A stretch of DNA of 64,000 nucleotides from Bacillota bacterium (lineage in GTDB: Bacteria; Bacillota; Bacilli; Paenibacillales; JBEGSW01): positions 70,446-134,445 of the forward strand of contig JBEGSW010000032.1 in NCBI GenBank assembly GCA_041179705.1, given 5' to 3'. This document shows positions 1-64,000 of this stretch, piece by piece (the first letter of the stretch is position 1; every line of letters starts with the position of its first letter). The position numbers were made by a program, and so were the translations under genes. The notes beneath the pieces were generated by a model. The model worked only from the letters and a program-made list of their open reading frames with translations. It ran no database searches and was not told the DNA's origin.

Positions 1-307
1 ACCCTAATAGATTCGCTGCCATATTCGAAACAATATAACCCATAGCAGGATGTGTAGCAGGGACATCAGGGAACAGACGGCGCACAACTGGGAATAATCC
101 TTTCGCAAGCCCAGCAAGCAATCCGCCCTTCTCCGCAATACGCATCAGACCCATCCAAAAAACCATGATACTAATTAAGCCGAAACATACCGTGACTGCA
201 GATTGCGCACCATCAAATACAGCTTCCGTCAATTTGTGCATTGTTCCATTTATGGCGGAAACGACAAATCCCGATACTAACATTATTAACCAAATAAGAT
301 TAACCAT
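1..307 (-). CDS. spmA: Spore maturation protein A, N-terminal part (runs off the window)
   Basis: Hand translation of the minus strand from ATG at 307 gives MVNLIWLIMLVSGFVVSAINGTMHKLTEAVFDGAQSAVTVCFGLISIMVFWMGLMRIAEKGG... This is an SpmA-like polytopic membrane N-terminus. It lies directly downstream of dacB, as in the B. subtilis dacB-spmA-spmB operon. Confidence 0.8.
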   Translation of the reverse strand, partial: MVNLIWLIMLVSGFVVSAINGTMHKLTEAVFDGAQSAVTVCFGLISIMVFWMGLMRIAEKGGLLAGLAKGLFPVVRRLFPDVPATHPAMGYIVSNMAANLLG

Positions 308-315
308 AATTCCCC

Positions 316-1125
316 CTACTCGGTTTGCCGAAACCCGTAGTTTAATAAAAGACGGTGATCACTCCAATCACTACTAGCCTTAAGCGTCACTACCGCAATT
401 TGTTTGCCATTTCTTGTTGCTGAACTCACAAGGCATCTGCCTGCTTTCTTTGTATATCCTGTCTTTACACCATCTGACCCAGGATACAAGCGCAACATTT
501 TATTTTTATTTCGCCATAAGTAGGCGGTATTTTGTTCAGGGTACGAAATGCGTTTTGTACCTGTTTGTACGATTTCACGAAAATGAGGATTCGTAAGTGA
601 ATAAGCAGTTAACATCGCCATGTCATGAGCTGTCGAATAATGTCCAGGTGCATCTAGACCCGAGGGATTAACGAAATGGGAGTGTCTCATCCCAATTAAT
701 CTTGCGGTATCATTCATCATTATTGCAAAACCTTCGACCGAACCACCAACATGCTCTGCAATTGAGACAGCTGCATCATTGCCCGATCGCAACATTAATC
801 CATACAAGAGATCTTCCAAACTAATCTTCTGGCCTTCCTGTAAATAAATCGATGACCCTTCTTCACCAAATGCATTTGCACTTACCGTGACCTGATCTGC
901 CAAATCGCCATATTCCAAGGCAACGATTGCTGTCATTATTTTGGTCAAACTGGCGATTAACATTGGTCTACTCGCATTTTTTTCAAAAATAAATTCACCC
1001 GTTACTACGTCAATAACTGCCGAGGACTGTGCGGATATGTAAGGGCCTTGCGCAGATGCAGCTGAGGGAAATACACACATACTCCACCAAATAATACACA
1101 GAGAAACAAACCATAAATTACGCAA
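316..1125 (-). CDS. dacB: D-alanyl-D-alanine carboxypeptidase (sporulation PBP5*-type, S11 peptidase)
   Basis: The ORF 316..1239 carries SxxK (ASLTK), SGN and KTG motifs behind a signal peptide. The first 38 codons of that ORF span a terminator hairpin. The likely true start is TTG at 1125, 8 nt after RBS GGGGGAG. Confidence 0.8.
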   Translation of the reverse strand: MRNLWFVSLCIIWWSMCVFPSAASAQGPYISAQSSAVIDVVTGEFIFEKNASRPMLIASLTKIMTAIVALEYGDLADQVTVSANAFGEEGSSIYLQEGQKISLEDLLYGLMLRSGNDAAVSIAEHVGGSVEGFAIMMNDTARLIGMRHSHFVNPSGLDAPGHYSTAHDMAMLTAYSLTNPHFREIVQTGTKRISYPEQNTAYLWRNKNKMLRLYPGSDGVKTGYTKKAGRCLVSSATRNGKQIAVVTLKASSDWSDHRLLLNYGFRQTE

Positions 1126-1185
1126 CTGCAATACTCCCCCTATCCATGACTTAAATTCAAGGTAGTCCGAGTTTATGCATGAACG

Positions 1186-1226
1186 CAAAAAATCTGTACA
1201 TCTTTTTATTGAAAAGATGTACAGAT
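1186..1226 (-). terminator. Rho-independent terminator after ytfJ
   Basis: A 15-bp perfect stem (ATCTGTACATCTTTT / AAAAGATGTACAGAT) is followed by a T-run on the minus strand. Confidence 0.8.
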
Positions 1227-1239
1227 TAGATTGACACAT

Positions 1240-1674
1240 TTATTGAAGATTATTTTCGGTCGATGGTGGTTGTGTCGTTGCTCCCTTTTGGAAAAAGCTT
1301 TGGATTTTATCAACGACTTGCGGTGTCTGATCAATCAATCGTTCGATGAGGTGGGTCTGATTGTCTAATGAGACAATCTTTACGCCACTTTGGCCAACAA
1401 CTAAGAAAGCAATTGGCGTGATTGCAATACCGCCACCGCTCCCTCCGCCAAATGGCATTGATACGCTTGCATTGTCTACTTTATTATCTTTTTGTGGATC
1501 AGACCCGATGTCACTTCCACCTGCTGCAAAACCAAAATTAACTTTAGAAATCGGTAAAATTACACTACCATCAGTGGTTTCAACAGGTGCACCGACTATC
1601 GTATTTACGTCGACCATTTCCTTAATATTTTCCATCGCAGTTTGCATTAGCCCTTGAATCGGATGTTCCGCCAT
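1240..1674 (-). CDS. ytfJ: Sporulation/germination protein YtfJ (GerW family)
   Basis: The translation MAEHPIQGLMQTAMENIKEMVDVNTIVG..GSVILPISKVNFGFAAGG.. is typical of the YtfJ/GerW family. RBS GAGGAGG lies upstream. Confidence 0.85.
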   Translation of the reverse strand: MAEHPIQGLMQTAMENIKEMVDVNTIVGAPVETTDGSVILPISKVNFGFAAGGSDIGSDPQKDNKVDNASVSMPFGGGSGGGIAITPIAFLVVGQSGVKIVSLDNQTHLIERLIDQTPQVVDKIQSFFQKGATTQPPSTENNLQ

Positions 1675-2276
1675 AATTGAATGCCTCCTCGAGTCTTAGA
1701 GATACGAAACACTAACAAAAATGCAGCATAAATAGCATGTGCCAAACGGATGCGAAACATACTATCCAATTGGGTGGTAAAAACTGATTGATTATAAGTC
1801 GGTATTACAAGTAAATCGACAATCTTCTCATACGAAATCATTCTCCTTGAAATCCCAACTAACGAATGTTTGATTGCATAGGTTATACCAACAATTAAAG
1901 CTGTTGATGCTGCATCATCAAGTCCAATTTGCGTTCGCCAACGCATTTTTTCACACTTAAATAATTTAATGGTTTGCGAGAACCACTCTTTTGGATTTCG
2001 CATCTGATTCAATAGTTTCTTGAAGGCTTCAGCCCATCTTTTAATGGTATGATACGTAATTCTACTTTCATCCACTTGGATCCCTTTACGCAAATTAATA
2101 AAATCAATTTCCGAAATGGACTTTTCAATTACTACCCAACCAAATATAGCGTTAATTGAGATTGCAATTTCATCATTGCCATGGATTCGATTCCATCTTA
2201 ATCGAATATGAATGTTACTTAATGCAATCACAACAGCGAATAGTAATACGCATAGAAGTAATATTGATGCGAGCAA
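1647..2276 (-). CDS. ytfI: YtfI-like sporulation protein (DUF2953)
   Basis: It has an N-terminal TM helix and overlaps the ytfJ start, matching the B. subtilis ytfI-ytfJ pair. TTG start lies 8 nt after a GGGGG RBS. Confidence 0.6.
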   Translation of the reverse strand: MLASILLLCVLLFAVVIALSNIHIRLRWNRIHGNDEIAISINAIFGWVVIEKSISEIDFINLRKGIQVDESRITYHTIKRWAEAFKKLLNQMRNPKEWFSQTIKLFKCEKMRWRTQIGLDDAASTALIVGITYAIKHSLVGISRRMISYEKIVDLLVIPTYNQSVFTTQLDSMFRIRLAHAIYAAFLLVFRISKTRGGIQLWRNIRFKG

Positions 2277-2293
2277 TAATCAGGCCCCCTAAA

Positions 2294-2337
2294 CAAAAAA
2301 CTTCAAGTGAATGCCCAGAATTGGCAAGCCCTTGAAG
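2294..2337 (-). terminator. Terminator after scpB
   Basis: An imperfect hairpin (CTTCAAG...CTTGAAG with inner TGCC/GGCA) is followed by TTTTTTGTTT on the minus strand. Confidence 0.55.
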
Positions 2338-2374
2338 TTAATATGAATGAAAAAGTCAGTTGCTATGCATCGGC

Positions 2375-2980
2375 TTATTTTTCATTTACATCGTCAATCG
2401 TGAGTTGACGATTATCCAGACGTTCGAATAATAATTTGGTCTCTTGCTCAAGTTTAACCACATCTTCCCAATCCGATGAATCAGGTAATTCACGAATGCT
2501 ACCTAATCCAAAATAATCAAGAAATTGCTTTGTCGTTCCATATAAAATCGGTCTACCAATCAAATCAGCTCGGCCAATATCTTGGATTAACCCTTTAGCA
2601 ACAAGTGTATGTACCGCGCGATCGACATTTACGCCACGAATTTCCTCAATATCTGCTCGAGTCACAGGTTGTCGATATGCAACGATGGATAATGTCTCCA
2701 ATGCCGCCTGGGAGAGACTTGCTCGTGTTGGAGATATTGCTAACTTTTGGAAGTAAGAAACGTGTTCGGGAATTGTTGTCATTTGAAATGACCCCGCCCA
2801 TTCCACAATTTGCATACCGCGTTGTTCAACCATGTATGTCTGTTGTAATTCACGTAAATGCTTTACAACTTCACTTCGTTCAACATCTAGTGCTTCTGCA
2901 ATTTGCTTGGCTTCTAATCCCTCATCACCGGAGGCGAAAAGTAGTCCCTCAATAATTGATTTCATCTGATTCGATTCCAT
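2375..2980 (-). CDS. scpB: Segregation and condensation protein B
   Basis: The [15 protein letters not shown]-terminus and winged-helix repeats are ScpB-like. It follows scpA and has a strong RBS GGAGGGGGGGAG. Confidence 0.9.
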   Translation of the reverse strand: MESNQMKSIIEGLLFASGDEGLEAKQIAEALDVERSEVVKHLRELQQTYMVEQRGMQIVEWAGSFQMTTIPEHVSYFQKLAISPTRASLSQAALETLSIVAYRQPVTRADIEEIRGVNVDRAVHTLVAKGLIQDIGRADLIGRPILYGTTKQFLDYFGLGSIRELPDSSDWEDVVKLEQETKLLFERLDNRQLTIDDVNEK

Positions 2981-3725
2981 CCACTGTCTCCCCCCCTCCG
3001 CGGTATTGGATTACGATATCCTCAAACAATTCATGTTGGAAACAAGTAATCCGACGCATTTTCATTAATTCCAAAATAGCCAAAAATGTAACGACAATGT
3101 TCTCACGTTCACATTCATCTTCAAGAATCGCCGAAAACATCATACGATCGCCTTCTTTTTGGAAGTACCCAAGTAATTTGTTGATTTGATCTTTGACGGA
3201 ACGCTCATCGCGTTGAATCTTCGCAACCCGATTTTTAACAATCGTCCGTTTAACAACATTCTGAAACGTAAACATGATATCAGCAAGTGAAAGTCCCTTT
3301 AAGGGATCTTCAACTTGCTCAGGTGCATATTGATTGAAATCAATTGGTTCACGCGAAAAAATCAAACTACGCGCAAGCTCTCGGTCTTTCAATCGATCTG
3401 CCAAATCTTTAAACTTACGATATTCCAACAAACGCTGAACAAGCTCGAAACGCGGATCCTCTTCTGGAAGATCGGACATTTCCTCAAGTACAGGAGGTTT
3501 CGGCAATAACATCTTACTCTTAATGGAGAGCAATGTTGCTGCCATAACTAAAAATTCTGTTGTTACTTCTAATTCTAACTGCGGCATCTCACGAATGTAG
3601 CCTAAATACTGTTCCGTAATTTGTACAATCGGAATATCGTATATATCTAATTCATTCTTATCAATCAAATGCAACAATAAATCCAATGGACCTTCAAACG
3701 CATCTAATTTGTACTTGATACTCAT
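2949..3725 (-). CDS. scpA: Segregation and condensation protein A (kleisin)
   Basis: The translation [28 protein letters not shown].. is the ScpA signature. Its start overlaps the ribH stop as ATGA. Confidence 0.9.
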
Positions 3726-4186
3726 AGTTGTTTCGCAAGGTTTGCCATTTCGATCGCAGTAGCTGCAGCTTCCCAGCCTTTGTTCCCTGCTTTTGTCCCT
3801 GCACGTTCAATTGCTTGTTCAATGGAATCAACAGTGAGGACACCAAAGATCGTAGGTACACCAGTCTTCAATGATACACCAGCCACACCCTTCGCAACTT
3901 CACTAGATACAAAATCAAAATGTGGTGTGGATCCACGAATAACCGCACCAAGTGTAATCACTGCATCGTAGCGACCTGATGCTGCTAACTTCTGAGCAAT
4001 CAACGGAATTTCGAATGCACCTGGTACCCAGGCTACATCAATTTCCTCTTCTTTAACACCATGACGAATTAATGCGTCTTGTGCCCCGCCCAATAATTTA
4101 GAAGAAATAAATTCATTGAAACGACCGACTACGATTCCGTATTTCAAACCTTCTGATACTAAATGTCCTTCAAAAATGCGTGCCAT
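3722..4186 (-). CDS. ribH: 6,7-dimethyl-8-ribityllumazine synthase
   Basis: The translation is RibH-like ([11 protein letters not shown]..., 154 aa). It is the last gene of the rib operon. Confidence 0.95.
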
Positions 4187-4208
4187 AATTATTTATCTCC
4201 TTTGAGTG

Positions 4209-5432
4209 TTATTTCTCGTCATTAAATTTAAGTAAATGTCCTAACTTCTCTTGCTTCGTGTGTAAATATTTTGTGTTATCTTTATTCGCTTCCATCTGAA
4301 TCGGTACACGTTCGACAATTTCTAAACCGTAACCTTCAAGCCCTTTGATTTTACGAGGGTTGTTCGTCAATAAGCGAATTTGACTTATTCCTAATTCTTT
4401 GAGAATTTGTGCCCCAATCCCATAATCACGTAAATCTGCACCAAAGCCAAGTTTTAAATTCGCGTCAACGGTATCTAATCCCTGCTCTTGCAACACGTAC
4501 GCTTTCAATTTATTCATCAATCCAATGCCGCGGCCTTCTTGTCTCATATATAGTAAGACGCCACTCCCTGCTTCATCAATCTGCTTCATTGCTGCAGCCA
4601 ATTGCGGGCCGCAATCACAGCGATGGGAATGGAAGACATCACCGGTTAAACATTCAGAATGAACACGTACAAGCACTGGTTGTTCAGGATTAAGTTCGCC
4701 TTTCACAAATGCTACGTGTTCCTTATCATCGATGATGTTCGTGTAGGCAATTGCTTTGAACTCACCAAAATCAGTCGGCATTCTAACTTCAACTTCACGC
4801 TTAACGAGTTGCTCTTTCTCATTGCGATATCGAATTAAGTCCTGGATTGAAATTAATTTAAGTTGGTGTTCATCTGCAATGATTTTCAAATCAGGTAATC
4901 GCGCCATTGAACCATCTTCTTTGATGATTTCACAAATAACGGCTGCTGGATATGAGCCACACATCTTCGCCAAATCAACAGCTGCTTCCGTATGTCCTGC
5001 CCTGCGAAGCACACCGCCATCTTTGGCAATTAAGGGGAATACATGCCCCGGTCTTCTAAAATCACTTGGTTTAGCAGCTGGGTTCATCAAAGCTTTAATT
5101 GTCTGAGAACGTTCGAAAGCAGAAATCCCAGTCGTTGTTGTGACGTGATCAACGGATACTGTAAACGCTGTGCCATGATAATCCGTATTATGCGTAACCA
5201 TTGGGGGCAAGTCGAGTTCTCTTGCGCGTTGTACCGTTATTGGCGTACACACTAAACCGCGACCCTCTTTAATCATAAAATTGATGTTATCTGGTGTTGC
5301 TTTTTCGGCGATACAAATGAAGTCCCCTTCATTTTCACGATCTTCATCATCTACGACGATGACAACTTTTCCCAGCATCAAATCATAGATTGCTGACTCG
5401 ATGCTATCAAGTTGGATGGGTTCGTTCTTCAT
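4209..5432 (-). CDS. ribBA: Bifunctional 3,4-dihydroxy-2-butanone-4-phosphate synthase / GTP cyclohydrolase II
   Basis: It has an N-terminal DHBP synthase domain ([10 protein letters not shown]) and a C-terminal GCH II domain ([12 protein letters not shown]). Confidence 0.95.
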
Positions 5433-5445
5433 GATGTCACTCCTT

Positions 5446-6111
5446 CTAAAAACCGTTTTCGATTAATTTTTCTAGTGTTAGTCCCGAAGATTTATGAGAT
5501 TGTTCCGTATTCGTCATCGGTCCCATTCGTAAAAAATGTTCGACATATCGTCCTAACACATCACATTCTAGATTCACGATATCCCCGATCGAACGATGCT
5601 TCAAAATGGTTTGGTCCAACGTATGAGGAATGATCCATAGCGTAAATGTACCTTCGCGCACTTCACCAACGGTTAAACTTATTCCATCAATTGTAATTGA
5701 CCCTTTAGGGATAATATATCGCATGAGATGGTCACGTGTTGGACGGATTTGGTAAACAATTGCATTACTTTCTGTCTTCTTACTAACAATTTCACCAATG
5801 CCATCCACATGACCTTGTACGATATGTCCACCGAATCGACCATTTGCTGCCATGGCACGCTCTAAATTAACTTCACTACCTGGTTGTAAGGATGATAATG
5901 ACGTGCTACGAAATGTCTCAGGCATCACATCTGCTTGAAATCCGCTAGAATCAAACGCAATGACGGTTAAACAAACACCATTTACGGCAATACTATCTCC
6001 AAGTTTGACATCGTGCATGATTGCTTTAGCTGCAACGGCGATGACCATCGCCTCACCCTGCGTTCGGATGGAACGAACCCGACCTAATTCTTCTATTATG
6101 CCTGTAAACAT
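5446..6111 (-). CDS. ribE: Riboflavin synthase alpha chain
   Basis: [10 protein letters not shown] start and duplicated lumazine-binding repeats. Confidence 0.95.
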
Positions 6112-6121
6112 CTGCTCTCAC

Positions 6122-7234
6122 CTAACTTTCTTTCAATCCATAATTTAGATAAGACTTTAATAGGACATCCCCATCGAAATGCTCCATTTCTAACCGATCT
6201 AGTTTGATCGCATGTTTCATTGTATCAACACCTGTCCATTGTAATGGCGTTGCAGCATGTAATCCGCCAATTAATTTGGGAGCAATAAACCAGAGCATTT
6301 TGTGAATGCATTTCGCCTCTAACATTGCCCCAGCGAGTTTGCCTCCTCCTTCAAGGAGAATGGATGCGATTTCCAGTTCACCTAAACGCTTCATAGCCAA
6401 CTTTAAGTCAACTTGTGGGCCGTTCCCACAGCGGATGACTTTAATGCCATTCGCTACAAGCGCATGCTCACTTTCAAGAGGAGCTTGTTCAGTTGTAACG
6501 ATCCAAGTTGGGGCGATTTGATCGATTACGAGTTGACTAGTTAGAGGAATCCGCAACTGAGAATCAATGACAATCCGAATCGGATGTAAACCAGGTACCG
6601 ATAATCGCGTTGTTAATGAAGGATCATCGGCTAAAACTGTGCCAATTCCGACCATGATCGCCTGGTTTTGATGGCGAATGGTATGAACATACGCTCTTGC
6701 AGTAGCATCTGTAATCCACTTGCTATCACCTGATTCCGTTGCAATCTTACCATCGAGTGTTGTCGCCGTTTTGAATGTTACAAAAGGTTGTTTGGTCACA
6801 ATATAATGATTGAATGCCTCATTCAGTTGTTCCGACTCTGTGGATAAAAGGCCCACATCGACCTGAATCCCATGCGATTGCAAGTGTTTGATTCCTTGTC
6901 CTGCGACGAGTGGATTTGGATCAACAGCGGCCACAACAACACGCGAAACGCCTGCTTGTATGAGTTGATCTGCACAAGGCGGTGTCTTGCCAAAATGACA
7001 ACATGGCTCGAGCGTAACGTAAGCGGTACTTCCTTTGGCTAAATCACCCGCCATCTTTAATGCGTGCACTTCAGCATGAGCTTGTCCGCGCTTCAGATGG
7101 GCGCCAAAACCAACCACTTCTCCCGCATTGACGATTACACACCCGACAATCGGATTTATTGCTGTCTGTCCTTGTGCAACAGATGCTAACTGAAGGGCAA
7201 ACTGCATATAATAATCATCATTCAATATTGCCAT
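6122..7234 (-). CDS. ribD: Bifunctional riboflavin biosynthesis deaminase/reductase
   Basis: It has a CMP/dCMP deaminase Zn motif (HAE...PCxxC) plus a reductase domain. The start was moved to ATG at 7234, 9 nt after RBS GGAGGG; the ORF-track start at 7255 lies inside the terminator T-tract region. Confidence 0.95.
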   Translation of the reverse strand: MAILNDDYYMQFALQLASVAQGQTAINPIVGCVIVNAGEVVGFGAHLKRGQAHAEVHALKMAGDLAKGSTAYVTLEPCCHFGKTPPCADQLIQAGVSRVVVAAVDPNPLVAGQGIKHLQSHGIQVDVGLLSTESEQLNEAFNHYIVTKQPFVTFKTATTLDGKIATESGDSKWITDATARAYVHTIRHQNQAIMVGIGTVLADDPSLTTRLSVPGLHPIRIVIDSQLRIPLTSQLVIDQIAPTWIVTTEQAPLESEHALVANGIKVIRCGNGPQVDLKLAMKRLGELEIASILLEGGGKLAGAMLEAKCIHKMLWFIAPKLIGGLHAATPLQWTGVDTMKHAIKLDRLEMEHFDGDVLLKSYLNYGLKES

Positions 7235-7253
7235 GATCTCACATCCCTCCTGC

Positions 7254-7512
7254 AAAAAAATAAACCCCTAGCAGCGTACGCTTAGGGGTTTGGGATTCCA
7301 TGATAGATTAGCACGAAACAAATCGATTGTTAATGAACAAATCGACTTACATCGCGCTGATTCTTCGTTCTCTCTCCCATCCAGACTTTACTGTCGGCTT
7401 CGGAATTGCACCGAATCCACCGCCCACAGCAAGTTGCATATGGTCGGGTCACGGACTTACGACTATTGTCGATCACCGCCGGTTGGGAATTTCACCCTAC
7501 CCCGAAAGAACA
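7254..7512 (-). promoter_or_regulatory. FMN riboswitch (RFN element) with intrinsic terminator
   Basis: The minus strand reads ..CGGGGTAGGGTGAAATTCCCAACCGGCGGTGA..GTGACCCG..GGTGGATTCGGTGCAATTCCGAAGCCGACAGTAAAGTCTGGATGGGAGA.., matching the conserved RFN core. It is followed by the hairpin AAACCCCTA/TAGGGGTTT plus a T-run at 7254..7291, just ahead of ribD. Confidence 0.95.
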
Positions 7513-7535
7513 TCAATATGTAATTGTGTAATTCA

Positions 7536-7961
7536 TTATTTAACAACAACGGACTCCATACGATCTTGACCACGGAATGCATCTACAAGTTCCATGCCTT
7601 GGACAACTTTACCAAATACAGTATGTACACCATCTAAATGAGGTTGTGCACCGTAGCAGATATAAAACTGACTACCACCCGTATTTCGACCAGCGTGAGC
7701 CATCGCTAATGTACCACGTTCGTGTTTATTCGGATTAATCTCGCAATCAATATTGTATCCTGGACCACCAGTACCTGTACCACGTGGGCAACCACCTTGT
7801 GCTACGAATCCTGGAATGACACGGTGGAATGTTAACCCGTTATAGAAACCTTCATTTGCTAATTTTTCAAAGTTTGCAACCGTGTTGGGTGCATCTTGAT
7901 CAAATAAATCGATAACAACCTCGCCACCTGTTGCTAATTTAATAATTGCTTGTTTAGCCAC
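7536..7961 (-). CDS. ppiB: Peptidyl-prolyl cis-trans isomerase (cyclophilin type)
   Basis: Cyclophilin motifs are present ([28 protein letters not shown]). The likely start is GTG at 7961, 8 nt after GAGGAG; the ORF extends to 7970. Confidence 0.9.
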
Positions 7962-8054
7962 TACATTCACTCCTCAACTATTGTTCAATATTTACATAAC
8001 GTTATTTTAGCCGAAAACCAAAGGTTATACAAACGAATTACTCACATCGATGAA

Positions 8055-9371
8055 TTACTTAGCCAGATAGGCTGGAATAACGTCATTCTTAACGATGTCG
8101 TCTAAGGATTCACGTTGCACGACAATTTCAGCTTTGCCATTATTCACAAAGACCACAGCTGGTCGGCGAATCCGGTTATAATTGCTAGCCATCGAATAAT
8201 TATATGCCCCCGTACAGGAAACAGCTAGGATGTCACCTGTCACAGCTTTTGGAAGTTTAATGTCGAGAATAAGTTTGTCACCACTCTCACAAGCCTTACC
8301 AGCAATCGTGACTGTCTCCTCTGCAGGATCATTAGCGCGATTCGCTAACATTGCTTCATAGACGGCGCCATACAACGCCGGACGAATGTTATCGCTCATG
8401 CCACCATCAACGGAAACATATTTATTTACCCCAGGAATATCTTTATAGGTACCAATCGTATACAGCGTTGTACCAGCATCACCAACCACGCTGCGACCTG
8501 GCTCAATCCACACCTCAGGATAAGGATATTGATGCTTATCAAATTCCGATTTAATCGTATCAACTAAAGCTTGAACGTATTCCCCAACTGGCAGTGGGTC
8601 ATCTTCTGTTACATAACGAATGCCAAAGCCCCCACCTAAATTCAACACAGGGAAAACGTGGTTAAATCGTTGACGAACATCTTCAGCAAACTGTGTTAAT
8701 TTCACAACGGCAAGTTGGAAACCATTTGTGTCAAAAATTTGCGAACCGATATGCGAATGTGTTCCTAACAGATTCACATTGTCTAGTTGTAATGCTTGAC
8801 CAACAGCTTCCATTGCTGCACCATTGCCGAGGTCAAATCCAAATTTACTATCGGTCTGTCCTGTTGTTATAAATTCATGCGTATGTGCCTCTATGCCCGG
8901 TGTTAGTCGGAACAAAATATTCGCAATGATATTTCGACTAGCTGCTATCTCATTTAACATATAAAGTTCAACAAAATTATCGACAACAAAACAACCAATC
9001 CCTGCTTCTAAGGCAAATGCAATCTCATCTGGTGTCTTATTGTTCCCATGGAAATGAATGCGCTCAGCTGGGAATCCCGCTTCCAATGCCGTATGCAATT
9101 CACCTTCAGATACGACATCCAACGACATTCCTTCCTGTTCAACAAGACGACACATTGCCTTCACGCAAAATGCTTTGCTCGCATAGGCTACTTGATACTT
9201 TAATCCGCTCTCTCTAAATACGTTAACAAAAGACTGACATCGCTCACGAATGAGTGCTTCATCCATAACGTAAAGTGGTGTGCCGAATTGTTCAACTAAC
9301 GCAACAGAATCACACCCACCAATCGTCAAATGACCTTGCTCATTAATTTGACTAGTACCGTGCAAATACAT
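8055..9371 (-). CDS. lysA: Diaminopimelate decarboxylase
   Basis: A PLP fold-III decarboxylase. The start was set at MYLHGTS, which aligns with the B. subtilis LysA N-terminus as I recall it. RBS TTGGAG lies upstream. Confidence 0.95.
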   Translation of the reverse strand: MYLHGTSQINEQGHLTIGGCDSVALVEQFGTPLYVMDEALIRERCQSFVNVFRESGLKYQVAYASKAFCVKAMCRLVEQEGMSLDVVSEGELHTALEAGFPAERIHFHGNNKTPDEIAFALEAGIGCFVVDNFVELYMLNEIAASRNIIANILFRLTPGIEAHTHEFITTGQTDSKFGFDLGNGAAMEAVGQALQLDNVNLLGTHSHIGSQIFDTNGFQLAVVKLTQFAEDVRQRFNHVFPVLNLGGGFGIRYVTEDDPLPVGEYVQALVDTIKSEFDKHQYPYPEVWIEPGRSVVGDAGTTLYTIGTYKDIPGVNKYVSVDGGMSDNIRPALYGAVYEAMLANRANDPAEETVTIAGKACESGDKLILDIKLPKAVTGDILAVSCTGAYNYSMASNYNRIRRPAVVFVNNGKAEIVVQRESLDDIVKNDVIPAYLAK

Positions 9372-9444
9372 ATCATTTACTCCAATCTTTTCATAGGGAT
9401 ACATTTCATCTAAAGTATCACAAATAATGCCCTATTGCCAAGGC

Positions 9445-10902
9445 TTATTGGTTACTCGACTGGCGTGTATGATCGATTGGCTTTGTTAGATTTAATCGCT
9501 GAGACTGGGTTTGTACGGGTCTGCGAAAGAGAATGTTGAACATTGCTTTAGGGTGAAATGGGATCAACGGCCAAAAGTAAGGTGCATGATAGGAGTTTTG
9601 CAACGTGAGGTAAATAACGAAAAGTGTCGTGGAAATAAGAAATCCCTTTACACCGAATACCGCTACTGCAAGCAACAAAATCAATCGAACTGCACGATTC
9701 GCTAAACCGAGTTCATAACTAGGCGTTGCAAACATCCCGATTGCTGCAACAGCCATATATAGGATAACTTCATTAACGAATAGTCCTGTCTGAACAGCGA
9801 TATCACCGATCAAAATCGCGGCAATGAGTCCCATCGCGGTTGCTAACGGGGTCGGGGTATGCACAGCAGCCATCCGCATTAAATCGACGCCAATTTCCGC
9901 AAAAATAAACTGCATAATGATCGGCAATTTTCCCGTCTTTTGCGGACCAATAAAATCGAGCAACGCAGGCTTAAATTCCGGGTGTTTCACAAGTAGGAAC
10001 CACAGTGGCAACATGAATAAAGAAGCGAATATCCCTAAAAATCTAACCCATCTCAGATAGGTGCCCATAAATGGGGTTTGTCGATATTCTTCTGCGTGTT
10101 GAACGAAATGGAAAAAGGTCGCTGGGACAATCATCACACTCGGGGAAGTATCCACCATAATCGCTACATGCCCTTCCAACAAATGGTTAGCAACCACATC
10201 AGGTCTTTCTGTATAGCGAACTTGGGGATATGGGTTCCACCCCTTATTCATTAGCCATTCATCAAGTTGTTTCTCGGACATCGGCAAACCGTCGATATCA
10301 AGCGTATCTAACTTCTGTTTAATAGCTGAAATGAGCTTCGGATCTGCAATATCTGCAATATAACTAATACAAACATCTGTTAGACTTCTTCGACCAACTT
10401 GGGTCATTTCTAATTTAAGTTGCGGATCACGTATCCGCCTTCTAACCAGAGCTGCATTCACCATCAACGTCTCGACAAACCCATCGCGCGAACCGCGGAC
10501 AACACGCTCAAGAGATGGCTCCTCAATGCCTCGGGATGGTAGACGCTTGGCATCAATTAACAGCGCCGACTGCTCTCCCTCAACGAACATAGCAGTAGTC
10601 CCGGCCAATACTTTAGCGATGACATCTTTGATTCTTGTGGATTGTTCAACTTGAACATGTGGAATTAAATATCGCTTAAAACCTTCACAATCTAGAGCCG
10701 TTTCAGCATTCGTACGATAGCATGAGAGTTGTTTGAGAATATCAGTCAATACCTCATCTTTTGCAAATCCGTTGACGAATAAAAATGCGGTATTTTTTGT
10801 GCCGAAAGTCATTTCCCTTAAGACAATGTCGAAATTTTGCCCGTAACCAATTTCTTCTTTTAAGATTACTTTTAAATCTTCCATATCCCGACCGAACATC
10901 AT
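9445..10902 (-). CDS. spoVAF: Stage V sporulation protein AF (GerA-family germination protein)
   Basis: It has a GerA-type soluble domain plus a C-terminal multi-TM region. It sits between spoVAB and lysA as in B. subtilis. ATG at 10902 lies 6 nt after AAGGGAGGTG. Confidence 0.85.
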   Translation of the reverse strand: MMFGRDMEDLKVILKEEIGYGQNFDIVLREMTFGTKNTAFLFVNGFAKDEVLTDILKQLSCYRTNAETALDCEGFKRYLIPHVQVEQSTRIKDVIAKVLAGTTAMFVEGEQSALLIDAKRLPSRGIEEPSLERVVRGSRDGFVETLMVNAALVRRRIRDPQLKLEMTQVGRRSLTDVCISYIADIADPKLISAIKQKLDTLDIDGLPMSEKQLDEWLMNKGWNPYPQVRYTERPDVVANHLLEGHVAIMVDTSPSVMIVPATFFHFVQHAEEYRQTPFMGTYLRWVRFLGIFASLFMLPLWFLLVKHPEFKPALLDFIGPQKTGKLPIIMQFIFAEIGVDLMRMAAVHTPTPLATAMGLIAAILIGDIAVQTGLFVNEVILYMAVAAIGMFATPSYELGLANRAVRLILLLAVAVFGVKGFLISTTLFVIYLTLQNSYHAPYFWPLIPFHPKAMFNILFRRPVQTQSQRLNLTKPIDHTRQSSNQ

Positions 10903-10916
10903 GACAAACACCTCCC

Positions 10917-11342
10917 TTACAATTTCTGGTACACGAGCCAATCAAACAAACTGCCACTGATCTTCCCTAGGACAACAGCGATTAACAAAATACCTAGGCT
11001 ATGCTGAATTCGTAGTCGCTTGGAAATAATCGGAATCACGTTAAGCACTTCAATCAAAGATGCTGCAAGCAATCCCATGAACATCCCTTGTAAACCACCA
11101 ATCAAAGCAACGAACACCGGTGTGATACGAAACGTCCATTCGAAGAAATGTGCAAGCGTAAATAAAAGAGAACCTGCAACTAGCGCGACTTCGAAAGCGT
11201 GAACCACATTTGAGCTTCGAGATAATTGAGACAGACGCGGTAAAATATCCAAAACGGTGATCAACGCAACAAGACTTGTCCCAACCGCGATTCCACCAGC
11301 CAAACCTAGAATGATTAACAACAAATGTACAAGAATACTCAT
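10917..11342 (-). CDS. spoVAB: Stage V sporulation protein AB
   Basis: A 141-aa polytopic membrane protein. Its start ATG overlaps the spoVAA stop as ATGA, and its size matches B. subtilis SpoVAB as I recall it. Confidence 0.8.
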   Translation of the reverse strand: MSILVHLLLIILGLAGGIAVGTSLVALITVLDILPRLSQLSRSSNVVHAFEVALVAGSLLFTLAHFFEWTFRITPVFVALIGGLQGMFMGLLAASLIEVLNVIPIISKRLRIQHSLGILLIAVVLGKISGSLFDWLVYQKL

Positions 11343-11959
11343 GAAGTGGAGCCACCCCTTGCTGATTTTTGTTGAGCCTGCTGTGCGATCACACATTTAT
11401 TTAGACTATCTTGATAGGTCTGCATTTCTACATCTAATGGATTTGGTTCATTGTTAATTTTTTTCTTAAACCAACGATTGAAGAACAAAATCATTCCCCC
11501 TCCCAAGCCAATCGAATACGGAATTTGTAACCAGAGCGGAAAATGTTCCGTTTTGCCTGTTAGTAAGGTATATAACGTACGATGAACTTTGGCCATCGCC
11601 ACATCTGCATGAAAATCCATAACTGCGAGACCCGCTCCAAAAAACAACAAAATCGAAGCAAACCCAACAAAGAACCAGTTTGTCTTCTGAGGTTTTTTGT
11701 ATATGTCTATGATGGTTTCTAAATCCCCATAGTACTGAATTTGAACATCTGGAATAAGTTGCTGTAGCTTCGCGATAACCTCTAGGATTTCGATGACAAG
11801 CAAATCATCCTGGTTCGACTTCGCTTTCGTTAACGTAACTTCATTTATCGGCTTTACCCATTCTGCTGGCGCTAAAATTTGGGCAATGTCTTTTATTTTT
11901 ATTAAATATCCCTCGGGACGACGGATCCTTTTTTGTAGTCTGACGTGAACTTGAATCAT
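11339..11959 (-). CDS. spoVAA: Stage V sporulation protein AA
   Basis: A 206-aa protein with C-terminal TM helices. It is the first gene after sigF, as in the B. subtilis spoVA operon. Confidence 0.8.
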   Translation of the reverse strand: MIQVHVRLQKRIRRPEGYLIKIKDIAQILAPAEWVKPINEVTLTKAKSNQDDLLVIEILEVIAKLQQLIPDVQIQYYGDLETIIDIYKKPQKTNWFFVGFASILLFFGAGLAVMDFHADVAMAKVHRTLYTLLTGKTEHFPLWLQIPYSIGLGGGMILFFNRWFKKKINNEPNPLDVEMQTYQDSLNKCVIAQQAQQKSARGGSTS

Positions 11960-12013
11960 GCATGCTCATCTCCATTTTTCATTTAGTATCTGATGTTAGG
12001 GATGGTTTTCATT

Positions 12014-12048
12014 CAAAAAAAATACGTCAACGCAGGTAGCGTTGACGC
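12014..12048 (-). terminator. Terminator after sigF
   Basis: The stem CGTCAACGC / GCGTTGACG with loop AGGTA is followed by a T8 run on the minus strand. Confidence 0.85.
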
Positions 12049-12060
12049 AAAAAGTTTGCT

Positions 12061-12792
12061 TTATAAGGCAATTTCCGTTTTGATTTGCTGTAGGATTTTT
12101 TTCTCTAATCTTGAAACTTGAACTTGTGAAATCCCTAATCGTGCTGCCACTTCTGCTTGCGTTTGGTCGCGATAATAGCGCAAATAAACAATCATTCTAT
12201 CCCGCTCGTTCATGGCTTGCAACACTTCCTTTAGTGCAAATTGATCAAACCATTTCTCGTGATTTTCGTCAGCAATTTGATCAATAAGCGCAATTGGATC
12301 GCCATCATTTTCATAAATCGTCTCATAAATAGAGGTCGGCGCCTGTGTTGCGGTCATCGCATAGACAATATCCTCACTTGTCATATGTAGTAACCCAGCC
12401 AATTCATTTATCGTGGGGCTACGGCCGTTTTCTTTCGTGAATGAATCCCGTGCTCTTCGAATTTTATTACCCGTTTCTTTGATCGTTCGACTAACCTTGA
12501 TTACACCATCATCCCTTAAAAAACGTTGCATTTCACCAATAATCATCGGTACAGCATACGTCGAAAATTTAACATCAAATCGCAAATCAAATTTATCTAT
12601 CGCTTTAATAAGTCCAATACATCCAATTTGAAACAAATCATCCGCATCATGGCCACGTCCTAAAAAACGTTGTACAATCGACCACACTAATCGGGTGTTT
12701 GACTCAACTAATGTGTCCCTTGCAGTCCGCTCTCCTGCTTGACTAAGCGAGATTAGCCGTTTCACCTCTGTGTCATCCAAGTATGTCTTCAT
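12061..12792 (-). CDS. sigF: Sporulation sigma factor F
   Basis: A sigma-70 family protein with regions 2-4 (DLFQIGCIGLIKAIDKFD, ..GISQVQVSRLEK). It follows spoIIAA-spoIIAB. Confidence 0.95.
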   Translation of the reverse strand: MKTYLDDTEVKRLISLSQAGERTARDTLVESNTRLVWSIVQRFLGRGHDADDLFQIGCIGLIKAIDKFDLRFDVKFSTYAVPMIIGEMQRFLRDDGVIKVSRTIKETGNKIRRARDSFTKENGRSPTINELAGLLHMTSEDIVYAMTATQAPTSIYETIYENDGDPIALIDQIADENHEKWFDQFALKEVLQAMNERDRMIVYLRYYRDQTQAEVAARLGISQVQVSRLEKKILQQIKTEIAL

Positions 12793-12804
12793 GGTTTACC
12801 GCTC

Positions 12805-13245
12805 CTAATTCATCTGCGTTAGGTCATTCGATATTTGCTTAATCATTTGAATCCGAGTGCCTAAACCAACGCCAGAATGCACGGTGATCTCATCCATGAA
12901 ATTCTCCATAATCGTAAAACCCATCCCAGAACGTTCCATTTCTGGTTTAGACGTATAAAGCGGTTGTCTTGCTTCTTCAACATCCGCAATTCCTAAGCCT
13001 GAATCTTCAATATTCAAATGAAGCGTATGATTTATGATGCTTGCAGATACAGTCACAACCCCTTCTGGATTCCCTTCATAGCCATGAATAATTGCATTTG
13101 TGACAGCTTCAGAAACAACTGTCTTAATATCCGTTAATTCTTCGACAGTTGGATCTAATTGTGCGACGAATGCAGCAACGGCAACACGTGCAAACGATTC
13201 ATTATTGGATACAGCAGCAAATTGCAATTTCATAAAATTATTCAT
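12805..13245 (-). CDS. spoIIAB: Anti-sigma F factor (serine kinase)
   Basis: It has a GHKL ATPase fold ([21 protein letters not shown]) and is 146 aa. Confidence 0.95.
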
Positions 13246-13598
13246 TAGGATACAACCTCCAAACTTGCCAGCGCCTCAGATTCAGACGGGTGAACAGAAA
13301 TTATTTTAAACAAGCCCGACATTTCAAAAATGCGATAAATCGATGGATGCACATCACTTACTACCATCTGTCCACCACGTTCCATGATTTGCTTATAGCG
13401 ACCAATCAGTACGCCAAGTCCTGAACTATCCATAAAGGTTAATTCATTTAAATTGATAAGCATGTGCGTAAATGTGTTCATGGCGATCTGTTCTTCTAAA
13501 TGGCTTTTCACTTTTTCTGCCGTGTGATGATCAAGTTCTCCTTGTAATCTGACAATAAGCGTGTGTTCAATTCGTTCTGTCTGCATCTTTAAACTCAT
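13245..13598 (-). CDS. spoIIAA: Anti-sigma F factor antagonist (STAS domain)
   Basis: It has a STAS domain with the phosphorylatable Ser motif (FMDSSGLGV) and is 117 aa. Confidence 0.95.
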
Positions 13599-13731
13599 CT
13601 TTCATCTCTCCCTTTCTTGTAACTACAATTTTCACTAGATTTATAAATTCAATCCTAGTATTGGCAATGTGTAGTCGTTTCATACGAATTATGTATTCAT
13701 AGAATTAAAAAGACTGTCAGTATAAGTCGAT

Positions 13732-13771
13732 AAAATAAAAAAAGACATTGAATACTACATTCAATGTCTTT
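13732..13771 (-). terminator. Terminator after dacF
   Basis: A 13-bp stem (AAAGACATTGAAT / ATTCAATGTCTTT) is followed by a T-run on the minus strand. Confidence 0.85.
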
Positions 13772-13782
13772 ACTACCATGTA

Positions 13783-14955
13783 TTAGTGATTTGTGAGCAT
13801 TGTGAGTTGGCGAAACAATCGTTTGAAATCGATCCAAAGATTCGTCTGTTGCACGGATTGTGGGGATTGAATTGCATATTTTTTAACGGTTTTATCCCCT
13901 TGATAGATATGAATATGACCTAGGATTTGCCCCTTTTTTATCGGCGCCACGATGTTCCTCTTCCAACGCAGTTCATAGCGATACTTGTTCGCTTGGATGT
14001 GATCCTTTTGCGCAAAGATCGAATAGTCTCGCATCGCTTTCATTTTCAACGATTGTGGTTCGCCTTTTGAAATCCGTATCGTCCCGAGCGCCTCACCTTT
14101 TTTGATGAGTACTTTACTTGCATATTGCGAAAATGCATAATCCATTAGTTTTGATGTTTCGGCATTTCTGATTTTCGAACTTGGTTCGCCTAAGACAACT
14201 GCGATGACCCGAACGTTTCCGCGTTTGGCCGTTGCTGCGATGCAGAATTTGGCTTCACCAGTATAACCTGTCTTTAAACCATCTGCTCCTTTATAGAAGC
14301 GAATAAGTTTATTCGTATTAACGAGCCAAAATGGCTCCTTTGTATTTTCACGTAAATACCCCTGGTATTGACCTGTATATTTCAAAACTTCTGGATACTG
14401 CACCAACTTCATGCCAATCAATGCAATATCACGAGCGGAACTATAATGATTCGCCACAGGGAGACCGTTGGTATTCACAAAATGGGTGTTTTTTAAACCA
14501 AGTTGTTTAGCTCGCTCATTCATTTTGTTGACAAATAATGCTTCCGAACCCGCAACTTTCTCAGCAATTGCGACAGAAGCATCATTGCCAGAGGCAAGTG
14601 CAATCCCTTTAAATAAATCACTTACACTCATCTGCTCTCCGGGTTCGAGAAAAATTTGCGAGCCACCCATTGATGCTGCATGCTCACTTATCGATACGAG
14701 GTCGTCCCACTTCAACGTCTTTCGTTCGATGGCTTCGACTACTAATAACATGGTCATCATTTTTGTAATACTTGCAGGTGGTAACTGTTTATCCGCGTCT
14801 TTCTCGAATAGCACTGTACCCGTTGCTGCATCCATAAGAATCGCCGATTTCGCCTCAGGTGCAAGGTCGATTTTCACCTCAGCTGATCCAACCAAGGGGA
14901 CAGATAATAGAGAAATAACCAATGTTGAAACAATCCATACTCGCACATTCTTCAT
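13783..14955 (-). CDS. dacF: D-alanyl-D-alanine carboxypeptidase (forespore PBP)
   Basis: It has a signal peptide, SxxK (ASITK), SGN and KTG motifs, and a C-terminal PBP5 domain. It lies immediately upstream of spoIIA. Confidence 0.85.
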   Translation of the reverse strand: MKNVRVWIVSTLVISLLSVPLVGSAEVKIDLAPEAKSAILMDAATGTVLFEKDADKQLPPASITKMMTMLLVVEAIERKTLKWDDLVSISEHAASMGGSQIFLEPGEQMSVSDLFKGIALASGNDASVAIAEKVAGSEALFVNKMNERAKQLGLKNTHFVNTNGLPVANHYSSARDIALIGMKLVQYPEVLKYTGQYQGYLRENTKEPFWLVNTNKLIRFYKGADGLKTGYTGEAKFCIAATAKRGNVRVIAVVLGEPSSKIRNAETSKLMDYAFSQYASKVLIKKGEALGTIRISKGEPQSLKMKAMRDYSIFAQKDHIQANKYRYELRWKRNIVAPIKKGQILGHIHIYQGDKTVKKYAIQSPQSVQQTNLWIDFKRLFRQLTMLTNH

Positions 14956-15034
14956 CGTTTTCAGGGGAACTCCTTTCCATAGCCAAACTTACTTTCTTGC
15001 TATCAAGTATGCCCCTTCATTTAGCAAATCATTC

Positions 15035-16375
15035 CTAAGCTTCATTAAAATATCGGACACCATTTGCATCTACGATGGCATAGATTAATTTCGATTGTGG
15101 CACGTGTTCCGATTGAATTCGAAATGCCCGATTAACGCGGTTTTTCGCTTCATCTAATCGTTCTGTATCACTCGCATTCACTAATAATTCTGCAAGAATT
15201 TCGCCTTGCTTCACGCGATTGCCGACTTTTGCGTATACATTTACGCCGACCGAGTGATCAATCTTAGCATCCTTCGTTTCTCTTCCGGCTCCCAGCAACA
15301 TCGCAGTAAGCCCTATTTCTTCAGCCTGGATTTCAGCGATATAACCATCTGCATGCGAATGAATCGGGATAATCTGTTTGGGCTGAGGGAGTTTCTCTAA
15401 ATCTTGAATAAATGCAGGATCTCCACCTTGTGCCTCTACCAATTGTTGCAGCTTGGCAAGCGCACTTCCATCTGCTATACAGGTTCGCAAAATTTCTTTA
15501 GCAGTTTGAATATCAGTCGCTTGACCGCCAAGCAAGACCATATTAGCCCCAAGTTCCAGGCAAAGTTGCGTTAAATCTGCAGGACCTTGCCCCTTTAACG
15601 TGCGTACGGCTTCTGCAACTTCATTTGCATTTCCGACTGCTTCACCCAATGGTTGATCCATATCGCTAATAATAGCAACAGTATGGCGACCGGTGAGTGT
15701 GCCAATTTCCACCATCGCGCGAGCAAGTTCGATTGCATCAGCCAAGGTCTTCATAAATGCCCCTTTACCCGTCTTCACATCAAGCACAATCGCTTTGGCC
15801 CCAGAGGCAATTTTCTTACTCATGATTGATGCTGCAATGAGCGGAATCGATTCGACGGTCGCTGTTACATCGCGGAGCGCATAAAGTTTCTTATCAGCAG
15901 GTGTCATTTCACCCGACTGGCCAATCACTGCAATGCCAATTTCTTTAATCTGTTGATAAAACTGCGCCTGACTCATTTCTACTTGGAAGCCGGAAATCGC
16001 CTCTAATTTATCAATAGTTCCGCCAGTATGACCAAGTCCTCGACCTGACATCTTCGCAACAGAAACACCAGCAGCGGCTACAAGCGGCCCTAATACAAGC
16101 GTTGTCGTATCACCAACGCCTCCAGTACTATGCTTATCAACATTCATGCCTGGAATTGCATCGGGTTGAATGGAATCGCCGGAATGAACCATAGCCATAG
16201 TTAAATAAGCTGTTTCTTCAGCGTTCATGCCCTGAAAATAAACAGCCATCGCCCAAGCAGATAATTGATAATCTGGGATGATTCCTTTCGTGAAGCCAGC
16301 AATTAGGAAATCAATTTCTTCTTTCGTATGTTCGTGTCCATTTCTTTTCTTCGCAATTAGATCAACCGTTCTCAT
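15035..16375 (-). CDS. pdp: Pyrimidine-nucleoside phosphorylase
   Basis: The translation belongs to the thymidine/pyrimidine nucleoside phosphorylase family (HSTGGVGD, SGRGLGHTGGT). Confidence 0.9.
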   Translation of the reverse strand: MRTVDLIAKKRNGHEHTKEEIDFLIAGFTKGIIPDYQLSAWAMAVYFQGMNAEETAYLTMAMVHSGDSIQPDAIPGMNVDKHSTGGVGDTTTLVLGPLVAAAGVSVAKMSGRGLGHTGGTIDKLEAISGFQVEMSQAQFYQQIKEIGIAVIGQSGEMTPADKKLYALRDVTATVESIPLIAASIMSKKIASGAKAIVLDVKTGKGAFMKTLADAIELARAMVEIGTLTGRHTVAIISDMDQPLGEAVGNANEVAEAVRTLKGQGPADLTQLCLELGANMVLLGGQATDIQTAKEILRTCIADGSALAKLQQLVEAQGGDPAFIQDLEKLPQPKQIIPIHSHADGYIAEIQAEEIGLTAMLLGAGRETKDAKIDHSVGVNVYAKVGNRVKQGEILAELLVNASDTERLDEAKNRVNRAFRIQSEHVPQSKLIYAIVDANGVRYFNEA

Positions 16376-16400
16376 CTATGCACCCCGTTCGAAGGTAGGA

Positions 16401-17210
16401 TTAAATGCGTGGAATTATTCCCAACACGAGATTTAAGAATGTCTGTTGTACACGTCCCGTTGTCTCCATGACTTCATCGTGTGAAAGGGGTTGATCCAAA
16501 ATACCAGCTGCCATATTACTGATACAGGAAATGCCCAATACTTCAATACCTGCGTGTCTGGCAGTAATTGTCTCTGCAACCGTCGACATGCCTACTGCAT
16601 CTCCACCTAATGTACGAATCATCCGAATTTCAGCTGGTGTTTCATATGACGGACCAAGTAAGCCAAGATATACGCCTTGTTGTAATGCAATGTTCTGCTC
16701 AGCGGCAACTTCTAGAGCAATTTGACGCATGCGTTTGCTGTATGCCTCAGACATATCCGGGAATCGAACGCCAAATTCATCGGCATTCGCTCCAAGCAAT
16801 GGATTGGTGAATTGGAAATTTAAATGGTCCGTGATTAGCATTAAGTCCCCAGGCTTGTATGCTGTATTAACACCGCCCGAAGCATTGGTGACGAGCATTT
16901 TGGTTACGCCCAATTTACGCATCACGCGAACAGGGAATGCCACCTGCTGAACCTGATACCCTTCATATAAATGAAAACGGCCTTTCATCACAACGACATG
17001 CTTCCCATGTAATTCTCCAACTACTAATTCACCAGCATGTCCCTCGACTGTAGATACTGGGAAGTTGGGAATTTCCTTATATGGAATAACGATAGGGTTT
17101 TTAACTAAATCAGCAACCATCCCCAGACCTGAGCCTAAAATAAGTCCAATTTCGGGTTGTACGTTAAGTTTGGTTTGGATATACGATACAGCTTGATCGA
17201 TTTGATTCAT
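16401..17210 (-). CDS. punA: Purine nucleoside phosphorylase (trimeric PNP family)
   Basis: The translation is PNP/MTAP family. The start was set at ATG 17210, 7 nt after GGAGGA. Confidence 0.9.
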   Translation of the reverse strand: MNQIDQAVSYIQTKLNVQPEIGLILGSGLGMVADLVKNPIVIPYKEIPNFPVSTVEGHAGELVVGELHGKHVVVMKGRFHLYEGYQVQQVAFPVRVMRKLGVTKMLVTNASGGVNTAYKPGDLMLITDHLNFQFTNPLLGANADEFGVRFPDMSEAYSKRMRQIALEVAAEQNIALQQGVYLGLLGPSYETPAEIRMIRTLGGDAVGMSTVAETITARHAGIEVLGISCISNMAAGILDQPLSHDEVMETTGRVQQTFLNLVLGIIPRI

Positions 17211-17243
17211 GATGCATTCCTCCATTTCATTGTCTTTCGCAGT

Positions 17244-18413
17244 TTAGATTTCAGCTAACAAGCTAGTCCCATTGGTAAAATTCGAAATTCCAAAATTATC
17301 TAGAATCGTCGCCCCTACATCTGCAAAGGTCGTTCGAACCCCAAGTGATTGCCCAGCTCTTCTTTTTTTATTATAAGCCAAAATTGGTACATATTCTCTT
17401 GTATGATCCGTACCCAAATGGGTAGGGTCATTGCCATGATCAGCAGTGATTATTAATAAGTCGTTTTCATTGAGGTGATTAATGATTTCCGGTAACCATT
17501 GATCAAACTGTTCAAGCGCTTTGCCATAGCCAACGGGATCTCGACGATGACCAAATAAAGAATCAAAATCAACTAAATTGGTGAACAGTAATCCTTCGAA
17601 ATCCGACTTTAGTTGTTCAATTGTTTGTTGAATTCCATCTAAATTACTACTCGTATGGATTGATTTCGTTATCCCTTGTCCGCTAAAAATATCGCTGATT
17701 TTGCCAACTGCAACTACTTCTTTCTTTGCTTCTTTTAAATGATCGAGCACTGTTGGTTCAGGTGGCGCGATAGCATAATCATGGCGATTGCTTGTGCGTC
17801 GAAATGCACCTGTTTCGCCTACATATGGACGAGCTATCACACGCCCTACCGCAAACTCAGGTTGTAACGTCAATTCTCGTGCAATTTCACAGGCGCGATA
17901 CAATTCATCCAATGGAATCACTTGTTCATGTGCAGCGATTTGGAACACACTATCAGCTGATGTGTAAACAATCCATTCACCCGTTTGCATTTGTATTTCG
18001 CCCAATTCATCTAGGATTTCTGTACCTGAAGCAGGTTTATTTCCAATAACTTTGCGACCAGTTTGTTGCTCAAAGGCTTGAATTAAAGCCGCTGGAAAGC
18101 CATCTGGATATGTCTGAAAAGGGTACGAGACATGTAACCCCATTAACTCCCAGTGTCCCGTCATCGTATCTTTCCCAACTGAGGTCTCAATCATTTTCCC
18201 ATAGCATGCAGTCGGTGATGAAACTTCGTTGATACCAGGTAGCTTTGCAATGTTCGCTAATCCCAACTTGCACAGATTTGGAAGTTGTATTGTTGAATAT
18301 TCCTCACAAATATGTGCTAGCGTATGTGTGCCAACATCCCCATATAAATGAGCATCAGGCGCTTCGCCAATTCCAACACTATCTAAAACAATAACAATGA
18401 TTCGGTTAAACAT
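17244..18413 (-). CDS. deoB: Phosphopentomutase
   Basis: [21 protein letters not shown].. with alkaline-phosphatase-superfamily metal ligands (TADHGNDP). Confidence 0.95.
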
Positions 18414-18426
18414 ATTTCCACATCCT

Positions 18427-18590
18427 TACTTTTCGCTAGTTGCTCGCACTGCATCTCCCACTGGTGGTCGGACTTCTCTACTTGGTATAACCTCTTTTAT
18501 CCAATAATTATACAAATAGCAAATGGAAACGAGAAGTGTGAAGTAAATGAAGATTAACGTCATAAATTGTGCAGTACGTCTTGGCCTCAT
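18427..18590 (-). CDS. Small membrane protein, possibly YqzK/DUF4227-like
   Basis: This hand-found 54-codon ORF is below the ORF-track cutoff: MRPRRTAQFMTLIFIYFTLLVSICYLYNYWIKEVIPSREVRPPVGDAVRATSEK. It has one TM helix and RBS GAAGGGATGG upstream. It occupies the position of yqzK next to fur in B. subtilis. Confidence 0.4.
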
Positions 18591-18623
18591 TATTATCCAT
18601 CCCTTCGATTTCGGGCTTGGTTA

Positions 18624-18652
18624 TAAATAAAAGCACGCTATTGCTAGCGTGC
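18624..18652 (-). terminator. Terminator after fur
   Basis: The stem GCACGCTA / TAGCGTGC with loop TTGC is followed by TTTTATTT on the minus strand. Confidence 0.8.
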
Positions 18653-18668
18653 AGATGATGTAAAGGTA

Positions 18669-19118
18669 TTAAGATTCATTTTTCTTCTGACACCGGTGAC
18701 AAATGCCTTGGAAATCAAGCCGATGATCAATGACTCTAAAGTTGAATTCACGTTCAAGGCGTTCCTCTAAAGGGCCTAACCAGTCGTCCTTGATTTCGTC
18801 CATTGATCCACATTGGACACAAATTAAATGGTGATGATGGTGATGATTGCTATCGTTGCGTAAATCATAACGTGCAACGCCATCACCAAAATTAAGTTTC
18901 TCAACAATATGTAATTCACTTAATAATTCAAGTGTACGATATACGGTAGCTAAACCGATTTCCGGTGCCTTGTCTTTGACAAGCATAAATACATCTTCAG
19001 CACTGAGATGATCGTCCTCATTTTCGAGAAGAACACGAACAGTTGCCTCACGTTGTGGGGTGAGTTTGTACTCTTGCGATTGGAGTTGTTGTTTGATTTT
19101 ATCAATTTTTGATTCCAT
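18669..19118 (-). CDS. fur: Fur-family metalloregulator (ferric uptake regulator type)
   Basis: It has a winged-helix N-terminal domain, a His cluster, and CxxC...CxxC (CVQCG, CHRC). It lies next to spoIIM as in B. subtilis. Confidence 0.85.
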   Translation of the reverse strand: MESKIDKIKQQLQSQEYKLTPQREATVRVLLENEDDHLSAEDVFMLVKDKAPEIGLATVYRTLELLSELHIVEKLNFGDGVARYDLRNDSNHHHHHHLICVQCGSMDEIKDDWLGPLEERLEREFNFRVIDHRLDFQGICHRCQKKNES

Positions 19119-19173
19119 AATTGCCTCCGCTCGACTTCAACAATAACTTGTACTAATTATAGGTTTTACCCTT

Positions 19174-19776
19174 TTAATTGGCAAGTAACCACGGTGTGAT
19201 GAATTGCAATAACTTCGGCGTAACAAACGATTCAAATAATGTCGCAAGCAATGTGATAACACCCATCATAAGCGTAACCTGAGTAAGATTCCATACCATC
19301 GGAGTCAATTTGCGATGTTTAATCACATAAAGAGAATAAGCAATTGCCATTACACTCGTAATAAAAAGTGCGGGAATCAATAAAAGTTGTTGTGGCGTTA
19401 CAGAAACGAACGTCATAATCACACCTTTCCAAGCCATTCGATCTATTAAATAACGGACCGTAAACCCTAAAAGTGCACCCTTAAGGAAATTAAATATAAG
19501 AACGAATGGCAAACCAATCACTGAAAGTCCCAACAGTGCAATCAATAGGATCCATTTCAAATTATTAAACAGAGAATGTACGAACAATGCCTTTGATTCG
19601 ATTGGATTGGTTTGATCAAATGTCTGAAAAAAATGACTCAAATAGGCTGACAAATCTTGCTTCTGCCCTAGCGTCAACTGATTGACCATCAGCGCGCCAA
19701 ATAACACACCCATCACAAATAAAATAGCTACAAATGCAAACAAAGGAACTTGCTCGCGAAGTTTAAAGGGGGTCAT
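19174..19776 (-). CDS. spoIIM: Stage II sporulation protein M
   Basis: A polytopic membrane protein with an N-terminus similar to SpoIIM (..LFGALMVNQLTLGQKQDLSAYLSHFF). Confidence 0.8.
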   Translation of the reverse strand: MTPFKLREQVPLFAFVAILFVMGVLFGALMVNQLTLGQKQDLSAYLSHFFQTFDQTNPIESKALFVHSLFNNLKWILLIALLGLSVIGLPFVLIFNFLKGALLGFTVRYLIDRMAWKGVIMTFVSVTPQQLLLIPALFITSVMAIAYSLYVIKHRKLTPMVWNLTQVTLMMGVITLLATLFESFVTPKLLQFITPWLLAN

Positions 19777-19849
19777 TGGGTATTGCTCCTCCCACGATGT
19801 TTATCCAAGTATATTCGTGGGATGAAAAGAATATGTACATTTGCTTAAG

Positions 19850-20413
19850 TTATGTCCAACTTCCGTTCATAAGGTAGCGATTCCAAGCGAGAATTGCCAT
19901 AATTGTCTTCGCATCTTGGATTGATCCATTCGCAATGGCTGCTTGCGCCTCTTCCATCGTGAATCTCTCCACATTCAAAAACTCATCTTCATCCAGACTA
20001 GCTTCACCTGGCGTTAAATCTTCCGCCACATAGAGATGAATCAATTCATCACAGAAACCAATCGCGGAGTAGAAACTAAATAATTTAGTCATGGATCCAG
20101 CTATGTAGCCTGTCTCTTCCTTTAACTCCCGTCTTGCTGCAGATTCAGGATCCTCCTGTTTGGAATCCAATTTCCCTGCTGGAATTTCTACCATGCTACG
20201 ACCAATAACCTTTCGATATTGTTCGACTAGTAACAGTTTATCCTCGATTATCGCAATCACACATACAGCACCATGATGTCGAACTAATTCGCGCTTTGAG
20301 ATACTCCCGTTTGGCAATTCGACTGTATCGATTTCCACTTTGAAAATCTTCCCCGTAAAAATGTGCTCCGTCGAAATCGTCTTTTCTTCGAATAATTGAT
20401 TTGATTTTGACAT
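19850..20413 (-). CDS. nudF: ADP-ribose pyrophosphatase (Nudix hydrolase)
   Basis: A Nudix box is present (GKLDSKQEDPESAARRELKEETG). Confidence 0.85.
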   Translation of the reverse strand: MSKSNQLFEEKTISTEHIFTGKIFKVEIDTVELPNGSISKRELVRHHGAVCVIAIIEDKLLLVEQYRKVIGRSMVEIPAGKLDSKQEDPESAARRELKEETGYIAGSMTKLFSFYSAIGFCDELIHLYVAEDLTPGEASLDEDEFLNVERFTMEEAQAAIANGSIQDAKTIMAILAWNRYLMNGSWT

Positions 20414-20422
20414 CTTATCTCC

Positions 20423-21556
20423 TCATCCCTCAAATTTATTATTTTCTAAAATAATCGCTTGAATCAACTCTGTCGTCTTTACGAGTTCTGTCACCGGAAT
20501 TTGCTCCTTGGTTGTATGGATATGTTCGTATCCAATCGCTAAATTGACAGTTGGAATTCCAATCCGATTAAAATGATTAGCATCGCTTCCCCCACCAGAT
20601 TCAACCACTTTCGGCACGCGACCAATTTGTTCGACGGCTCTAGCAGCTAACTGAACAACTGGATCAGAAGGTGCCAAACGGTATGCTGGGTACATCACAT
20701 CTATTTTAATTTCGACAGTTGCTCCTAATTCAGACGCCGCCGTTTCAAATGCGACTTTCATGTGATTCACTTGATTATGCATTTCTTCGTCGACTAAACT
20801 ACGTGCTTCTGCTTTTATATAGACATGATCACACACAATGTTGGTTTCTTGTCCGCCGTTTATACTACCAATGTTAGCCGTTGTCTGTGCACTGATTCGT
20901 CCTAATTTCATCCGTGCAATGGCTTTACTTGCAACTTCGATTGCACTAATTCCATCTTCCGGATTGACGCCGGCATGCGCTTTTCGACCATGAATGTCTA
21001 CATATAACTTTGCATTAGTTGGAGCAGCAACGACAATCTCACCTACATGCCCATTGGAATCAAGAGCGAAACCATAATTCGCTTGGACACTAGCAGGCGT
21101 CAAAACAGACGAACCACGTAACCCGCTTTCTTCCCCAACTGTGACGACAAAAATGATTTTTCCATGCGCCTGACCACGATTACGAATACTCGCAATTGCT
21201 TCTAGGAATGCTGCAATGCCTGCCTTATCATCACTGCCAAGAATTGTCGTGCCATCACTTCGGATATAGCCATCGGCATCAAGCTGTGGCTGAATATTTT
21301 TTCCTGGTGCAACTGTATCCATATGACAGGTAAATAGTAAACTCGGTTTATCCTCGAAACCTTTCGTTGCTGCCAAGGTTGCAAATAGATTCCCCGCTTG
21401 ATGACCAATTTGTTCCCCAATCTGATCACACACCACATCGAAACCGAAATGCTGCAACCGTTTGGTAAGATCCTCACCTATCTCGGCTTCAAAGCGAGTC
21501 TCGCTATCAATTCGAACTAGTTCCATAAACGTCTGAATGACTTTATTTGCATCCAT
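20423..21556 (-). CDS. M20/M42-family metallopeptidase (tripeptidase-like, YqjE type)
   Basis: Peptidase M20 motifs are present (HMDTV, GSDDKAG, EESG). The start was set at ATG 21556, 8 nt after GGAGG. Confidence 0.8.
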   Translation of the reverse strand: MDANKVIQTFMELVRIDSETRFEAEIGEDLTKRLQHFGFDVVCDQIGEQIGHQAGNLFATLAATKGFEDKPSLLFTCHMDTVAPGKNIQPQLDADGYIRSDGTTILGSDDKAGIAAFLEAIASIRNRGQAHGKIIFVVTVGEESGLRGSSVLTPASVQANYGFALDSNGHVGEIVVAAPTNAKLYVDIHGRKAHAGVNPEDGISAIEVASKAIARMKLGRISAQTTANIGSINGGQETNIVCDHVYIKAEARSLVDEEMHNQVNHMKVAFETAASELGATVEIKIDVMYPAYRLAPSDPVVQLAARAVEQIGRVPKVVESGGGSDANHFNRIGIPTVNLAIGYEHIHTTKEQIPVTELVKTTELIQAIILENNKFEG

Positions 21557-21571
21557 GATGGTCGCCTCCAT

Positions 21572-21609
21572 AAACAAAACAAAGCTCCCGAATCATTGAT
21601 CGGAAGCTC
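21572..21609 (-). terminator. Terminator after bkdB
   Basis: An imperfect hairpin (AGCTTCCGATCA / TGATTCGGGAGCT) is followed by TTTGTTTTGTTT on the minus strand. Confidence 0.5.
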
Positions 21610-21622
21610 GTCTTCTTATTCA

Positions 21623-22969
21623 TTAGTATAACTTTGTTTCTTTGTTGTATGCTTCTAGGTTTTCTTTCACACGTTGCATGAAACGACCACAGATAACACC
21701 ATCCAAAATGCGATGATCGAGCGATAAACAGAAATTGACCATAGAACGAACGGCAATCATGTCATCAATAACAACTGGTTTCTTCACAATGGCTTCCATC
21801 GTAAAGTTAGCTGCTTGCGGATAGTTAATGATTGGTTGGGATAAAATCGAACCGAACGCACCAGTATTGTTAACTGTGAACGTACCACCTTGCATATCTG
21901 CAAGTCCTAGTGTACCCGCACGCGCTTTCTTCTGTAACTCATCGATATCACGCGCGATTCCAGCTAATGTCTTCTGGTCTGCTTGTTTGATTACAGGAAC
22001 AAAGACAGCATCTTCCGTACCGATTGCAAGTGATACATTAATATCACGCTTTACAATTATCTTATCGACTGCCCAGACGGAGTTCATAATTGGATAATCT
22101 TTAATGGCGTTAACAACTGCTTTAATCACGAATGGCAAGTACGTTAACTTAATGCCTTCGCGCTTAAAGAACTCGTCTTTTAACTTGTTACGAAGCAATA
22201 CGATGTTCGTTACATCTACTTCAATCATCGTCCACGCATGTGGAATTTCCGAAACACTTTGACGCATTTTGGAAGCAATTGCATTTCGAACAGGTGTTAC
22301 ATCAATAAAATGTTCCCCTTGTTCGATCACAGACATCGCTGGTTTATCAGGTTTCGTCAAATGAATTCCAGTCGATCGCACATTGACTGATGCGACTTCT
22401 GCTGCTTGTTCAGCTGCTTGTTTGGAAGCCGTCACTGCAGGTACAGACTGTATCGGTGCCTTTGGTGAACCAGATGCAACATACTGCAAAACATCTTTAC
22501 GCGTGATACGTCCACCCATACCAGAACCTTGTACATGACTTAAATCAACACCGTGTTCATCTGCTAACATTCTTACCGCTGGCGATAATCGACTTCTCAT
22601 CGGCTGATTTGCATCATCCGCAACAGAAATGGTCGCAGGTGCATGATGTTCTACTGTCGGTTCACTTACTGGAACATCCACACTAGCTGGCGTTGAAGCT
22701 TGTTCAACAGCTGCGCCACCCTCTTCGATAATAAAGCAAACAACTGCACCGACATCGACTGTAGTCCCGTCAGGTACCAAAATTTCGCTAATCGTGCCCG
22801 CTGCAGTACTCGGTAGTTCTGCTGTAACTTTATCTGTCACGATTTCACATAGTGGTTCATACAATTCAACCGTATCTCCAGGTTGTTTCAACCACTTTTG
22901 GATCGTTGCAGAAACAACGCTTTCGGCTAATTGTGGCATTGTAATCGGTGTACCTTGTCGGTTACTCAT
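21623..22969 (-). CDS. bkdB: Branched-chain alpha-keto acid dehydrogenase E2 (dihydrolipoamide acyltransferase)
   Basis: It has a lipoyl domain (EIVTDKV), an E3-binding domain and a catalytic DHRxxDG motif. Confidence 0.9.
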   Translation of the reverse strand: MSNRQGTPITMPQLAESVVSATIQKWLKQPGDTVELYEPLCEIVTDKVTAELPSTAAGTISEILVPDGTTVDVGAVVCFIIEEGGAAVEQASTPASVDVPVSEPTVEHHAPATISVADDANQPMRSRLSPAVRMLADEHGVDLSHVQGSGMGGRITRKDVLQYVASGSPKAPIQSVPAVTASKQAAEQAAEVASVNVRSTGIHLTKPDKPAMSVIEQGEHFIDVTPVRNAIASKMRQSVSEIPHAWTMIEVDVTNIVLLRNKLKDEFFKREGIKLTYLPFVIKAVVNAIKDYPIMNSVWAVDKIIVKRDINVSLAIGTEDAVFVPVIKQADQKTLAGIARDIDELQKKARAGTLGLADMQGGTFTVNNTGAFGSILSQPIINYPQAANFTMEAIVKKPVVIDDMIAVRSMVNFCLSLDHRILDGVICGRFMQRVKENLEAYNKETKLY

Positions 22970-22980
22970 TGAACATCCCC

Positions 22981-23964
22981 CTAGTACAAAGCGAGCTTGC
23001 GCATCGCTTCCATTACTTTATCCTTGTTGAGCATATAAAACTTCTCTAATGATGGGCTAATTGGCATTGCAGGTACATCATAGCCGCATAGACGTTCAAT
23101 CGGAGCATCTAATTCAAATAACAATTTCTCGGCGATGATCGCAGCGACTTCCCCACCAACTCCACCTGTCTTGTTATCTTCATGGATAATTAATACCTTG
23201 CCAGTTTTACGTGTTGCTTCAAGAATTGCTTCTTCATCTAATGGTTGAATCGTCCGCAAATCAAGAATATGCGCACTAATGCCCTCTTTGGCAAGTTCTT
23301 CAGCAGCTTGAAGTGCAAAATGCACAGTCAAACCATATGTAATTACTGTAATATCTTCACCTTCACGCTTCACATCCGCCTTACCAATTGGCACGATATA
23401 GTCCTCATCAGGAACCTCACCAGTAACCATGCGATAGCATTTCTTATGTTCAAAATAAATAACAGGATCGTTATCTCGAATCGCCGCTTTTAATAAGCCT
23501 TTCGCATCATAAGGTGTGGATGGAGCAACAATCTTCAAACCAGGTGTACCAAAGAAAATTGACTCCGGACACTGGGAATGATAAAGACCACCGAAGATAC
23601 CACCACCAAACGGAGCTCGAACAACAATCGGACAATTCCAATCATTATTAGAACGGTAGCGAATTTTAGCAGCCTCGCTGATAATTTGGTTCGTTGCTGG
23701 TAACATAAAGTCCGCATATTGCATTTCTGCAATTGGACGCATGCCATACATTGCTGCTCCAATTGCCACACCTGCGATTGCGGATTCAGCAAGTGGCGTA
23801 TCCATTGCGCGCCATTCACCAAATTCTGCCTGGAAGCCCTTCGTAGTAGTAAATACGCCACCTTTAAGACCAACGTCCTCGCCCATAACGAATACGGAAG
23901 AATCACGTTGCATCTCTTCGCGCATCGCTGCTGCAATTGCATCGATAAAACTTATAGTTGCCAC
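22981..23964 (-). CDS. bkdAB: Branched-chain alpha-keto acid dehydrogenase E1 beta subunit
   Basis: A transketolase-like pyrimidine-binding E1 beta of 327 aa. Confidence 0.9.
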   Translation of the reverse strand: MATISFIDAIAAAMREEMQRDSSVFVMGEDVGLKGGVFTTTKGFQAEFGEWRAMDTPLAESAIAGVAIGAAMYGMRPIAEMQYADFMLPATNQIISEAAKIRYRSNNDWNCPIVVRAPFGGGIFGGLYHSQCPESIFFGTPGLKIVAPSTPYDAKGLLKAAIRDNDPVIYFEHKKCYRMVTGEVPDEDYIVPIGKADVKREGEDITVITYGLTVHFALQAAEELAKEGISAHILDLRTIQPLDEEAILEATRKTGKVLIIHEDNKTGGVGGEVAAIIAEKLLFELDAPIERLCGYDVPAMPISPSLEKFYMLNKDKVMEAMRKLALY

Positions 23965-23975
23965 GCCAATTCCCC

Positions 23976-24992
23976 CTATTCTTCACCGTATACGTGCGTT
24001 AATGTGTCTTCCGGTTTCGGATATGCAGCTTTGTCACCGTATTCCGTAGCTTCTTTTAATTCTTTATTAATTTCTTCATGAAGAGCTGCATCTTGTTCTT
24101 CTGACCAAATGCCAACTTCAATTAAATAATTGCGATATTTAGGTATTCCATCTTTTTCCCAATTCTCATCGACTTCTTCTTTTGTACGATAAGCCAAATC
24201 ATTATCTGAAGTAGAATGTGGAGACAAGCGATACATAACTGCTTCAACAAGCGTAGCACCATCCCCATTGATTGCACGTTCACGTGCTTCTTTTACAACA
24301 CGAAATACTTCAAGAGGATCATTTCCATCAACGCGAACGCCAGGCATACCATAAGAAGTCGCACGTTGCGCAATCGTCTCACTTGCTACTTGTCGGCTAT
24401 AAGGCGTTGATATCGCATATTGGTTGTTTTCAACCATGACAATCACAGGTAATTTAAATACGCCAGCGAAATTCAATCCTTCATGGAAATCCCCTTGGTT
24501 ACTAGAACCATCACCTAGGGTTGCAAAAGCAACAAAGTCTTTGTTTTGCATTTTTGCAGCCAATGCAAAACCAACTGCATGTGGCACTTGCGTCGTAACC
24601 GGGCTTGAACCCGTAACGATATTTAATTTGCGATGACTGAAATGCCCTGGCATCTGTCTGCCTGCACTATTCGGATCTTCTGCCTTCGCAAAGATAGATA
24701 ACATAAGTTCTTTCGTCGTCATGCCAACTGCTAAGACAAAGGCATAATCACGATAATACGGTAGGAAGAAGTCATGCTCTTTCTGTAGCGCGAATGCTGC
24801 GCCTACTTGAGCAGCCTCTTGGCCGATACCAGAAACATGGAAGTTAATTTTACCTGCACGTTGTAAGACAAGACCACGCTCATCAAACTTACGCGCCAAT
24901 AACATATAACGATACATCTCAATTGCTTGTTCGTCGCTTAAGCCAAGTTGCCTGTGTTTCGTTTCTTGGTTAACGGACGTCTGTTGAACCAT
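23976..24992 (-). CDS. bkdAA: Branched-chain alpha-keto acid dehydrogenase E1 alpha subunit
   Basis: A TPP-binding E1 alpha (GDGSSNQGDFHE..N motif). Confidence 0.9.
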   Translation of the reverse strand: MVQQTSVNQETKHRQLGLSDEQAIEMYRYMLLARKFDERGLVLQRAGKINFHVSGIGQEAAQVGAAFALQKEHDFFLPYYRDYAFVLAVGMTTKELMLSIFAKAEDPNSAGRQMPGHFSHRKLNIVTGSSPVTTQVPHAVGFALAAKMQNKDFVAFATLGDGSSNQGDFHEGLNFAGVFKLPVIVMVENNQYAISTPYSRQVASETIAQRATSYGMPGVRVDGNDPLEVFRVVKEARERAINGDGATLVEAVMYRLSPHSTSDNDLAYRTKEEVDENWEKDGIPKYRNYLIEVGIWSEEQDAALHEEINKELKEATEYGDKAAYPKPEDTLTHVYGEE

Positions 24993-25084
24993 TGCAATTC
25001 CTCCTTGGAATCGAATTCACTCTTTATCAAGTTTATGACCTGGTACTAAGACTAGACCTTAATTTGATTATACTACGTTTTTCC

Positions 25085-26509
25085 TTACATTCCAATGGCT
25101 TTTCCATCAACAGCTAACATGGCTTCAGCTAAACCTTCACTAAGTGTCGGATGCGGATGAATCGTCTTCGCAATTTCCCATGGCGTCGCCTCTAAGACGT
25201 GAGCTAATGCCGCCTCGGAAATGTAATCCGTCACATGGGGACCAATCATATGTACGCCTAATAAGTCGTCCGTTTCTTTATCTGCAATTACTTTAATAAA
25301 TCCTTCCGTTGCACCATAAACCAATGCTTTTCCGATTGCTTTAAATGGGAACGTCCCTGTCTTAACATGGTGACCTTGTTCATTCGCTTGTTGCTCAGTC
25401 AAACCCACAGATGCAATTTCGGGACGCGTATAAATACACTTTGGTACCCAAGTATCAGGTGTTCCATGTACCGCTAACCCACACAAATGTTCAACCGCTT
25501 GAACACCCTCATGCGCAGCAACATGGGCTAATTGTAAGCCTCCATTAACGTCACCAATTGCATAAATATGACCTTCTGTTGTCTGCATATTTGCATTAAC
25601 TTTAATAACACCGTTCTCAACACGCACATCTGTATTTTCTAGGCCGAGTCCATCCGTATTTGCGACGCGACCAATACTTACTAGCATCTTTTCAGCGGAT
25701 AAAGCAATCACTTTTTCCCCTTGCTTCACATTGAAAGAAACGCCTTGATCAGATTTCGACACAGAATCAGCGTCTAATTGGGCTTGCGTATAAACTTGAA
25801 TATTTCGTTGTTTAAATAACTTTTCAAGTTCTTTGGAAATCGCTTCATCCTCCGTTGGCACGAGTCGAGGTCCTGCTTCAACAACAGATACTTCAACGCC
25901 GAAGTCATTAAACATCGATGCCCATTCCACACCAATAACGCCACCTCCTACGATGACGATCGATTTAGGTAACTGCTCTTGGACAAGCGCTTCATCACTA
26001 GTCAAAACGACGCTGCCATCAATTTCAAGTCCCGGAATTAAGCGAGGGCGAGATCCTGTGGCAATAATCGTATGTTCTGCAACAATCGTAATCGATTCTC
26101 CATTATTTAACTCAACTGCAATTGACCCACTTCGCGGCGAAAAAATAGATGGTCCAATAACACGACCCTCTCCTGCAAAGATTTCGATCTTATTTTTCTT
26201 CATCAAGTACTCTACGCCTTGGTGAAGTTGCTTCACAATATTATCCTTACGTTCTTGAACTAATTCGAAATCAAGTTCAACCGACTCTGCCTTAATTCCA
26301 AATTCACGACTGCGTAACATATCGTGAAGTACCTCAGCACTTCGTAATAGTGCCTTACTTGGAATACAACCACGGTGTAAACAAGTTCCGCCTAATTTAT
26401 CTTTCTCTACAACAGCAACTGTCTTTCCTAATTGTGCCGCACGAATTGCAGCGACATAACCGCCCGTGCCTCCACCTAGAATGACAACATCAACTTGTTT
26501 CGTACTCAA
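25085..26509 (-). CDS. lpdV: Dihydrolipoyl dehydrogenase (E3)
   Basis: It has an FAD GxGxxG motif and the redox-active CLHRGC disulfide. It is the first gene of the bkd block. Confidence 0.9.
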   Translation of the reverse strand: MSTKQVDVVILGGGTGGYVAAIRAAQLGKTVAVVEKDKLGGTCLHRGCIPSKALLRSAEVLHDMLRSREFGIKAESVELDFELVQERKDNIVKQLHQGVEYLMKKNKIEIFAGEGRVIGPSIFSPRSGSIAVELNNGESITIVAEHTIIATGSRPRLIPGLEIDGSVVLTSDEALVQEQLPKSIVIVGGGVIGVEWASMFNDFGVEVSVVEAGPRLVPTEDEAISKELEKLFKQRNIQVYTQAQLDADSVSKSDQGVSFNVKQGEKVIALSAEKMLVSIGRVANTDGLGLENTDVRVENGVIKVNANMQTTEGHIYAIGDVNGGLQLAHVAAHEGVQAVEHLCGLAVHGTPDTWVPKCIYTRPEIASVGLTEQQANEQGHHVKTGTFPFKAIGKALVYGATEGFIKVIADKETDDLLGVHMIGPHVTDYISEAALAHVLEATPWEIAKTIHPHPTLSEGLAEAMLAVDGKAIGM

Positions 26510-26629
26510 ACCATGCGCCTCCGTTCAATTGGACATCCCAATAGAATCTATGTATAGTAGTCATATATTTTCTATTTTACTCTTTTTTCACAATATAAAC
26601 ATAGTTGATTTTTGAAAGGATTCGAACAT

Positions 26630-26908
26630 ATGAAACTATTAATCACACGAATTATCGCAATTCTGTTATTAGTCATTCCTGGCCTTGCTGCTGCATATGG
26701 TTTCCTTGAAATGAAAAATGCATTTTTTCTATATATGGCGCAAGTCGGAGATGATATTGCTCAGCCAGATTTCCCCATTTGGCAGTTTATCAAGGGCATC
26801 GTACTGTTTTTGATCGGTGCTGGTTTCATTGCTGGATGGACGTTCTATCGTGATCGCAAACGCAATTATCTTGCCCCTCGGTTTATGCCAAAAAGACGCA
26901 AGCCCTAA
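26630..26908 (+). CDS. Small two-TM membrane protein (DUF2627 / YqzF-like)
   Basis: MKLLITRIIAILLLVIPGLAAAYGF.. has two TM helices and a basic tail. The start was taken at ATG 26630, 9 nt after GAAAGGA. Confidence 0.6.
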   Translation: MKLLITRIIAILLLVIPGLAAAYGFLEMKNAFFLYMAQVGDDIAQPDFPIWQFIKGIVLFLIGAGFIAGWTFYRDRKRNYLAPRFMPKRRKP

Positions 26909-26916
26909 ATAAATAA

Positions 26917-26955
26917 AGAAAGGCAACTTACTCATGTGAGTAAGTTGCCTTTTTG
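26917..26955. terminator. Bidirectional terminator between the DUF2627 gene and the cytochrome c gene
   Basis: A near-perfect 14-bp inverted repeat (AGGCAACTTACTCA / TGAGTAAGTTGCCT) is flanked by an A-run and a T-run. Confidence 0.85.
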
Positions 26956-26958
26956 TTA

Positions 26959-27375
26959 TTAATGGCTTGTTGTCTCAGCCGCAGCTGCTACCTTCTGGAT
27001 GGATAACCATTCAGCAAGTTTATCTAAATCTTCGTCAGTTAAGCCCTTTGCAATGTTTGCATCATATTGTGCGCCCATTCCACGAATACCATTCTTAATT
27101 ACACCAACAAGCTCTTCTTTCGAATACTTGTCCCCTACACCAAGCAATGTAGGAATTCCAGCCGAAGACATTCCTTTTAAATCTGCTCCGTGACAAGATA
27201 CACAAGTTGCTTTAGCGTAAATCTCAGCGCCTTCGCTATCTTTCTCGATAACCGTTGCTACCGCTTTCTCAGCGGATCCGCCTTCTGAAGATCCAAATTC
27301 CATTGATGCTACTGAATAAATTACAGCCAAACTACATGCAACAACAAACAATGTAAACATAGTCCACTTATACAC
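26959..27375 (-). CDS. cccA: Membrane-anchored c-type cytochrome (c550/c551-like)
   Basis: It has an N-terminal TM anchor, the heme motif CVSCHG and a distal Met. The likely start is GTG at 27375, 7 nt after TGGAGG. Confidence 0.8.
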   Translation of the reverse strand: MYKWTMFTLFVVACSLAVIYSVASMEFGSSEGGSAEKAVATVIEKDSEGAEIYAKATCVSCHGADLKGMSSAGIPTLLGVGDKYSKEELVGVIKNGIRGMGAQYDANIAKGLTDEDLDKLAEWLSIQKVAAAAETTSH

Positions 27376-27526
27376 GTTAAAGCCTCCATATCCGTATTTT
27401 TCTAATACCACATACAGATATTATAACTGAATCGAATTTAAAAATAAAATAGTATATTTTTTCGAATCAGAGCATTCTATATAGGGATGGCTTTTTAGCA
27501 CACTTTCCAGAGGAGGAATAGAACAA

Positions 27527-27718
27527 ATGACACCAAAATCGCCTAATCCATTTTCCCCGCGCGCGGTTGCCAATGAGATGGCTGCCAATTTAAATGAGAT
27601 GCTTGCGTTTGCTACACCCGAAGAGCAGAAACGTAATCTCCAGCGATTACAGTCTGCGAAGCAACCTAAGCACTTATTGACGATTATTTCTGCAAACACC
27701 AAATTACAGACGATTTAA
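27527..27718 (+). CDS. Hypothetical small protein (63 aa)
   Basis: RBS AGGAGG lies 9 nt upstream of the ATG and a terminator follows immediately. I recognise no family. Confidence 0.5.
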   Translation: MTPKSPNPFSPRAVANEMAANLNEMLAFATPEEQKRNLQRLQSAKQPKHLLTIISANTKLQTI

Positions 27719-27760
27719 TAAAAAACACCGGATGACGAACATCCGGTGTTTTATTATTTT
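27716..27760. terminator. Bidirectional terminator (small ORF / spo0A)
   Basis: The stem AAAACACCGGATG / CATCCGGTGTTTT has A-rich and T-rich flanks. Confidence 0.9.
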
Positions 27761-27764
27761 GTTC

Positions 27765-28553
27765 TTAGGAAACTCGGTGTTCAAGGCGGAGTTTATCCGC
27801 CACCATCGCGATAAATTCGCTATTCGTTGGTTTCGACTTTGCGATATTAACCGTGTAGCCAAACAATTGACTAATTGAATCAATATTTCCACGTGTCCAC
27901 GCAACCTCAATAGCATGACGGATCGCACGCTCGACGCGGGAAGGAGTTGTCTTAAATTGTGCTGCGATTGAGGGATATAGCGTCTTCGTAATTGCGCCTA
28001 ACAACTCAATATCATTAAATACCATCGTAATCGCTTCACGTAAATATTGATACCCTTTAATGTGCGCAGGAACGCCAATTTCATGAATAATCGTTGTAAT
28101 ATTAGCGTCCATATTCTTTGTAGGTAATGGCGCAAATGCCGATACTTTGGCATTGTTGGCTTTCGAATATACAGACCCCTCTGCTAATTGTCGAATTCGA
28201 TTAATTAATACATCCATATCAAATGGTTTTAGTACGTAATACGCTGCTCCTAATTGAACTGCACGTTGTGTAATATTTTCTTGTCCAAATGCCGTTAACA
28301 TAATCACTTTGGGTACAACAGCCATCTCAATCTCTTTCATCTGCTCCAAAACACCAAGTCCATCCAAATGAGGCATAATAATATCCAGAATCATTACATC
28401 AGCTTGAATCCCTTTATTAAACTGTTCGAGTACTTCTTCCCCGTTATATGCAACAGAAATAACTTCCATATCTTCTTGGCTATCCACAAAATCCTTTAGT
28501 AATTCCACGAACTCCTTATTGTCGTCCGCTAATAACACTCGAATCGGTTTCAA
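27765..28553 (-). CDS. spo0A: Sporulation master response regulator Spo0A
   Basis: It has a receiver domain ([15 protein letters not shown]) and the Spo0A-specific C-terminal DNA-binding domain (..[15 protein letters not shown]..). TTG start lies 7 nt after AGGAGGA. Confidence 0.97.
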
Positions 28554-28592
28554 ATGCAGTTCCTCCTCATATCTCTCTATGTATGTATTATT

Positions 28593-28732
28593 TTCGACAC
28601 GAATAATTTTATTCTTTTGTCGAACAAGGTTAATATTATGTGTTTTTTACTTATTTTGCAATAAAAATTAAAAAAATGGAGATTTCACCAACCTTCGACA
28701 AGATTGATGGACAAATCTCCATTGTTTCGACA
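28593..28732 (-). promoter_or_regulatory. spo0A control region with four exact 0A boxes (TGTCGAA)
   Basis: Exact 7-mers lie at 28593..28599, 28694..28700 and 28726..28732 (TGTCGAA on the minus strand) and at 28618..28624 (TGTCGAA on the plus strand). Confidence 0.7.
28633..28661 (-). promoter_or_regulatory. Candidate sigma-A promoter of spo0A
   Basis: The minus strand reads TTGCAA (28656..28661) - 17 nt - TAATAT (28633..28638). Confidence 0.4.
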
Positions 28733-28752
28733 AACATCTTAGCTTTTCACAA

Positions 28753-29805
28753 TTATTCCACAGTAACTTTTTCGGCGTCTTGCAACATCCATTCAACAAA
28801 ACAACCATAACCGGACGTCGGATCATTCACAAAAACATGCGTAACCGCGCCAATTAATTTCCCATTTTGGATGATTGGGCTTCCACTCATCCCCTGTACA
28901 ATTCCTCCCGTTTTCTTCAACAAGCGATCGTCTGTAATTTTAATTACCAATCCTTTTAAATCAGGTTTCGTTTGGTGACTTACATTTGTGATTTCAATAC
29001 TGAACGGTTCGACTTTTTGCCCATCTAAAACCGTGTATAATTTTGCCGGTCCTTCTTTAACTTCATCAATCTCAGCAACCGGAATCAATTGTTTGGAGTA
29101 CCCAAATTGTGGATTCGTCTTCATCTCACCAAATATACCGAATTGCGTATTTTGTTCAATCGTGCCAATTGATTCGTCTTCTTTCCAAAACTGAGCGTGT
29201 TTCTCACCAGGTTTTCCGTTCTCACTTTTATCAATGGATATGACATTTGAATGGACAATTTTTCCATCGCCGACAGGAATCGGTTGTTGTGTATCAACGT
29301 CTGAGATGACATGTCCCAATGCACCGTAGTACCCTTCTTTAGGGGCAAAAAATGTTAATGTCCCGACGCCCGCTGCTGTATCTCGAATATAAATCCCTAA
29401 CCTATATTTACCATCAGTCTGATCTTTTAAAGGAGTAATTCGCGACTTGAGTATGTCTTTGTTTCGTTTGAACTCGATTTCAACGTTCTCATTCGCTTGA
29501 CCTGCTCGTTCAACGATTTCGGCAAACTGTCCCATATTCTTGATTCGTTCCCCATCCAATTTAAAGATGAGGTCACCTCGTCTTAAGTTACTTAATGCTG
29601 CTGGGGATTGTTTCTGTCCATCGGATGTCTGAATCAAGTGGTGACCAACGATCAGGATTCCCTCTGATTTTAACTTAACCCCGATTGTCTGTCCGCCAGG
29701 TATGACTTTAAGTTTGCTTAAATCTGGACTTTCCCCAAATGCGGTGGATGTGAACAAACTGCATCCGATAAGTGCAATCAGCCAAATGCGTTGCTTCATA
29801 AGCAA
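28753..29805 (-). CDS. spoIVB: SpoIVB signalling serine peptidase (S55)
   Basis: It has a signal anchor, a PDZ domain (GDLIFKLDGERI) and an S55 catalytic region (GMSGSPI). It lies between recN and spo0A as in B. subtilis. Confidence 0.9.
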   Translation of the reverse strand: MLMKQRIWLIALIGCSLFTSTAFGESPDLSKLKVIPGGQTIGVKLKSEGILIVGHHLIQTSDGQKQSPAALSNLRRGDLIFKLDGERIKNMGQFAEIVERAGQANENVEIEFKRNKDILKSRITPLKDQTDGKYRLGIYIRDTAAGVGTLTFFAPKEGYYGALGHVISDVDTQQPIPVGDGKIVHSNVISIDKSENGKPGEKHAQFWKEDESIGTIEQNTQFGIFGEMKTNPQFGYSKQLIPVAEIDEVKEGPAKLYTVLDGQKVEPFSIEITNVSHQTKPDLKGLVIKITDDRLLKKTGGIVQGMSGSPIIQNGKLIGAVTHVFVNDPTSGYGCFVEWMLQDAEKVTVE

Positions 29806-29903
29806 ACGGAACCACGCTCCCTTCTCTCCAGATTTACGTTATTAACGTATTTGGAGTGCTCCATTAGGGTAACCGCGATTCCGCTGTTTTATTTGATGAA
29901 TTA

Positions 29904-31595
29904 CTACCATTGTTGCTTTTTGTTGATTGCCAGTTGCAACATTTCTTCAGCGTGGGATAGTGTCTTGTCTGTCACTTCCACACCGCCTAACATTCTTGCT
30001 AATTCGGTCGTACGCGCCTGCTCACGAAGCGATGTCACTTGCGTGAAAGTGCGGTTACTCTCCATTGATTTACTAATTAGGAAATGAACATCGGCCATAC
30101 ATGCAACTTGGGGCAAATGTGTAATCGAGAACACTTGACAACTTGTTGCAATCCAAGCAAGTTTTTCCGCAATCGCCTGTGCTGCTCGACCACTTACGCC
30201 CGTATCAACCTCATCGAATACCAGTACAGGAATCTGTTCTAATTTGGCAAATATGGTCTTCATAGCCAGCATCACACGCGACAACTCACCACCTGAGGCA
30301 ATTTTCGAAAGTGACTTAAGCGGTTCACCAGGATTCGCTGAAAATAAAAATTCGACATCATCGCGTCCATTAGCATCCAACTGATTTGTCGATTCCACTT
30401 TGACTTCAAACGTCGTCTTCTCCATTTGTAAATCCTTAAGTTGGTGGACAATTTCTTTGGCAAGTTGGTCTGCATAAGATTTGCGAATTTCGGTTAATTG
30501 AGTTGCAGCTTGCATCGATTCATTGAATAGCGCTGTAACTTCTGACTCCATTCGTTCCAATGCCCCATCGAAATCATCGAATAGTACTAATTGTGAACGA
30601 ATTTCTTCTCCACGGGCAATAATAACATCGACTGATTCACCGTATTTTCGCTTTAACCCATGAATCAAATCCAACCGTTTTTCAATTTTATCTAACAGTT
30701 GTGGATTGAATTCGATGTTGTCACGATAATCTCGAAGTTGAAAGGCAACATCCTCCACTTGATAAAAAGCACTTTGCAATTGCTCCAACAACGGCTTCAA
30801 AGTTATTTCGTCAAATTGCTCAATTGTCCTGAGTGCAGACGTTGCCTTGTTTAACCGCGCCAAAGCCGCTTGATTGTCGTAAATAGCCTCATAACTCTCA
30901 TTTACAGATTGAAACAACTTTTCTGCATTCGCTAAACGCACGCGATCTTCTTCTAATTTCACATCTTCTGAAGCGATTAATTTCGCAGAGTCAATTTCAT
31001 CGAGCTGGAAACGATGGATATCAATCATTTGCAATTTTTGCTGGCTTTGTTGTTTAAGCTCGTCCAACTTTTTTTTCAAAACTTTATGCGCTTGAAACGA
31101 TTTTCTATATTGTTGAAGTACCGGTTCTAATTCTTGTTTGGCGAATGAATCCAATAATTCAATGTGATGTTCTGTCTTTAGCAGAGACTGATGTTCGTGT
31201 TGTCCGTGTATATTAATTAACCATTCCCCTACTTGTTTAAGCGTAGAAATGTTAACCAGTTGTTGATTTATACGCGCGATACTTTTCCCTGCTGTATTTA
31301 ATTCTCTGCGAATTACGATATGATCATCTGGTTCATGTTCAATTCCTAATTGATCAAAAACCGTCCACACAGGATGTTCCGTCGGTGGATCAAATAAACA
31401 TTCAACAACTGCTTTGTCTGCACCGTTGCGTATCATATCTTGTGAGCCACGACCGCCAGCGATAAGACTCAATGCATCAATGATCATTGATTTACCAGCA
31501 CCAGTTTCACCGGTGAGAACATGAAAACCGCGTTCGAAATGAACCGTCGCGGTTTCGATTACTGCTAAATTATGAATGGTTAAACTTAATAACAT
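29904..31595 (-). CDS. recN: DNA repair protein RecN
   Basis: It has a Walker A motif (GETGAGKS), a coiled coil and a signature motif. The start was set at MLLSLTIHNLAVIE (ATG 31595), preceded by GGGGAGG; the longer ORF overlaps argR. Confidence 0.95.
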   Translation of the reverse strand: MLLSLTIHNLAVIETATVHFERGFHVLTGETGAGKSMIIDALSLIAGGRGSQDMIRNGADKAVVECLFDPPTEHPVWTVFDQLGIEHEPDDHIVIRRELNTAGKSIARINQQLVNISTLKQVGEWLINIHGQHEHQSLLKTEHHIELLDSFAKQELEPVLQQYRKSFQAHKVLKKKLDELKQQSQQKLQMIDIHRFQLDEIDSAKLIASEDVKLEEDRVRLANAEKLFQSVNESYEAIYDNQAALARLNKATSALRTIEQFDEITLKPLLEQLQSAFYQVEDVAFQLRDYRDNIEFNPQLLDKIEKRLDLIHGLKRKYGESVDVIIARGEEIRSQLVLFDDFDGALERMESEVTALFNESMQAATQLTEIRKSYADQLAKEIVHQLKDLQMEKTTFEVKVESTNQLDANGRDDVEFLFSANPGEPLKSLSKIASGGELSRVMLAMKTIFAKLEQIPVLVFDEVDTGVSGRAAQAIAEKLAWIATSCQVFSITHLPQVACMADVHFLISKSMESNRTFTQVTSLREQARTTELARMLGGVEVTDKTLSHAEEMLQLAINKKQQW

Positions 31596-31612
31596 GAAAC
31601 AACCTCCCCACA

Positions 31613-32062
31613 TTAAGGCAGCATTGCTAGGATTTGTTCGGTCACAAGTGCGCTCTGTTCCTTTGAACGACAAATCAACAACAACGTATCATCCCCTGAT
31701 ATCGTTCCCATAATTTCCGGCCATTCTAAATTATCAATCAACACGCCAATCGCATTCGCAGTTCCTGGTAGTGCCTTTAATACAATTAAATTCTCTGCAT
31801 AATCGATACTAAGGAAATTGTCATTAAGTGCTCTTCTTAATTTATGTATTGGATTGAACTTTTGGTCGGATGGCAACGAATATTTATATCTACCATTGTC
31901 CATTGGAACTTTAATTAAATGCATTTCTTTAATGTCGCGTGAAACAGTTGCTTGAGTCACAACATATCCTGCTGCGCGTAATGCATCAACCAAGTCATCC
32001 TGTGTCTCAATCGCCGAATTGCCGATGATTTCACGAATTTTAATATGTCGTTGTCCCTTCAT
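31613..32062 (-). CDS. argR: Arginine repressor
   Basis: The translation is ArgR/AhrC family (HIKIREII.., [20 protein letters not shown]). Confidence 0.95.
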
Positions 32063-32074
32063 AAATACACCTCG

Positions 32075-32491
32075 TTAAAATTGAAAAGTAATCACTTTTA
32101 GGTCTTTGTGTCGCATATTGACGACGACAACACCTTCAGCATCTGGAAATTGCATATAATAAGGCAAGATGTAATCGCGTATTGCACTCCCAGTCCATTC
32201 GTATGGTTTGCGGTCCCTATCTACTTTCACGATATACCAAAAATCGGCTTTCGTCACAAAATAATCAATAAATATTCGGCTCTCGTAAGATACATTATCC
32301 ACTTTCATCCGTATCGGAATCCGTGTTTTTGAAGCTTCGATTGTAAAACCATGACTTTCTAAAAAATCAGTTACTTCAGTCCGAACAAAATCTGGGTTCT
32401 GTTCAAACGGGAATGGATTCGAGCGACTCGATGAAAGCCACTTGCGCATGTTAAAAAATACAAGGTAACAAATCAAACCTATAAGTAACAC
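32075..32491 (-). CDS. Hypothetical membrane-anchored protein (138 aa)
   Basis: The ORF has one N-terminal TM helix and a roughly 110-aa alpha/beta-looking domain. I recognise no family. The GTG start lacks a convincing RBS. It sits after a tlyA terminator and 12 nt ahead of argR. Confidence 0.5.
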   Translation of the reverse strand: MLLIGLICYLVFFNMRKWLSSSRSNPFPFEQNPDFVRTEVTDFLESHGFTIEASKTRIPIRMKVDNVSYESRIFIDYFVTKADFWYIVKVDRDRKPYEWTGSAIRDYILPYYMQFPDAEGVVVVNMRHKDLKVITFQF

Positions 32492-32572
32492 GAAAATAAA
32501 TCGATCATGATTGATAAGGATTCACTCCGTCCTATTATTTCGCTTTTTCGCACGACATTTCCTTTAATTCTG

Positions 32573-32600
32573 AAATAAAAAACCCATCGAAATCGATGAG
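32573..32600 (-). terminator. Weak terminator after tlyA
   Basis: A short hairpin (CTCATCG ATTT CGATGGG) is followed by TTTTTTATTT on the minus strand. Confidence 0.45.
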
Positions 32601-32609
32601 TTCTTATCA

Positions 32610-33434
32610 TTATTTGCTTGTAGACTGATGTGCTTCTTTAACAGTTTGCTCAACCAATTTAGTAAACGATTCTATATGATCAAACGTAGAACCTGTTTCC
32701 ATAATCGTCCAGTGAGCCAAGAACTCAATATTCCCTTCCCCGCCTCGAATCGGCGAGTACGTGAGACCCTGCAATTCAAACCCTACCTCAGCAGCAAAGT
32801 GAAGCATATCCTCAAGGACGCGTTGGTGCACTTTAGGGTCCCGAATAACACCAGATTTTCCGATTTCTTCACGCCCCGCCTCAAACTGTGGTTTGATTAA
32901 GGCTACTACATCCCCTGATTGATCCAACAAAGTCTTCAACACGGGCAAAATTAACTTTAAAGAAATGAAGGATACATCAATGGATGCAAAGTTCGGCGTA
33001 GGCCCAATTAAATCTTTCGGTTCAACATAACGAAAATTCGTTCGCTCCATTACAACAACACGACTATCTTGGCGAATCTTATAATCTAACTGGTTATATC
33101 CAACATCAATCGCATAGACAAGCGTTGCACCTTGTTGTAAAGCACAATCGGTAAAACCACCAGTTGATGCGCCGATATCTAACATCGTTCGATTAGACAT
33201 ATCAATTTCAAAATAGTGGAGCGCCTTCTCTAATTTCAATCCTCCACGGCTTACATACGGATGAATATGACCTTTCACAGATAGCTCAAATGTATGATCG
33301 ATTTTGGTGCCTGGTTTTTCCAAACGTTCTGAACCGTGAAATACGATTCCAGCCATAATTGCAGCCTTTGCTTTTTCGCGACTGTCAAAAAAACCTTGCT
33401 CCACAAGCATTACATCAATTCTTTCTTTTCCCAT
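32610..33434 (-). CDS. tlyA: TlyA-family rRNA 2'-O-methyltransferase (YqxC)
   Basis: It has an S4 domain N-terminus and a FtsJ-like SAM motif (LDIGASTGGFTD). Confidence 0.9.
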   Translation of the reverse strand: MGKERIDVMLVEQGFFDSREKAKAAIMAGIVFHGSERLEKPGTKIDHTFELSVKGHIHPYVSRGGLKLEKALHYFEIDMSNRTMLDIGASTGGFTDCALQQGATLVYAIDVGYNQLDYKIRQDSRVVVMERTNFRYVEPKDLIGPTPNFASIDVSFISLKLILPVLKTLLDQSGDVVALIKPQFEAGREEIGKSGVIRDPKVHQRVLEDMLHFAAEVGFELQGLTYSPIRGGEGNIEFLAHWTIMETGSTFDHIESFTKLVEQTVKEAHQSTSK

Positions 33435-33436
33435 TC

Positions 33437-35314
33437 CTAGTTCACACTCCGCAATGCATGAACGCGCTCAACTAAATGTTCAACGGTAAGACCAACTTCT
33501 CTCCGTTGATCTTTCACACTGCCATGTTCAATATATTCATCAGGAACACCCATTGCGGAGAACGGTGGAATTCGCAACCCATTAGACAAATACCACTCCA
33601 TGACAGAGCTACCAAACCCACCCGATATACAAGCTTCTTCCATCGTGATGACTGGTTTTTGCTTAGCAGCAATACGTTGTAACATTTGGTTGTCTAATGG
33701 CTTAATGAACCGCGCATTCACAACTTCGACGGTAATTCCGATTGCTGCAAGTTGCTCGGCGGCTTGTAGAGCAATTGGAATCATAGGTCCAATCGCTAAT
33801 ACAGTAGCGTCATTTCCCTCACTTAGCACTTCCCATGTTCCAATCGGAATTGGTTGTACCTGTGCATCATACGCGACACCTAAGCCATTCATACGGGGAT
33901 ATCTGACGGCAATTGGCCCATCGTTATAGGCAAGCCCAGTTGCCATCATATGACGTAGTTCATTTTCGTCTTTAGGCATCATAAGTACCATATTCGGTAT
34001 ATGTCTCAGAAAGGCAATGTCGTAGACACCTTGATGTGTCTCTCCATCAGCACCCACAAATCCAGCCCGATCAATCGCCATAAATACATTTAAATTTTGA
34101 CGGCAAATATCATGGACAACCTGATCATAGGCACGCTGTAAAAATGTCGAATAGACAGCGAATACCGGCTTCATTCCTTCAAGTGCAAGCGCACCGCATA
34201 GCGTTGCTGCATGTTGTTCAGCAATGCCAACATCAATCATGCGGGATGGGAATAATTCAGCAAATTTCATCAAACCAGAACCGCCAGGCATCGCAGGTGT
34301 AATCGCAATAATGCGTTCGTCCTTCTGCGCCAATTCAATCAATGAGTTACCAAAGACCTCTGTGTACATCGGCGGTGCTTCAGCACCTTTAATGACTTGG
34401 CCAGATTCGATCTTGTATGGACTAATGCCATGCCACTTGTGGGAGTCCGCCTCAGCAGGCGTATACCCTTTCCCTTTCATCGTAACAACATGAACGAGCG
34501 TTGGCCCTTCAACCTTATCCGCTTGTTGAAAAGCTTCAAATAACTGTTGGAAATTATGACCATCAACGGGTCCAAAATACGTGAACCCAAGTTCTTCAAA
34601 CCAAACACCAGGAACCATTAAATACTTCAGTCCATCTTTAAACTTTTCCGCTGTACGAGCTAACTTGTCACCGATTGCCGGGATTTTTTTGATTAAATGG
34701 TCGACTTCAACTTTCGCTTTCACATAGTGTCGATCTGAACGAATACGTCCTAGGTAATTGTGAATCGCTCCTACGTTAGGTGCTATGGACATCTCATTAT
34801 CATTTAGTACAACAATTAATTTGCGCTTCTCGTGTCCAATATGATTCATTGCTTCTAATGCCATGCCACCTGTCATCGCGCCATCACCAATAACAGCTAT
34901 CACATGGTTATCTTCACCCTTCGCATCACGAGCGACTGCCATGCCCATTGCAGCAGAAAGTGACGTACTGCTGTGACCAGCTTCCCATACGTCGTGTTCA
35001 CTTTCGTTTCGTTTAATGAATCCACATAACCCTTTGTATTGACGAAGTTGGTCAAATTGATCCATGCGACCCGTTAATATTTTATGAACATAGGATTGAT
35101 GTCCGACGTCAAAAATAAACTTATCTTTTGGGCTTTCAAAGATGTGATGCATCGCTAACGTCAACTCAACAATCCCTAAATTAGACGCTAAATGCCCCCC
35201 AGTCACGGAGAGTTTTGTTATTAAAAATTGACGGATTTCTTCTGCCAATCCTTCTAATTGATCCATCGTAAGTGATTTAATATCACTTGGCTGACGAATG
35301 GTTTCGAGCACCAC
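33437..35314 (-). CDS. dxs: 1-deoxy-D-xylulose-5-phosphate synthase
   Basis: The translation is full-length Dxs ([18 protein letters not shown]). GTG start is preceded by GGGGGAG. Confidence 0.97.
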
Positions 35315-35921
35315 TTTTACTCCCCCGCTTCCCGTTGCTGTTCTTTTTCTTGCTAGATAATAACTGAATATTTAATCTGTGTTCAAAAAAATAGAAAACC
35401 CGACCAATGGTGAGGATAATCGTGTTTGATTTATGTATGGCGAAAGATTTCCCAAGCGCTTTACCACCTACCGTCATGCCGGAAACAGTTGCAGCAACAA
35501 CGATACTTGTGACAAAAGCCAAGATCCCTTCTGAGTTCATATTTAAGTTGGAAATTAATTTAATAACAACGAGTGCACTTGCAGCACCACTTACGATAGA
35601 AGAAATATCTCCAATTACGTCGTTGCAAATGTTAGAAAATCGATCTGCATTTCGTATAATTAGTATGGCCTGTTTAGAGCCTTTTACCTTCTCTGCCGCC
35701 ATGCCGTGGAACGGAATTTCATTAGCTGCCGTAGAAGCGATACCCATCATGTCAAACAATATCCCGATGCCTACGAGTACGATTACGATGAGCATGCCGA
35801 TTCCCCAAGATACACCCTCCAAAACCGATGTTGAAACGATTGAGAAAATGGCTGCCAATATAAACGTAACGAAAAATATAAATACACTCCATCGCATGGA
35901 GTTAAGAAACGAATATTTCAT
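35283..35921 (-). CDS. oapA: Four-TM membrane protein, candidate OLE-associated protein A
   Basis: It has four predicted TM helices and a Lys/Arg/Ser-rich C-terminal tail ([24 protein letters not shown]). It sits between the large ORF-free RNA-like region and dxs, which is the reported position of oapA. Confidence 0.7.
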
Positions 35922-35954
35922 TGCGTATCTATTTCTCCTAACGAAGTTTAATTA

Positions 35955-36590
35955 ATAAAAGGCGTGGTAGCCCTTTGAGTAAACGCTGTGGCTTAGGTCC
36001 AGTAGGTTTTCCCAGGCGAAGCTCCTCAACGTCGCCGTCGAGGCGGTTTCCCTTTATACTTGCCTTGATGACGTCACCGCACATCAGACTAGATTACCAC
36101 TTAGTCCACACTATAATCCTCAAAGTGCCTCAAACGTGTTGAACAGTCTAGGAGTTTTCCTCAACAGTCTTCTTTGTACCGTCTCTTAGCCTCTTTTGCA
36201 AGGTAGATTTCATATGGCATCCAGTATCCGTCGCTTTGGCCGAAGCTTTGAATACCTACCATCCATAATCCCCTCTAACTCACTCAAGGCAGGCTACGCT
36301 GCATACAGGTTCATATCACTTAAAAAAGCTATACAAATCCGCAATTGCAGGTTCATACCCCAAGCCGTAATCGTTCGTACGATGACGAGCAACCACGAAC
36401 TTGGGCCTCCGCGGAAGGAGGGTCAACGCCCACATGCCATTGCGGATCGCCCTCCAACCTTAACTCCCAGCATCAGCCCCCGACTGGGCGTCGAAAGCCA
36501 ACACAAGGAACTTCATCGATGTGCCCTTTGGCGAATTTTTAGGCCCGCCTTCAGAAACGTTAGACTGACTAGAATACTGCACCACTAATA
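35955..36590 (-). ncRNA. ole: Candidate OLE (ornate, large, extremophilic) RNA
   Basis: The gap is roughly 630 nt and has no minus-strand ORF in the track. It is visibly more G+C-rich than its flanks. It holds many local helices, for example the GNRA hairpin CCUCGACG-GCGA-CGUUGAGG at 36024..36043 and GGAGGG...CCCUCC at about 36416..36456. The flanking order ispA / RNA / 4-TM protein / dxs is the reported OLE context. Confidence 0.8.
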
Positions 36591-36593
36591 AAT

Positions 36594-36621
36594 ATTATAT
36601 CACAAAACATGATGTTCACAA
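36594..36621 (-). promoter_or_regulatory. Candidate sigma-A promoter with extended -10 ahead of the OLE-like RNA
   Basis: The minus strand reads TTGTGA (36616..36621) - 16 nt - TATAAT (36594..36599), with TG making TGATATAAT. Confidence 0.5.
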
Positions 36622-36633
36622 TGAATCTGGAAA

Positions 36634-37539
36634 TTAATGGTCACGACTCATGAGCCAATCACCAAGTTCTAATAAGCGTCTAGGATTTACAAAACCAGCC
36701 TCTAAAATGACAGCTTTTGCTTCTTCAGTTAATGCTTGAATCCATTTTTCACATTGTTCAAAACCAATTAATGTTGGATATGTGATTTTGTTACTCTCTT
36801 CATCACTATGAATCGGTTTACCGAGTTTTGTCTGATCACCGATTACATCCAGTACATCATCTTGGATTTGGAAGGCAAGCCCAATGTTACGCCCGTATGT
36901 CTCAAGTGCTGCTAGTTGTTGATCGTTTGCATGGCATAAAATACCCGCTGCACGCAGAGAAAACACGATTAAATCACCTGTCTTACGTTTATGAATCTCT
37001 TCTAATTGTTCCAAAGATTCAACACCACCTGCCATATCGGCAGCTTGTCCACCAACCATTCCATATGGCCCTGCATACAATGAAAGTTCACGGGATACTT
37101 GCAATACTGCTTGTGCTTCCTCTGGATGTGATTGCGCACGTTCACTGATGACATAAAAGGCATGTGTAAGTAACCCATCTCCAGCCAAAATCGCCGTAGC
37201 ATCACCAAAGACGACATGATTTGTCGGCTTTCCACGGCGCAAGTCATCATTATCCATTGCTGGCAGATCATCATGGATAAGTGAATACGTGTGAATCATT
37301 TCAACAGCAATCGCTGCCTCCAACACATCCTCATTCGAAAACCCTAAACTTTCGGCAGCAGCAAACATCAATGTTGGACGTAGTCTTTTTCCACCTGCCA
37401 TTAACGAGTAATGCATGGAATCTTTCAGCTGCGTTTGCATGTTAAGATTATTCTTAGTCCATAGTAGATTAAGTTGTTGCTCAATGTATGCGGCTTGTTG
37501 CTTGACATAATCCAATACGGGCGATGATTGTTCAGTCAT
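36634..37539 (-). CDS. ispA: Farnesyl diphosphate synthase (polyprenyl synthetase)
   Basis: Both DDxxD motifs are present (LIHDDLPAMDNDDLRRG and FQIQDDVLD). Confidence 0.95.
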   Translation of the reverse strand: MTEQSSPVLDYVKQQAAYIEQQLNLLWTKNNLNMQTQLKDSMHYSLMAGGKRLRPTLMFAAAESLGFSNEDVLEAAIAVEMIHTYSLIHDDLPAMDNDDLRRGKPTNHVVFGDATAILAGDGLLTHAFYVISERAQSHPEEAQAVLQVSRELSLYAGPYGMVGGQAADMAGGVESLEQLEEIHKRKTGDLIVFSLRAAGILCHANDQQLAALETYGRNIGLAFQIQDDVLDVIGDQTKLGKPIHSDEESNKITYPTLIGFEQCEKWIQALTEEAKAVILEAGFVNPRRLLELGDWLMSRDH

Positions 37540-37781
37540 TAAAGATCACCTTCCAAAGATTGAAAGTCTTTCTTTACGTAATTTCCCTCGCCTTGCTCAA
37601 GTAAAATTTCCATTTTACTTTCAATTTGGGCTAATTTCGTCGCACATAATTTAGATAATTCCGTCCCTTGTTGAAATAGTTCAATCGCTTTTTCCAACGG
37701 AACATCACCGTTCTCCAATGCAGAAATAATTTGCTCGAGTTGTGTCATTGCTTGTTCGAAACTAAGTGTTTGTTCAGCCAT
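37539..37781 (-). CDS. xseB: Exodeoxyribonuclease VII small subunit
   Basis: MAEQTLSFEQAMTQLEQIISALENGDVPLEKAIELFQQG is XseB-like. The start was set at ATG 37781 after GAGGAG, and it overlaps the xseA stop by 8 nt. Confidence 0.9.
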   Translation of the reverse strand: MAEQTLSFEQAMTQLEQIISALENGDVPLEKAIELFQQGTELSKLCATKLAQIESKMEILLEQGEGNYVKKDFQSLEGDL

Positions 37782-39129
37782 GATTATTCTCCTCTTCCAT
37801 CGCCCATACTTGGCAAGATAATGTACCATCTGATAATTGAACTTTAAGGATGTCTCCCATATTCACTTGCTCAACTGATTTAATTAAATACTCACTCTTC
37901 TCGTCATAAGTCAAACTGTAACCTCGACTCATCACCTTTAGCGGACTAAGTGCGTCTAATTGACGAACGAGTGTCGTGAACTGGTTTTGCTTATTTATAG
38001 TTTGTCGTTCAATCGCTTTCAGTAATCGAGCAGATAACGACATATGCCGATCGCTAGCTCTTGAAACGCTATGTTTCGGATTGTGTTGTTGGAATCGGGT
38101 AAGATTGCGAGATAGCCGATCTGTTGAGCGATTCAACACTTTCTCCATTCTGCCTACTAACTGCTCATTCAAGCGATCTAGTTTCTGGAATGGCGTATCC
38201 AACATTCTTAACGGTTGAAGAAAAATGGGATTTCGCAACACGACGTCTAGCCGTTGACGATTGACTTGTACATCTTTACGAAGGGCTTGTTTCATCCGAC
38301 TCTGGAGATGTTTCAATTGTTCCATCAGTTCGATCCGATTAGGTACGGCTAACTCAGCGGCGGCGGTTGGTGTAGGTGCGCGTAAATCAGAAACAAAATC
38401 AGCGATGGTAAAGTCTGTCTCATGTCCGACTGCAGAAATAACAGGGATTCGCGATTGAGCAATTGCACGTGCAACCACTTCTTCGTTAAATGCCCATAGT
38501 TCCTCGAGTGAGCCTCCACCACGACCGACAATAATCGTATCGATTTCTGGCATTTCATTCATTTTTTCAATCGCCTTAACGATTGAAGGGGCTGCTAATT
38601 CTCCTTGTACTTGTGCGGGAATTAACAATACCGGTATCGACGGAAATCGACGATTGAGCGTAGTCATGACGTCTCGAACAGCAGCACCCGTCGGTGACGT
38701 TATAACGCCAACTGCCCTTGGAAAAACAGGAATAGCTCGTTTCCTCTGAGGAGAAAACAAGCCTTCTGATTCCAACTTTTTCTTTAATTGTTCGAAAGCA
38801 AGATACAAACTACCAATTCCATCCGGTTGCATTTCTGTAACATAAAACTGCACGTTACCATCACGGTCATATACACTGACAGAACCGCGCGCAAGCACCT
38901 TCATTCCCTCTTTGGGTACAAAAGTCAGTCGCTGATTTGCCCGCGCGAACATAATGCATTTCACCTTGCTTTCACGATCCTTCAAGGTGTAATACATGTG
39001 TCCACTAGAATGATGAATAAAGTTCGAGACCTCGCCTTGAATCCAAACATCCTGTAGTATTCCATCTGATTCTAGGCGTTGTTTAATATATTTGGTCAAA
39101 GTGCCAATCGAAATGACTTGTCGTTCCAC
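37774..39129 (-). CDS. xseA: Exodeoxyribonuclease VII large subunit
   Basis: It has an OB-fold N-terminus and an XseA catalytic region (ITSPTGAA..RGGGS). Confidence 0.95.
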   Translation of the reverse strand: MERQVISIGTLTKYIKQRLESDGILQDVWIQGEVSNFIHHSSGHMYYTLKDRESKVKCIMFARANQRLTFVPKEGMKVLARGSVSVYDRDGNVQFYVTEMQPDGIGSLYLAFEQLKKKLESEGLFSPQRKRAIPVFPRAVGVITSPTGAAVRDVMTTLNRRFPSIPVLLIPAQVQGELAAPSIVKAIEKMNEMPEIDTIIVGRGGGSLEELWAFNEEVVARAIAQSRIPVISAVGHETDFTIADFVSDLRAPTPTAAAELAVPNRIELMEQLKHLQSRMKQALRKDVQVNRQRLDVVLRNPIFLQPLRMLDTPFQKLDRLNEQLVGRMEKVLNRSTDRLSRNLTRFQQHNPKHSVSRASDRHMSLSARLLKAIERQTINKQNQFTTLVRQLDALSPLKVMSRGYSLTYDEKSEYLIKSVEQVNMGDILKVQLSDGTLSCQVWAMEEENNHG

Positions 39130-39151
39130 TCGGCCTCAGCTCTTTTCTGTA

Positions 39152-39997
39152 TTAAGCGTTCTTATTTGCAATCATTTGTTTCGCTGCCTTAACTGTATTG
39201 CTCATCAACATCGCAATCGTCATTGGACCAACGCCACCCGGCACTGGTGTAATGTAAGACGCCACTTCTGCTGCCTCGTCATAACGAACATCGCCTTTAG
39301 GTGAACCTACATCAATTACAACTGCTCCTGGTTTCACATGTTCCTTCCCGAGTAATCCAGCACGTCCCACTGCAGCGATTAAAATATCACCTTGACTTGT
39401 AATCGCAGCTAAATTTTCTGTCTTGGAATGGCAGATTGTAACTGTTGCATTCTCACGAAGCAACAATAAAGCAATTGGCTTTCCAACAATATTGCTTCGC
39501 CCTACAACAACAGCATGTTTGCCTGCAATTGGTAAGTCGTATCTTTTCAATAGTTCAATCATACCAGCAGGCGTACATGGTAATAAAGAATCATCACCGA
39601 TAACTAAATTCCCTGTGCTGATCGGATGGAAACCATCAACATCCTTCTCTACTGAAATTGCATCAATTACTGCCTTCTCATCAATATGTTTAGGCAAAGG
39701 AAGCTGAACAAGTATGCCGTGTACTTTATCGCTTTTATTTAACTGATCAACAAGTGCTAATAATTCTTCTTGGGAGGTAGAAACCGGTAAACGGTGAACC
39801 TCAGAATGCATGCCAATTTCGATGCTTTTCTTTGCTTTCATCCCCACATAAAGCTTCGATGCTTCATCTTCACCAACAAGAATAACAGCTAATCCAGGCT
39901 GAACATGATGTTCTGATTTCAAACGAGCGACCTCTTGCTTCAGTTCTTCTAATATTTCGTCGCGGACTTTCTTTCCATCAATGATTTGTGCTGCCAT
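39152..39997 (-). CDS. folD: Bifunctional methylenetetrahydrofolate dehydrogenase/cyclohydrolase
   Basis: The translation is FolD-like ([10 protein letters not shown]..., [20 protein letters not shown]). Confidence 0.97.
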
Positions 39998-40026
39998 GAT
40001 TTTCTCTCCTTCAATCTGTGTAAAAA

Positions 40027-40470
40027 TTATATTTGTTCTTTTATTTGTTCACTCTCTTTGATCATTTGACCCAATACACCGTTAACGAATTTACCGGATT
40101 CATCTGTGCCAAAGTGCTTAGCTAGCTCAATCGCTTCGTTGACAACAACTCGACTCGGTGTTTGCTCATCAAAGAACATTTCAAAAACTGCCAAACGTAA
40201 AATTTGGCGATCCACTCTGGATAAACGGTCCATCTTCCAACCCGTTAAGTAACCACTTAATAATTCGTCAATCTTCTCATGTTTCGCAGTCGTGCCATAT
40301 ACGAGTGATCTCAAAAATTCCAAGTTAGCTTCTGGACTAACTTCAACTGTTTCTTCTGGTTCAATTAATTCTTCCACTGCAGCCTGTAGGGCTACATCGG
40401 CGGAAACCTCGTTCATTTCGATCTGATATAAACTTTGAACGGCGATTTCTCGTGCCAATCTGCGTTTCAT
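40027..40470 (-). CDS. nusB: Transcription antitermination factor NusB
   Basis: The translation is NusB family ([14 protein letters not shown]...). Confidence 0.95.
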
Positions 40471-40519
40471 TGTATTTCCTCCCGATCTTCTTTAACATTT
40501 GCCATTTCGTTCTAGTATA

Positions 40520-40556
40520 ACAAAAAAACAACCCAAGCGACAAAAAATCGCATGGG
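40520..40556 (-). terminator. Terminator after the DUF2273 gene
   Basis: The hairpin CCCATGCGA / TCGCTTGGG is followed by TTGTTTTTTTG on the minus strand. Confidence 0.6.
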
Positions 40557-40564
40557 CAGTAAAT

Positions 40565-40792
40565 TTATCGAAATAATTTGAATCGGTCATTTAACCAGGC
40601 TAACCATTTAACGAAATCAACTTGCAATGTCTTCGCATCATAGCGTTGGCCAATTTGATAACCAACCCAAATGATTAATGCTACAAATAACATATCCCAA
40701 AAACCAAATACCAAATAGATAATAGCAAAAAACAATGCGATAACTAGGGCAATTGACTTCCCAGGATGATCTTGGAAAAAGTTTCTCAACAT
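40565..40792 (-). CDS. Small two-TM membrane protein (DUF2273)
   Basis: A 75-aa protein with two TM helices. It is the third member of the common Asp23-AmaP-DUF2273 trio. Confidence 0.7.
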   Translation of the reverse strand: MLRNFFQDHPGKSIALVIALFFAIIYLVFGFWDMLFVALIIWVGYQIGQRYDAKTLQVDFVKWLAWLNDRFKLFR

Positions 40793-40804
40793 CGTAAACT
40801 CCCC

Positions 40805-41368
40805 CTATTCTAATCTGCTCTTCGAAGATTGGGAGCGCTGAATATTTGAAACATTTATTGTAACTTGATTCACTGGAATGCCAGAAATCATTTGAACATG
40901 CTCTTTAACAGCTTTTTGCATCTCTTCACTGATCGTAGGAATCGATACATCCCCATCCATCAAACAACGCAATTTTATTGTTAGTCCTGACTCAGCTACA
41001 CGTACATTTGCCTTAACTTCATGGATACCCTTAATGCGAGACACGGCTTTTAAGCTAAGACTCTCTAGTGTTTCCATGGACACTTGAATTTCACCTAAAT
41101 CCGTCTTGCGATTAATGGATTGCGCGTGTTTCTTTTCTTTGCCTGGACTTAGTGCACGAGCGAACAATTGAATCCCGCGAAGAATGAAAATCACTGCAAT
41201 GATTGAAATAATGATTGCTACGTCCCTAATGCTTAAATCGACGCCAGATGGTAACCAACCATGAATATACTCAGCTTCCGTATTACTGTATTTGACAATA
41301 ACTACACCAACAGCAGCATTTACGACGGCTAAAACAACAAGTAATAATTTCTCTAATATTGATACCAC
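40805..41368 (-). CDS. amaP: Alkaline shock response membrane anchor protein (AmaP-like)
   Basis: It has two N-terminal TM helices and a soluble tail. It lies directly downstream of the Asp23-family gene. Confidence 0.65.
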   Translation of the reverse strand: MVSILEKLLLVVLAVVNAAVGVVIVKYSNTEAEYIHGWLPSGVDLSIRDVAIIISIIAVIFILRGIQLFARALSPGKEKKHAQSINRKTDLGEIQVSMETLESLSLKAVSRIKGIHEVKANVRVAESGLTIKLRCLMDGDVSIPTISEEMQKAVKEHVQMISGIPVNQVTINVSNIQRSQSSKSRLE

Positions 41369-41396
41369 GTCAGACGCCCCCCTTAGTAGGCTTCAG

Positions 41397-41765
41397 TTAA
41401 ATGGAAGGAAACTGTACACCTTCGACAACTACGTTAACTTCAACTACCGTTAAACCTGCCATATTCTCAACAGCTTGCTTAACAATACGTTGAACTTCAA
41501 AACAAACTTCAGGAACACGCTCGCCATAAGAAATGATAATTGAAACAGTGACAGCGGTTTGCGTCTCACCAACTTCAACTTTCACACCTTTGGATAAATT
41601 CTTGCGACCAAGTAGTTGAGCAATTCCACCAGTAAAACCGCCACTCATCCCTGCAACACCAGGAACTTCAATCGCAGCAAGTGCAGCAATTGCTCCAATC
41701 ACTTCAGGGGAAATCTGGATGCTCCCTAAATCGACATTTTCTAAATCTAATTGGGCCATCTTCAA
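41397..41765 (-). CDS. Asp23/Gls24-family envelope stress protein (YqhY-like)
   Basis: The translation is Asp23 family (ISPEVIGAIAALAAIEVPGVAGM...). It lies downstream of accC as in B. subtilis. Confidence 0.85.
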   Translation of the reverse strand: MKMAQLDLENVDLGSIQISPEVIGAIAALAAIEVPGVAGMSGGFTGGIAQLLGRKNLSKGVKVEVGETQTAVTVSIIISYGERVPEVCFEVQRIVKQAVENMAGLTVVEVNVVVEGVQFPSI

Positions 41766-41794
41766 TCTGCCTCCTATAATTTCTACTTAATCAC

Positions 41795-43138
41795 TTACAT
41801 TTCATGTTCTTCTAAGAATTTAATGTCATGATTTCCACCTAAGAAAATGGGATGCTCCAACACTTTCAAGTGGAAAGGAATCGTTGTGTGCACACCTTCA
41901 ATTGCAAACTCTGATAATGCACGCTTCATGCGAGCAATCGCTTCATCTCGCGTAGGTGCCCAAACAATTAACTTTGCTACCATGGAATCATAATGTGGCG
42001 GAATCGTATAACCTGGATAGACGGCACTATCCACACGAACCCCATTTCCACCTGGTGGCAAATAGAATGAAATTTGTCCAGCCGAAGGCATAAAGTTCTT
42101 ATCTGGGTTTTCAGCGTTGACACGACACTCGATTGACCAACCTTGGAATTGAATTTCTTCTTGTTTAAAGGACAACGGATTGCCTTCTGCCACAGAAATC
42201 ATTTCTTTAATCAAGTCAGTCTGTGTAATCATTTCCGTAACAGGGTGCTCTACCTGAATACGTGTATTCATTTCCATGAAATAAAAATCACCTGATGGAC
42301 TCAGTAAGAACTCCAATGTTCCTGCGCCGGAGTAATTTACTGCAAGTGCGGCACGTACCGCAGCTTGTCCCATCTCAGCGCGTAATTCAGGTGTCAAAAT
42401 CGGACAAGGTGCTTCCTCAATTAATTTCTGACGACGGCGCTGCACGGAACAATCACGTTCACCTAAGTGAACGACATTCCCATGTTTGTCAGCAATGATT
42501 TGGATTTCAACATGCTTCATACCTGTCAAAAACTTCTCTAGGTAAACACCAGCATTACCAAATGCATTTTGTGCTTCCAATTGTGCTGCTGCTACTTGGC
42601 GAACGAGATCTTCTTCGTCTTCGACGATTCGAATCCCTTTCCCACCACCACCAGCTGTAGCTTTAATGATAATTGGATATCCAATTTCACGACCTAGTCG
42701 AACTGCTTCTTCGATATCTTCAATCAAACCATCAGAACCAGGAATAACAGGTACACCTGCGTTCTTCATCGTCGCTTTCGCTTCCGCTTTATCACCCATT
42801 CGCGTAATCGCAGATGCAGATGGTCCGATAAATGTAATCCCGCACGATTCACAAATCTCTGCGAAATCAGCATTTTCAGCTAAGAATCCATATCCCGGAT
42901 GAATCGCATCAGAACCTGTAAGTGTAGCAACACTTAATAAGTTCGTCATATTCAAATAACTATCTTTCGACGCAGTCGGACCGATGCAATAAGCTTCGTC
43001 CGCTAATTTAACATGTAAAGAGTCGCGATCTGATTCCGAGTATACTGCTACAGATTGAATCCCAACTTCTTTACAAGCGCGTATAATTCGCACTGCAATT
43101 TCGCCACGATTAGCGATTAGTATTTTATGAAATTTCAT
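41795..43138 (-). CDS. accC: Acetyl-CoA carboxylase biotin carboxylase subunit
   Basis: It has an ATP-grasp fold ([11 protein letters not shown]..., GGGGKG). Confidence 0.97.
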
Positions 43139-43160
43139 GAGGCTAACTTCCTCCTACGGA

Positions 43161-43658
43161 TTATTCCGGTTTCACTAAGAACAATGGCTGACCATACTCA
43201 ACCAACTGCCCGTTCTCTACTAAAATTTCAACGATTTCACCTTTGATTTCGGCTTCAATCTCATTCATTAATTTCATTGCTTCAACAATACAAACAACAG
43301 ATTTCGCATTAACTTTATCCCCTACATTTACAAATACTGGAGAAGTTGGGGATGGTGATGAATAGAACGTTCCCACCATTGGCGACGTAATCTTATGTAG
43401 ATTCGAATCAACTGCCGCAGATACGACTGGCGTTGCTGCAGGAACTGCTGCTGGAGCTGCCACTGGCGCTGCTGCAGCCACAGGAGCGGCTACGTGCACT
43501 TGTGGTGCCGGTGCTGCTGCAACAATAACTTGCTCTGCTTGCGCTGGTTTACGAATGGATAATTTGGATCCCTCATTTTCAATCTCAACCTCTTGCAAAG
43601 TAGATTGATCAACGAGTTTAATCAATTCTTTAATTTCAGAAAATTTCAACATTTTCAC
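43161..43658 (-). CDS. accB: Acetyl-CoA carboxylase biotin carboxyl carrier protein
   Basis: It has an Ala/Pro-rich linker and the biotinylation motif EAMKLMNEI. Confidence 0.95.
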
Positions 43659-43762
43659 TAGTCACTCCTTTAGCTTTTCCAACTCTGATATTATATCACA
43701 TCGAATTATATGGACAATACTTAACTTGATTCTAGAAAGGCCGGCATATTCCTTTTTAATCT

Positions 43763-43801
43763 CAAAAAAAACAAGCTAACGAATAATAATTCGTAGCTTG
43801 T
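43763..43801 (-). terminator. Terminator after spoIIIAH
   Basis: The stem ACAAGCTACGAAT / ATTCGTTAGCTTGT is followed by a T8 run on the minus strand. Confidence 0.85.
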
Positions 43802-43810
43802 GATAGAAAA

Positions 43811-44362
43811 TTACTGTTTAATCGTATGAATCGTGATTTGATTAGGCTTTAATGTCAACTCATTCATCACAAGTTCTGCGATGCTCACCGCTTGTGTTTT
43901 TTGTAAGTCTTTCGCTTGTACAGTTACATCCCACTTCCCGTTCGTCTGAGTAACTACGGCATTTGTATATTCACTTGCAAGTTGCTCTTCCAACGCACTT
44001 ACTTTTTCTGCCTGGTCTTGCAGATCACCTAATGTCTTCATCGTTGTTGCAGCTGTTGCTTCATTCGCATTATTCATCGTTTCCATAAGTCGGTCGAATT
44101 CTGCCTCTTGCTTCTCATCTCTTTCCATTTGTAGGTTCGCAAAATAATCAGTTGTTGACGATTCAATTGCTTCCTCTTTTTTGGAGCTGGTCGAAGGAGT
44201 AGACGACGGTGACACGTCATCAATCACCATCTGATCCCATTTTGGATGATTAGTGGATGTCTTCACATCATCCGTAAATAAATAATAAGCAGACAGAACC
44301 ACCATTAGACTTAACATAGAAACGAGCCATATTGTTTGTTTTTTTGCTTGCAAAAAGACCAC
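43811..44362 (-). CDS. spoIIIAH: Stage III sporulation protein AH
   Basis: It has an N-terminal TM anchor and an extracytoplasmic domain. It is the last gene of the eight-gene spoIIIA operon. Confidence 0.8.
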   Translation of the reverse strand: MVFLQAKKQTIWLVSMLSLMVVLSAYYLFTDDVKTSTNHPKWDQMVIDDVSPSSTPSTSSKKEEAIESSTTDYFANLQMERDEKQEAEFDRLMETMNNANEATAATTMKTLGDLQDQAEKVSALEEQLASEYTNAVVTQTNGKWDVTVQAKDLQKTQAVSIAELVMNELTLKPNQITIHTIKQ

Positions 44363-44371
44363 TCCAGTCGA

Positions 44372-44986
44372 TTAATATTCTATATTTGCTTCACTTGGCA
44401 ATATTGAAATTGCTGAAAGACGAACGTCCAGACCTTTTCGAACAGCTTCTAAAATCATTTGCTTCACAGCTTGTCTTTCAGCCCCTTCTGCAATAATTAA
44501 CACACCTCGGACTTTCGGCTGTATGGTCTGCACAACAAGTGGCTGTTGGTTCCCTGAAGACTGCTGCATAACCGTTTGCGATTGCTTGGACTGTTCGTGA
44601 ATTTGTCTCGTTGCCCCATTGCGATCTTGTTCTTCCGTTACTTGTTGGTTATTCTCTATGTTTTGTTGGATTACAAGTTGTTTTGATGCATCAAAGACAA
44701 TCATTACGTCGACTCGTCCTACACCGGGCAATTGCTCAAGCATTGTCTGTAAGCGTTGCTCCATTTTTTTCTCTTCGTTTGATTCGACAACTTCCATTTG
44801 CTTTTCTGCGTTAGTAACGGGTAATACATTTGATACTTCAGGTTCCGCTTTGAAATAATTACTTAAAATCATTAAAACAACACCTAGACCAGCCAGAACA
44901 ATTATATTTTGCGTTGTTCGCTTGCGGTTATCTGCACTCGAATTACCATCGATTAGACCCTTAAAAACTTGCCACATCTTTCTCAT
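44372..44986 (-). CDS. spoIIIAG: Stage III sporulation protein AG
   Basis: It has a TM anchor and a ring-building-like C-terminal domain. The start was set at ATG 44986, which overlaps the spoIIIAF stop as ATGA. Confidence 0.8.
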   Translation of the reverse strand: MRKMWQVFKGLIDGNSSADNRKRTTQNIIVLAGLGVVLMILSNYFKAEPEVSNVLPVTNAEKQMEVVESNEEKKMEQRLQTMLEQLPGVGRVDVMIVFDASKQLVIQQNIENNQQVTEEQDRNGATRQIHEQSKQSQTVMQQSSGNQQPLVVQTIQPKVRGVLIIAEGAERQAVKQMILEAVRKGLDVRLSAISILPSEANIEY

Positions 44987-45588
44987 TCGACTAGGCTCAC
45001 ACTCACACTCGTATGGGGTTGTCCCCAATTTTTTTCTATCCACCTTTGCCAATGTTTCATTTCTTGCATGGACTTCGAATCATTTCGCACGCCTCCTGTT
45101 GCACTCATTTCAATTTCAATCGGTCGAATCATCGCTGTTTCAACTTTCGGTCCGAACTGAACCACTATCTTCGCAATAGACATCTGACTATTTTCTTGTT
45201 GAACAACAGCAACATTGACCTGGTTCACGATACGTTGCGATGCGTTGGAAATGCTGGATTTGATCTGTTTCTCCAGTTCTTTTTGCGCCCAAGATATCGA
45301 TTGTTCTTCTCTTGAAAGTCGTAACAGGTTAGCCTGTTCCAAAATTTGCCCGAGCGCTGGTACCTGCTGTGCCGATATCTCGCTAACAACAAATTGTTGA
45401 TTCCAATCCATGGGCACGTCAAAAATTCGAAAAATTGGTGATAATAGGGTTACAAACACAATCAGGCGGAGCGTCATTTTAACATAGCGTTGTAACCCAT
45501 TTGGAGGGAGAATTTGATCGACAAAAGCGGCGAATAAAAGAACTACGACGATTCCCTTCAGCCACTCGCCAATCTGTTCCACCAACAT
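44983..45588 (-). CDS. spoIIIAF: Stage III sporulation protein AF
   Basis: The N-terminus (..LKGIVVVLLFAAFVDQILPPNGLQRYVKMTLRLIVFVTLLSPIF) resembles SpoIIIAF. Confidence 0.75.
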   Translation of the reverse strand: MLVEQIGEWLKGIVVVLLFAAFVDQILPPNGLQRYVKMTLRLIVFVTLLSPIFRIFDVPMDWNQQFVVSEISAQQVPALGQILEQANLLRLSREEQSISWAQKELEKQIKSSISNASQRIVNQVNVAVVQQENSQMSIAKIVVQFGPKVETAMIRPIEIEMSATGGVRNDSKSMQEMKHWQRWIEKNWGQPHTSVSVSLVE

Positions 45589-45594
45589 GACCCC

Positions 45595-46659
45595 CTACCG
45601 AAACATATAACTCCAATTGCCAACAGCGATCAAAACGGTAAGCGCGAAAAAAAACATCATCCCAACTGCAATCATACTCGCAAACACGTAAATCAAATTT
45701 TTACCGATCATCTGTAAATTTTGGACCATTGGATTTGAACCAAGGGGTTGTAATATGGCAGCTACAAGGATATACATGAGTGCGATTGCCGCAACTTTTA
45801 GTGCGGGGAATAGACAATAGATAACGAGTAAAAGTAGCCCGGATAAGCCAATTGAATTTTTTATAAGCAATGATGCTCCTAATGCCGTGTCTGTCGCATC
45901 AGAGAACACCCTTCCCACAACTGGAACAAAATTCCCCACGATGTACTTTGCTGTCTTAATCGCAACACCATCTGCCGCTGCTCCAGTTGCACCCTGTGCA
46001 GCAGTAATTCCTATAAAGACTGAAACCGTAACACCTAGCAGCGTAATGCCTATTTTTCGTAGCAAGTTCGCCAAACTTGTTACCTGGTATCGCTCTGAAA
46101 GCGAACTGACGAGATGTAATAGCGTTGAGAAGAAAAATAGCGGAAAAATCACGAATGCTACCAGATGTCCAATCAATTGAATAAACACAACCATGATGGG
46201 ATGCATGACCGTAACACTAACAACATTGCCCAGCGAGGCCATCATCGTCATATAGATTGGAATCATCGCTTGCATAAATTGAACCATACCCTCGATAGCA
46301 GTTTTGGCGTATTGAATGGTTTCGCTAAATGTATCAACGACAAGTACGATCCCAATCCATTGAATGACCATTCTGGAAATCGATTTGACCAAGTTGCGCT
46401 CGAATGTGCTATGAATTGTTTCAAGAAACACGCCTAATAGCACAACGAGAATAATCGTTACCAAGATATTTATACTTGCTATACATTCTCGAAAAAAATA
46501 ATCGACTACGTTATGCAACAACCGCCCAAGCCATTGCTGATTCATCGTAATGGGTTCACTAGGCAAATAGGAATGATAGTTTTGTTGCAGACGATTCCAA
46601 TATTCATCAAGCATCGATTGTCCATAATCTAGGTCATTCAATACGTGTTCTCCTATCAA
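45595..46659 (-). CDS. spoIIIAE: Stage III sporulation protein AE
   Basis: A large polytopic membrane protein. Its start overlaps the spoIIIAD stop as ATGA. Confidence 0.85.
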   Translation of the reverse strand: MIGEHVLNDLDYGQSMLDEYWNRLQQNYHSYLPSEPITMNQQWLGRLLHNVVDYFFRECIASINILVTIILVVLLGVFLETIHSTFERNLVKSISRMVIQWIGIVLVVDTFSETIQYAKTAIEGMVQFMQAMIPIYMTMMASLGNVVSVTVMHPIMVVFIQLIGHLVAFVIFPLFFFSTLLHLVSSLSERYQVTSLANLLRKIGITLLGVTVSVFIGITAAQGATGAAADGVAIKTAKYIVGNFVPVVGRVFSDATDTALGASLLIKNSIGLSGLLLLVIYCLFPALKVAAIALMYILVAAILQPLGSNPMVQNLQMIGKNLIYVFASMIAVGMMFFFALTVLIAVGNWSYMFR

Positions 46660-47045
46660 GATGGAAACATGGCAATGATTTTTTCGATTACTGTTGTCAC
46701 AATGGGTAAAGCCAAATATAACAAAATGACTTTTGCGGATAATTCAATTTTCTGTGCGAGTGATTCTTGACCTGTATCTCGAATGATCTGCGCGCCAATT
46801 TCTGCTAAATAGGAAATACCGATCATCTTTATAATGATTTTCATAAAATTAGCATCCATCGATGTTCGTTCTGCAAGTTTAGCTACATAACTGATTAGAC
46901 CGGCGAGTTGTGTGATAATGGAATATAGAATAAGTAAACCAGCAATCACCAAAATGAACGATGCGAATAGCGGTTTATGCTCCTTCACCAACAACGCTAA
47001 AATCGCAGCAACAATAGCAAAAGAAACAATTTGCAAAATATTCAT
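46656..47045 (-). CDS. spoIIIAD: Stage III sporulation protein AD
   Basis: A 129-aa membrane protein (..LLVKEHKPLFASFILVIAG..). Confidence 0.85.
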   Translation of the reverse strand: MNILQIVSFAIVAAILALLVKEHKPLFASFILVIAGLLILYSIITQLAGLISYVAKLAERTSMDANFMKIIIKMIGISYLAEIGAQIIRDTGQESLAQKIELSAKVILLYLALPIVTTVIEKIIAMFPS

Positions 47046-47053
47046 TTGGACTC

Positions 47054-47257
47054 CTAATAAAAGGAGAAAATAGACTTAATTTCATGAAATAAATCATTTA
47101 TTACACGGATAACCATAAATAAAACGACGATAAATCCAATGACAGTTGCCCACAGTGCCATATCTTCTTTGCCCATTTGTTTCAGGACAGCTTGCAACAT
47201 AGCGACAATAATACCGATGCCTGCGATTTGAAATAACAATTGTATATCTGGAGTCAA
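47054..47257 (-). CDS. spoIIIAC: Stage III sporulation protein AC
   Basis: A 67-aa two-TM protein (..QLLFQIAGIGIIVAMLQAVLKQMGKED..). The start was reset to TTG at 47257, 6 nt after GAGGGGAG. Confidence 0.85.
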   Translation of the reverse strand: MTPDIQLLFQIAGIGIIVAMLQAVLKQMGKEDMALWATVIGFIVVLFMVIRVINDLFHEIKSIFSFY

Positions 47258-47282
47258 ATGAGCACTCCCCTCTCTCTGAACC

Positions 47283-47801
47283 CTAAACAAATAATAGAAC
47301 AATTAAGATTGCTAACATGATTCCAATCGATTTCGAGCTTTGCTCATGTTTGGACTGATCAGTAAGAGCATGTTCCTCTAATAAAGAAAGCTGTTGCATA
47401 ATCAACTGTATATGCTTGACTTGGTCATCTCGATTAGAGATACCTAATGTGGTTCCAAATTGCACGAGTAAGTCTTTTTCTTGTTGTTTCAAATCCAATT
47501 TGGGCCATACTTGTACAATTGCCATTCTCCAAGCTTGATTTACATCCAAATGCTGATTTTCCATAGAAGAAGATGCCGTCTCAAATAATTCTTGAATTGG
47601 AAAATCACATGACGCAGCTATTTTATGCAATCCCAATCGCAAAGGGGTAAGGCTATAATTTATTTCTGTCTCTAATCGCTTTATCGCAAATTTAAGCGCT
47701 CGTAATTGTTTCGTTCGATTTCGATATTTCGAAGCACGGATAAATCCCCACATCATTCCAGAGACTAATATACAAATGATGCCGATAACCTTCATCCACA
47801 T
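47283..47801 (-). CDS. spoIIIAB: Stage III sporulation protein AB
   Basis: The N-terminal TM helix and helical domain resemble SpoIIIAB. It overlaps the spoIIIAA stop as TAATG. Confidence 0.8.
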   Translation of the reverse strand: MWMKVIGIICILVSGMMWGFIRASKYRNRTKQLRALKFAIKRLETEINYSLTPLRLGLHKIAASCDFPIQELFETASSSMENQHLDVNQAWRMAIVQVWPKLDLKQQEKDLLVQFGTTLGISNRDDQVKHIQLIMQQLSLLEEHALTDQSKHEQSSKSIGIMLAILIVLLFV

Positions 47802-48787
47802 TAGGTTATGTTTCGTTGCAAAATATGGTTATGTAGTTCTTTTCCATAGGCATCATAAATCCGGTAAATGTTTCCTTGCGCATAGGTATGTCCAATTACG
47901 AGATATCTTTGGAAAATCCCACTTTCTAGCAACTTACGAAACATCGGGCGCTTGCGAATATCTTCAATGGAATAGCCATGTGCACTGCATAAAATTCGAA
48001 TCCCAGCGTGCGCTACCTCATCAATCGCAATCGCATCTTCTTCTCGTCCAATTTCATCAACGACGATGACATGTGGGGACATTGACCGAACCATCATCAT
48101 CATTCCTTCTGCTTTTGGACAACCGTCCAATACGTCTGTTCTAGTTCCAACTTGGAAAGAGGGTACTCCTTGGACACAAGCAGCTAACTCCGAACGTTCA
48201 TCAATTATTCCTACTTTGCGTGATGGCCAATTCACATAAGATGGCCAATCACCATCGCTAATTTGTCGTGAGAAATCTCTTAGCAACGTAGTCTTACCTT
48301 GTTGTGGTGGCGATATAATTAGGGTGTTATGGATATTGTGGGCATCTTGGTCCAAAATCCCTCGTAGTAACGGCCGACTACAACCCACCACTTCTCTTGC
48401 GATTCGTATATTGAATCCAGCAACATCTTTCACATGTCGAACTTTTCCCGATTCGACTGTCGTTTGTCCAACTATGCCAACGCGATGCCCCCCTCGCAAA
48501 GTGATATAGCCTTTTTGAAGTTGTTCTTCATAGCTATATAAGGAGTGCTCGGTCAACATTTCCAGGATAAATGCACAATCCATCTTTGTGGGTAAATAAC
48601 CAACTTTCGGCAATCTTCCTAAATCACCTGAATCATTAATGAATCGATAATCGTCACGAAATCCGATTTCAATCGGTTTTCCTTCTCGAATGCGTACTTC
48701 CTCCATTTTGCTCAGCAATCGTTCTGGAATAAGTGCGATTTGTTTCCTTATCGATTCTGGCAAACAGGCCGTCCATGTCTCGCTCAT
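47801..48787 (-). CDS. spoIIIAA: Stage III sporulation protein AA (secretion-type ATPase)
   Basis: It has Walker A (SPPQQGKTT) and Walker B (VIVVDEIG) motifs. It is the first gene of the spoIIIA operon. Confidence 0.9.
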   Translation of the reverse strand: MSETWTACLPESIRKQIALIPERLLSKMEEVRIREGKPIEIGFRDDYRFINDSGDLGRLPKVGYLPTKMDCAFILEMLTEHSLYSYEEQLQKGYITLRGGHRVGIVGQTTVESGKVRHVKDVAGFNIRIAREVVGCSRPLLRGILDQDAHNIHNTLIISPPQQGKTTLLRDFSRQISDGDWPSYVNWPSRKVGIIDERSELAACVQGVPSFQVGTRTDVLDGCPKAEGMMMMVRSMSPHVIVVDEIGREEDAIAIDEVAHAGIRILCSAHGYSIEDIRKRPMFRKLLESGIFQRYLVIGHTYAQGNIYRIYDAYGKELHNHILQRNIT

Positions 48788-48852
48788 TTCACACCCCCAC
48801 CTTCAAACTTGTTCTATACCTATTCTTGCCAATCGGAAATATGCTAAAAGAC

Positions 48853-48886
48853 AAAAAAAACCCTCCAAGGAAATCCCTGGAGGGTT
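48853..48886 (-). terminator. Terminator after the aspartokinase gene
   Basis: The hairpin CCCTCCAGGG ATTT CCTTGGAGGG is followed by a T8 run on the minus strand. Confidence 0.85.
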
Positions 48887-48899
48887 AATTAAATATAAC

Positions 48900-49418
48900 T
48901 TATCGACGATCTTTCGGGCCGCCAACGAATGCAGCTGTTGCAGCATCTAAGTCATACGCAGAATGAAGGGCTAAAACAACTTCAGTCAATTTATCTTGCT
49001 CAATCACGCAAGAACATTTGATTTCAGATGTACTTACCATCTTAATGCTCACACCTTGCTTGTAAATTGTATCAAACATCTTTGCTGCAACACCTGGTGT
49101 ACTAACCATGCCTGCACCTACAATCGATACTTTAACAAGATTCTTCTCCGATGTTACCGCTTGATGTCCAATCTGTGCCTGTAATGCATCCACTGCCGCT
49201 ACAGCACGATCTAAATCACCAAGGCTAACTGTGAAGGAAAAGTCAGCACGACCACCTTGCACACCACTTTGAACAATGATATCAACATCAATTTGTGCTT
49301 CAGCCAAAGCATTAAATACGGTTGCTAATACACCTGGCTCATCTTTTACTCCTAAAATGCTAATACGACCTACATTTTTATCATAAGCGATACCACGAAC
49401 CGTTGCACCTTGCTCCAT
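48900..49418 (-). CDS. Possible nested in-frame aspartokinase beta subunit
   Basis: An internal consensus RBS AAGGAGG (49427..49433) lies 8 nt upstream of the in-frame ATG at codon 246 (49418). This parallels the overlapping alpha/beta genes of B. subtilis aspartokinase II. Confidence 0.5.
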   Translation of the reverse strand: MEQGATVRGIAYDKNVGRISILGVKDEPGVLATVFNALAEAQIDVDIIVQSGVQGGRADFSFTVSLGDLDRAVAAVDALQAQIGHQAVTSEKNLVKVSIVGAGMVSTPGVAAKMFDTIYKQGVSIKMVSTSEIKCSCVIEQDKLTEVVLALHSAYDLDAATAAFVGGPKDRR

Positions 49419-50153
49419 CTTTGCATCCTCCTTAACCAACGTACCTTCATTATGTGTGAAACTGGAACGAACAACCAAATGAACATTATTATGCTTCGCA
49501 TATTCCACTGCACGCGGATGTAAGACTGCTGCACCTAAGTTAGCAAGTTCTAGCATCTCATCATAGGAAATTTCGTTCAATTTACTTGCTTTACTAACCA
49601 TACGAGGGTCAGTTGTGTAAACACCGTCAACATCCGTGTATATTTCACATACATCTGCTTTGATGGCTGCTGCTAAAGCAACAGCAGTTGTATCAGATCC
49701 ACCGCGGCCAAGTGTCGTGATTTCTCCATCACGACTTGCCCCTTGGAATCCAGCAACAATTACTACATTTCCTTCATTTAAAGCATTAAAAATGCGCGTT
49801 GGTTGAATATCAACAATCTTTGCTTTGCCATGCGTAGCATCTGTAGTCATTCCTGCCTGCCAGCCCGTAAACGATTTCGCTTGATGTCCTAGTGCTTGAA
49901 TCGTCATCGATAACAATGATACGGAAATTTGCTCACCTGTCGTCAACAACATGTCCATTTCACGCGCTGGCGGATTATCTGTTAGTTGTTGGGACAAATC
50001 AATCAGTTCGTCCGTCGTATCACCCATCGCAGAAACAACGACTACGCATTGGTCTCCAGCTAATTTTTTCTCAATAATCCGTTCTGCTACTTTCTTCATT
50101 CGTTCAGGTGTGCCAACTGAACTACCACCAAATTTCATTACGACTAATGCCAT
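48900..50153 (-). CDS. lysC: Aspartate kinase (alpha subunit, two C-terminal ACT domains)
   Basis: MALVVMKFGGSSVG.., an amino-acid kinase fold, and tandem ACT domains. Confidence 0.93.
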   Translation of the reverse strand: MALVVMKFGGSSVGTPERMKKVAERIIEKKLAGDQCVVVVSAMGDTTDELIDLSQQLTDNPPAREMDMLLTTGEQISVSLLSMTIQALGHQAKSFTGWQAGMTTDATHGKAKIVDIQPTRIFNALNEGNVVIVAGFQGASRDGEITTLGRGGSDTTAVALAAAIKADVCEIYTDVDGVYTTDPRMVSKASKLNEISYDEMLELANLGAAVLHPRAVEYAKHNNVHLVVRSSFTHNEGTLVKEDAKMEQGATVRGIAYDKNVGRISILGVKDEPGVLATVFNALAEAQIDVDIIVQSGVQGGRADFSFTVSLGDLDRAVAAVDALQAQIGHQAVTSEKNLVKVSIVGAGMVSTPGVAAKMFDTIYKQGVSIKMVSTSEIKCSCVIEQDKLTEVVLALHSAYDLDAATAAFVGGPKDRR

Positions 50154-50185
50154 AATCTGTCACACTCCTACTCGCAAATTCTATT

Positions 50186-50223
50186 CAACAAAAGAGCTGT
50201 TCCGCACAGTGACGGAACAGCTC
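50186..50223 (-). terminator. Terminator after efp
   Basis: An 11-bp stem (GAGCTGTTCCG / CGGAACAGCTC) is followed by TTTTGTTG on the minus strand. Confidence 0.8.
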
Positions 50224-50238
50224 CCTTAAAAGTATTCG

Positions 50239-50796
50239 TTACGCACGAGATACGTATTTACCCTCAGACGTGTTAATGATTAGGACATCGCCTTCATTGA
50301 TAAATAAAGGAACTTGAACAGTATGACCTGTCTCAAGTGTTGCGCTCTTCGTTGCACCTTGTGCAGTGTTGCCTTTAATACCTGGCTCTGTCTCAGTTAC
50401 TTTAAGCTCAACGCTGTTCGGTAAAGTGATCCCAATGATTTCGCCATTATAGTAAGCAATATTAACGTTCATGTTCTCAACGATGAACTTCAATTCCCAT
50501 TCTAATTGCTTGGCGTTCAATGTAACTTGATCGAACGTCTCAGTATCCATAAATGTATGCTCGTCATTACTCGCATACAAATATTGCATTTGCTTGTTCT
50601 CAATCAGCGCTTTACCAACGTTCTCGCCTGCACGGAAAGTACGCTCTACCGTGTTACCATTTCGCAAGTTCTTCAACTTACAACGTACAAACGCTGCACC
50701 TTTACCTGGTTTCACGTGTTGGAATTCAATAACAGTAAAAATGTCGCCATCTACTTCAATTGTTAAACCCGTCTTAAAATCGTTAACTGATACCAC
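50239..50796 (-). CDS. efp: Translation elongation factor P
   Basis: [20 protein letters not shown].. closely resembles Bacillus EF-P. Confidence 0.97.
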
Positions 50797-50825
50797 TAAA
50801 ATTCCCTCCTGAAATCATACATACA

Positions 50826-51905
50826 TTATGAATTAATCACGATCAACTGTTTAGTTGATTGTGTCAAACGAACAGCCCCATTATTAGTTAATACGACATC
50901 ATCTTCGATTCGCACACCACCAAAACCGGGTAAATAAATACCTGGTTCTACAGTAACGGTCATGCCTGCCTCTAAGATGGTTTCGCCAGACTGTGATAAC
51001 CGCGGTGCCTCATGGATTTCCATCCCTAGCCCGTGGCCTGTCCCATGTCCAAAATAACCATTATAACCATACCTTTTTATGACATCTCTCGTCAAGGCAT
51101 CGACCTCATTTCCACGCATACCAGGTCGAATCCCGTCAAGTCCTGCTAACTGTGCCTCTAGAACGATGTTGTAAATTTCAAGATGCTTCTCAGTTGGTTT
51201 TCCAACAAAAATAGTGCGTGTAATATCTGAACAATAATCTTTGTAATAAGCACCGAAATCAAGCTTAACAAATTCGTTATTTTGAATGATTCGGTCACTA
51301 GCTACTCCATGTGGAAGAGCGGAACGTTCTCCTGATGCTACGATCGTATCGAACGAACTAGAAGTTGCTCCTTGACTCCTCATGAAGAATTCAATATCGA
51401 GCGCGACTTGGCGCTCGGAAATACCTGGTTTAATTCGCTGAACAATATATTCAAAAGTGCGATCGGCGAGCAGTGCTGCTTCAGTCATAATGGAAATTTC
51501 CACATCATCTTTCACCATGCGCAACTTCTCTATCCAACTACTTGTCGGCTTCAATGATATGCCCGACAATGTATGTTGAATAGAAGTAAATTGACCGTAT
51601 ACGACGGTATCTTCCTCGAACCCTAAGCGGGTAATTCGTTGTTCTCTGAGCCAATTATGTATCGTATCGATTGGTGTCAGTCCATGTTCAATCACATCGA
51701 AACCAACCACTTGCTCTGGCGCTTGCGAACGATATCGAAAATCAGTAAACAATACAGCAGCGTCCATTGTTATCACTAAGTAACCGGCTGATCCAGTAAA
51801 ACCGCTCATGTATTGTCGATTAATTGGGTTTGTAACAAGTAATGCATCGATCTCTGAATCACGCAACATTTGCCTTAATCGCAGAAGTCTTCCCTGGTAG
51901 TCCAT
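50826..51905 (-). CDS. pepP: Xaa-Pro aminopeptidase (M24B)
   Basis: It has a creatinase-like N-terminal domain and M24 metal ligands (HGTGHGLG). The start was set at ATG 51905 after GGGAGAG. Confidence 0.9.
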   Translation of the reverse strand: MDYQGRLLRLRQMLRDSEIDALLVTNPINRQYMSGFTGSAGYLVITMDAAVLFTDFRYRSQAPEQVVGFDVIEHGLTPIDTIHNWLREQRITRLGFEEDTVVYGQFTSIQHTLSGISLKPTSSWIEKLRMVKDDVEISIMTEAALLADRTFEYIVQRIKPGISERQVALDIEFFMRSQGATSSSFDTIVASGERSALPHGVASDRIIQNNEFVKLDFGAYYKDYCSDITRTIFVGKPTEKHLEIYNIVLEAQLAGLDGIRPGMRGNEVDALTRDVIKRYGYNGYFGHGTGHGLGMEIHEAPRLSQSGETILEAGMTVTVEPGIYLPGFGGVRIEDDVVLTNNGAVRLTQSTKQLIVINS

Positions 51906-51915
51906 CTGTCTCTCC

Positions 51916-52356
51916 CTAGTTGTTCGAAATGTGAGACACAAGTGCTCGTAATCCAAGTTCATAACTAAAAGCTCCGAACCCTGATATTTGACCAATTACA
52001 ACCGGTGCCGTGACGGAAATATGTCTGAATTCCTCGCGTTTGTGAATATTTGAAAGATGTACTTCAACAGTTGGAAGTTGCACAGCGCTAATCGCGTCTC
52101 GAACAGCAATGCTATAATGTGTCAAAGCAGCTGGGTTGATTACAATTCCATCAAATTGACCGAGTGCACCTTGAATCTGATCAACTAAAATACCTTCATG
52201 ATTACTTTGTTGAAAAGAAATCGTGACGCCAAGTTCTTTCGCCAACTCATGCAAGCGTGCTTCAATACTTGCCAAATCGACTTTGCCATAAACAGCTGGC
52301 TCTCGAATCCCTAGCATATTCAAATTCGGACCATTCAACACCAAAATGCGACTCAT
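51916..52356 (-). CDS. aroQ: Type II 3-dehydroquinate dehydratase
   Basis: [20 protein letters not shown].. is the AroQ signature. The start was set at ATG 52356 after GGGGGA. Confidence 0.95.
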
Positions 52357-52433
52357 CTGTAATCCCCCACTTTTCGTTTGCATTGCGCTTAATCTTCCTG
52401 CCATTTTATCATATCCGCGTATGTTTGATAAGA

Positions 52434-52907
52434 CTAGGGCTGACGGTCCCGTTCATCTGTGAATTCAAATGAAATCGAATACCCAATGAATAATCCCCAG
52501 ACCAGAAACAAACAGGCCTCTGCTATCATCGTATTCGCATCCCATCTAAAAATTGGACGTATCCATCCAAGAAATGGACCAACGATTACAAAAATTAACA
52601 TCCACCACACAGCGCCATACAGGAGTCCAAACCAAGGACCCTTTCTAGTCCGCAGGAACCATGCGTAAATCATCGCTGTAAAGATTGAGAAGAGCACAAA
52701 ACATCCTAAGCCAACGAGCCAGCCGAGATTCGATTTCAAAAATTGGTTTAAGAAAAAGGGTTCTGCCATAAAAACCGAATCTAGTTTAGAAAAGTTGAAA
52801 TAGCCATAAACCATCCGCATCGTCCCCCAAATCAACCCTGCAAAAAAACCAATCATAATTGAATAAGGTAGCACGGCCGTCTTGGATGTTTGTCGAACGA
52901 CTTGCAT
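52434..52907 (-). CDS. YqhR-family membrane protein
   Basis: A four-TM protein divergent from the yqhQ homolog, as in B. subtilis. The start was set at ATG 52907 after GGGGGGA. Confidence 0.6.
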
Positions 52908-53045
52908 ATATAATCCCCCCACTCTGTCAAAGTCGAACAGGTAGTATATGCAAAGTTGAAATCAAGTAAACAAGTGGCGCTATTTGCAGGTTTTCGATAC
53001 AATATAGAAAGTCTGTAAATCTATATGAGCAGGAAGGTGTCCGCC

Positions 53046-54011
53046 TTGTCAGAAAAGAAAGCAAGTCAGCCCGTTTATGGCGGTCAAGCCGTAATGGAAG
53101 GTGTTATGTTTGCAGGTCGGTATGTGAATGTAACCGCTGTTCGTCGCAGAAGTACGAATGAAATTGTTTTCTTTGAAGTTCCAAAGAAACCAGATACATG
53201 GACGAAGCCATTAAAGCGAATCCCCCTTGTTCGAGGGATTGTTGCTATCATTGAAGCAAGTGCGAAGGGTTCACAACATTTGAATTTTTCTGCGGAGATT
53301 TATGCGGAAGATGAAATCGGTGAGGACAAAGAAGCCAAGCAAGAGGAAAAATCATCTATCATGAATAGTATCACCATGGTATTAGGTGTTGCCGTCATTG
53401 GGGTATTGTCCTTCCTATTCGGCAAATTCGTATTTACACTTGTGCCAGCAGCGCTTGAATCTTTGCTATTCGGTGATAAATTCGAAAATCAATTCCTACA
53501 TAACTTAGTTGAAGGTATTATCAAGATTGTTTTACTAGTAGGTTATATTTTTGCGATTTCACTCACACCTTTGATTCGTCGATTGTTCCAATATCATGGT
53601 GCGGAACATAAAGTTATAACTGCCTACGAAGCAAACTTGGAACTAACCGTTAAGAATGTCCAACAATTTAACACCTTGCACTATCGTTGTGGAAGTAGTT
53701 TCATTGTTTTCACCGTTTTGATTGGTGTTGTTATTTATTCGTTCTTGCAATATGACACGATTTGGGAGCGACTGTTGCAGCGTTTACAGTTGTTGCCGCT
53801 TGTCATTGGCGTTTCGTTCGAATTTTTACGATTTACGAATGCACTGCGTACGATTCCAGTACTGAAATATGCTGGCTATCCAGGTCTTTGGTTGCAGAAA
53901 TTAACGACGAAGGAACCAACCGATGATCAGGTTGAAGTGTCGATTGCTTCCTTCCAAAGAATGTTGGAGTTGGATAAGAAATTCGAAGCAGAGCGCATGC
54001 AAGCAAATTAA
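53046..54011 (+). CDS. DUF1385 protein (YqhQ-like)
   Basis: ..PVYGGQAVMEGVMF.. and YHGAEHK motifs. The likely start is TTG at 53046, 6 nt after AGGAAGGTG; the ORF track starts at 53025. Confidence 0.8.
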   Translation: MSEKKASQPVYGGQAVMEGVMFAGRYVNVTAVRRRSTNEIVFFEVPKKPDTWTKPLKRIPLVRGIVAIIEASAKGSQHLNFSAEIYAEDEIGEDKEAKQEEKSSIMNSITMVLGVAVIGVLSFLFGKFVFTLVPAALESLLFGDKFENQFLHNLVEGIIKIVLLVGYIFAISLTPLIRRLFQYHGAEHKVITAYEANLELTVKNVQQFNTLHYRCGSSFIVFTVLIGVVIYSFLQYDTIWERLLQRLQLLPLVIGVSFEFLRFTNALRTIPVLKYAGYPGLWLQKLTTKEPTDDQVEVSIASFQRMLELDKKFEAERMQAN

Positions 54012-54925
54012 TGATGCCTCATATTTATATAGTATTGATCACGACTAAAGGATTTGAAAAATAATTGACCTGCCTGAAAGCCAGATGCGAATAGCATTTG
54101 GCTTTTTTTATCGTCGAGCTGAAAATCAGTAGCGGAAACATTTAATGTTGGTACTTTAATTGTGCGAAATATATTTTGTGTGTTTATATAACGCTCATCA
54201 TGTGCATCTACCATCGTTGCCACAATCGCTTTTATGAAACTGAATAATCCATCCACAGGATGACCGAGTCGGTAGCGCCCGACAAATTGAAACCCGATTG
54301 TTGGCGTACGCTGATAAGCCTCTTGCCCCTCTTCATCAAACAACCAAAGCGGGAAATTACTTAATAATGCCCCATCCACGATGTAATCTGATTTCTTACG
54401 CGTACGACGTAACTTGGTTGGTTGGAAAAAAAGCGGAATGCTACAACTCATGCGAACGGCTGTGGCTACTTTCATCGTGTCTTGAGACATCCCATATTCG
54501 GTTAAGTCTTCTGGAATAACCATCATTTTTCCACTTGAAATATTGGAAGTAATAATACGCAGCTTATTTTCCGGTAAATCTTTGAACGTATGAATCCCTT
54601 TTGCAGCAAGTAACTGTGATACCCAATTTTCTAAGGCAAAGCCTGAATGTAAACCAAATTTGAAGATCAACCGCAGTGAATAATCAATAAAGGGAATGAA
54701 TGTTATTTTTTTTTGACGAAGAAATTCTTTATAAGGCGCAGCTCGGATAAGTTGCTCCAGTTCAGTTGCTGTATACCCCGCAGCAAGCAAAGCAGCAATT
54801 AATGCGCCGGAAGATGTCCCCGCAACTTTAGCAAAGGTGATGCCTGCTTCTTCAGCTGCTTTTATGGCTCCGACAAGTCCTATCCCTTTGACACCGCCGC
54901 CTTCAAAGACTGCATTAATGCGCAT
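54008..54925 (-). CDS. Patatin-like phospholipase (YqhO-like)
   Basis: It has the glycine-rich motif GGGVKG, the nucleophile elbow GTSSG and the DGA dyad motif (VDGALLSNFP). The start was set at ATG 54925, 8 nt after GGAGGAGG. Confidence 0.85.
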   Translation of the reverse strand: MRINAVFEGGGVKGIGLVGAIKAAEEAGITFAKVAGTSSGALIAALLAAGYTATELEQLIRAAPYKEFLRQKKITFIPFIDYSLRLIFKFGLHSGFALENWVSQLLAAKGIHTFKDLPENKLRIITSNISSGKMMVIPEDLTEYGMSQDTMKVATAVRMSCSIPLFFQPTKLRRTRKKSDYIVDGALLSNFPLWLFDEEGQEAYQRTPTIGFQFVGRYRLGHPVDGLFSFIKAIVATMVDAHDERYINTQNIFRTIKVPTLNVSATDFQLDDKKSQMLFASGFQAGQLFFKSFSRDQYYINMRHH

Positions 54926-54983
54926 CTGGACCGCCTCCTCCGTTTTGTATGAAACGTATTCACGCAGAGGTTGGGCTATGAAC

Positions 54984-55019
54984 ATAAAAAAACATTGCCG
55001 GCTTTCGCCAACAATGTTT
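54984..55019 (-). terminator. Terminator after ccdA
   Basis: The stem AAACATTG / CAATGTTT with inner GGC/GCC is followed by a T7 run on the minus strand. Confidence 0.7.
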
Positions 55020-55022
55020 ACG

Positions 55023-55730
55023 TTATACTTTCATCCAATCCGGCGTTATGAGATTGAGCCAAGCTGTCATTTTTGTGAGATAACCCGTAAAGAGGAGAAG
55101 TCCAATTATTATCATGATGACACCACCTACTTTGGCAATGATACCAGAATAGCGTGTCAACCAACGTGTGGTTCCAATGAAAAATGCAAGAACAATGAAC
55201 GGCAATCCAAATCCGATGGAATACGCTGTGATTAACGATAGCCATGCACCAGGTTCGCTTGCAGCCAATGCACCAATTGCAGCTAGGATCGGACCAATGC
55301 ATGGGGACCACCCTGCAGCAAATCCGATGCCAATGAGAAAGGAACCTAAGTACCCTGCACGTTTGGTTGCACGTGTTACTTTCCATTCACGCATAAGTAA
55401 TTTCGGTTGAAACACACCTAACATGAATAAGCCCATGAGTACGATGAATATCGCTGCTAAGCGACGAATCAGTTCTCTATTGTCATTAAATACACTTCCT
55501 AAAAACCCCGCAGAGTAGGCAAACGTGAAGAAAATAACGGAAATCCCTAATACAAAAAAGATTGCATGTAGGACGATGCGCTTTCTTACTTTAAACGATG
55601 TACCTTCCTTTAGTTGTTGCAGCGAGATACCTGATATGTAAGAGAGATAAGACGGATATAACGGGAAACAGCACGGTGACAAGAACGAAACAATGCCCGC
55701 CCAAAACGCAATCCCTACATTTAAATCCAT
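55023..55730 (-). CDS. ccdA: Cytochrome c biogenesis thiol-disulfide transporter CcdA
   Basis: A DsbD-family six-TM protein with the two conserved Cys motifs (FLSPCCFPLYP and GWSPCIGP). Confidence 0.85.
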   Translation of the reverse strand: MDLNVGIAFWAGIVSFLSPCCFPLYPSYLSYISGISLQQLKEGTSFKVRKRIVLHAIFFVLGISVIFFTFAYSAGFLGSVFNDNRELIRRLAAIFIVLMGLFMLGVFQPKLLMREWKVTRATKRAGYLGSFLIGIGFAAGWSPCIGPILAAIGALAASEPGAWLSLITAYSIGFGLPFIVLAFFIGTTRWLTRYSGIIAKVGGVIMIIIGLLLFTGYLTKMTAWLNLITPDWMKV

Positions 55731-55753
55731 TCTACCTTCCCCCTCCTATTTAT

Positions 55754-56557
55754 TTAATAACGTAGAATTTTCCGGCCAATTAAAATCAGAATTAGACAAG
55801 CAATTAAGGTTAAGACAACCATCCCGCCAGGCGCTAAATTATAGATCCCTGCAAGACTTAAGCCTACCACAACACCAATTTCAGAAAACAACACGGACAG
55901 TGCGATTGTTTGCTTGTATGAACGACCCAGTACCATACTGCATGCGATTGGAATTGTAAGTAATGCAGAAATTAACAATGCACCGACAATTTTAATCGCA
56001 ACGCTAACGACAAGTGCTGTCAGAATCGTAATCGCAACATTGAGCCACTTGGTCGGCAAACCACTTACACCTGCTGCATCCTCATCAAAAGTAAGGAGAA
56101 ATAATTCTCGTTTAAAGATGCGAACAAAAATATAGACAACAATTGTTACACTAAGCACCATCCATAAATCAATTGCATTTAAAGACAAAATGCTGCCAAA
56201 TAAGTAACTACTAACATTCATGTTAAATCCTTTACCCAGCGTAAACAAAATCGAAGCGAAGGCCACTCCACCTGACATCAAGATCGCAATGGATAGTTCT
56301 GCATAACCTTTGTATGTCTTTCGCAAGTATTCAATGGCTAATGCCCCAAGCACGGCCATTACGATCCCAACAGCAAGCGGATAAACTTGAATGAGAAAAC
56401 CTAGTGCAACACCAGCAATTGAAATATGCGCGAGTGTATCACCAATCGGAGACAATCGACGCAAAACGACGAAAATACCAATCAATGGTGCCATAAAGCC
56501 AATTAATACGCCACCGATCATCGCACGGATGAAGAAATCATATGTAAAAATTTCCAT
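55754..56557 (-). CDS. znuB: Zinc/metal ABC transporter permease
   Basis: An ABC-3 family polytopic permease. The start was set at ATG 56557, 2 nt after the znuC stop. Confidence 0.85.
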   Translation of the reverse strand: MEIFTYDFFIRAMIGGVLIGFMAPLIGIFVVLRRLSPIGDTLAHISIAGVALGFLIQVYPLAVGIVMAVLGALAIEYLRKTYKGYAELSIAILMSGGVAFASILFTLGKGFNMNVSSYLFGSILSLNAIDLWMVLSVTIVVYIFVRIFKRELFLLTFDEDAAGVSGLPTKWLNVAITILTALVVSVAIKIVGALLISALLTIPIACSMVLGRSYKQTIALSVLFSEIGVVVGLSLAGIYNLAPGGMVVLTLIACLILILIGRKILRY

Positions 56558-56559
56558 CT

Positions 56560-57327
56560 TTACAGACCTCCATTCGTGAAATGGCGCAATGTATGCGTCA
56601 AATCCGTCTCGCGACAATCTTGTAAATCATGAGAATGTCGCACATAGAGTTGTAAGCGATCGGTTTGTTTCTTCGGTTCTTGCCCCATATAATTGTGTAC
56701 CATTTGTAAGTCATGGGACACCAATAAAAACGTGATATTGTGATGCTGATGCATATGGAAGATGAGCTGAAAGAAACTTTCCTGTGTCTTCTGGTCAATT
56801 CCAATTGTCGGTTCGTCCAGAATCAACAAATCCGGATTATTCACAAGGGCGCGCGCCAAAAATACACGTTGTTGCTGGCCACCTGATAGTCGACCGATAA
56901 GCGAATCACGCAGATTTTCTATCCCAAGCGCTTGCATCGCATCTTCCACTTTTTGTAGCATTTCTTTCGTCATTCGGGTAAACATCGTCTTGCGAACATA
57001 GAGACCTGATTTCACAACCTCATAAACCGTTGCTGGAAACAACGGATTTAACGAGGACTTTTGTGGAACATACCCAATCCGATGCCAATCTTTAAATTGC
57101 TCCAGCGGTTGACCAAACAAGCGAATTTGACCTTGCGTTGGCTTGTGCAAACCAACAATCATCTTCAGCAATGTGGTCTTCCCAGCACCATTCGAGCCAA
57201 CTAGACCAACAAAATCGCGTTGTTGTACACAAAAGTTAAAATCAGTTAACACTTGCTTATTCTGATACGCAAATGACACGTGATCGATATTAATTATGGG
57301 ATCATGACAAGTTTGGATGACTTCCAT
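56560..57327 (-). CDS. znuC: Zinc/metal ABC transporter ATP-binding protein
   Basis: It has Walker A (GSNGAGKTT), the signature LSGGQQQR and Walker B (LLILDEP) motifs. Confidence 0.9.
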   Translation of the reverse strand: MEVIQTCHDPIINIDHVSFAYQNKQVLTDFNFCVQQRDFVGLVGSNGAGKTTLLKMIVGLHKPTQGQIRLFGQPLEQFKDWHRIGYVPQKSSLNPLFPATVYEVVKSGLYVRKTMFTRMTKEMLQKVEDAMQALGIENLRDSLIGRLSGGQQQRVFLARALVNNPDLLILDEPTIGIDQKTQESFFQLIFHMHQHHNITFLLVSHDLQMVHNYMGQEPKKQTDRLQLYVRHSHDLQDCRETDLTHTLRHFTNGGL

Positions 57328-57348
57328 CGAAATCCCCCCTATTCCAAA

Positions 57349-59334
<1,986 letters not shown>

Positions 59335-59568
59335 TTATTTTTTGCGTGGTGGAACGGGATCGACTCCGCCAGGGTGAAAAGGGTGACATCTTGCAATTCG
59401 GTTCATCGCTAAATATGTCCCCTTTAATGGCCCATGTATCTCAATTGCTTCTAAGGCATATTCCGAACAAGTTGGATAAAACCGACAAGTCGGAGGCTTT
59501 AATGGCGAGATGAATTTTCTATAAAAATGAATGGGTCCTTTGACAATTGTCTTCACAATTGGCTTCAT
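59335..59568 (-). CDS. yidD: Membrane protein insertion efficiency factor YidD
   Basis: ..[31 protein letters not shown].. is the YidD signature. The start at 59568 overlaps the zur stop. Confidence 0.9.
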
Positions 59569-60002
59569 TTGACGTCGCCATCCTTCTGACAATTCTCACA
59601 AAGTCCATAAATTTCAAATTTATGCTTTATCACTTTAAATCCTGTAGGCGGTATAATTTCGGTTCCCATTGGACAAAAGTTATAGGGATAGGTCGATTCA
59701 CAACTGGTACAAATAAAATGGTGATGATGGCTATGTTCACTACAATGTAGTTTAAATTTCACCCCATCTTCAAGGATGAACTGTTCAAGAAGCTCCATTT
59801 CATTCATCAACCGCAAGTTGCGATAGATTGTATCAAAACTAACACCAGGGTACTGTCGCTCGAGATGATTATAAACGTCTTTCGCTGATAAGTAGCCTTT
59901 ATTTTCAATGAACAAAGCAACCAATGATTTTCTTTGCTCAGTAATACGCATTCCTTGTTCGGACATCGTACGCAATAAATCTTCAGCAACCGTCATCATC
60001 AT
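59565..60002 (-). CDS. zur: Zinc uptake regulator (Fur family)
   Basis: It has a Fur-family fold with [12 protein letters not shown] and CENC motifs and lies within a zinc transporter locus. The start is among three tandem ATGs after AAAGGAG. Confidence 0.8.
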
Positions 60003-60026
60003 CTCTCCTTTCAAAGCAATACCCTT

Positions 60027-60055
60027 ATGATAGCCGACAAAACTTAAAAAATCAA
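60027..60055 (-). promoter_or_regulatory. Candidate sigma-A promoter of the zur operon
   Basis: The minus strand reads TTGATT (60050..60055) - 17 nt - TATCAT (60027..60032). Confidence 0.4.
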
Positions 60056-60069
60056 AATGTTTACGAATA
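60049..60069 (-). promoter_or_regulatory. Degenerate Zur-like box overlapping the zur -35
   Basis: The minus strand reads TATTCGTAAA C ATTTTGATTT, against the B. subtilis Zur box AAATCGTAAT N ATTACGATTT. By my hand comparison 15 of 20 positions match. Confidence 0.35.
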
Positions 60070-60096
60070 AAAAAGCCTTGCTATTGCAAGGCTTTT
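60066..60096 (-). terminator. Terminator after znuA (stem includes the stop codon)
   Basis: The stem AAAAGCCTTGC / GCAAGGCTTTT with loop AATA is followed by TTTTATT on the minus strand. Confidence 0.8.
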
Positions 60097-61010
60097 TCCA
60101 AAACTCGGGCGTTTCCTCTCATTAAGGAAAGATACGTCTCACCGACTTTTTGTTGTTGTTCAGTTAATCCTTCAAGCGGATTGAAGGTAAGCGTCATTAC
60201 GCCTAAATCATTCGCTAACGTTTCCGCCAGTTTGGGAGAAGATAACTCCTCGACCAAAATATATCTCACATTATTTTGCTTTACAAAATCAGATATATGC
60301 TTCAAATCTTTAGCAGTCGGTTCTGCTTCTGGTGATAGCCCCATAATCGCTGTCTGTTTAATCGAAAAATCTCTAGCTAAGTAACCAAATGCCTCATGTG
60401 ATACAACAATTTCTTTTCTACTTGCTTGTGAGACAATCGTTGCATACTCTTCACGAATTTGATTAAGTTCATTAATTACGTCATTTAAGTTCGATTTGTA
60501 TGTTGATTGATTGGCTGAATCCTTCTTTACAAATGCTCTATAAATATTATTCGCCATTTCAATTGCTTGAATTGGACTCGTCCAAACATGTGGATCAAAT
60601 GCTTCTTGTGCATGATCATGTTCATCATCACCATGGGCAGCTTCAATTAAATTAATCCCTTTGGAAGCTTCAACTACGAGTAATTCACGATTGGATTGGT
60701 CATTAAGAAAATCATCCGCCCAACTTTCAAATCCGAGACCATTCATAACGAATATATCCGCATTTGTAATTGCCATCATGTCTTTCGACTTCGGCGTCCA
60801 ATCATGTGGCTCAACACCAGTTGGTATTAGACTTGTCACATCGACGTATTCTCCGCCAATTCGAGCACTCAACTCATATAACGGATAAAATGAAGTAACC
60901 ACCTGTAATTTATTTGTTGTAACTTTTCCGTCTTTACTTGAACAACCAACTAGTAGGCTAATGCCTAAAGTAAATACCAAAAACCATTTAAAAAACTTAA
61001 ACAATTGCAA
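60081..61010 (-). CDS. znuA: Zinc ABC transporter substrate-binding lipoprotein
   Basis: It has a lipobox (LLVGCSS), a ZnuA/TroA cluster-9 fold and a His/Asp-rich loop (HGDDEHDHAQEAFDPH). Confidence 0.85.
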   Translation of the reverse strand: MQLFKFFKWFLVFTLGISLLVGCSSKDGKVTTNKLQVVTSFYPLYELSARIGGEYVDVTSLIPTGVEPHDWTPKSKDMMAITNADIFVMNGLGFESWADDFLNDQSNRELLVVEASKGINLIEAAHGDDEHDHAQEAFDPHVWTSPIQAIEMANNIYRAFVKKDSANQSTYKSNLNDVINELNQIREEYATIVSQASRKEIVVSHEAFGYLARDFSIKQTAIMGLSPEAEPTAKDLKHISDFVKQNNVRYILVEELSSPKLAETLANDLGVMTLTFNPLEGLTEQQQKVGETYLSLMRGNARVLEKALQ

Positions 61011-61026
61011 ACACTCCCTACTTATT

Positions 61027-61047
61027 AAATCGAAATTATTACGATTT
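61027..61047 (-). promoter_or_regulatory. Zur box upstream of znuA
   Basis: The minus strand reads AAATCGTAATAATTTCGATTT (plus strand AAATCGAAATTATTACGATTT). It has one mismatch to the palindromic B. subtilis Zur consensus AAATCGTAATNATTACGATTT and lies 5 nt downstream of the -10. Confidence 0.75.
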
Positions 61048-61051
61048 AATA

Positions 61052-61080
61052 AGTATATGAATTATTGAATGCAGTGTCAA
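61052..61080 (-). promoter_or_regulatory. Sigma-A promoter of znuA
   Basis: The minus strand reads TTGACA (61075..61080) - 17 nt - TATACT (61052..61057). Confidence 0.6.
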
Positions 61081-61113
61081 ATAAAAAGAGATTCTTCATA
61101 AAGAAGAATCTCT
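61078..61113 (-). terminator. Terminator after the pirin gene
   Basis: An 11-bp stem (AGAGATTCTTC / GAAGAATCTCT) is followed by TTTTTATTT on the minus strand. Confidence 0.85.
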
Positions 61114-61119
61114 CGTGTA

Positions 61120-61827
61120 TTAAACTAAATCAATTAGCATAAAAAATACATCTTGATTGCTCGCTTCTAAAAATAACGATTCTTGTTCGGTGATTCTTGC
61201 TGCGTCTCGTTTGCCTAATTTCGTATCTTTGTTCACTGCGAGCAACCCTTCCAATACGAATAGGAATACTTTGCGACCAGCAGGTTGATTGAAGGAAATC
61301 GATTTCCCTGCTTCTACTTTAGCCAAATAGATCGTTAAATCTTGATTGATTGTTGCCACATTTTCGTTAGTTGCGTGTTTGCTTACAATTGGTAACAATG
61401 CGTTGTTTAGTGCATCCGTATCAAAGAATGTCTGTTCATAAGAAGGTTCTACACCCCTTATTTCTGGCATGAACCACAATTGAAGAAATTCAACCGGTTC
61501 GCTCTGAGATGGATTTAACTCAGCATGTACGATGCCCGTTCCAGCCGACATACGTTGAATCCCACCAAATGTAGTTGTCGCTTGATTACCCGCATTATCT
61601 TGATGCTGCAGTTGTCCACTTAATACGATTGAAACAATCTCCATCTCTTTATGTGGGTGCGCACCGAACCCTCTACCTGGGGCAACCCAATCATCATTAA
61701 GGACGCGCATGGAGCCAAACTGCAAATTGTTCGGGTCATAATATTCTGCAAAAGAAAAACTAAAGTTACTTTTCAGCCAGCCATGATCGGCTGTATATCT
61801 AGAACTTGCTGGATAAACCTGTATCAT
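61120..61827 (-). CDS. Pirin-family cupin (quercetin 2,3-dioxygenase-like)
   Basis: It has a bicupin fold with the metal motif HPHKEMEIVS...H..E. The start was set at ATG 61827, 6 nt after AGGAGAG. Confidence 0.85.
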   Translation of the reverse strand: MIQVYPASSRYTADHGWLKSNFSFSFAEYYDPNNLQFGSMRVLNDDWVAPGRGFGAHPHKEMEIVSIVLSGQLQHQDNAGNQATTTFGGIQRMSAGTGIVHAELNPSQSEPVEFLQLWFMPEIRGVEPSYEQTFFDTDALNNALLPIVSKHATNENVATINQDLTIYLAKVEAGKSISFNQPAGRKVFLFVLEGLLAVNKDTKLGKRDAARITEQESLFLEASNQDVFFMLIDLV

Positions 61828-61974
61828 TCCGCTCTCTCCTAACGTGTTCAAGATTAGATAGTCTTAACCGTATAAGTATTCTATACGATATCAATATCTT
61901 GCCGCAAATATGTTGCATCAGAACTACGCTGGATTAAATCATTGCTTACTTTTATCTGCCCTGTCTTCTAGGAT

Positions 61975-62922
61975 TTAACCCAAAATTTCTTCGATGCGAG
62001 TGAGTAAATCCGCTGGTAATACAATCCCCGAGGCTTTCGCATTTTCAATTACTTGTTCAGGACGACTCGCTCCAACTAATGCACTAGCTACGTTATCCTG
62101 GCGAAGGATCCAAGCAATGGCCATATGAGATAATTTCATGTCTGCTTCTTTGGCCAATGCATCTAGTCTTTCTACTTTGGTAAGTACTTCTTCGTTCATG
62201 AATTGCCCGATAAACATATTTGCCCTGGGATCTTTCGCACGACTGTCAGCCGGGAGATTTCCTTTACTACTATACTTACCAGTCAACACGCCTTGCGCTA
62301 ATGGCGAAAAGACAACTTGTGAAATCCCATTTCGCTGACTTACTGGAATGATTTCTGACTCAATCTTGCGCTTCAACATGCTATATTCTGGTTGATTGAC
62401 GACAATACGATCCAATAAATATTTATCAGAAGTTCCAATTGCTTCTTGGATTTGCGCCGCTGTCCACTCACTTACGCCAACATACATTACTTTTCCTTGA
62501 CGAACGAGGTCTTCGATAGTGCGTAATGTCTCATCAATCGGAGTATTTGGATCATAACGATGACAATAATAAAGATCTACGTAGTCATGTTTTAATCGCT
62601 TTAAACTCGCATGCGCCTGTTCAAAAATGTGTTTACGTGATAAACCCCGGTCATTCGGTCCATCACCCATCGGCCAAAACACCTTTGTTGCCAAAACATA
62701 AGACTCACGGGGATATTTCAGCAAAGCTTCACCAACGACTTCTTCCGATGTCCCACGTGCATACACATTCGCCGTATCGAAGAAGTTAATACCTAAATCA
62801 TATGCCGTATCAATACTCTTGATTGCCGTGTCTTTCTCTGTCACATCACCATAAGTTAACCAACTACCTAGACTTATTTCACTTACCATTAAACCCGTAC
62901 GACCTAGTTTACGATATTGCAC
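61975..62922 (-). CDS. Aldo/keto reductase
   Basis: The translation is AKR family (FFDTANVY, catalytic Tyr/Lys/His context). GTG start is preceded by GGGGGGGA. Confidence 0.85.
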   Translation of the reverse strand: MQYRKLGRTGLMVSEISLGSWLTYGDVTEKDTAIKSIDTAYDLGINFFDTANVYARGTSEEVVGEALLKYPRESYVLATKVFWPMGDGPNDRGLSRKHIFEQAHASLKRLKHDYVDLYYCHRYDPNTPIDETLRTIEDLVRQGKVMYVGVSEWTAAQIQEAIGTSDKYLLDRIVVNQPEYSMLKRKIESEIIPVSQRNGISQVVFSPLAQGVLTGKYSSKGNLPADSRAKDPRANMFIGQFMNEEVLTKVERLDALAKEADMKLSHMAIAWILRQDNVASALVGASRPEQVIENAKASGIVLPADLLTRIEEILG

Positions 62923-62945
62923 GTTATGTCCCCCCTAAATGAAGA

Positions 62946-62984
62946 AATAAAAACAAACCTCCAGGCCAATCGACCTAGAGGTTT
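62946..62984 (-). terminator. Terminator after the PfkB kinase gene
   Basis: The hairpin AAACCTC.../...GAGGTTT is followed by GTTTTTATTT on the minus strand. Confidence 0.65.
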
Positions 62985-62989
62985 CTAAA

Positions 62990-63949
62990 TTATTTAATAA
63001 AAGCGTCAACAGCAGCAACCTCAGGGATTGCAGGCATACCACCACGGTTTGTTGTTGTTAATGCTGCCATTGCATTCGCATAACGAATGATTGGCAACAA
63101 CTCATCGAACGACAATTCAGCAATCGATTTCGATGCAGTTAATAATTGTGCCAAGATTGCTCCAAAGAAGCTATCCCCTGCACCTGTCGTATCGATGGCA
63201 GAAACTTTAAAGCTTGGTACGTGAGCCGTCTGATTTCCTTTACGCACGACACAACCTTCAGCGCCTAACGTAACGAACAACAATGGCGTGTTATATTTCT
63301 CAACTAAAACAGCGCTTCCTTGCTCGATATCTGTAAAGCCTGTTAAGAATTCCAACTCTTCTTCTGAAACTTTCACCACGTCAGCGTACTCAAATCCCTT
63401 GAGAATCATTTCTTTCGCACGACCCAAGTCATCCCAAAGTAATGGACGAAGATTCGGATCATAAGTCACGATCTTACCAAGTTCTTTGGCTAAGTTCACA
63501 ACATGGAACGTCGCATCAGAAGCTGGGGATGCCGTTAAAGAAACTGAACCAAAGTGTACTAAACGTGCGGATTCAATTAAACTATTCGGAATCTCTTCGA
63601 TTGATAACGACTCATCTGCATTGCCTTTACGATAGAAACCAAAACTACGTTCGCCATTCTCAGCTAAATTAACAAAAGCTAACGTTGTTGGGTTCGAAGA
63701 TTTCACAACGCCTGCAGGATCAATATTATAATCAATCAAATATTGCGTTAAAAATTGTCCGAAGAAATCATCGCCTACTTTCGCAATTAGCGCTGTCTTT
63801 AGTCCAAATTTGGACATCGCAGCAAGTACGTTAGCTGGCGCCCCACCTGGGTTAGCTTCATAGACAGGTTTATCTGAACCTGTATTTTTCATTGGAGTAA
63901 AATCAATTAACATTTCACCGATTGCAACTGCATCACGCATTGTATTCAT
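62990..63949 (-). CDS. PfkB-family sugar kinase (fructokinase-like)
   Basis: It has the ribokinase/PfkB signatures (GGAPANV near the N-terminus, DTTGAGDSF near the C-terminus). Confidence 0.8.
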   Translation of the reverse strand: MNTMRDAVAIGEMLIDFTPMKNTGSDKPVYEANPGGAPANVLAAMSKFGLKTALIAKVGDDFFGQFLTQYLIDYNIDPAGVVKSSNPTTLAFVNLAENGERSFGFYRKGNADESLSIEEIPNSLIESARLVHFGSVSLTASPASDATFHVVNLAKELGKIVTYDPNLRPLLWDDLGRAKEMILKGFEYADVVKVSEEELEFLTGFTDIEQGSAVLVEKYNTPLLFVTLGAEGCVVRKGNQTAHVPSFKVSAIDTTGAGDSFFGAILAQLLTASKSIAELSFDELLPIIRYANAMAALTTTNRGGMPAIPEVAAVDAFIK

Positions 63950-64000
63950 CCCTTCAAAATAGGTCTATAAACATTTCTCTCATTGTATCGTAGTCTAAAA

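What the first reader, a model, noticed from the sequence alone, without database searches (positions are those of the whole stretch)
35955..36590. Candidate OLE (ornate, large, extremophilic) RNA between ispA and a four-TM protein gene
The minus-strand operon here is otherwise packed almost end to end, but this roughly 630 nt stretch has no minus-strand ORF in the track. The only ORFs are two antisense plus-strand ones of junk-like composition. The stretch is visibly richer in G and C than its AT-rich flanks. It is full of local complementary segments: a GNRA-capped hairpin CCUCGACG-GCGA-CGUUGAGG (36024..36043), GGAGGG...CCCUCC (about 36416..36456), CCCAG...CUGGG (about 36461..36483) and UGUUGA...UCAACA (about 36138..36165). 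The gene order ispA / large RNA / small four-TM protein / dxs is the context reported for OLE RNA and oapA in Bacillus halodurans and many anaerobic Firmicutes. OLE is a known but functionally unresolved ribonucleoprotein, linked to ethanol, cold and Mg2+ stress, and it is rarely annotated. This host looks like an aerobic-type spore former (cytochrome c, ccdA), which would extend the usual host picture.
Basis: partly seen in the sequence, partly recalled or inferred. Interest (0 to 1): 0.85.

Follow-up and report, generated by a model that had tools for sequence, protein, structure and literature searches.

The report
Ordinary OLE RNA gene with oapA
The gap between ispA and a small membrane-protein gene holds a textbook, full-length copy of the known OLE non-coding RNA with its partner gene oapA, in an uncultured Paenibacillus-like spore former; the call is correct, but this is an ordinary member of a family already common in such bacteria.

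Summary
Window 36601..35948 (minus strand) matches the Rfam OLE model (RF01071) end to end at 520.8 bits (threshold 50, E 7e-150). This lies in the middle of the 469-547 bit range found for 20 relatives.

- **Structure:** Projected on 82 sequences, the Rfam structure is 87% paired, against 39-45% for slid controls. Compensatory changes occur at 120 of 159 pairs.
- **Conservation:** The window keeps 262 of 264 positions that are at least 95% conserved in relatives. These include the dimerisation loops, the OapB site and the k-turn strands.
- **Partner gene:** The downstream gene is OapA. It has four hydrophobic segments, an invariant DxxxD motif, a basic tail and weak CNNM similarity.
- **Expression signal:** An extended -10 promoter sits directly upstream, as in Halalkalibacterium halodurans.

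One claim fails: that an aerobic spore-forming host widens the host picture. All 80 fetched loci carry ole-oapA behind ispA; their record titles name mostly Bacillales genera (Paenibacillus, Halobacillus, Virgibacillus and others). The model organism is itself an aerobic spore former.

Small lineage features are a P1 stem of only 5 bp, a P8 hairpin of intermediate length, and one substitution at a conserved position. Function is inferred by homology only.

The parts
35948..36601 (-). OLE RNA gene (ole), full-length type, as delimited by the Rfam model. The likely transcript runs from about 36586 to shortly after 35964.
   Evidence: RF01071 at 520.8 bits, E 7.2e-150, model 1-616/616. Covariation on 82 sequences. 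262 of 264 highly conserved columns retained.
36594..36621 (-). Sigma-A-type promoter-like site: TTGTGA (36621..36616), 16 nt spacer, TG (36602..36601), one base, TATAAT (36599..36594). The predicted start is at about A36586/G36585.
   Evidence: Consensus scan, 10 of 12 matches with TG. A -10 hexamer with at least 5 of 6 matches lies within 30 nt upstream of ole in 77 of 81 loci, 72 of them with TG. A proximal ole promoter is experimentally shown in B. halodurans (PMC3413148). Activity here is inferred.
36581..36585 (-). P1, 5' strand (GUGGU). It pairs with ACCAC at 35968..35964. P1 is only 5 bp here.
   Evidence: The P1 columns covary in relatives (AU/GC/GU). The three outer pairs are mismatched only in the window and its near-identical metagenome copy L002.
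35964..35968 (-). P1, 3' strand (ACCAC).
36530..36549 (-). P4 hairpin with the A-rich loop CCUAAAAA (36543..36536). This is a dimerisation centre in the cryo-EM structures.
   Evidence: Identical to the Rfam consensus. The loop is invariant in 82 sequences. The helix is 99.6% paired with compensatory changes. Role taken from PMC12265935 and PMC12286853.
36511..36529 (-). J4a/5 (AAAGGGCACAUCGAUGAAG). With J5/6 (36463..36460) and the left shoulder of P6, it can form the k-turn bound by OapC/YbxF.
   Evidence: Matches the Rfam consensus and is largely invariant in alignment A2. K-turn role from PMC9723947. Folding as a k-turn was not tested here.
36485..36489 (-). P5.1 loop GCCCA, a kissing-loop partner of the P6.1 loop of the second RNA in the dimer.
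   Evidence: Invariant in 82 sequences. P5/P5.1 is 97.7% paired. Role from PMC12265935.
36435..36440 (-). P6.1 loop AUGGCA, a kissing-loop partner of P5.1.
   Evidence: GGCA is invariant in 82 sequences. P6.1 is 100% paired.
36299..36350 (-). P8 hairpin, 52 nt. Relative to the Rfam consensus it has a 22-nt insertion in the loop region.
   Evidence: P8 is 63-86 nt in the Paenibacillus-clade loci and has a median of 34 nt (range 25-48) in the other Bacillales.
36237..36242 (-). P9 terminal loop CGGCCA with the palindrome GGCC, the self-kissing loop of the dimer arch.
   Evidence: Matches the consensus. GGCC is conserved in at least 90% of 82 sequences. Role from PMC12265935.
36066..36086 (-). 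P13 hairpin with bulged U36081 and the GUGA tetraloop (36077..36074), the primary OapB-binding site.
   Evidence: alignment. The helix is 95% paired with 7 of 8 pairs showing compensatory changes. The same GUGA loop and single-base bulge are required for OapB binding in B. halodurans (PMC7936274).
36024..36043 (-). P14.1 hairpin with the GCGA tetraloop (36035..36032), a weak secondary OapB site.
   Evidence: Role from PMC7936274.
35283..35921 (-). oapA, 212 aa. It has four hydrophobic segments, DVIGD at residues 101-105 and a basic C-terminal tail. An AGGAG sequence lies at 35939..35935.
   Evidence: Weak CNNM match, PF01595 at 19.8 bits, below the cut-off. The top four Foldseek matches are CorB/CorC membrane domains. 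It lies directly downstream of ole in all 80 related loci.
36634..37539 (-). ispA (farnesyl diphosphate synthase), the upstream neighbour.
   Evidence: NF045485 at 369.6 bits. Upstream of ole in 80 of 80 loci.
33437..35314 (-). dxs, the downstream neighbour. Its called GTG start overlaps the end of oapA by 32 nt.
   Evidence: TIGR00204 at 907 bits. Directly downstream of oapA in 65 of 80 loci.

Best explanation
This is a functional, full-length ole gene encoding an OLE (ornate, large, extremophilic) RNA of about 620-640 nt, followed by its partner gene oapA. The host is an uncultured Paenibacillaceae-like endospore former.

**Shown here**
- The sequence fits the OLE covariance model over its whole length.
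- The fold is supported by compensatory changes.
- Nearly every family-conserved nucleotide is retained.
- An extended -10 promoter-like site sits directly upstream.
- No terminator-like site separates ole from oapA, which starts 26 nt after the Rfam match ends.

**Inferred by homology with Halalkalibacterium halodurans and the clostridial cryo-EM structures**
- The RNA is transcribed abundantly from its own promoter, and also as part of the xseA...dxs operon.
- It folds into two domains.
- It dimerises through the P4 A-rich loop, the P5.1/P6.1 kissing loops and the GGCC loop of P9.
- It is held at the cell membrane by a dimer of the four-helix, CNNM-like OapA protein. In the newest model, P3 spans the membrane.
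- OapB docks on the P13 GUGA tetraloop with its bulged U. OapC/YbxF docks on the k-turn next to P5.
- The particle helps the cell cope with short-chain alcohols, cold, excess Mg2+ and poor carbon sources.

The biochemical activity of the RNA itself is still unknown for the whole family.
For: - **Model match.** Rfam OLE at 520.8 bits, E 7e-150, model 1-616/616, with no competing family. The score lies inside the 469-547 bit range of 20 relatives from 11 genera.
- **Covariation.** On a structure-blind MAFFT alignment of 82 sequences, the Rfam structure gives 87.2% paired cells against 39-45% for slid controls. Compensatory changes occur at 120 of 159 pairs, and 0 of 500 shuffles reach the observed values.
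- **Conservation.** 262 of 264 columns that are at least 95% conserved in 80 relatives are identical in the window.
- **Functional elements.** The dimerisation loops, P13 GUGA with its bulged U, the P14.1 GCGA loop and the k-turn strands all match the consensus.
- **OapA.** 1,758 homologues. D101 and D105 of the DxxxD motif are invariant. Four hydrophobic segments and a basic tail. A sub-threshold CNNM hit and CorB/CorC as the best folds, as published for OapA (PMC11332333).
- **Synteny.** All 80 genome loci have ole immediately upstream of oapA and ispA upstream of ole.
- **Promoter.**, matching the proven proximal promoter of B. halodurans (PMC3413148).
- **Strain stability.** Identical or nearly identical copies occur in at least five independent metagenome samples.
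Against: - Nothing here shows expression, stability, membrane localisation or protein binding. All function is by homology.
- The genes for OapB, OapC and bS21 are not in the 64-kb window, so the completeness of the particle in this host is untested.
- P1 is reduced to 5 bp. One position conserved in at least 95% of relatives differs (36560, C to A).
- 13 of 159 consensus pairs are non-canonical in this sequence, several of them in P9.
- The OapA model is only of moderate confidence (pLDDT 65). Its fold matches are weak (E 0.02-0.45).
Confidence: 0.94

Rival explanations
1. The stretch is merely a long structured 5' leader or spacer of the oapA-dxs mRNA, a cis-regulatory element such as a riboswitch or attenuator, rather than a stable RNA with a role of its own.
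For: No terminator-like site lies between the RNA and oapA, and only 26 nt separate them. The two are therefore probably co-transcribed. [quoted passage not shown]
Against: About 650 nt with some 20 covarying helices and 264 near-invariant positions far exceeds any known leader. The only Rfam family matched is OLE, typed as a gene and not a cis-regulatory element. In B. halodurans the RNA is a single, very stable, abundant species that binds proteins in trans (PMC3413148, PMC12265935).
Confidence: 0.02
2. The region encodes a protein on the plus strand (the 130-aa ORF at 36196..36588, or the 55-65 aa ORFs), and the RNA-like features are incidental.
For: A 130-codon ORF with a TTG start exists on the plus strand.
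Against: Only 4 of 80 relatives keep a stop-free stretch of at least 110 codons over the homologous segment. Length differences are spread over all three residues modulo 3 (27, 21 and 32). Conservation follows base pairs, not codons.
Confidence: 0.01
3. It is a decaying or inactive OLE relic in a lineage that no longer needs the particle.
For: P1 is shortened to 5 bp. There is one change at a highly conserved position. 13 consensus pairs are non-canonical.
Against: The bit score is typical of the family. 262 of 264 conserved columns are retained. oapA is intact with its invariant motif. The promoter is intact. The same sequence is found unchanged in several independent samples. The lost outer P1 pairs lie upstream of the predicted transcription start.
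Confidence: 0.03

Closest known systems
OLE RNA / OapA ribonucleoprotein of Halalkalibacterium (Bacillus) halodurans C-125 (PMC3413148, PMC7936274, PMC9723947, PMC12265935)
   Same: - Full-length OLE architecture.
- oapA immediately downstream.
- Similar operon neighbourhood; genes for isoprenoid biosynthesis and DNA repair are among the common ole neighbours in a 730-species survey (PMC12265935).
- Proximal promoter directly upstream of P1.
- P13 GUGA tetraloop with a single bulged U.
- GCGA loop on P14.1.
- K-turn-forming joining regions.
- OapA with DxxxD.
- Host is an aerobic, spore-forming member of Bacillales.
   Different: - The host is a Paenibacillaceae-like uncultured lineage. OapA is at most about 61% identical to any named species and 48% identical to Halalkalibacter wakoensis.
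- P1 is only 5 bp.
- P8 is longer (52 nt, against a median of 34 in Bacillaceae).
- There are no experimental data for this copy.
OLE RNAs of Paenibacillus species in public genomes (for example P. contaminans, P. psychroresistens, P. cymbidii; loci L007-L020)
   Same: These are the closest sequences, at 78-80% RNA identity, with Dxs at 70-71% and OapA at 54-61%. They share the same gene order and the same extended -10 promoter.
   Different: - The Paenibacillus copies have a larger P8 (63-86 nt) with a conserved internal loop.
- They have an 8-bp P1.
- Their -10 box lies 13-21 nt upstream of P1, not 7.
[quoted passage not shown]
   Same: They share the conserved core nucleotides.
   Different: The variants shorten or lack P7, P8 and P9 and often lack the OapB site. 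The window has all of these, so it is the full-length type.
Clostridium acetobutylicum and C. botulinum OLE RNA dimers solved by cryo-EM (PMC12286853; Wang et al. 2025, as cited in PMC12265935)
   Same: The loops that form the intermolecular bridges are identical to the family consensus here: the P4 A-rich loop, P5.1 GCCCA, P6.1 AUGGCA and the P9 GGCC.
   Different: Dimerisation of this RNA was not tested. The hosts are anaerobic Clostridia.
CNNM/CorB/CorC/MpfA Mg2+ transporters (PF01595; PDB 7m1t, 7cfg)
   Same: OapA resembles their transmembrane domain. It gives a sub-threshold Pfam hit, and these are the best structural matches.
   Different: OapA lacks the CBS and CorC/HlyC domains, being only 212 aa. 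It carries DxxxD, which CNNM domains lack (PMC11332333). No transport activity is known for it.

Membership tests
OLE RNA (Rfam RF01071) | Significant full-length match to the family covariance model | tested here: met
   520.8 bits against a gathering score of 50, E 7.2e-150, model 1-616/616, not truncated. Relatives score 469-547 bits.
OLE RNA (Rfam RF01071) | Ornate secondary structure of about 20 or more helices supported by covariation | tested here: met
   20 helices and 159 pairs. 87.2% of cells are paired, against 39-45% when partners are slid. 120 pairs show changes on both sides. 0 of 500 shuffles reach the observed values. The alignment was made by MAFFT without structure information.
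OLE RNA (Rfam RF01071) | Large block of near-invariant nucleotides (about 25% of positions) | tested here: met
   264 columns are at least 95% conserved in 80 relatives. The window is identical at 262 of them.
OLE RNA (Rfam RF01071) | oapA gene immediately downstream on the same strand | tested here: met
   The 212-aa ORF starts 26 nt after the RNA. The same arrangement is found in 80 of 80 loci.
OLE RNA (Rfam RF01071) | Host belongs to Bacillota | tested here: met
   The window carries spo0A, spoIVB, the spoIIIA operon, the sigF operon, spoVA and gerA. The best protein and RNA relatives are Paenibacillus.
OLE RNA (Rfam RF01071) | Full-length type: P7, P8 and P9 present, with the OapB site (P13 GNRA loop and bulged nucleotide) | tested here: met
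   P7 is 47 nt, P8 52 nt and P9 102 nt. P13 has a GUGA loop and bulged U36081.
OLE RNA (Rfam RF01071) | Loops that mediate RNA dimerisation (P4 A-rich, P5.1/P6.1, P9 GGCC) | tested here: met
   This is a sequence-level test only. All are identical to the consensus, and invariant or at least 90% conserved in 82 sequences. Dimer formation itself was not tested.
OLE RNA (Rfam RF01071) | Abundant, very stable transcript of about 600 nt | not testable with these tools
   No expression data are available. Only a promoter-like site was found.
OLE RNA (Rfam RF01071) | Membrane localisation through OapA, and binding of OapB and OapC | not testable with these tools
   This needs biochemistry. The oapB and oapC genes are not in the window.
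OapA (OLE-associated protein A) | Small protein with four predicted transmembrane helices | tested here: met
   Four Kyte-Doolittle segments at about residues 5-39, 28-66, 102-126 and 131-153. The AlphaFold model is all-helical.
OapA (OLE-associated protein A) | DxxxD motif | tested here: met
   DVIGD at residues 101-105. D101 and D105 are invariant in 16 homologues. The motif is described as distinctive of OapA in PMC11332333.
OapA (OLE-associated protein A) | Distant similarity to the CNNM (DUF21) membrane domain, without CBS or CorC domains | tested here: met
   PF01595 at 19.8 bits, E 7e-4, below the cut-off of 28.4, and no other domain. The top four Foldseek matches are CorB 7m1t and CorC 7cfg/7cff, but they are weak (E 0.02-0.45, TM 0.27-0.48) and come from a model with pLDDT 65.
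OapA (OLE-associated protein A) | Cluster of basic residues on the cytoplasmic face | tested here: inconclusive
   The C-terminal tail has 8 K/R and no D/E. The loop at residues 67-100 has 5 K/R. Topology was not determined.
MpfA / CorB-type Mg2+ transporter | [quoted passage not shown] | tested here: not met
   The protein is 212 aa with only a sub-threshold CNNM match. It is therefore not filed as MpfA.

The most novel reading that the evidence does not exclude
The most novel reading left open is that this uncultured Paenibacillaceae lineage carries a slightly remodelled OLE. Transcription would start right at the conserved GUGGUGCAG, leaving a 5-bp P1. P8 is of intermediate length, and one near-universal position differs (36560, C to A). 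More broadly, the many mesophilic aerobic Paenibacillus and Bacillaceae that carry ole-oapA suggest the particle is a general membrane-stress device rather than an extremophile or anaerobe trait. That would offer easier model hosts. Published GTDB-wide surveys already imply the distribution, so the news would be small.
Probability: 0.15. Interest if true: 0.3.

Novelty: already known. Interest (0 to 1): 0.2.

Why it matters
OLE is one of the largest and best-conserved bacterial non-coding RNAs whose biochemical job is still unknown. For that reason, every correctly annotated copy is useful for comparative work. This copy, however, adds no new kind of information.

- It fits the family model, the known gene context, the known partner protein and the known promoter arrangement.
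- Its main practical value is annotation. Gene callers leave this 650-nt stretch blank, and OapA is labelled 'hypothetical' or 'CBS domain containing-hemolysin-like protein'.
- It is also a reminder that OLE is routine in aerobic, non-extreme Bacillales, although reviews continue to call it 'extremophilic/anaerobic'.

Tried and rejected
- **Host identification.** I tried to name the host species. The exact OapA protein occurs only on metagenome contigs from Logan and ENA samples. The best named relatives are only 59-62% identical. The host is therefore placed only as Paenibacillaceae-like.
- **Literature.** I searched for OLE in Paenibacillus. No open-access paper holds both terms, and the one supplementary file held for PMC11332333 has no taxon list.
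- **Solved structures.** A sequence search of solved structures with OapA gave no match at E up to 1.
- **Structure prediction.** The OapA prediction reached only moderate confidence (pLDDT 65). The CNNM fold match is therefore supportive but weak.
- **Antisense ORFs.** I considered whether the plus-strand ORFs are genes. This was rejected.
- **Positions 36587 and 36560.** I considered whether the two non-consensus positions are a compensatory pair. This cannot be decided, because both columns are nearly invariant elsewhere. In addition, 36587 lies upstream of the predicted transcription start.
- **Partner genes.** I looked for oapB, oapC, rpsU and mpfA among the larger ORFs of the window (at least 110 aa, plus a few smaller ones near ole). 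None was found. OapB and OapC are small proteins, and most ORFs under 110 aa were not scanned.
Two of the four named hairpins are not part of the accepted fold.
Full report
**Observation**

The region between ispA (36634..37539, minus strand) and the next minus-strand gene (35283..35921) has no substantial ORF on the coding strand of the operon. Only two ORFs of 48 and 41 aa are listed there. The opposite strand has ORFs of 130, 65 and 55 aa.

Its G+C content is 0.482, against 0.415 for the whole window and 0.41-0.44 for the flanking genes. The highest values, 0.52-0.54, are in the 5' half of the RNA.

The first is 36043..36024, a hairpin capped by GCGA. The second is GGAGGG/CCCUCC at 36455..36450 and 36422..36417. 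The other two, CCCAG/CUGGG and UGUUGA/UCAACA, join segments that are loops or joining regions in the accepted fold.

**Identity of the RNA**

A scan of the whole window against all 4,227 Rfam families gave two hits at or above their gathering scores.
- The first is the OLE family (RF01071) at 36601..35948 on the minus strand. It scores 520.8 bits against a threshold of 50, with E 7.2e-150. It covers model positions 1 to 616 of 616 without truncation.
- The second is an unrelated FMN riboswitch at 7513..7365.

I fetched 80 loci from one-genome-per-species public assemblies by searching with the downstream protein. Every one carries a homologue of the window RNA directly upstream of that protein (nhmmer E 1e-69 to 1e-135). 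Twenty of them, spanning Paenibacillus, Fictibacillus, Thalassobacillus, Halobacillus, Halalkalibacter, Virgibacillus, Oceanobacillus, Caldalkalibacillus, Aeribacillus, Vulcanibacillus and Terrilactibacillus, were scanned with Rfam. All give full-length OLE hits of 469-547 bits. The window's score is thus typical of the family.

**Structure**

I aligned the window RNA with 81 homologues using MAFFT, which knows nothing of structure. I then projected the Rfam consensus structure onto the alignment through the window sequence.
- Of 12,449 sequence-by-pair cells, 87.2% form standard pairs. The figure is 39-45% when the 3' partners are slid by one to three columns.
- 120 of 159 pairs show changes on both sides.
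- None of 500 column shuffles reaches the observed values on any measure.
- The weakest helices are the distal part of P9 and the distal part of P7. These are the length-variable ones that MAFFT aligns poorly.
- In the window sequence itself, 146 of 159 consensus pairs are canonical.

The terminal stem P1 is not in the Rfam structure line, but it covaries clearly in relatives (A-U, G-C and G-U at two positions; G-C, U-A and C-G at another). In the window it is reduced to five pairs, GUGGU 36585..36581 with ACCAC 35968..35964. The three outer pairs are mismatched only in the window and its near-identical metagenome copy.

**Conserved nucleotides and functional elements**

Among the 80 relatives, 264 alignment columns are at least 95% conserved. 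The window has the consensus base at 262 of them. The exceptions are 36587, which lies upstream of the predicted transcription start, and 36560 (C to A).

All elements with an assigned role in the literature are present and identical to the consensus:
- the A-rich loop of P4 (CCUAAAAA, 36543..36536);
- the P5.1 loop GCCCA (36489..36485) and the P6.1 loop AUGGCA (36440..36435);
- the palindromic GGCC in the P9 loop (36242..36237).

These three are the dimerisation contacts seen in the cryo-EM structures (PMC12265935, PMC12286853).

- The joining regions J4a/5 and J5/6 flank P5 and form the k-turn bound by OapC/YbxF (PMC9723947).
- P13 carries a GUGA tetraloop (36077..36074) and a single bulged U (36081). 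These are the two features required for OapB binding in B. halodurans (PMC7936274).
- The GCGA-capped P14.1 is a weak second OapB site (PMC7936274).

P7, P8 and P9 are all present, at 47, 52 and 102 nt. This is therefore the full-length type, not the reduced variants 1 or 2 described for TANB77 and RF39 bacteria (PMC11332333).

**The downstream protein**

The 212-aa product of 35921..35283 has four hydrophobic segments, a single DxxxD motif (DVIGD, residues 101-105) and a C-terminal tail with eight Lys/Arg and no acidic residue.
- It has 1,758 homologues at E up to 0.001 in the large protein collection. Most are unnamed, or labelled 'hypothetical', 'CNNM domain-containing' or 'CBS domain containing-hemolysin-like protein'.
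- D101 and D105 are invariant in an alignment of 16 homologues down to 54% identity.
- Pfam gives only a sub-threshold match to the CNNM transmembrane domain (19.8 bits, cut-off 28.4). NCBIfam gives nothing, and no solved structure matches by sequence.
- An AlphaFold model of moderate confidence (pLDDT 65) is all-helical. Its four best matches among solved structures are the archaeal CNNM CorB (7m1t) and the bacterial CorC membrane domain (7cfg, 7cff), with weak scores.

This is the published profile of OapA. It is a four-helix membrane protein, distantly related to the CNNM domain, that scores just below true CNNM proteins with PF01595. It lacks the CBS and CorC domains and is distinguished by DxxxD (PMC11332333).

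**Expression signals**

On the minus strand, TTGTGA (36621..36616), a 16-nt spacer, then TG, one base and TATAAT (36599..36594) form an extended -10 promoter-like site. A -10 hexamer with at least five of six matches lies within 30 nt upstream of ole in 77 of 81 loci, and 72 of these have the TG extension. Its position is therefore conserved.

In B. halodurans, a promoter immediately upstream of ole raises expression more than 100-fold. The mapped 5' ends lie at the start of P1 (PMC3413148).

In most relatives the -10 box ends 13-19 nt before the conserved AGUGGUG. In the window it ends only 7 nt before. Transcription would then start at about A36586 or G36585. This explains why the outer P1 pairs are not maintained: those bases would not be in the transcript. 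That link is an inference.

No terminator-like site was called between the RNA and oapA. An AGGAG sequence lies 13 nt before the oapA start codon. Co-transcription of ole and oapA is therefore likely.

**Context and host**

Pfam scans of the larger ORFs, those of at least 110 aa plus a few smaller ones near ole, show a typical endospore-former chromosome segment. In order, it holds:
- scpAB, the rib operon with its FMN riboswitch, and spoVA/gerA;
- the spoIIAA-AB-sigF operon, dacF, and nucleoside phosphorylases;
- fur, spoIIM, and the branched-chain keto-acid dehydrogenase operon;
- a c-type cytochrome, spo0A, spoIVB, recN, argR, and a tlyA-like methyltransferase;
- dxs, oapA, ole, ispA, xseB, xseA, folD, nusB, and two asp23 genes;
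- accBC, the spoIIIA operon, efp, ccdA, a zinc ABC transporter, and metG

.

These neighbours fit the gene classes reported around ole in 730 species, which include isoprenoid biosynthesis, DNA repair, central metabolism and sporulation (PMC12265935). ispA is upstream of ole in 80 of 80 fetched loci, xseB in 77 of 80, and dxs follows oapA in 65 of 80.

The exact OapA sequence is found only on metagenome contigs from at least five samples, whose copies of the RNA are identical or nearly so. The nearest named relatives are Paenibacillus and allied genera. OapA is 54-62% identical (Paenibacillus-clade loci and named hits), Dxs 70-71%, and the OLE RNA 78-80%. P8 length also places the window between the Paenibacillus clade (63-86 nt) and the other Bacillales (median 34 nt). 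The host is therefore an uncultured, probably family-level relative of Paenibacillus.

**How it most likely works**

By homology, the RNA is made in large amounts from its own promoter and folds into two domains. It pairs with a second copy through the P4, P5.1/P6.1 and P9 loops. An OapA dimer holds it at the membrane. The most recent model places the P3 stems across the bilayer (PMC12265935, PMC12286853).

OapB and OapC, encoded elsewhere, would bind P13/P12.2 and the k-turn. In H. halodurans the particle is needed for growth in ethanol, in the cold, at raised Mg2+ and on poor carbon sources (PMC3413148, PMC10898510, PMC12265935).

Sequence, structure, partner gene and promoter-like site are shown here. 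Expression, assembly, localisation and phenotype are inferred. The chemistry performed by the RNA is unknown for the whole family.

**Rivals**

- A mere mRNA leader is very unlikely, given the size, the roughly 20 covarying helices and the 264 near-invariant positions.
- An antisense protein gene is rejected, because the frame is open in only 4 of 80 relatives and indels ignore the codon phase.
- A decaying relic is unlikely. The score is typical, conserved positions are retained, and oapA and the promoter are intact. The sequence is also stable across independent samples.

**Novelty**

The suggestion that an aerobic spore-forming host widens the host range does not hold.
- The experimental model organism is itself an aerobic spore former (my own knowledge).
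- All 80 examined loci, mostly from Bacillales genera that are aerobic as far as I know, have the RNA.
- A GTDB-wide survey lists 2,822 OLE RNAs across Bacillota (PMC11332333).

What is specific to this copy is minor: a 5-bp P1 linked to a promoter placed unusually close, a P8 of intermediate length, and one substitution at a near-universal position.

Noticed in passing
window 7365..7513 (-): An FMN riboswitch (RF00050, 117 bits) lies upstream of a riboflavin operon: ribD 7255..6122, riboflavin synthase 6111..5446, ribBA 5432..4209 and ribH 4186..3722. This is an ordinary arrangement.
   Followed up: partly
window 32075..32491 (-): A 138-aa ORF between the tlyA-like methyltransferase and argR has no Pfam or NCBIfam match. 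A gene is also called at this place on the metagenome contigs (L001 from 6473). It sits inside the conserved ole neighbourhood, next to argR. A review mentions ArgR as an unpublished candidate OLE partner (PMC12265935).
   Followed up: no
window 36594..36621 (-) and loci L007-L086, up to 30 nt upstream of ole: An extended -10 promoter (TGnTATAAT) is conserved directly upstream of ole in 77 of 81 loci. In the window it lies 7 nt from the conserved AGUGGUG, against the usual 13-19 nt. This coincides with loss of the three outer P1 base pairs.
   Followed up: yes
L007-L014, L016, L017, L020 (P8 region, alignment A2 columns 282-368): Paenibacillus-clade OLE RNAs carry an enlarged P8 of 63-86 nt. 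It has a conserved internal-loop motif, GUCUCAC...GCUAAAAYGAC. The motif is absent from other Bacillales and is shortened in the window.
   Followed up: partly
window 36560 (-): C to A substitution at a position conserved in at least 95% of 80 relatives, in the 5' region between P1 and P4. The near-identical metagenome copy L002 shares it. Its significance is unknown.
   Followed up: partly
window 35283..35314 (-): The called GTG start of dxs overlaps the last 32 nt of oapA. The same overlap is called on independent metagenome contigs. The oapA Shine-Dalgarno sequence (AGGAG, 35939..35935) is 13 nt from the ATG, which is unusually far.
   Followed up: partly
L034 (JAGGRA010000014.1, 'Pseudomonas sp. 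ISL-84') and protein P0077 ('Chlamydia abortus'): Records labelled as non-Bacillota carry a Bacillales-type ispA-ole-oapA locus or OapA protein. Most likely these are mislabelled or contaminated assemblies. They are the kind of case that could explain the 24 'non-Bacillota' OLE hits mentioned in PMC11332333.
   Followed up: no
L078 5180..5244 (-): A Bacillaceae-1 small RNA (RF01690, 39.6 bits) lies downstream of the ole-oapA locus in Terrilactibacillus laevilacticus.
   Followed up: no
loci L025, L042, L044, L054-L056, L063-L066, L077, L079, L080, L082, L084: In 15 of the 80 loci, dxs does not follow oapA within the fetched flank. These are mostly Virgibacillus, Oceanobacillus, Lentibacillus and related genera. 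The ispA-ole-oapA part of the cluster is therefore more constant than the dxs link.
   Followed up: partly
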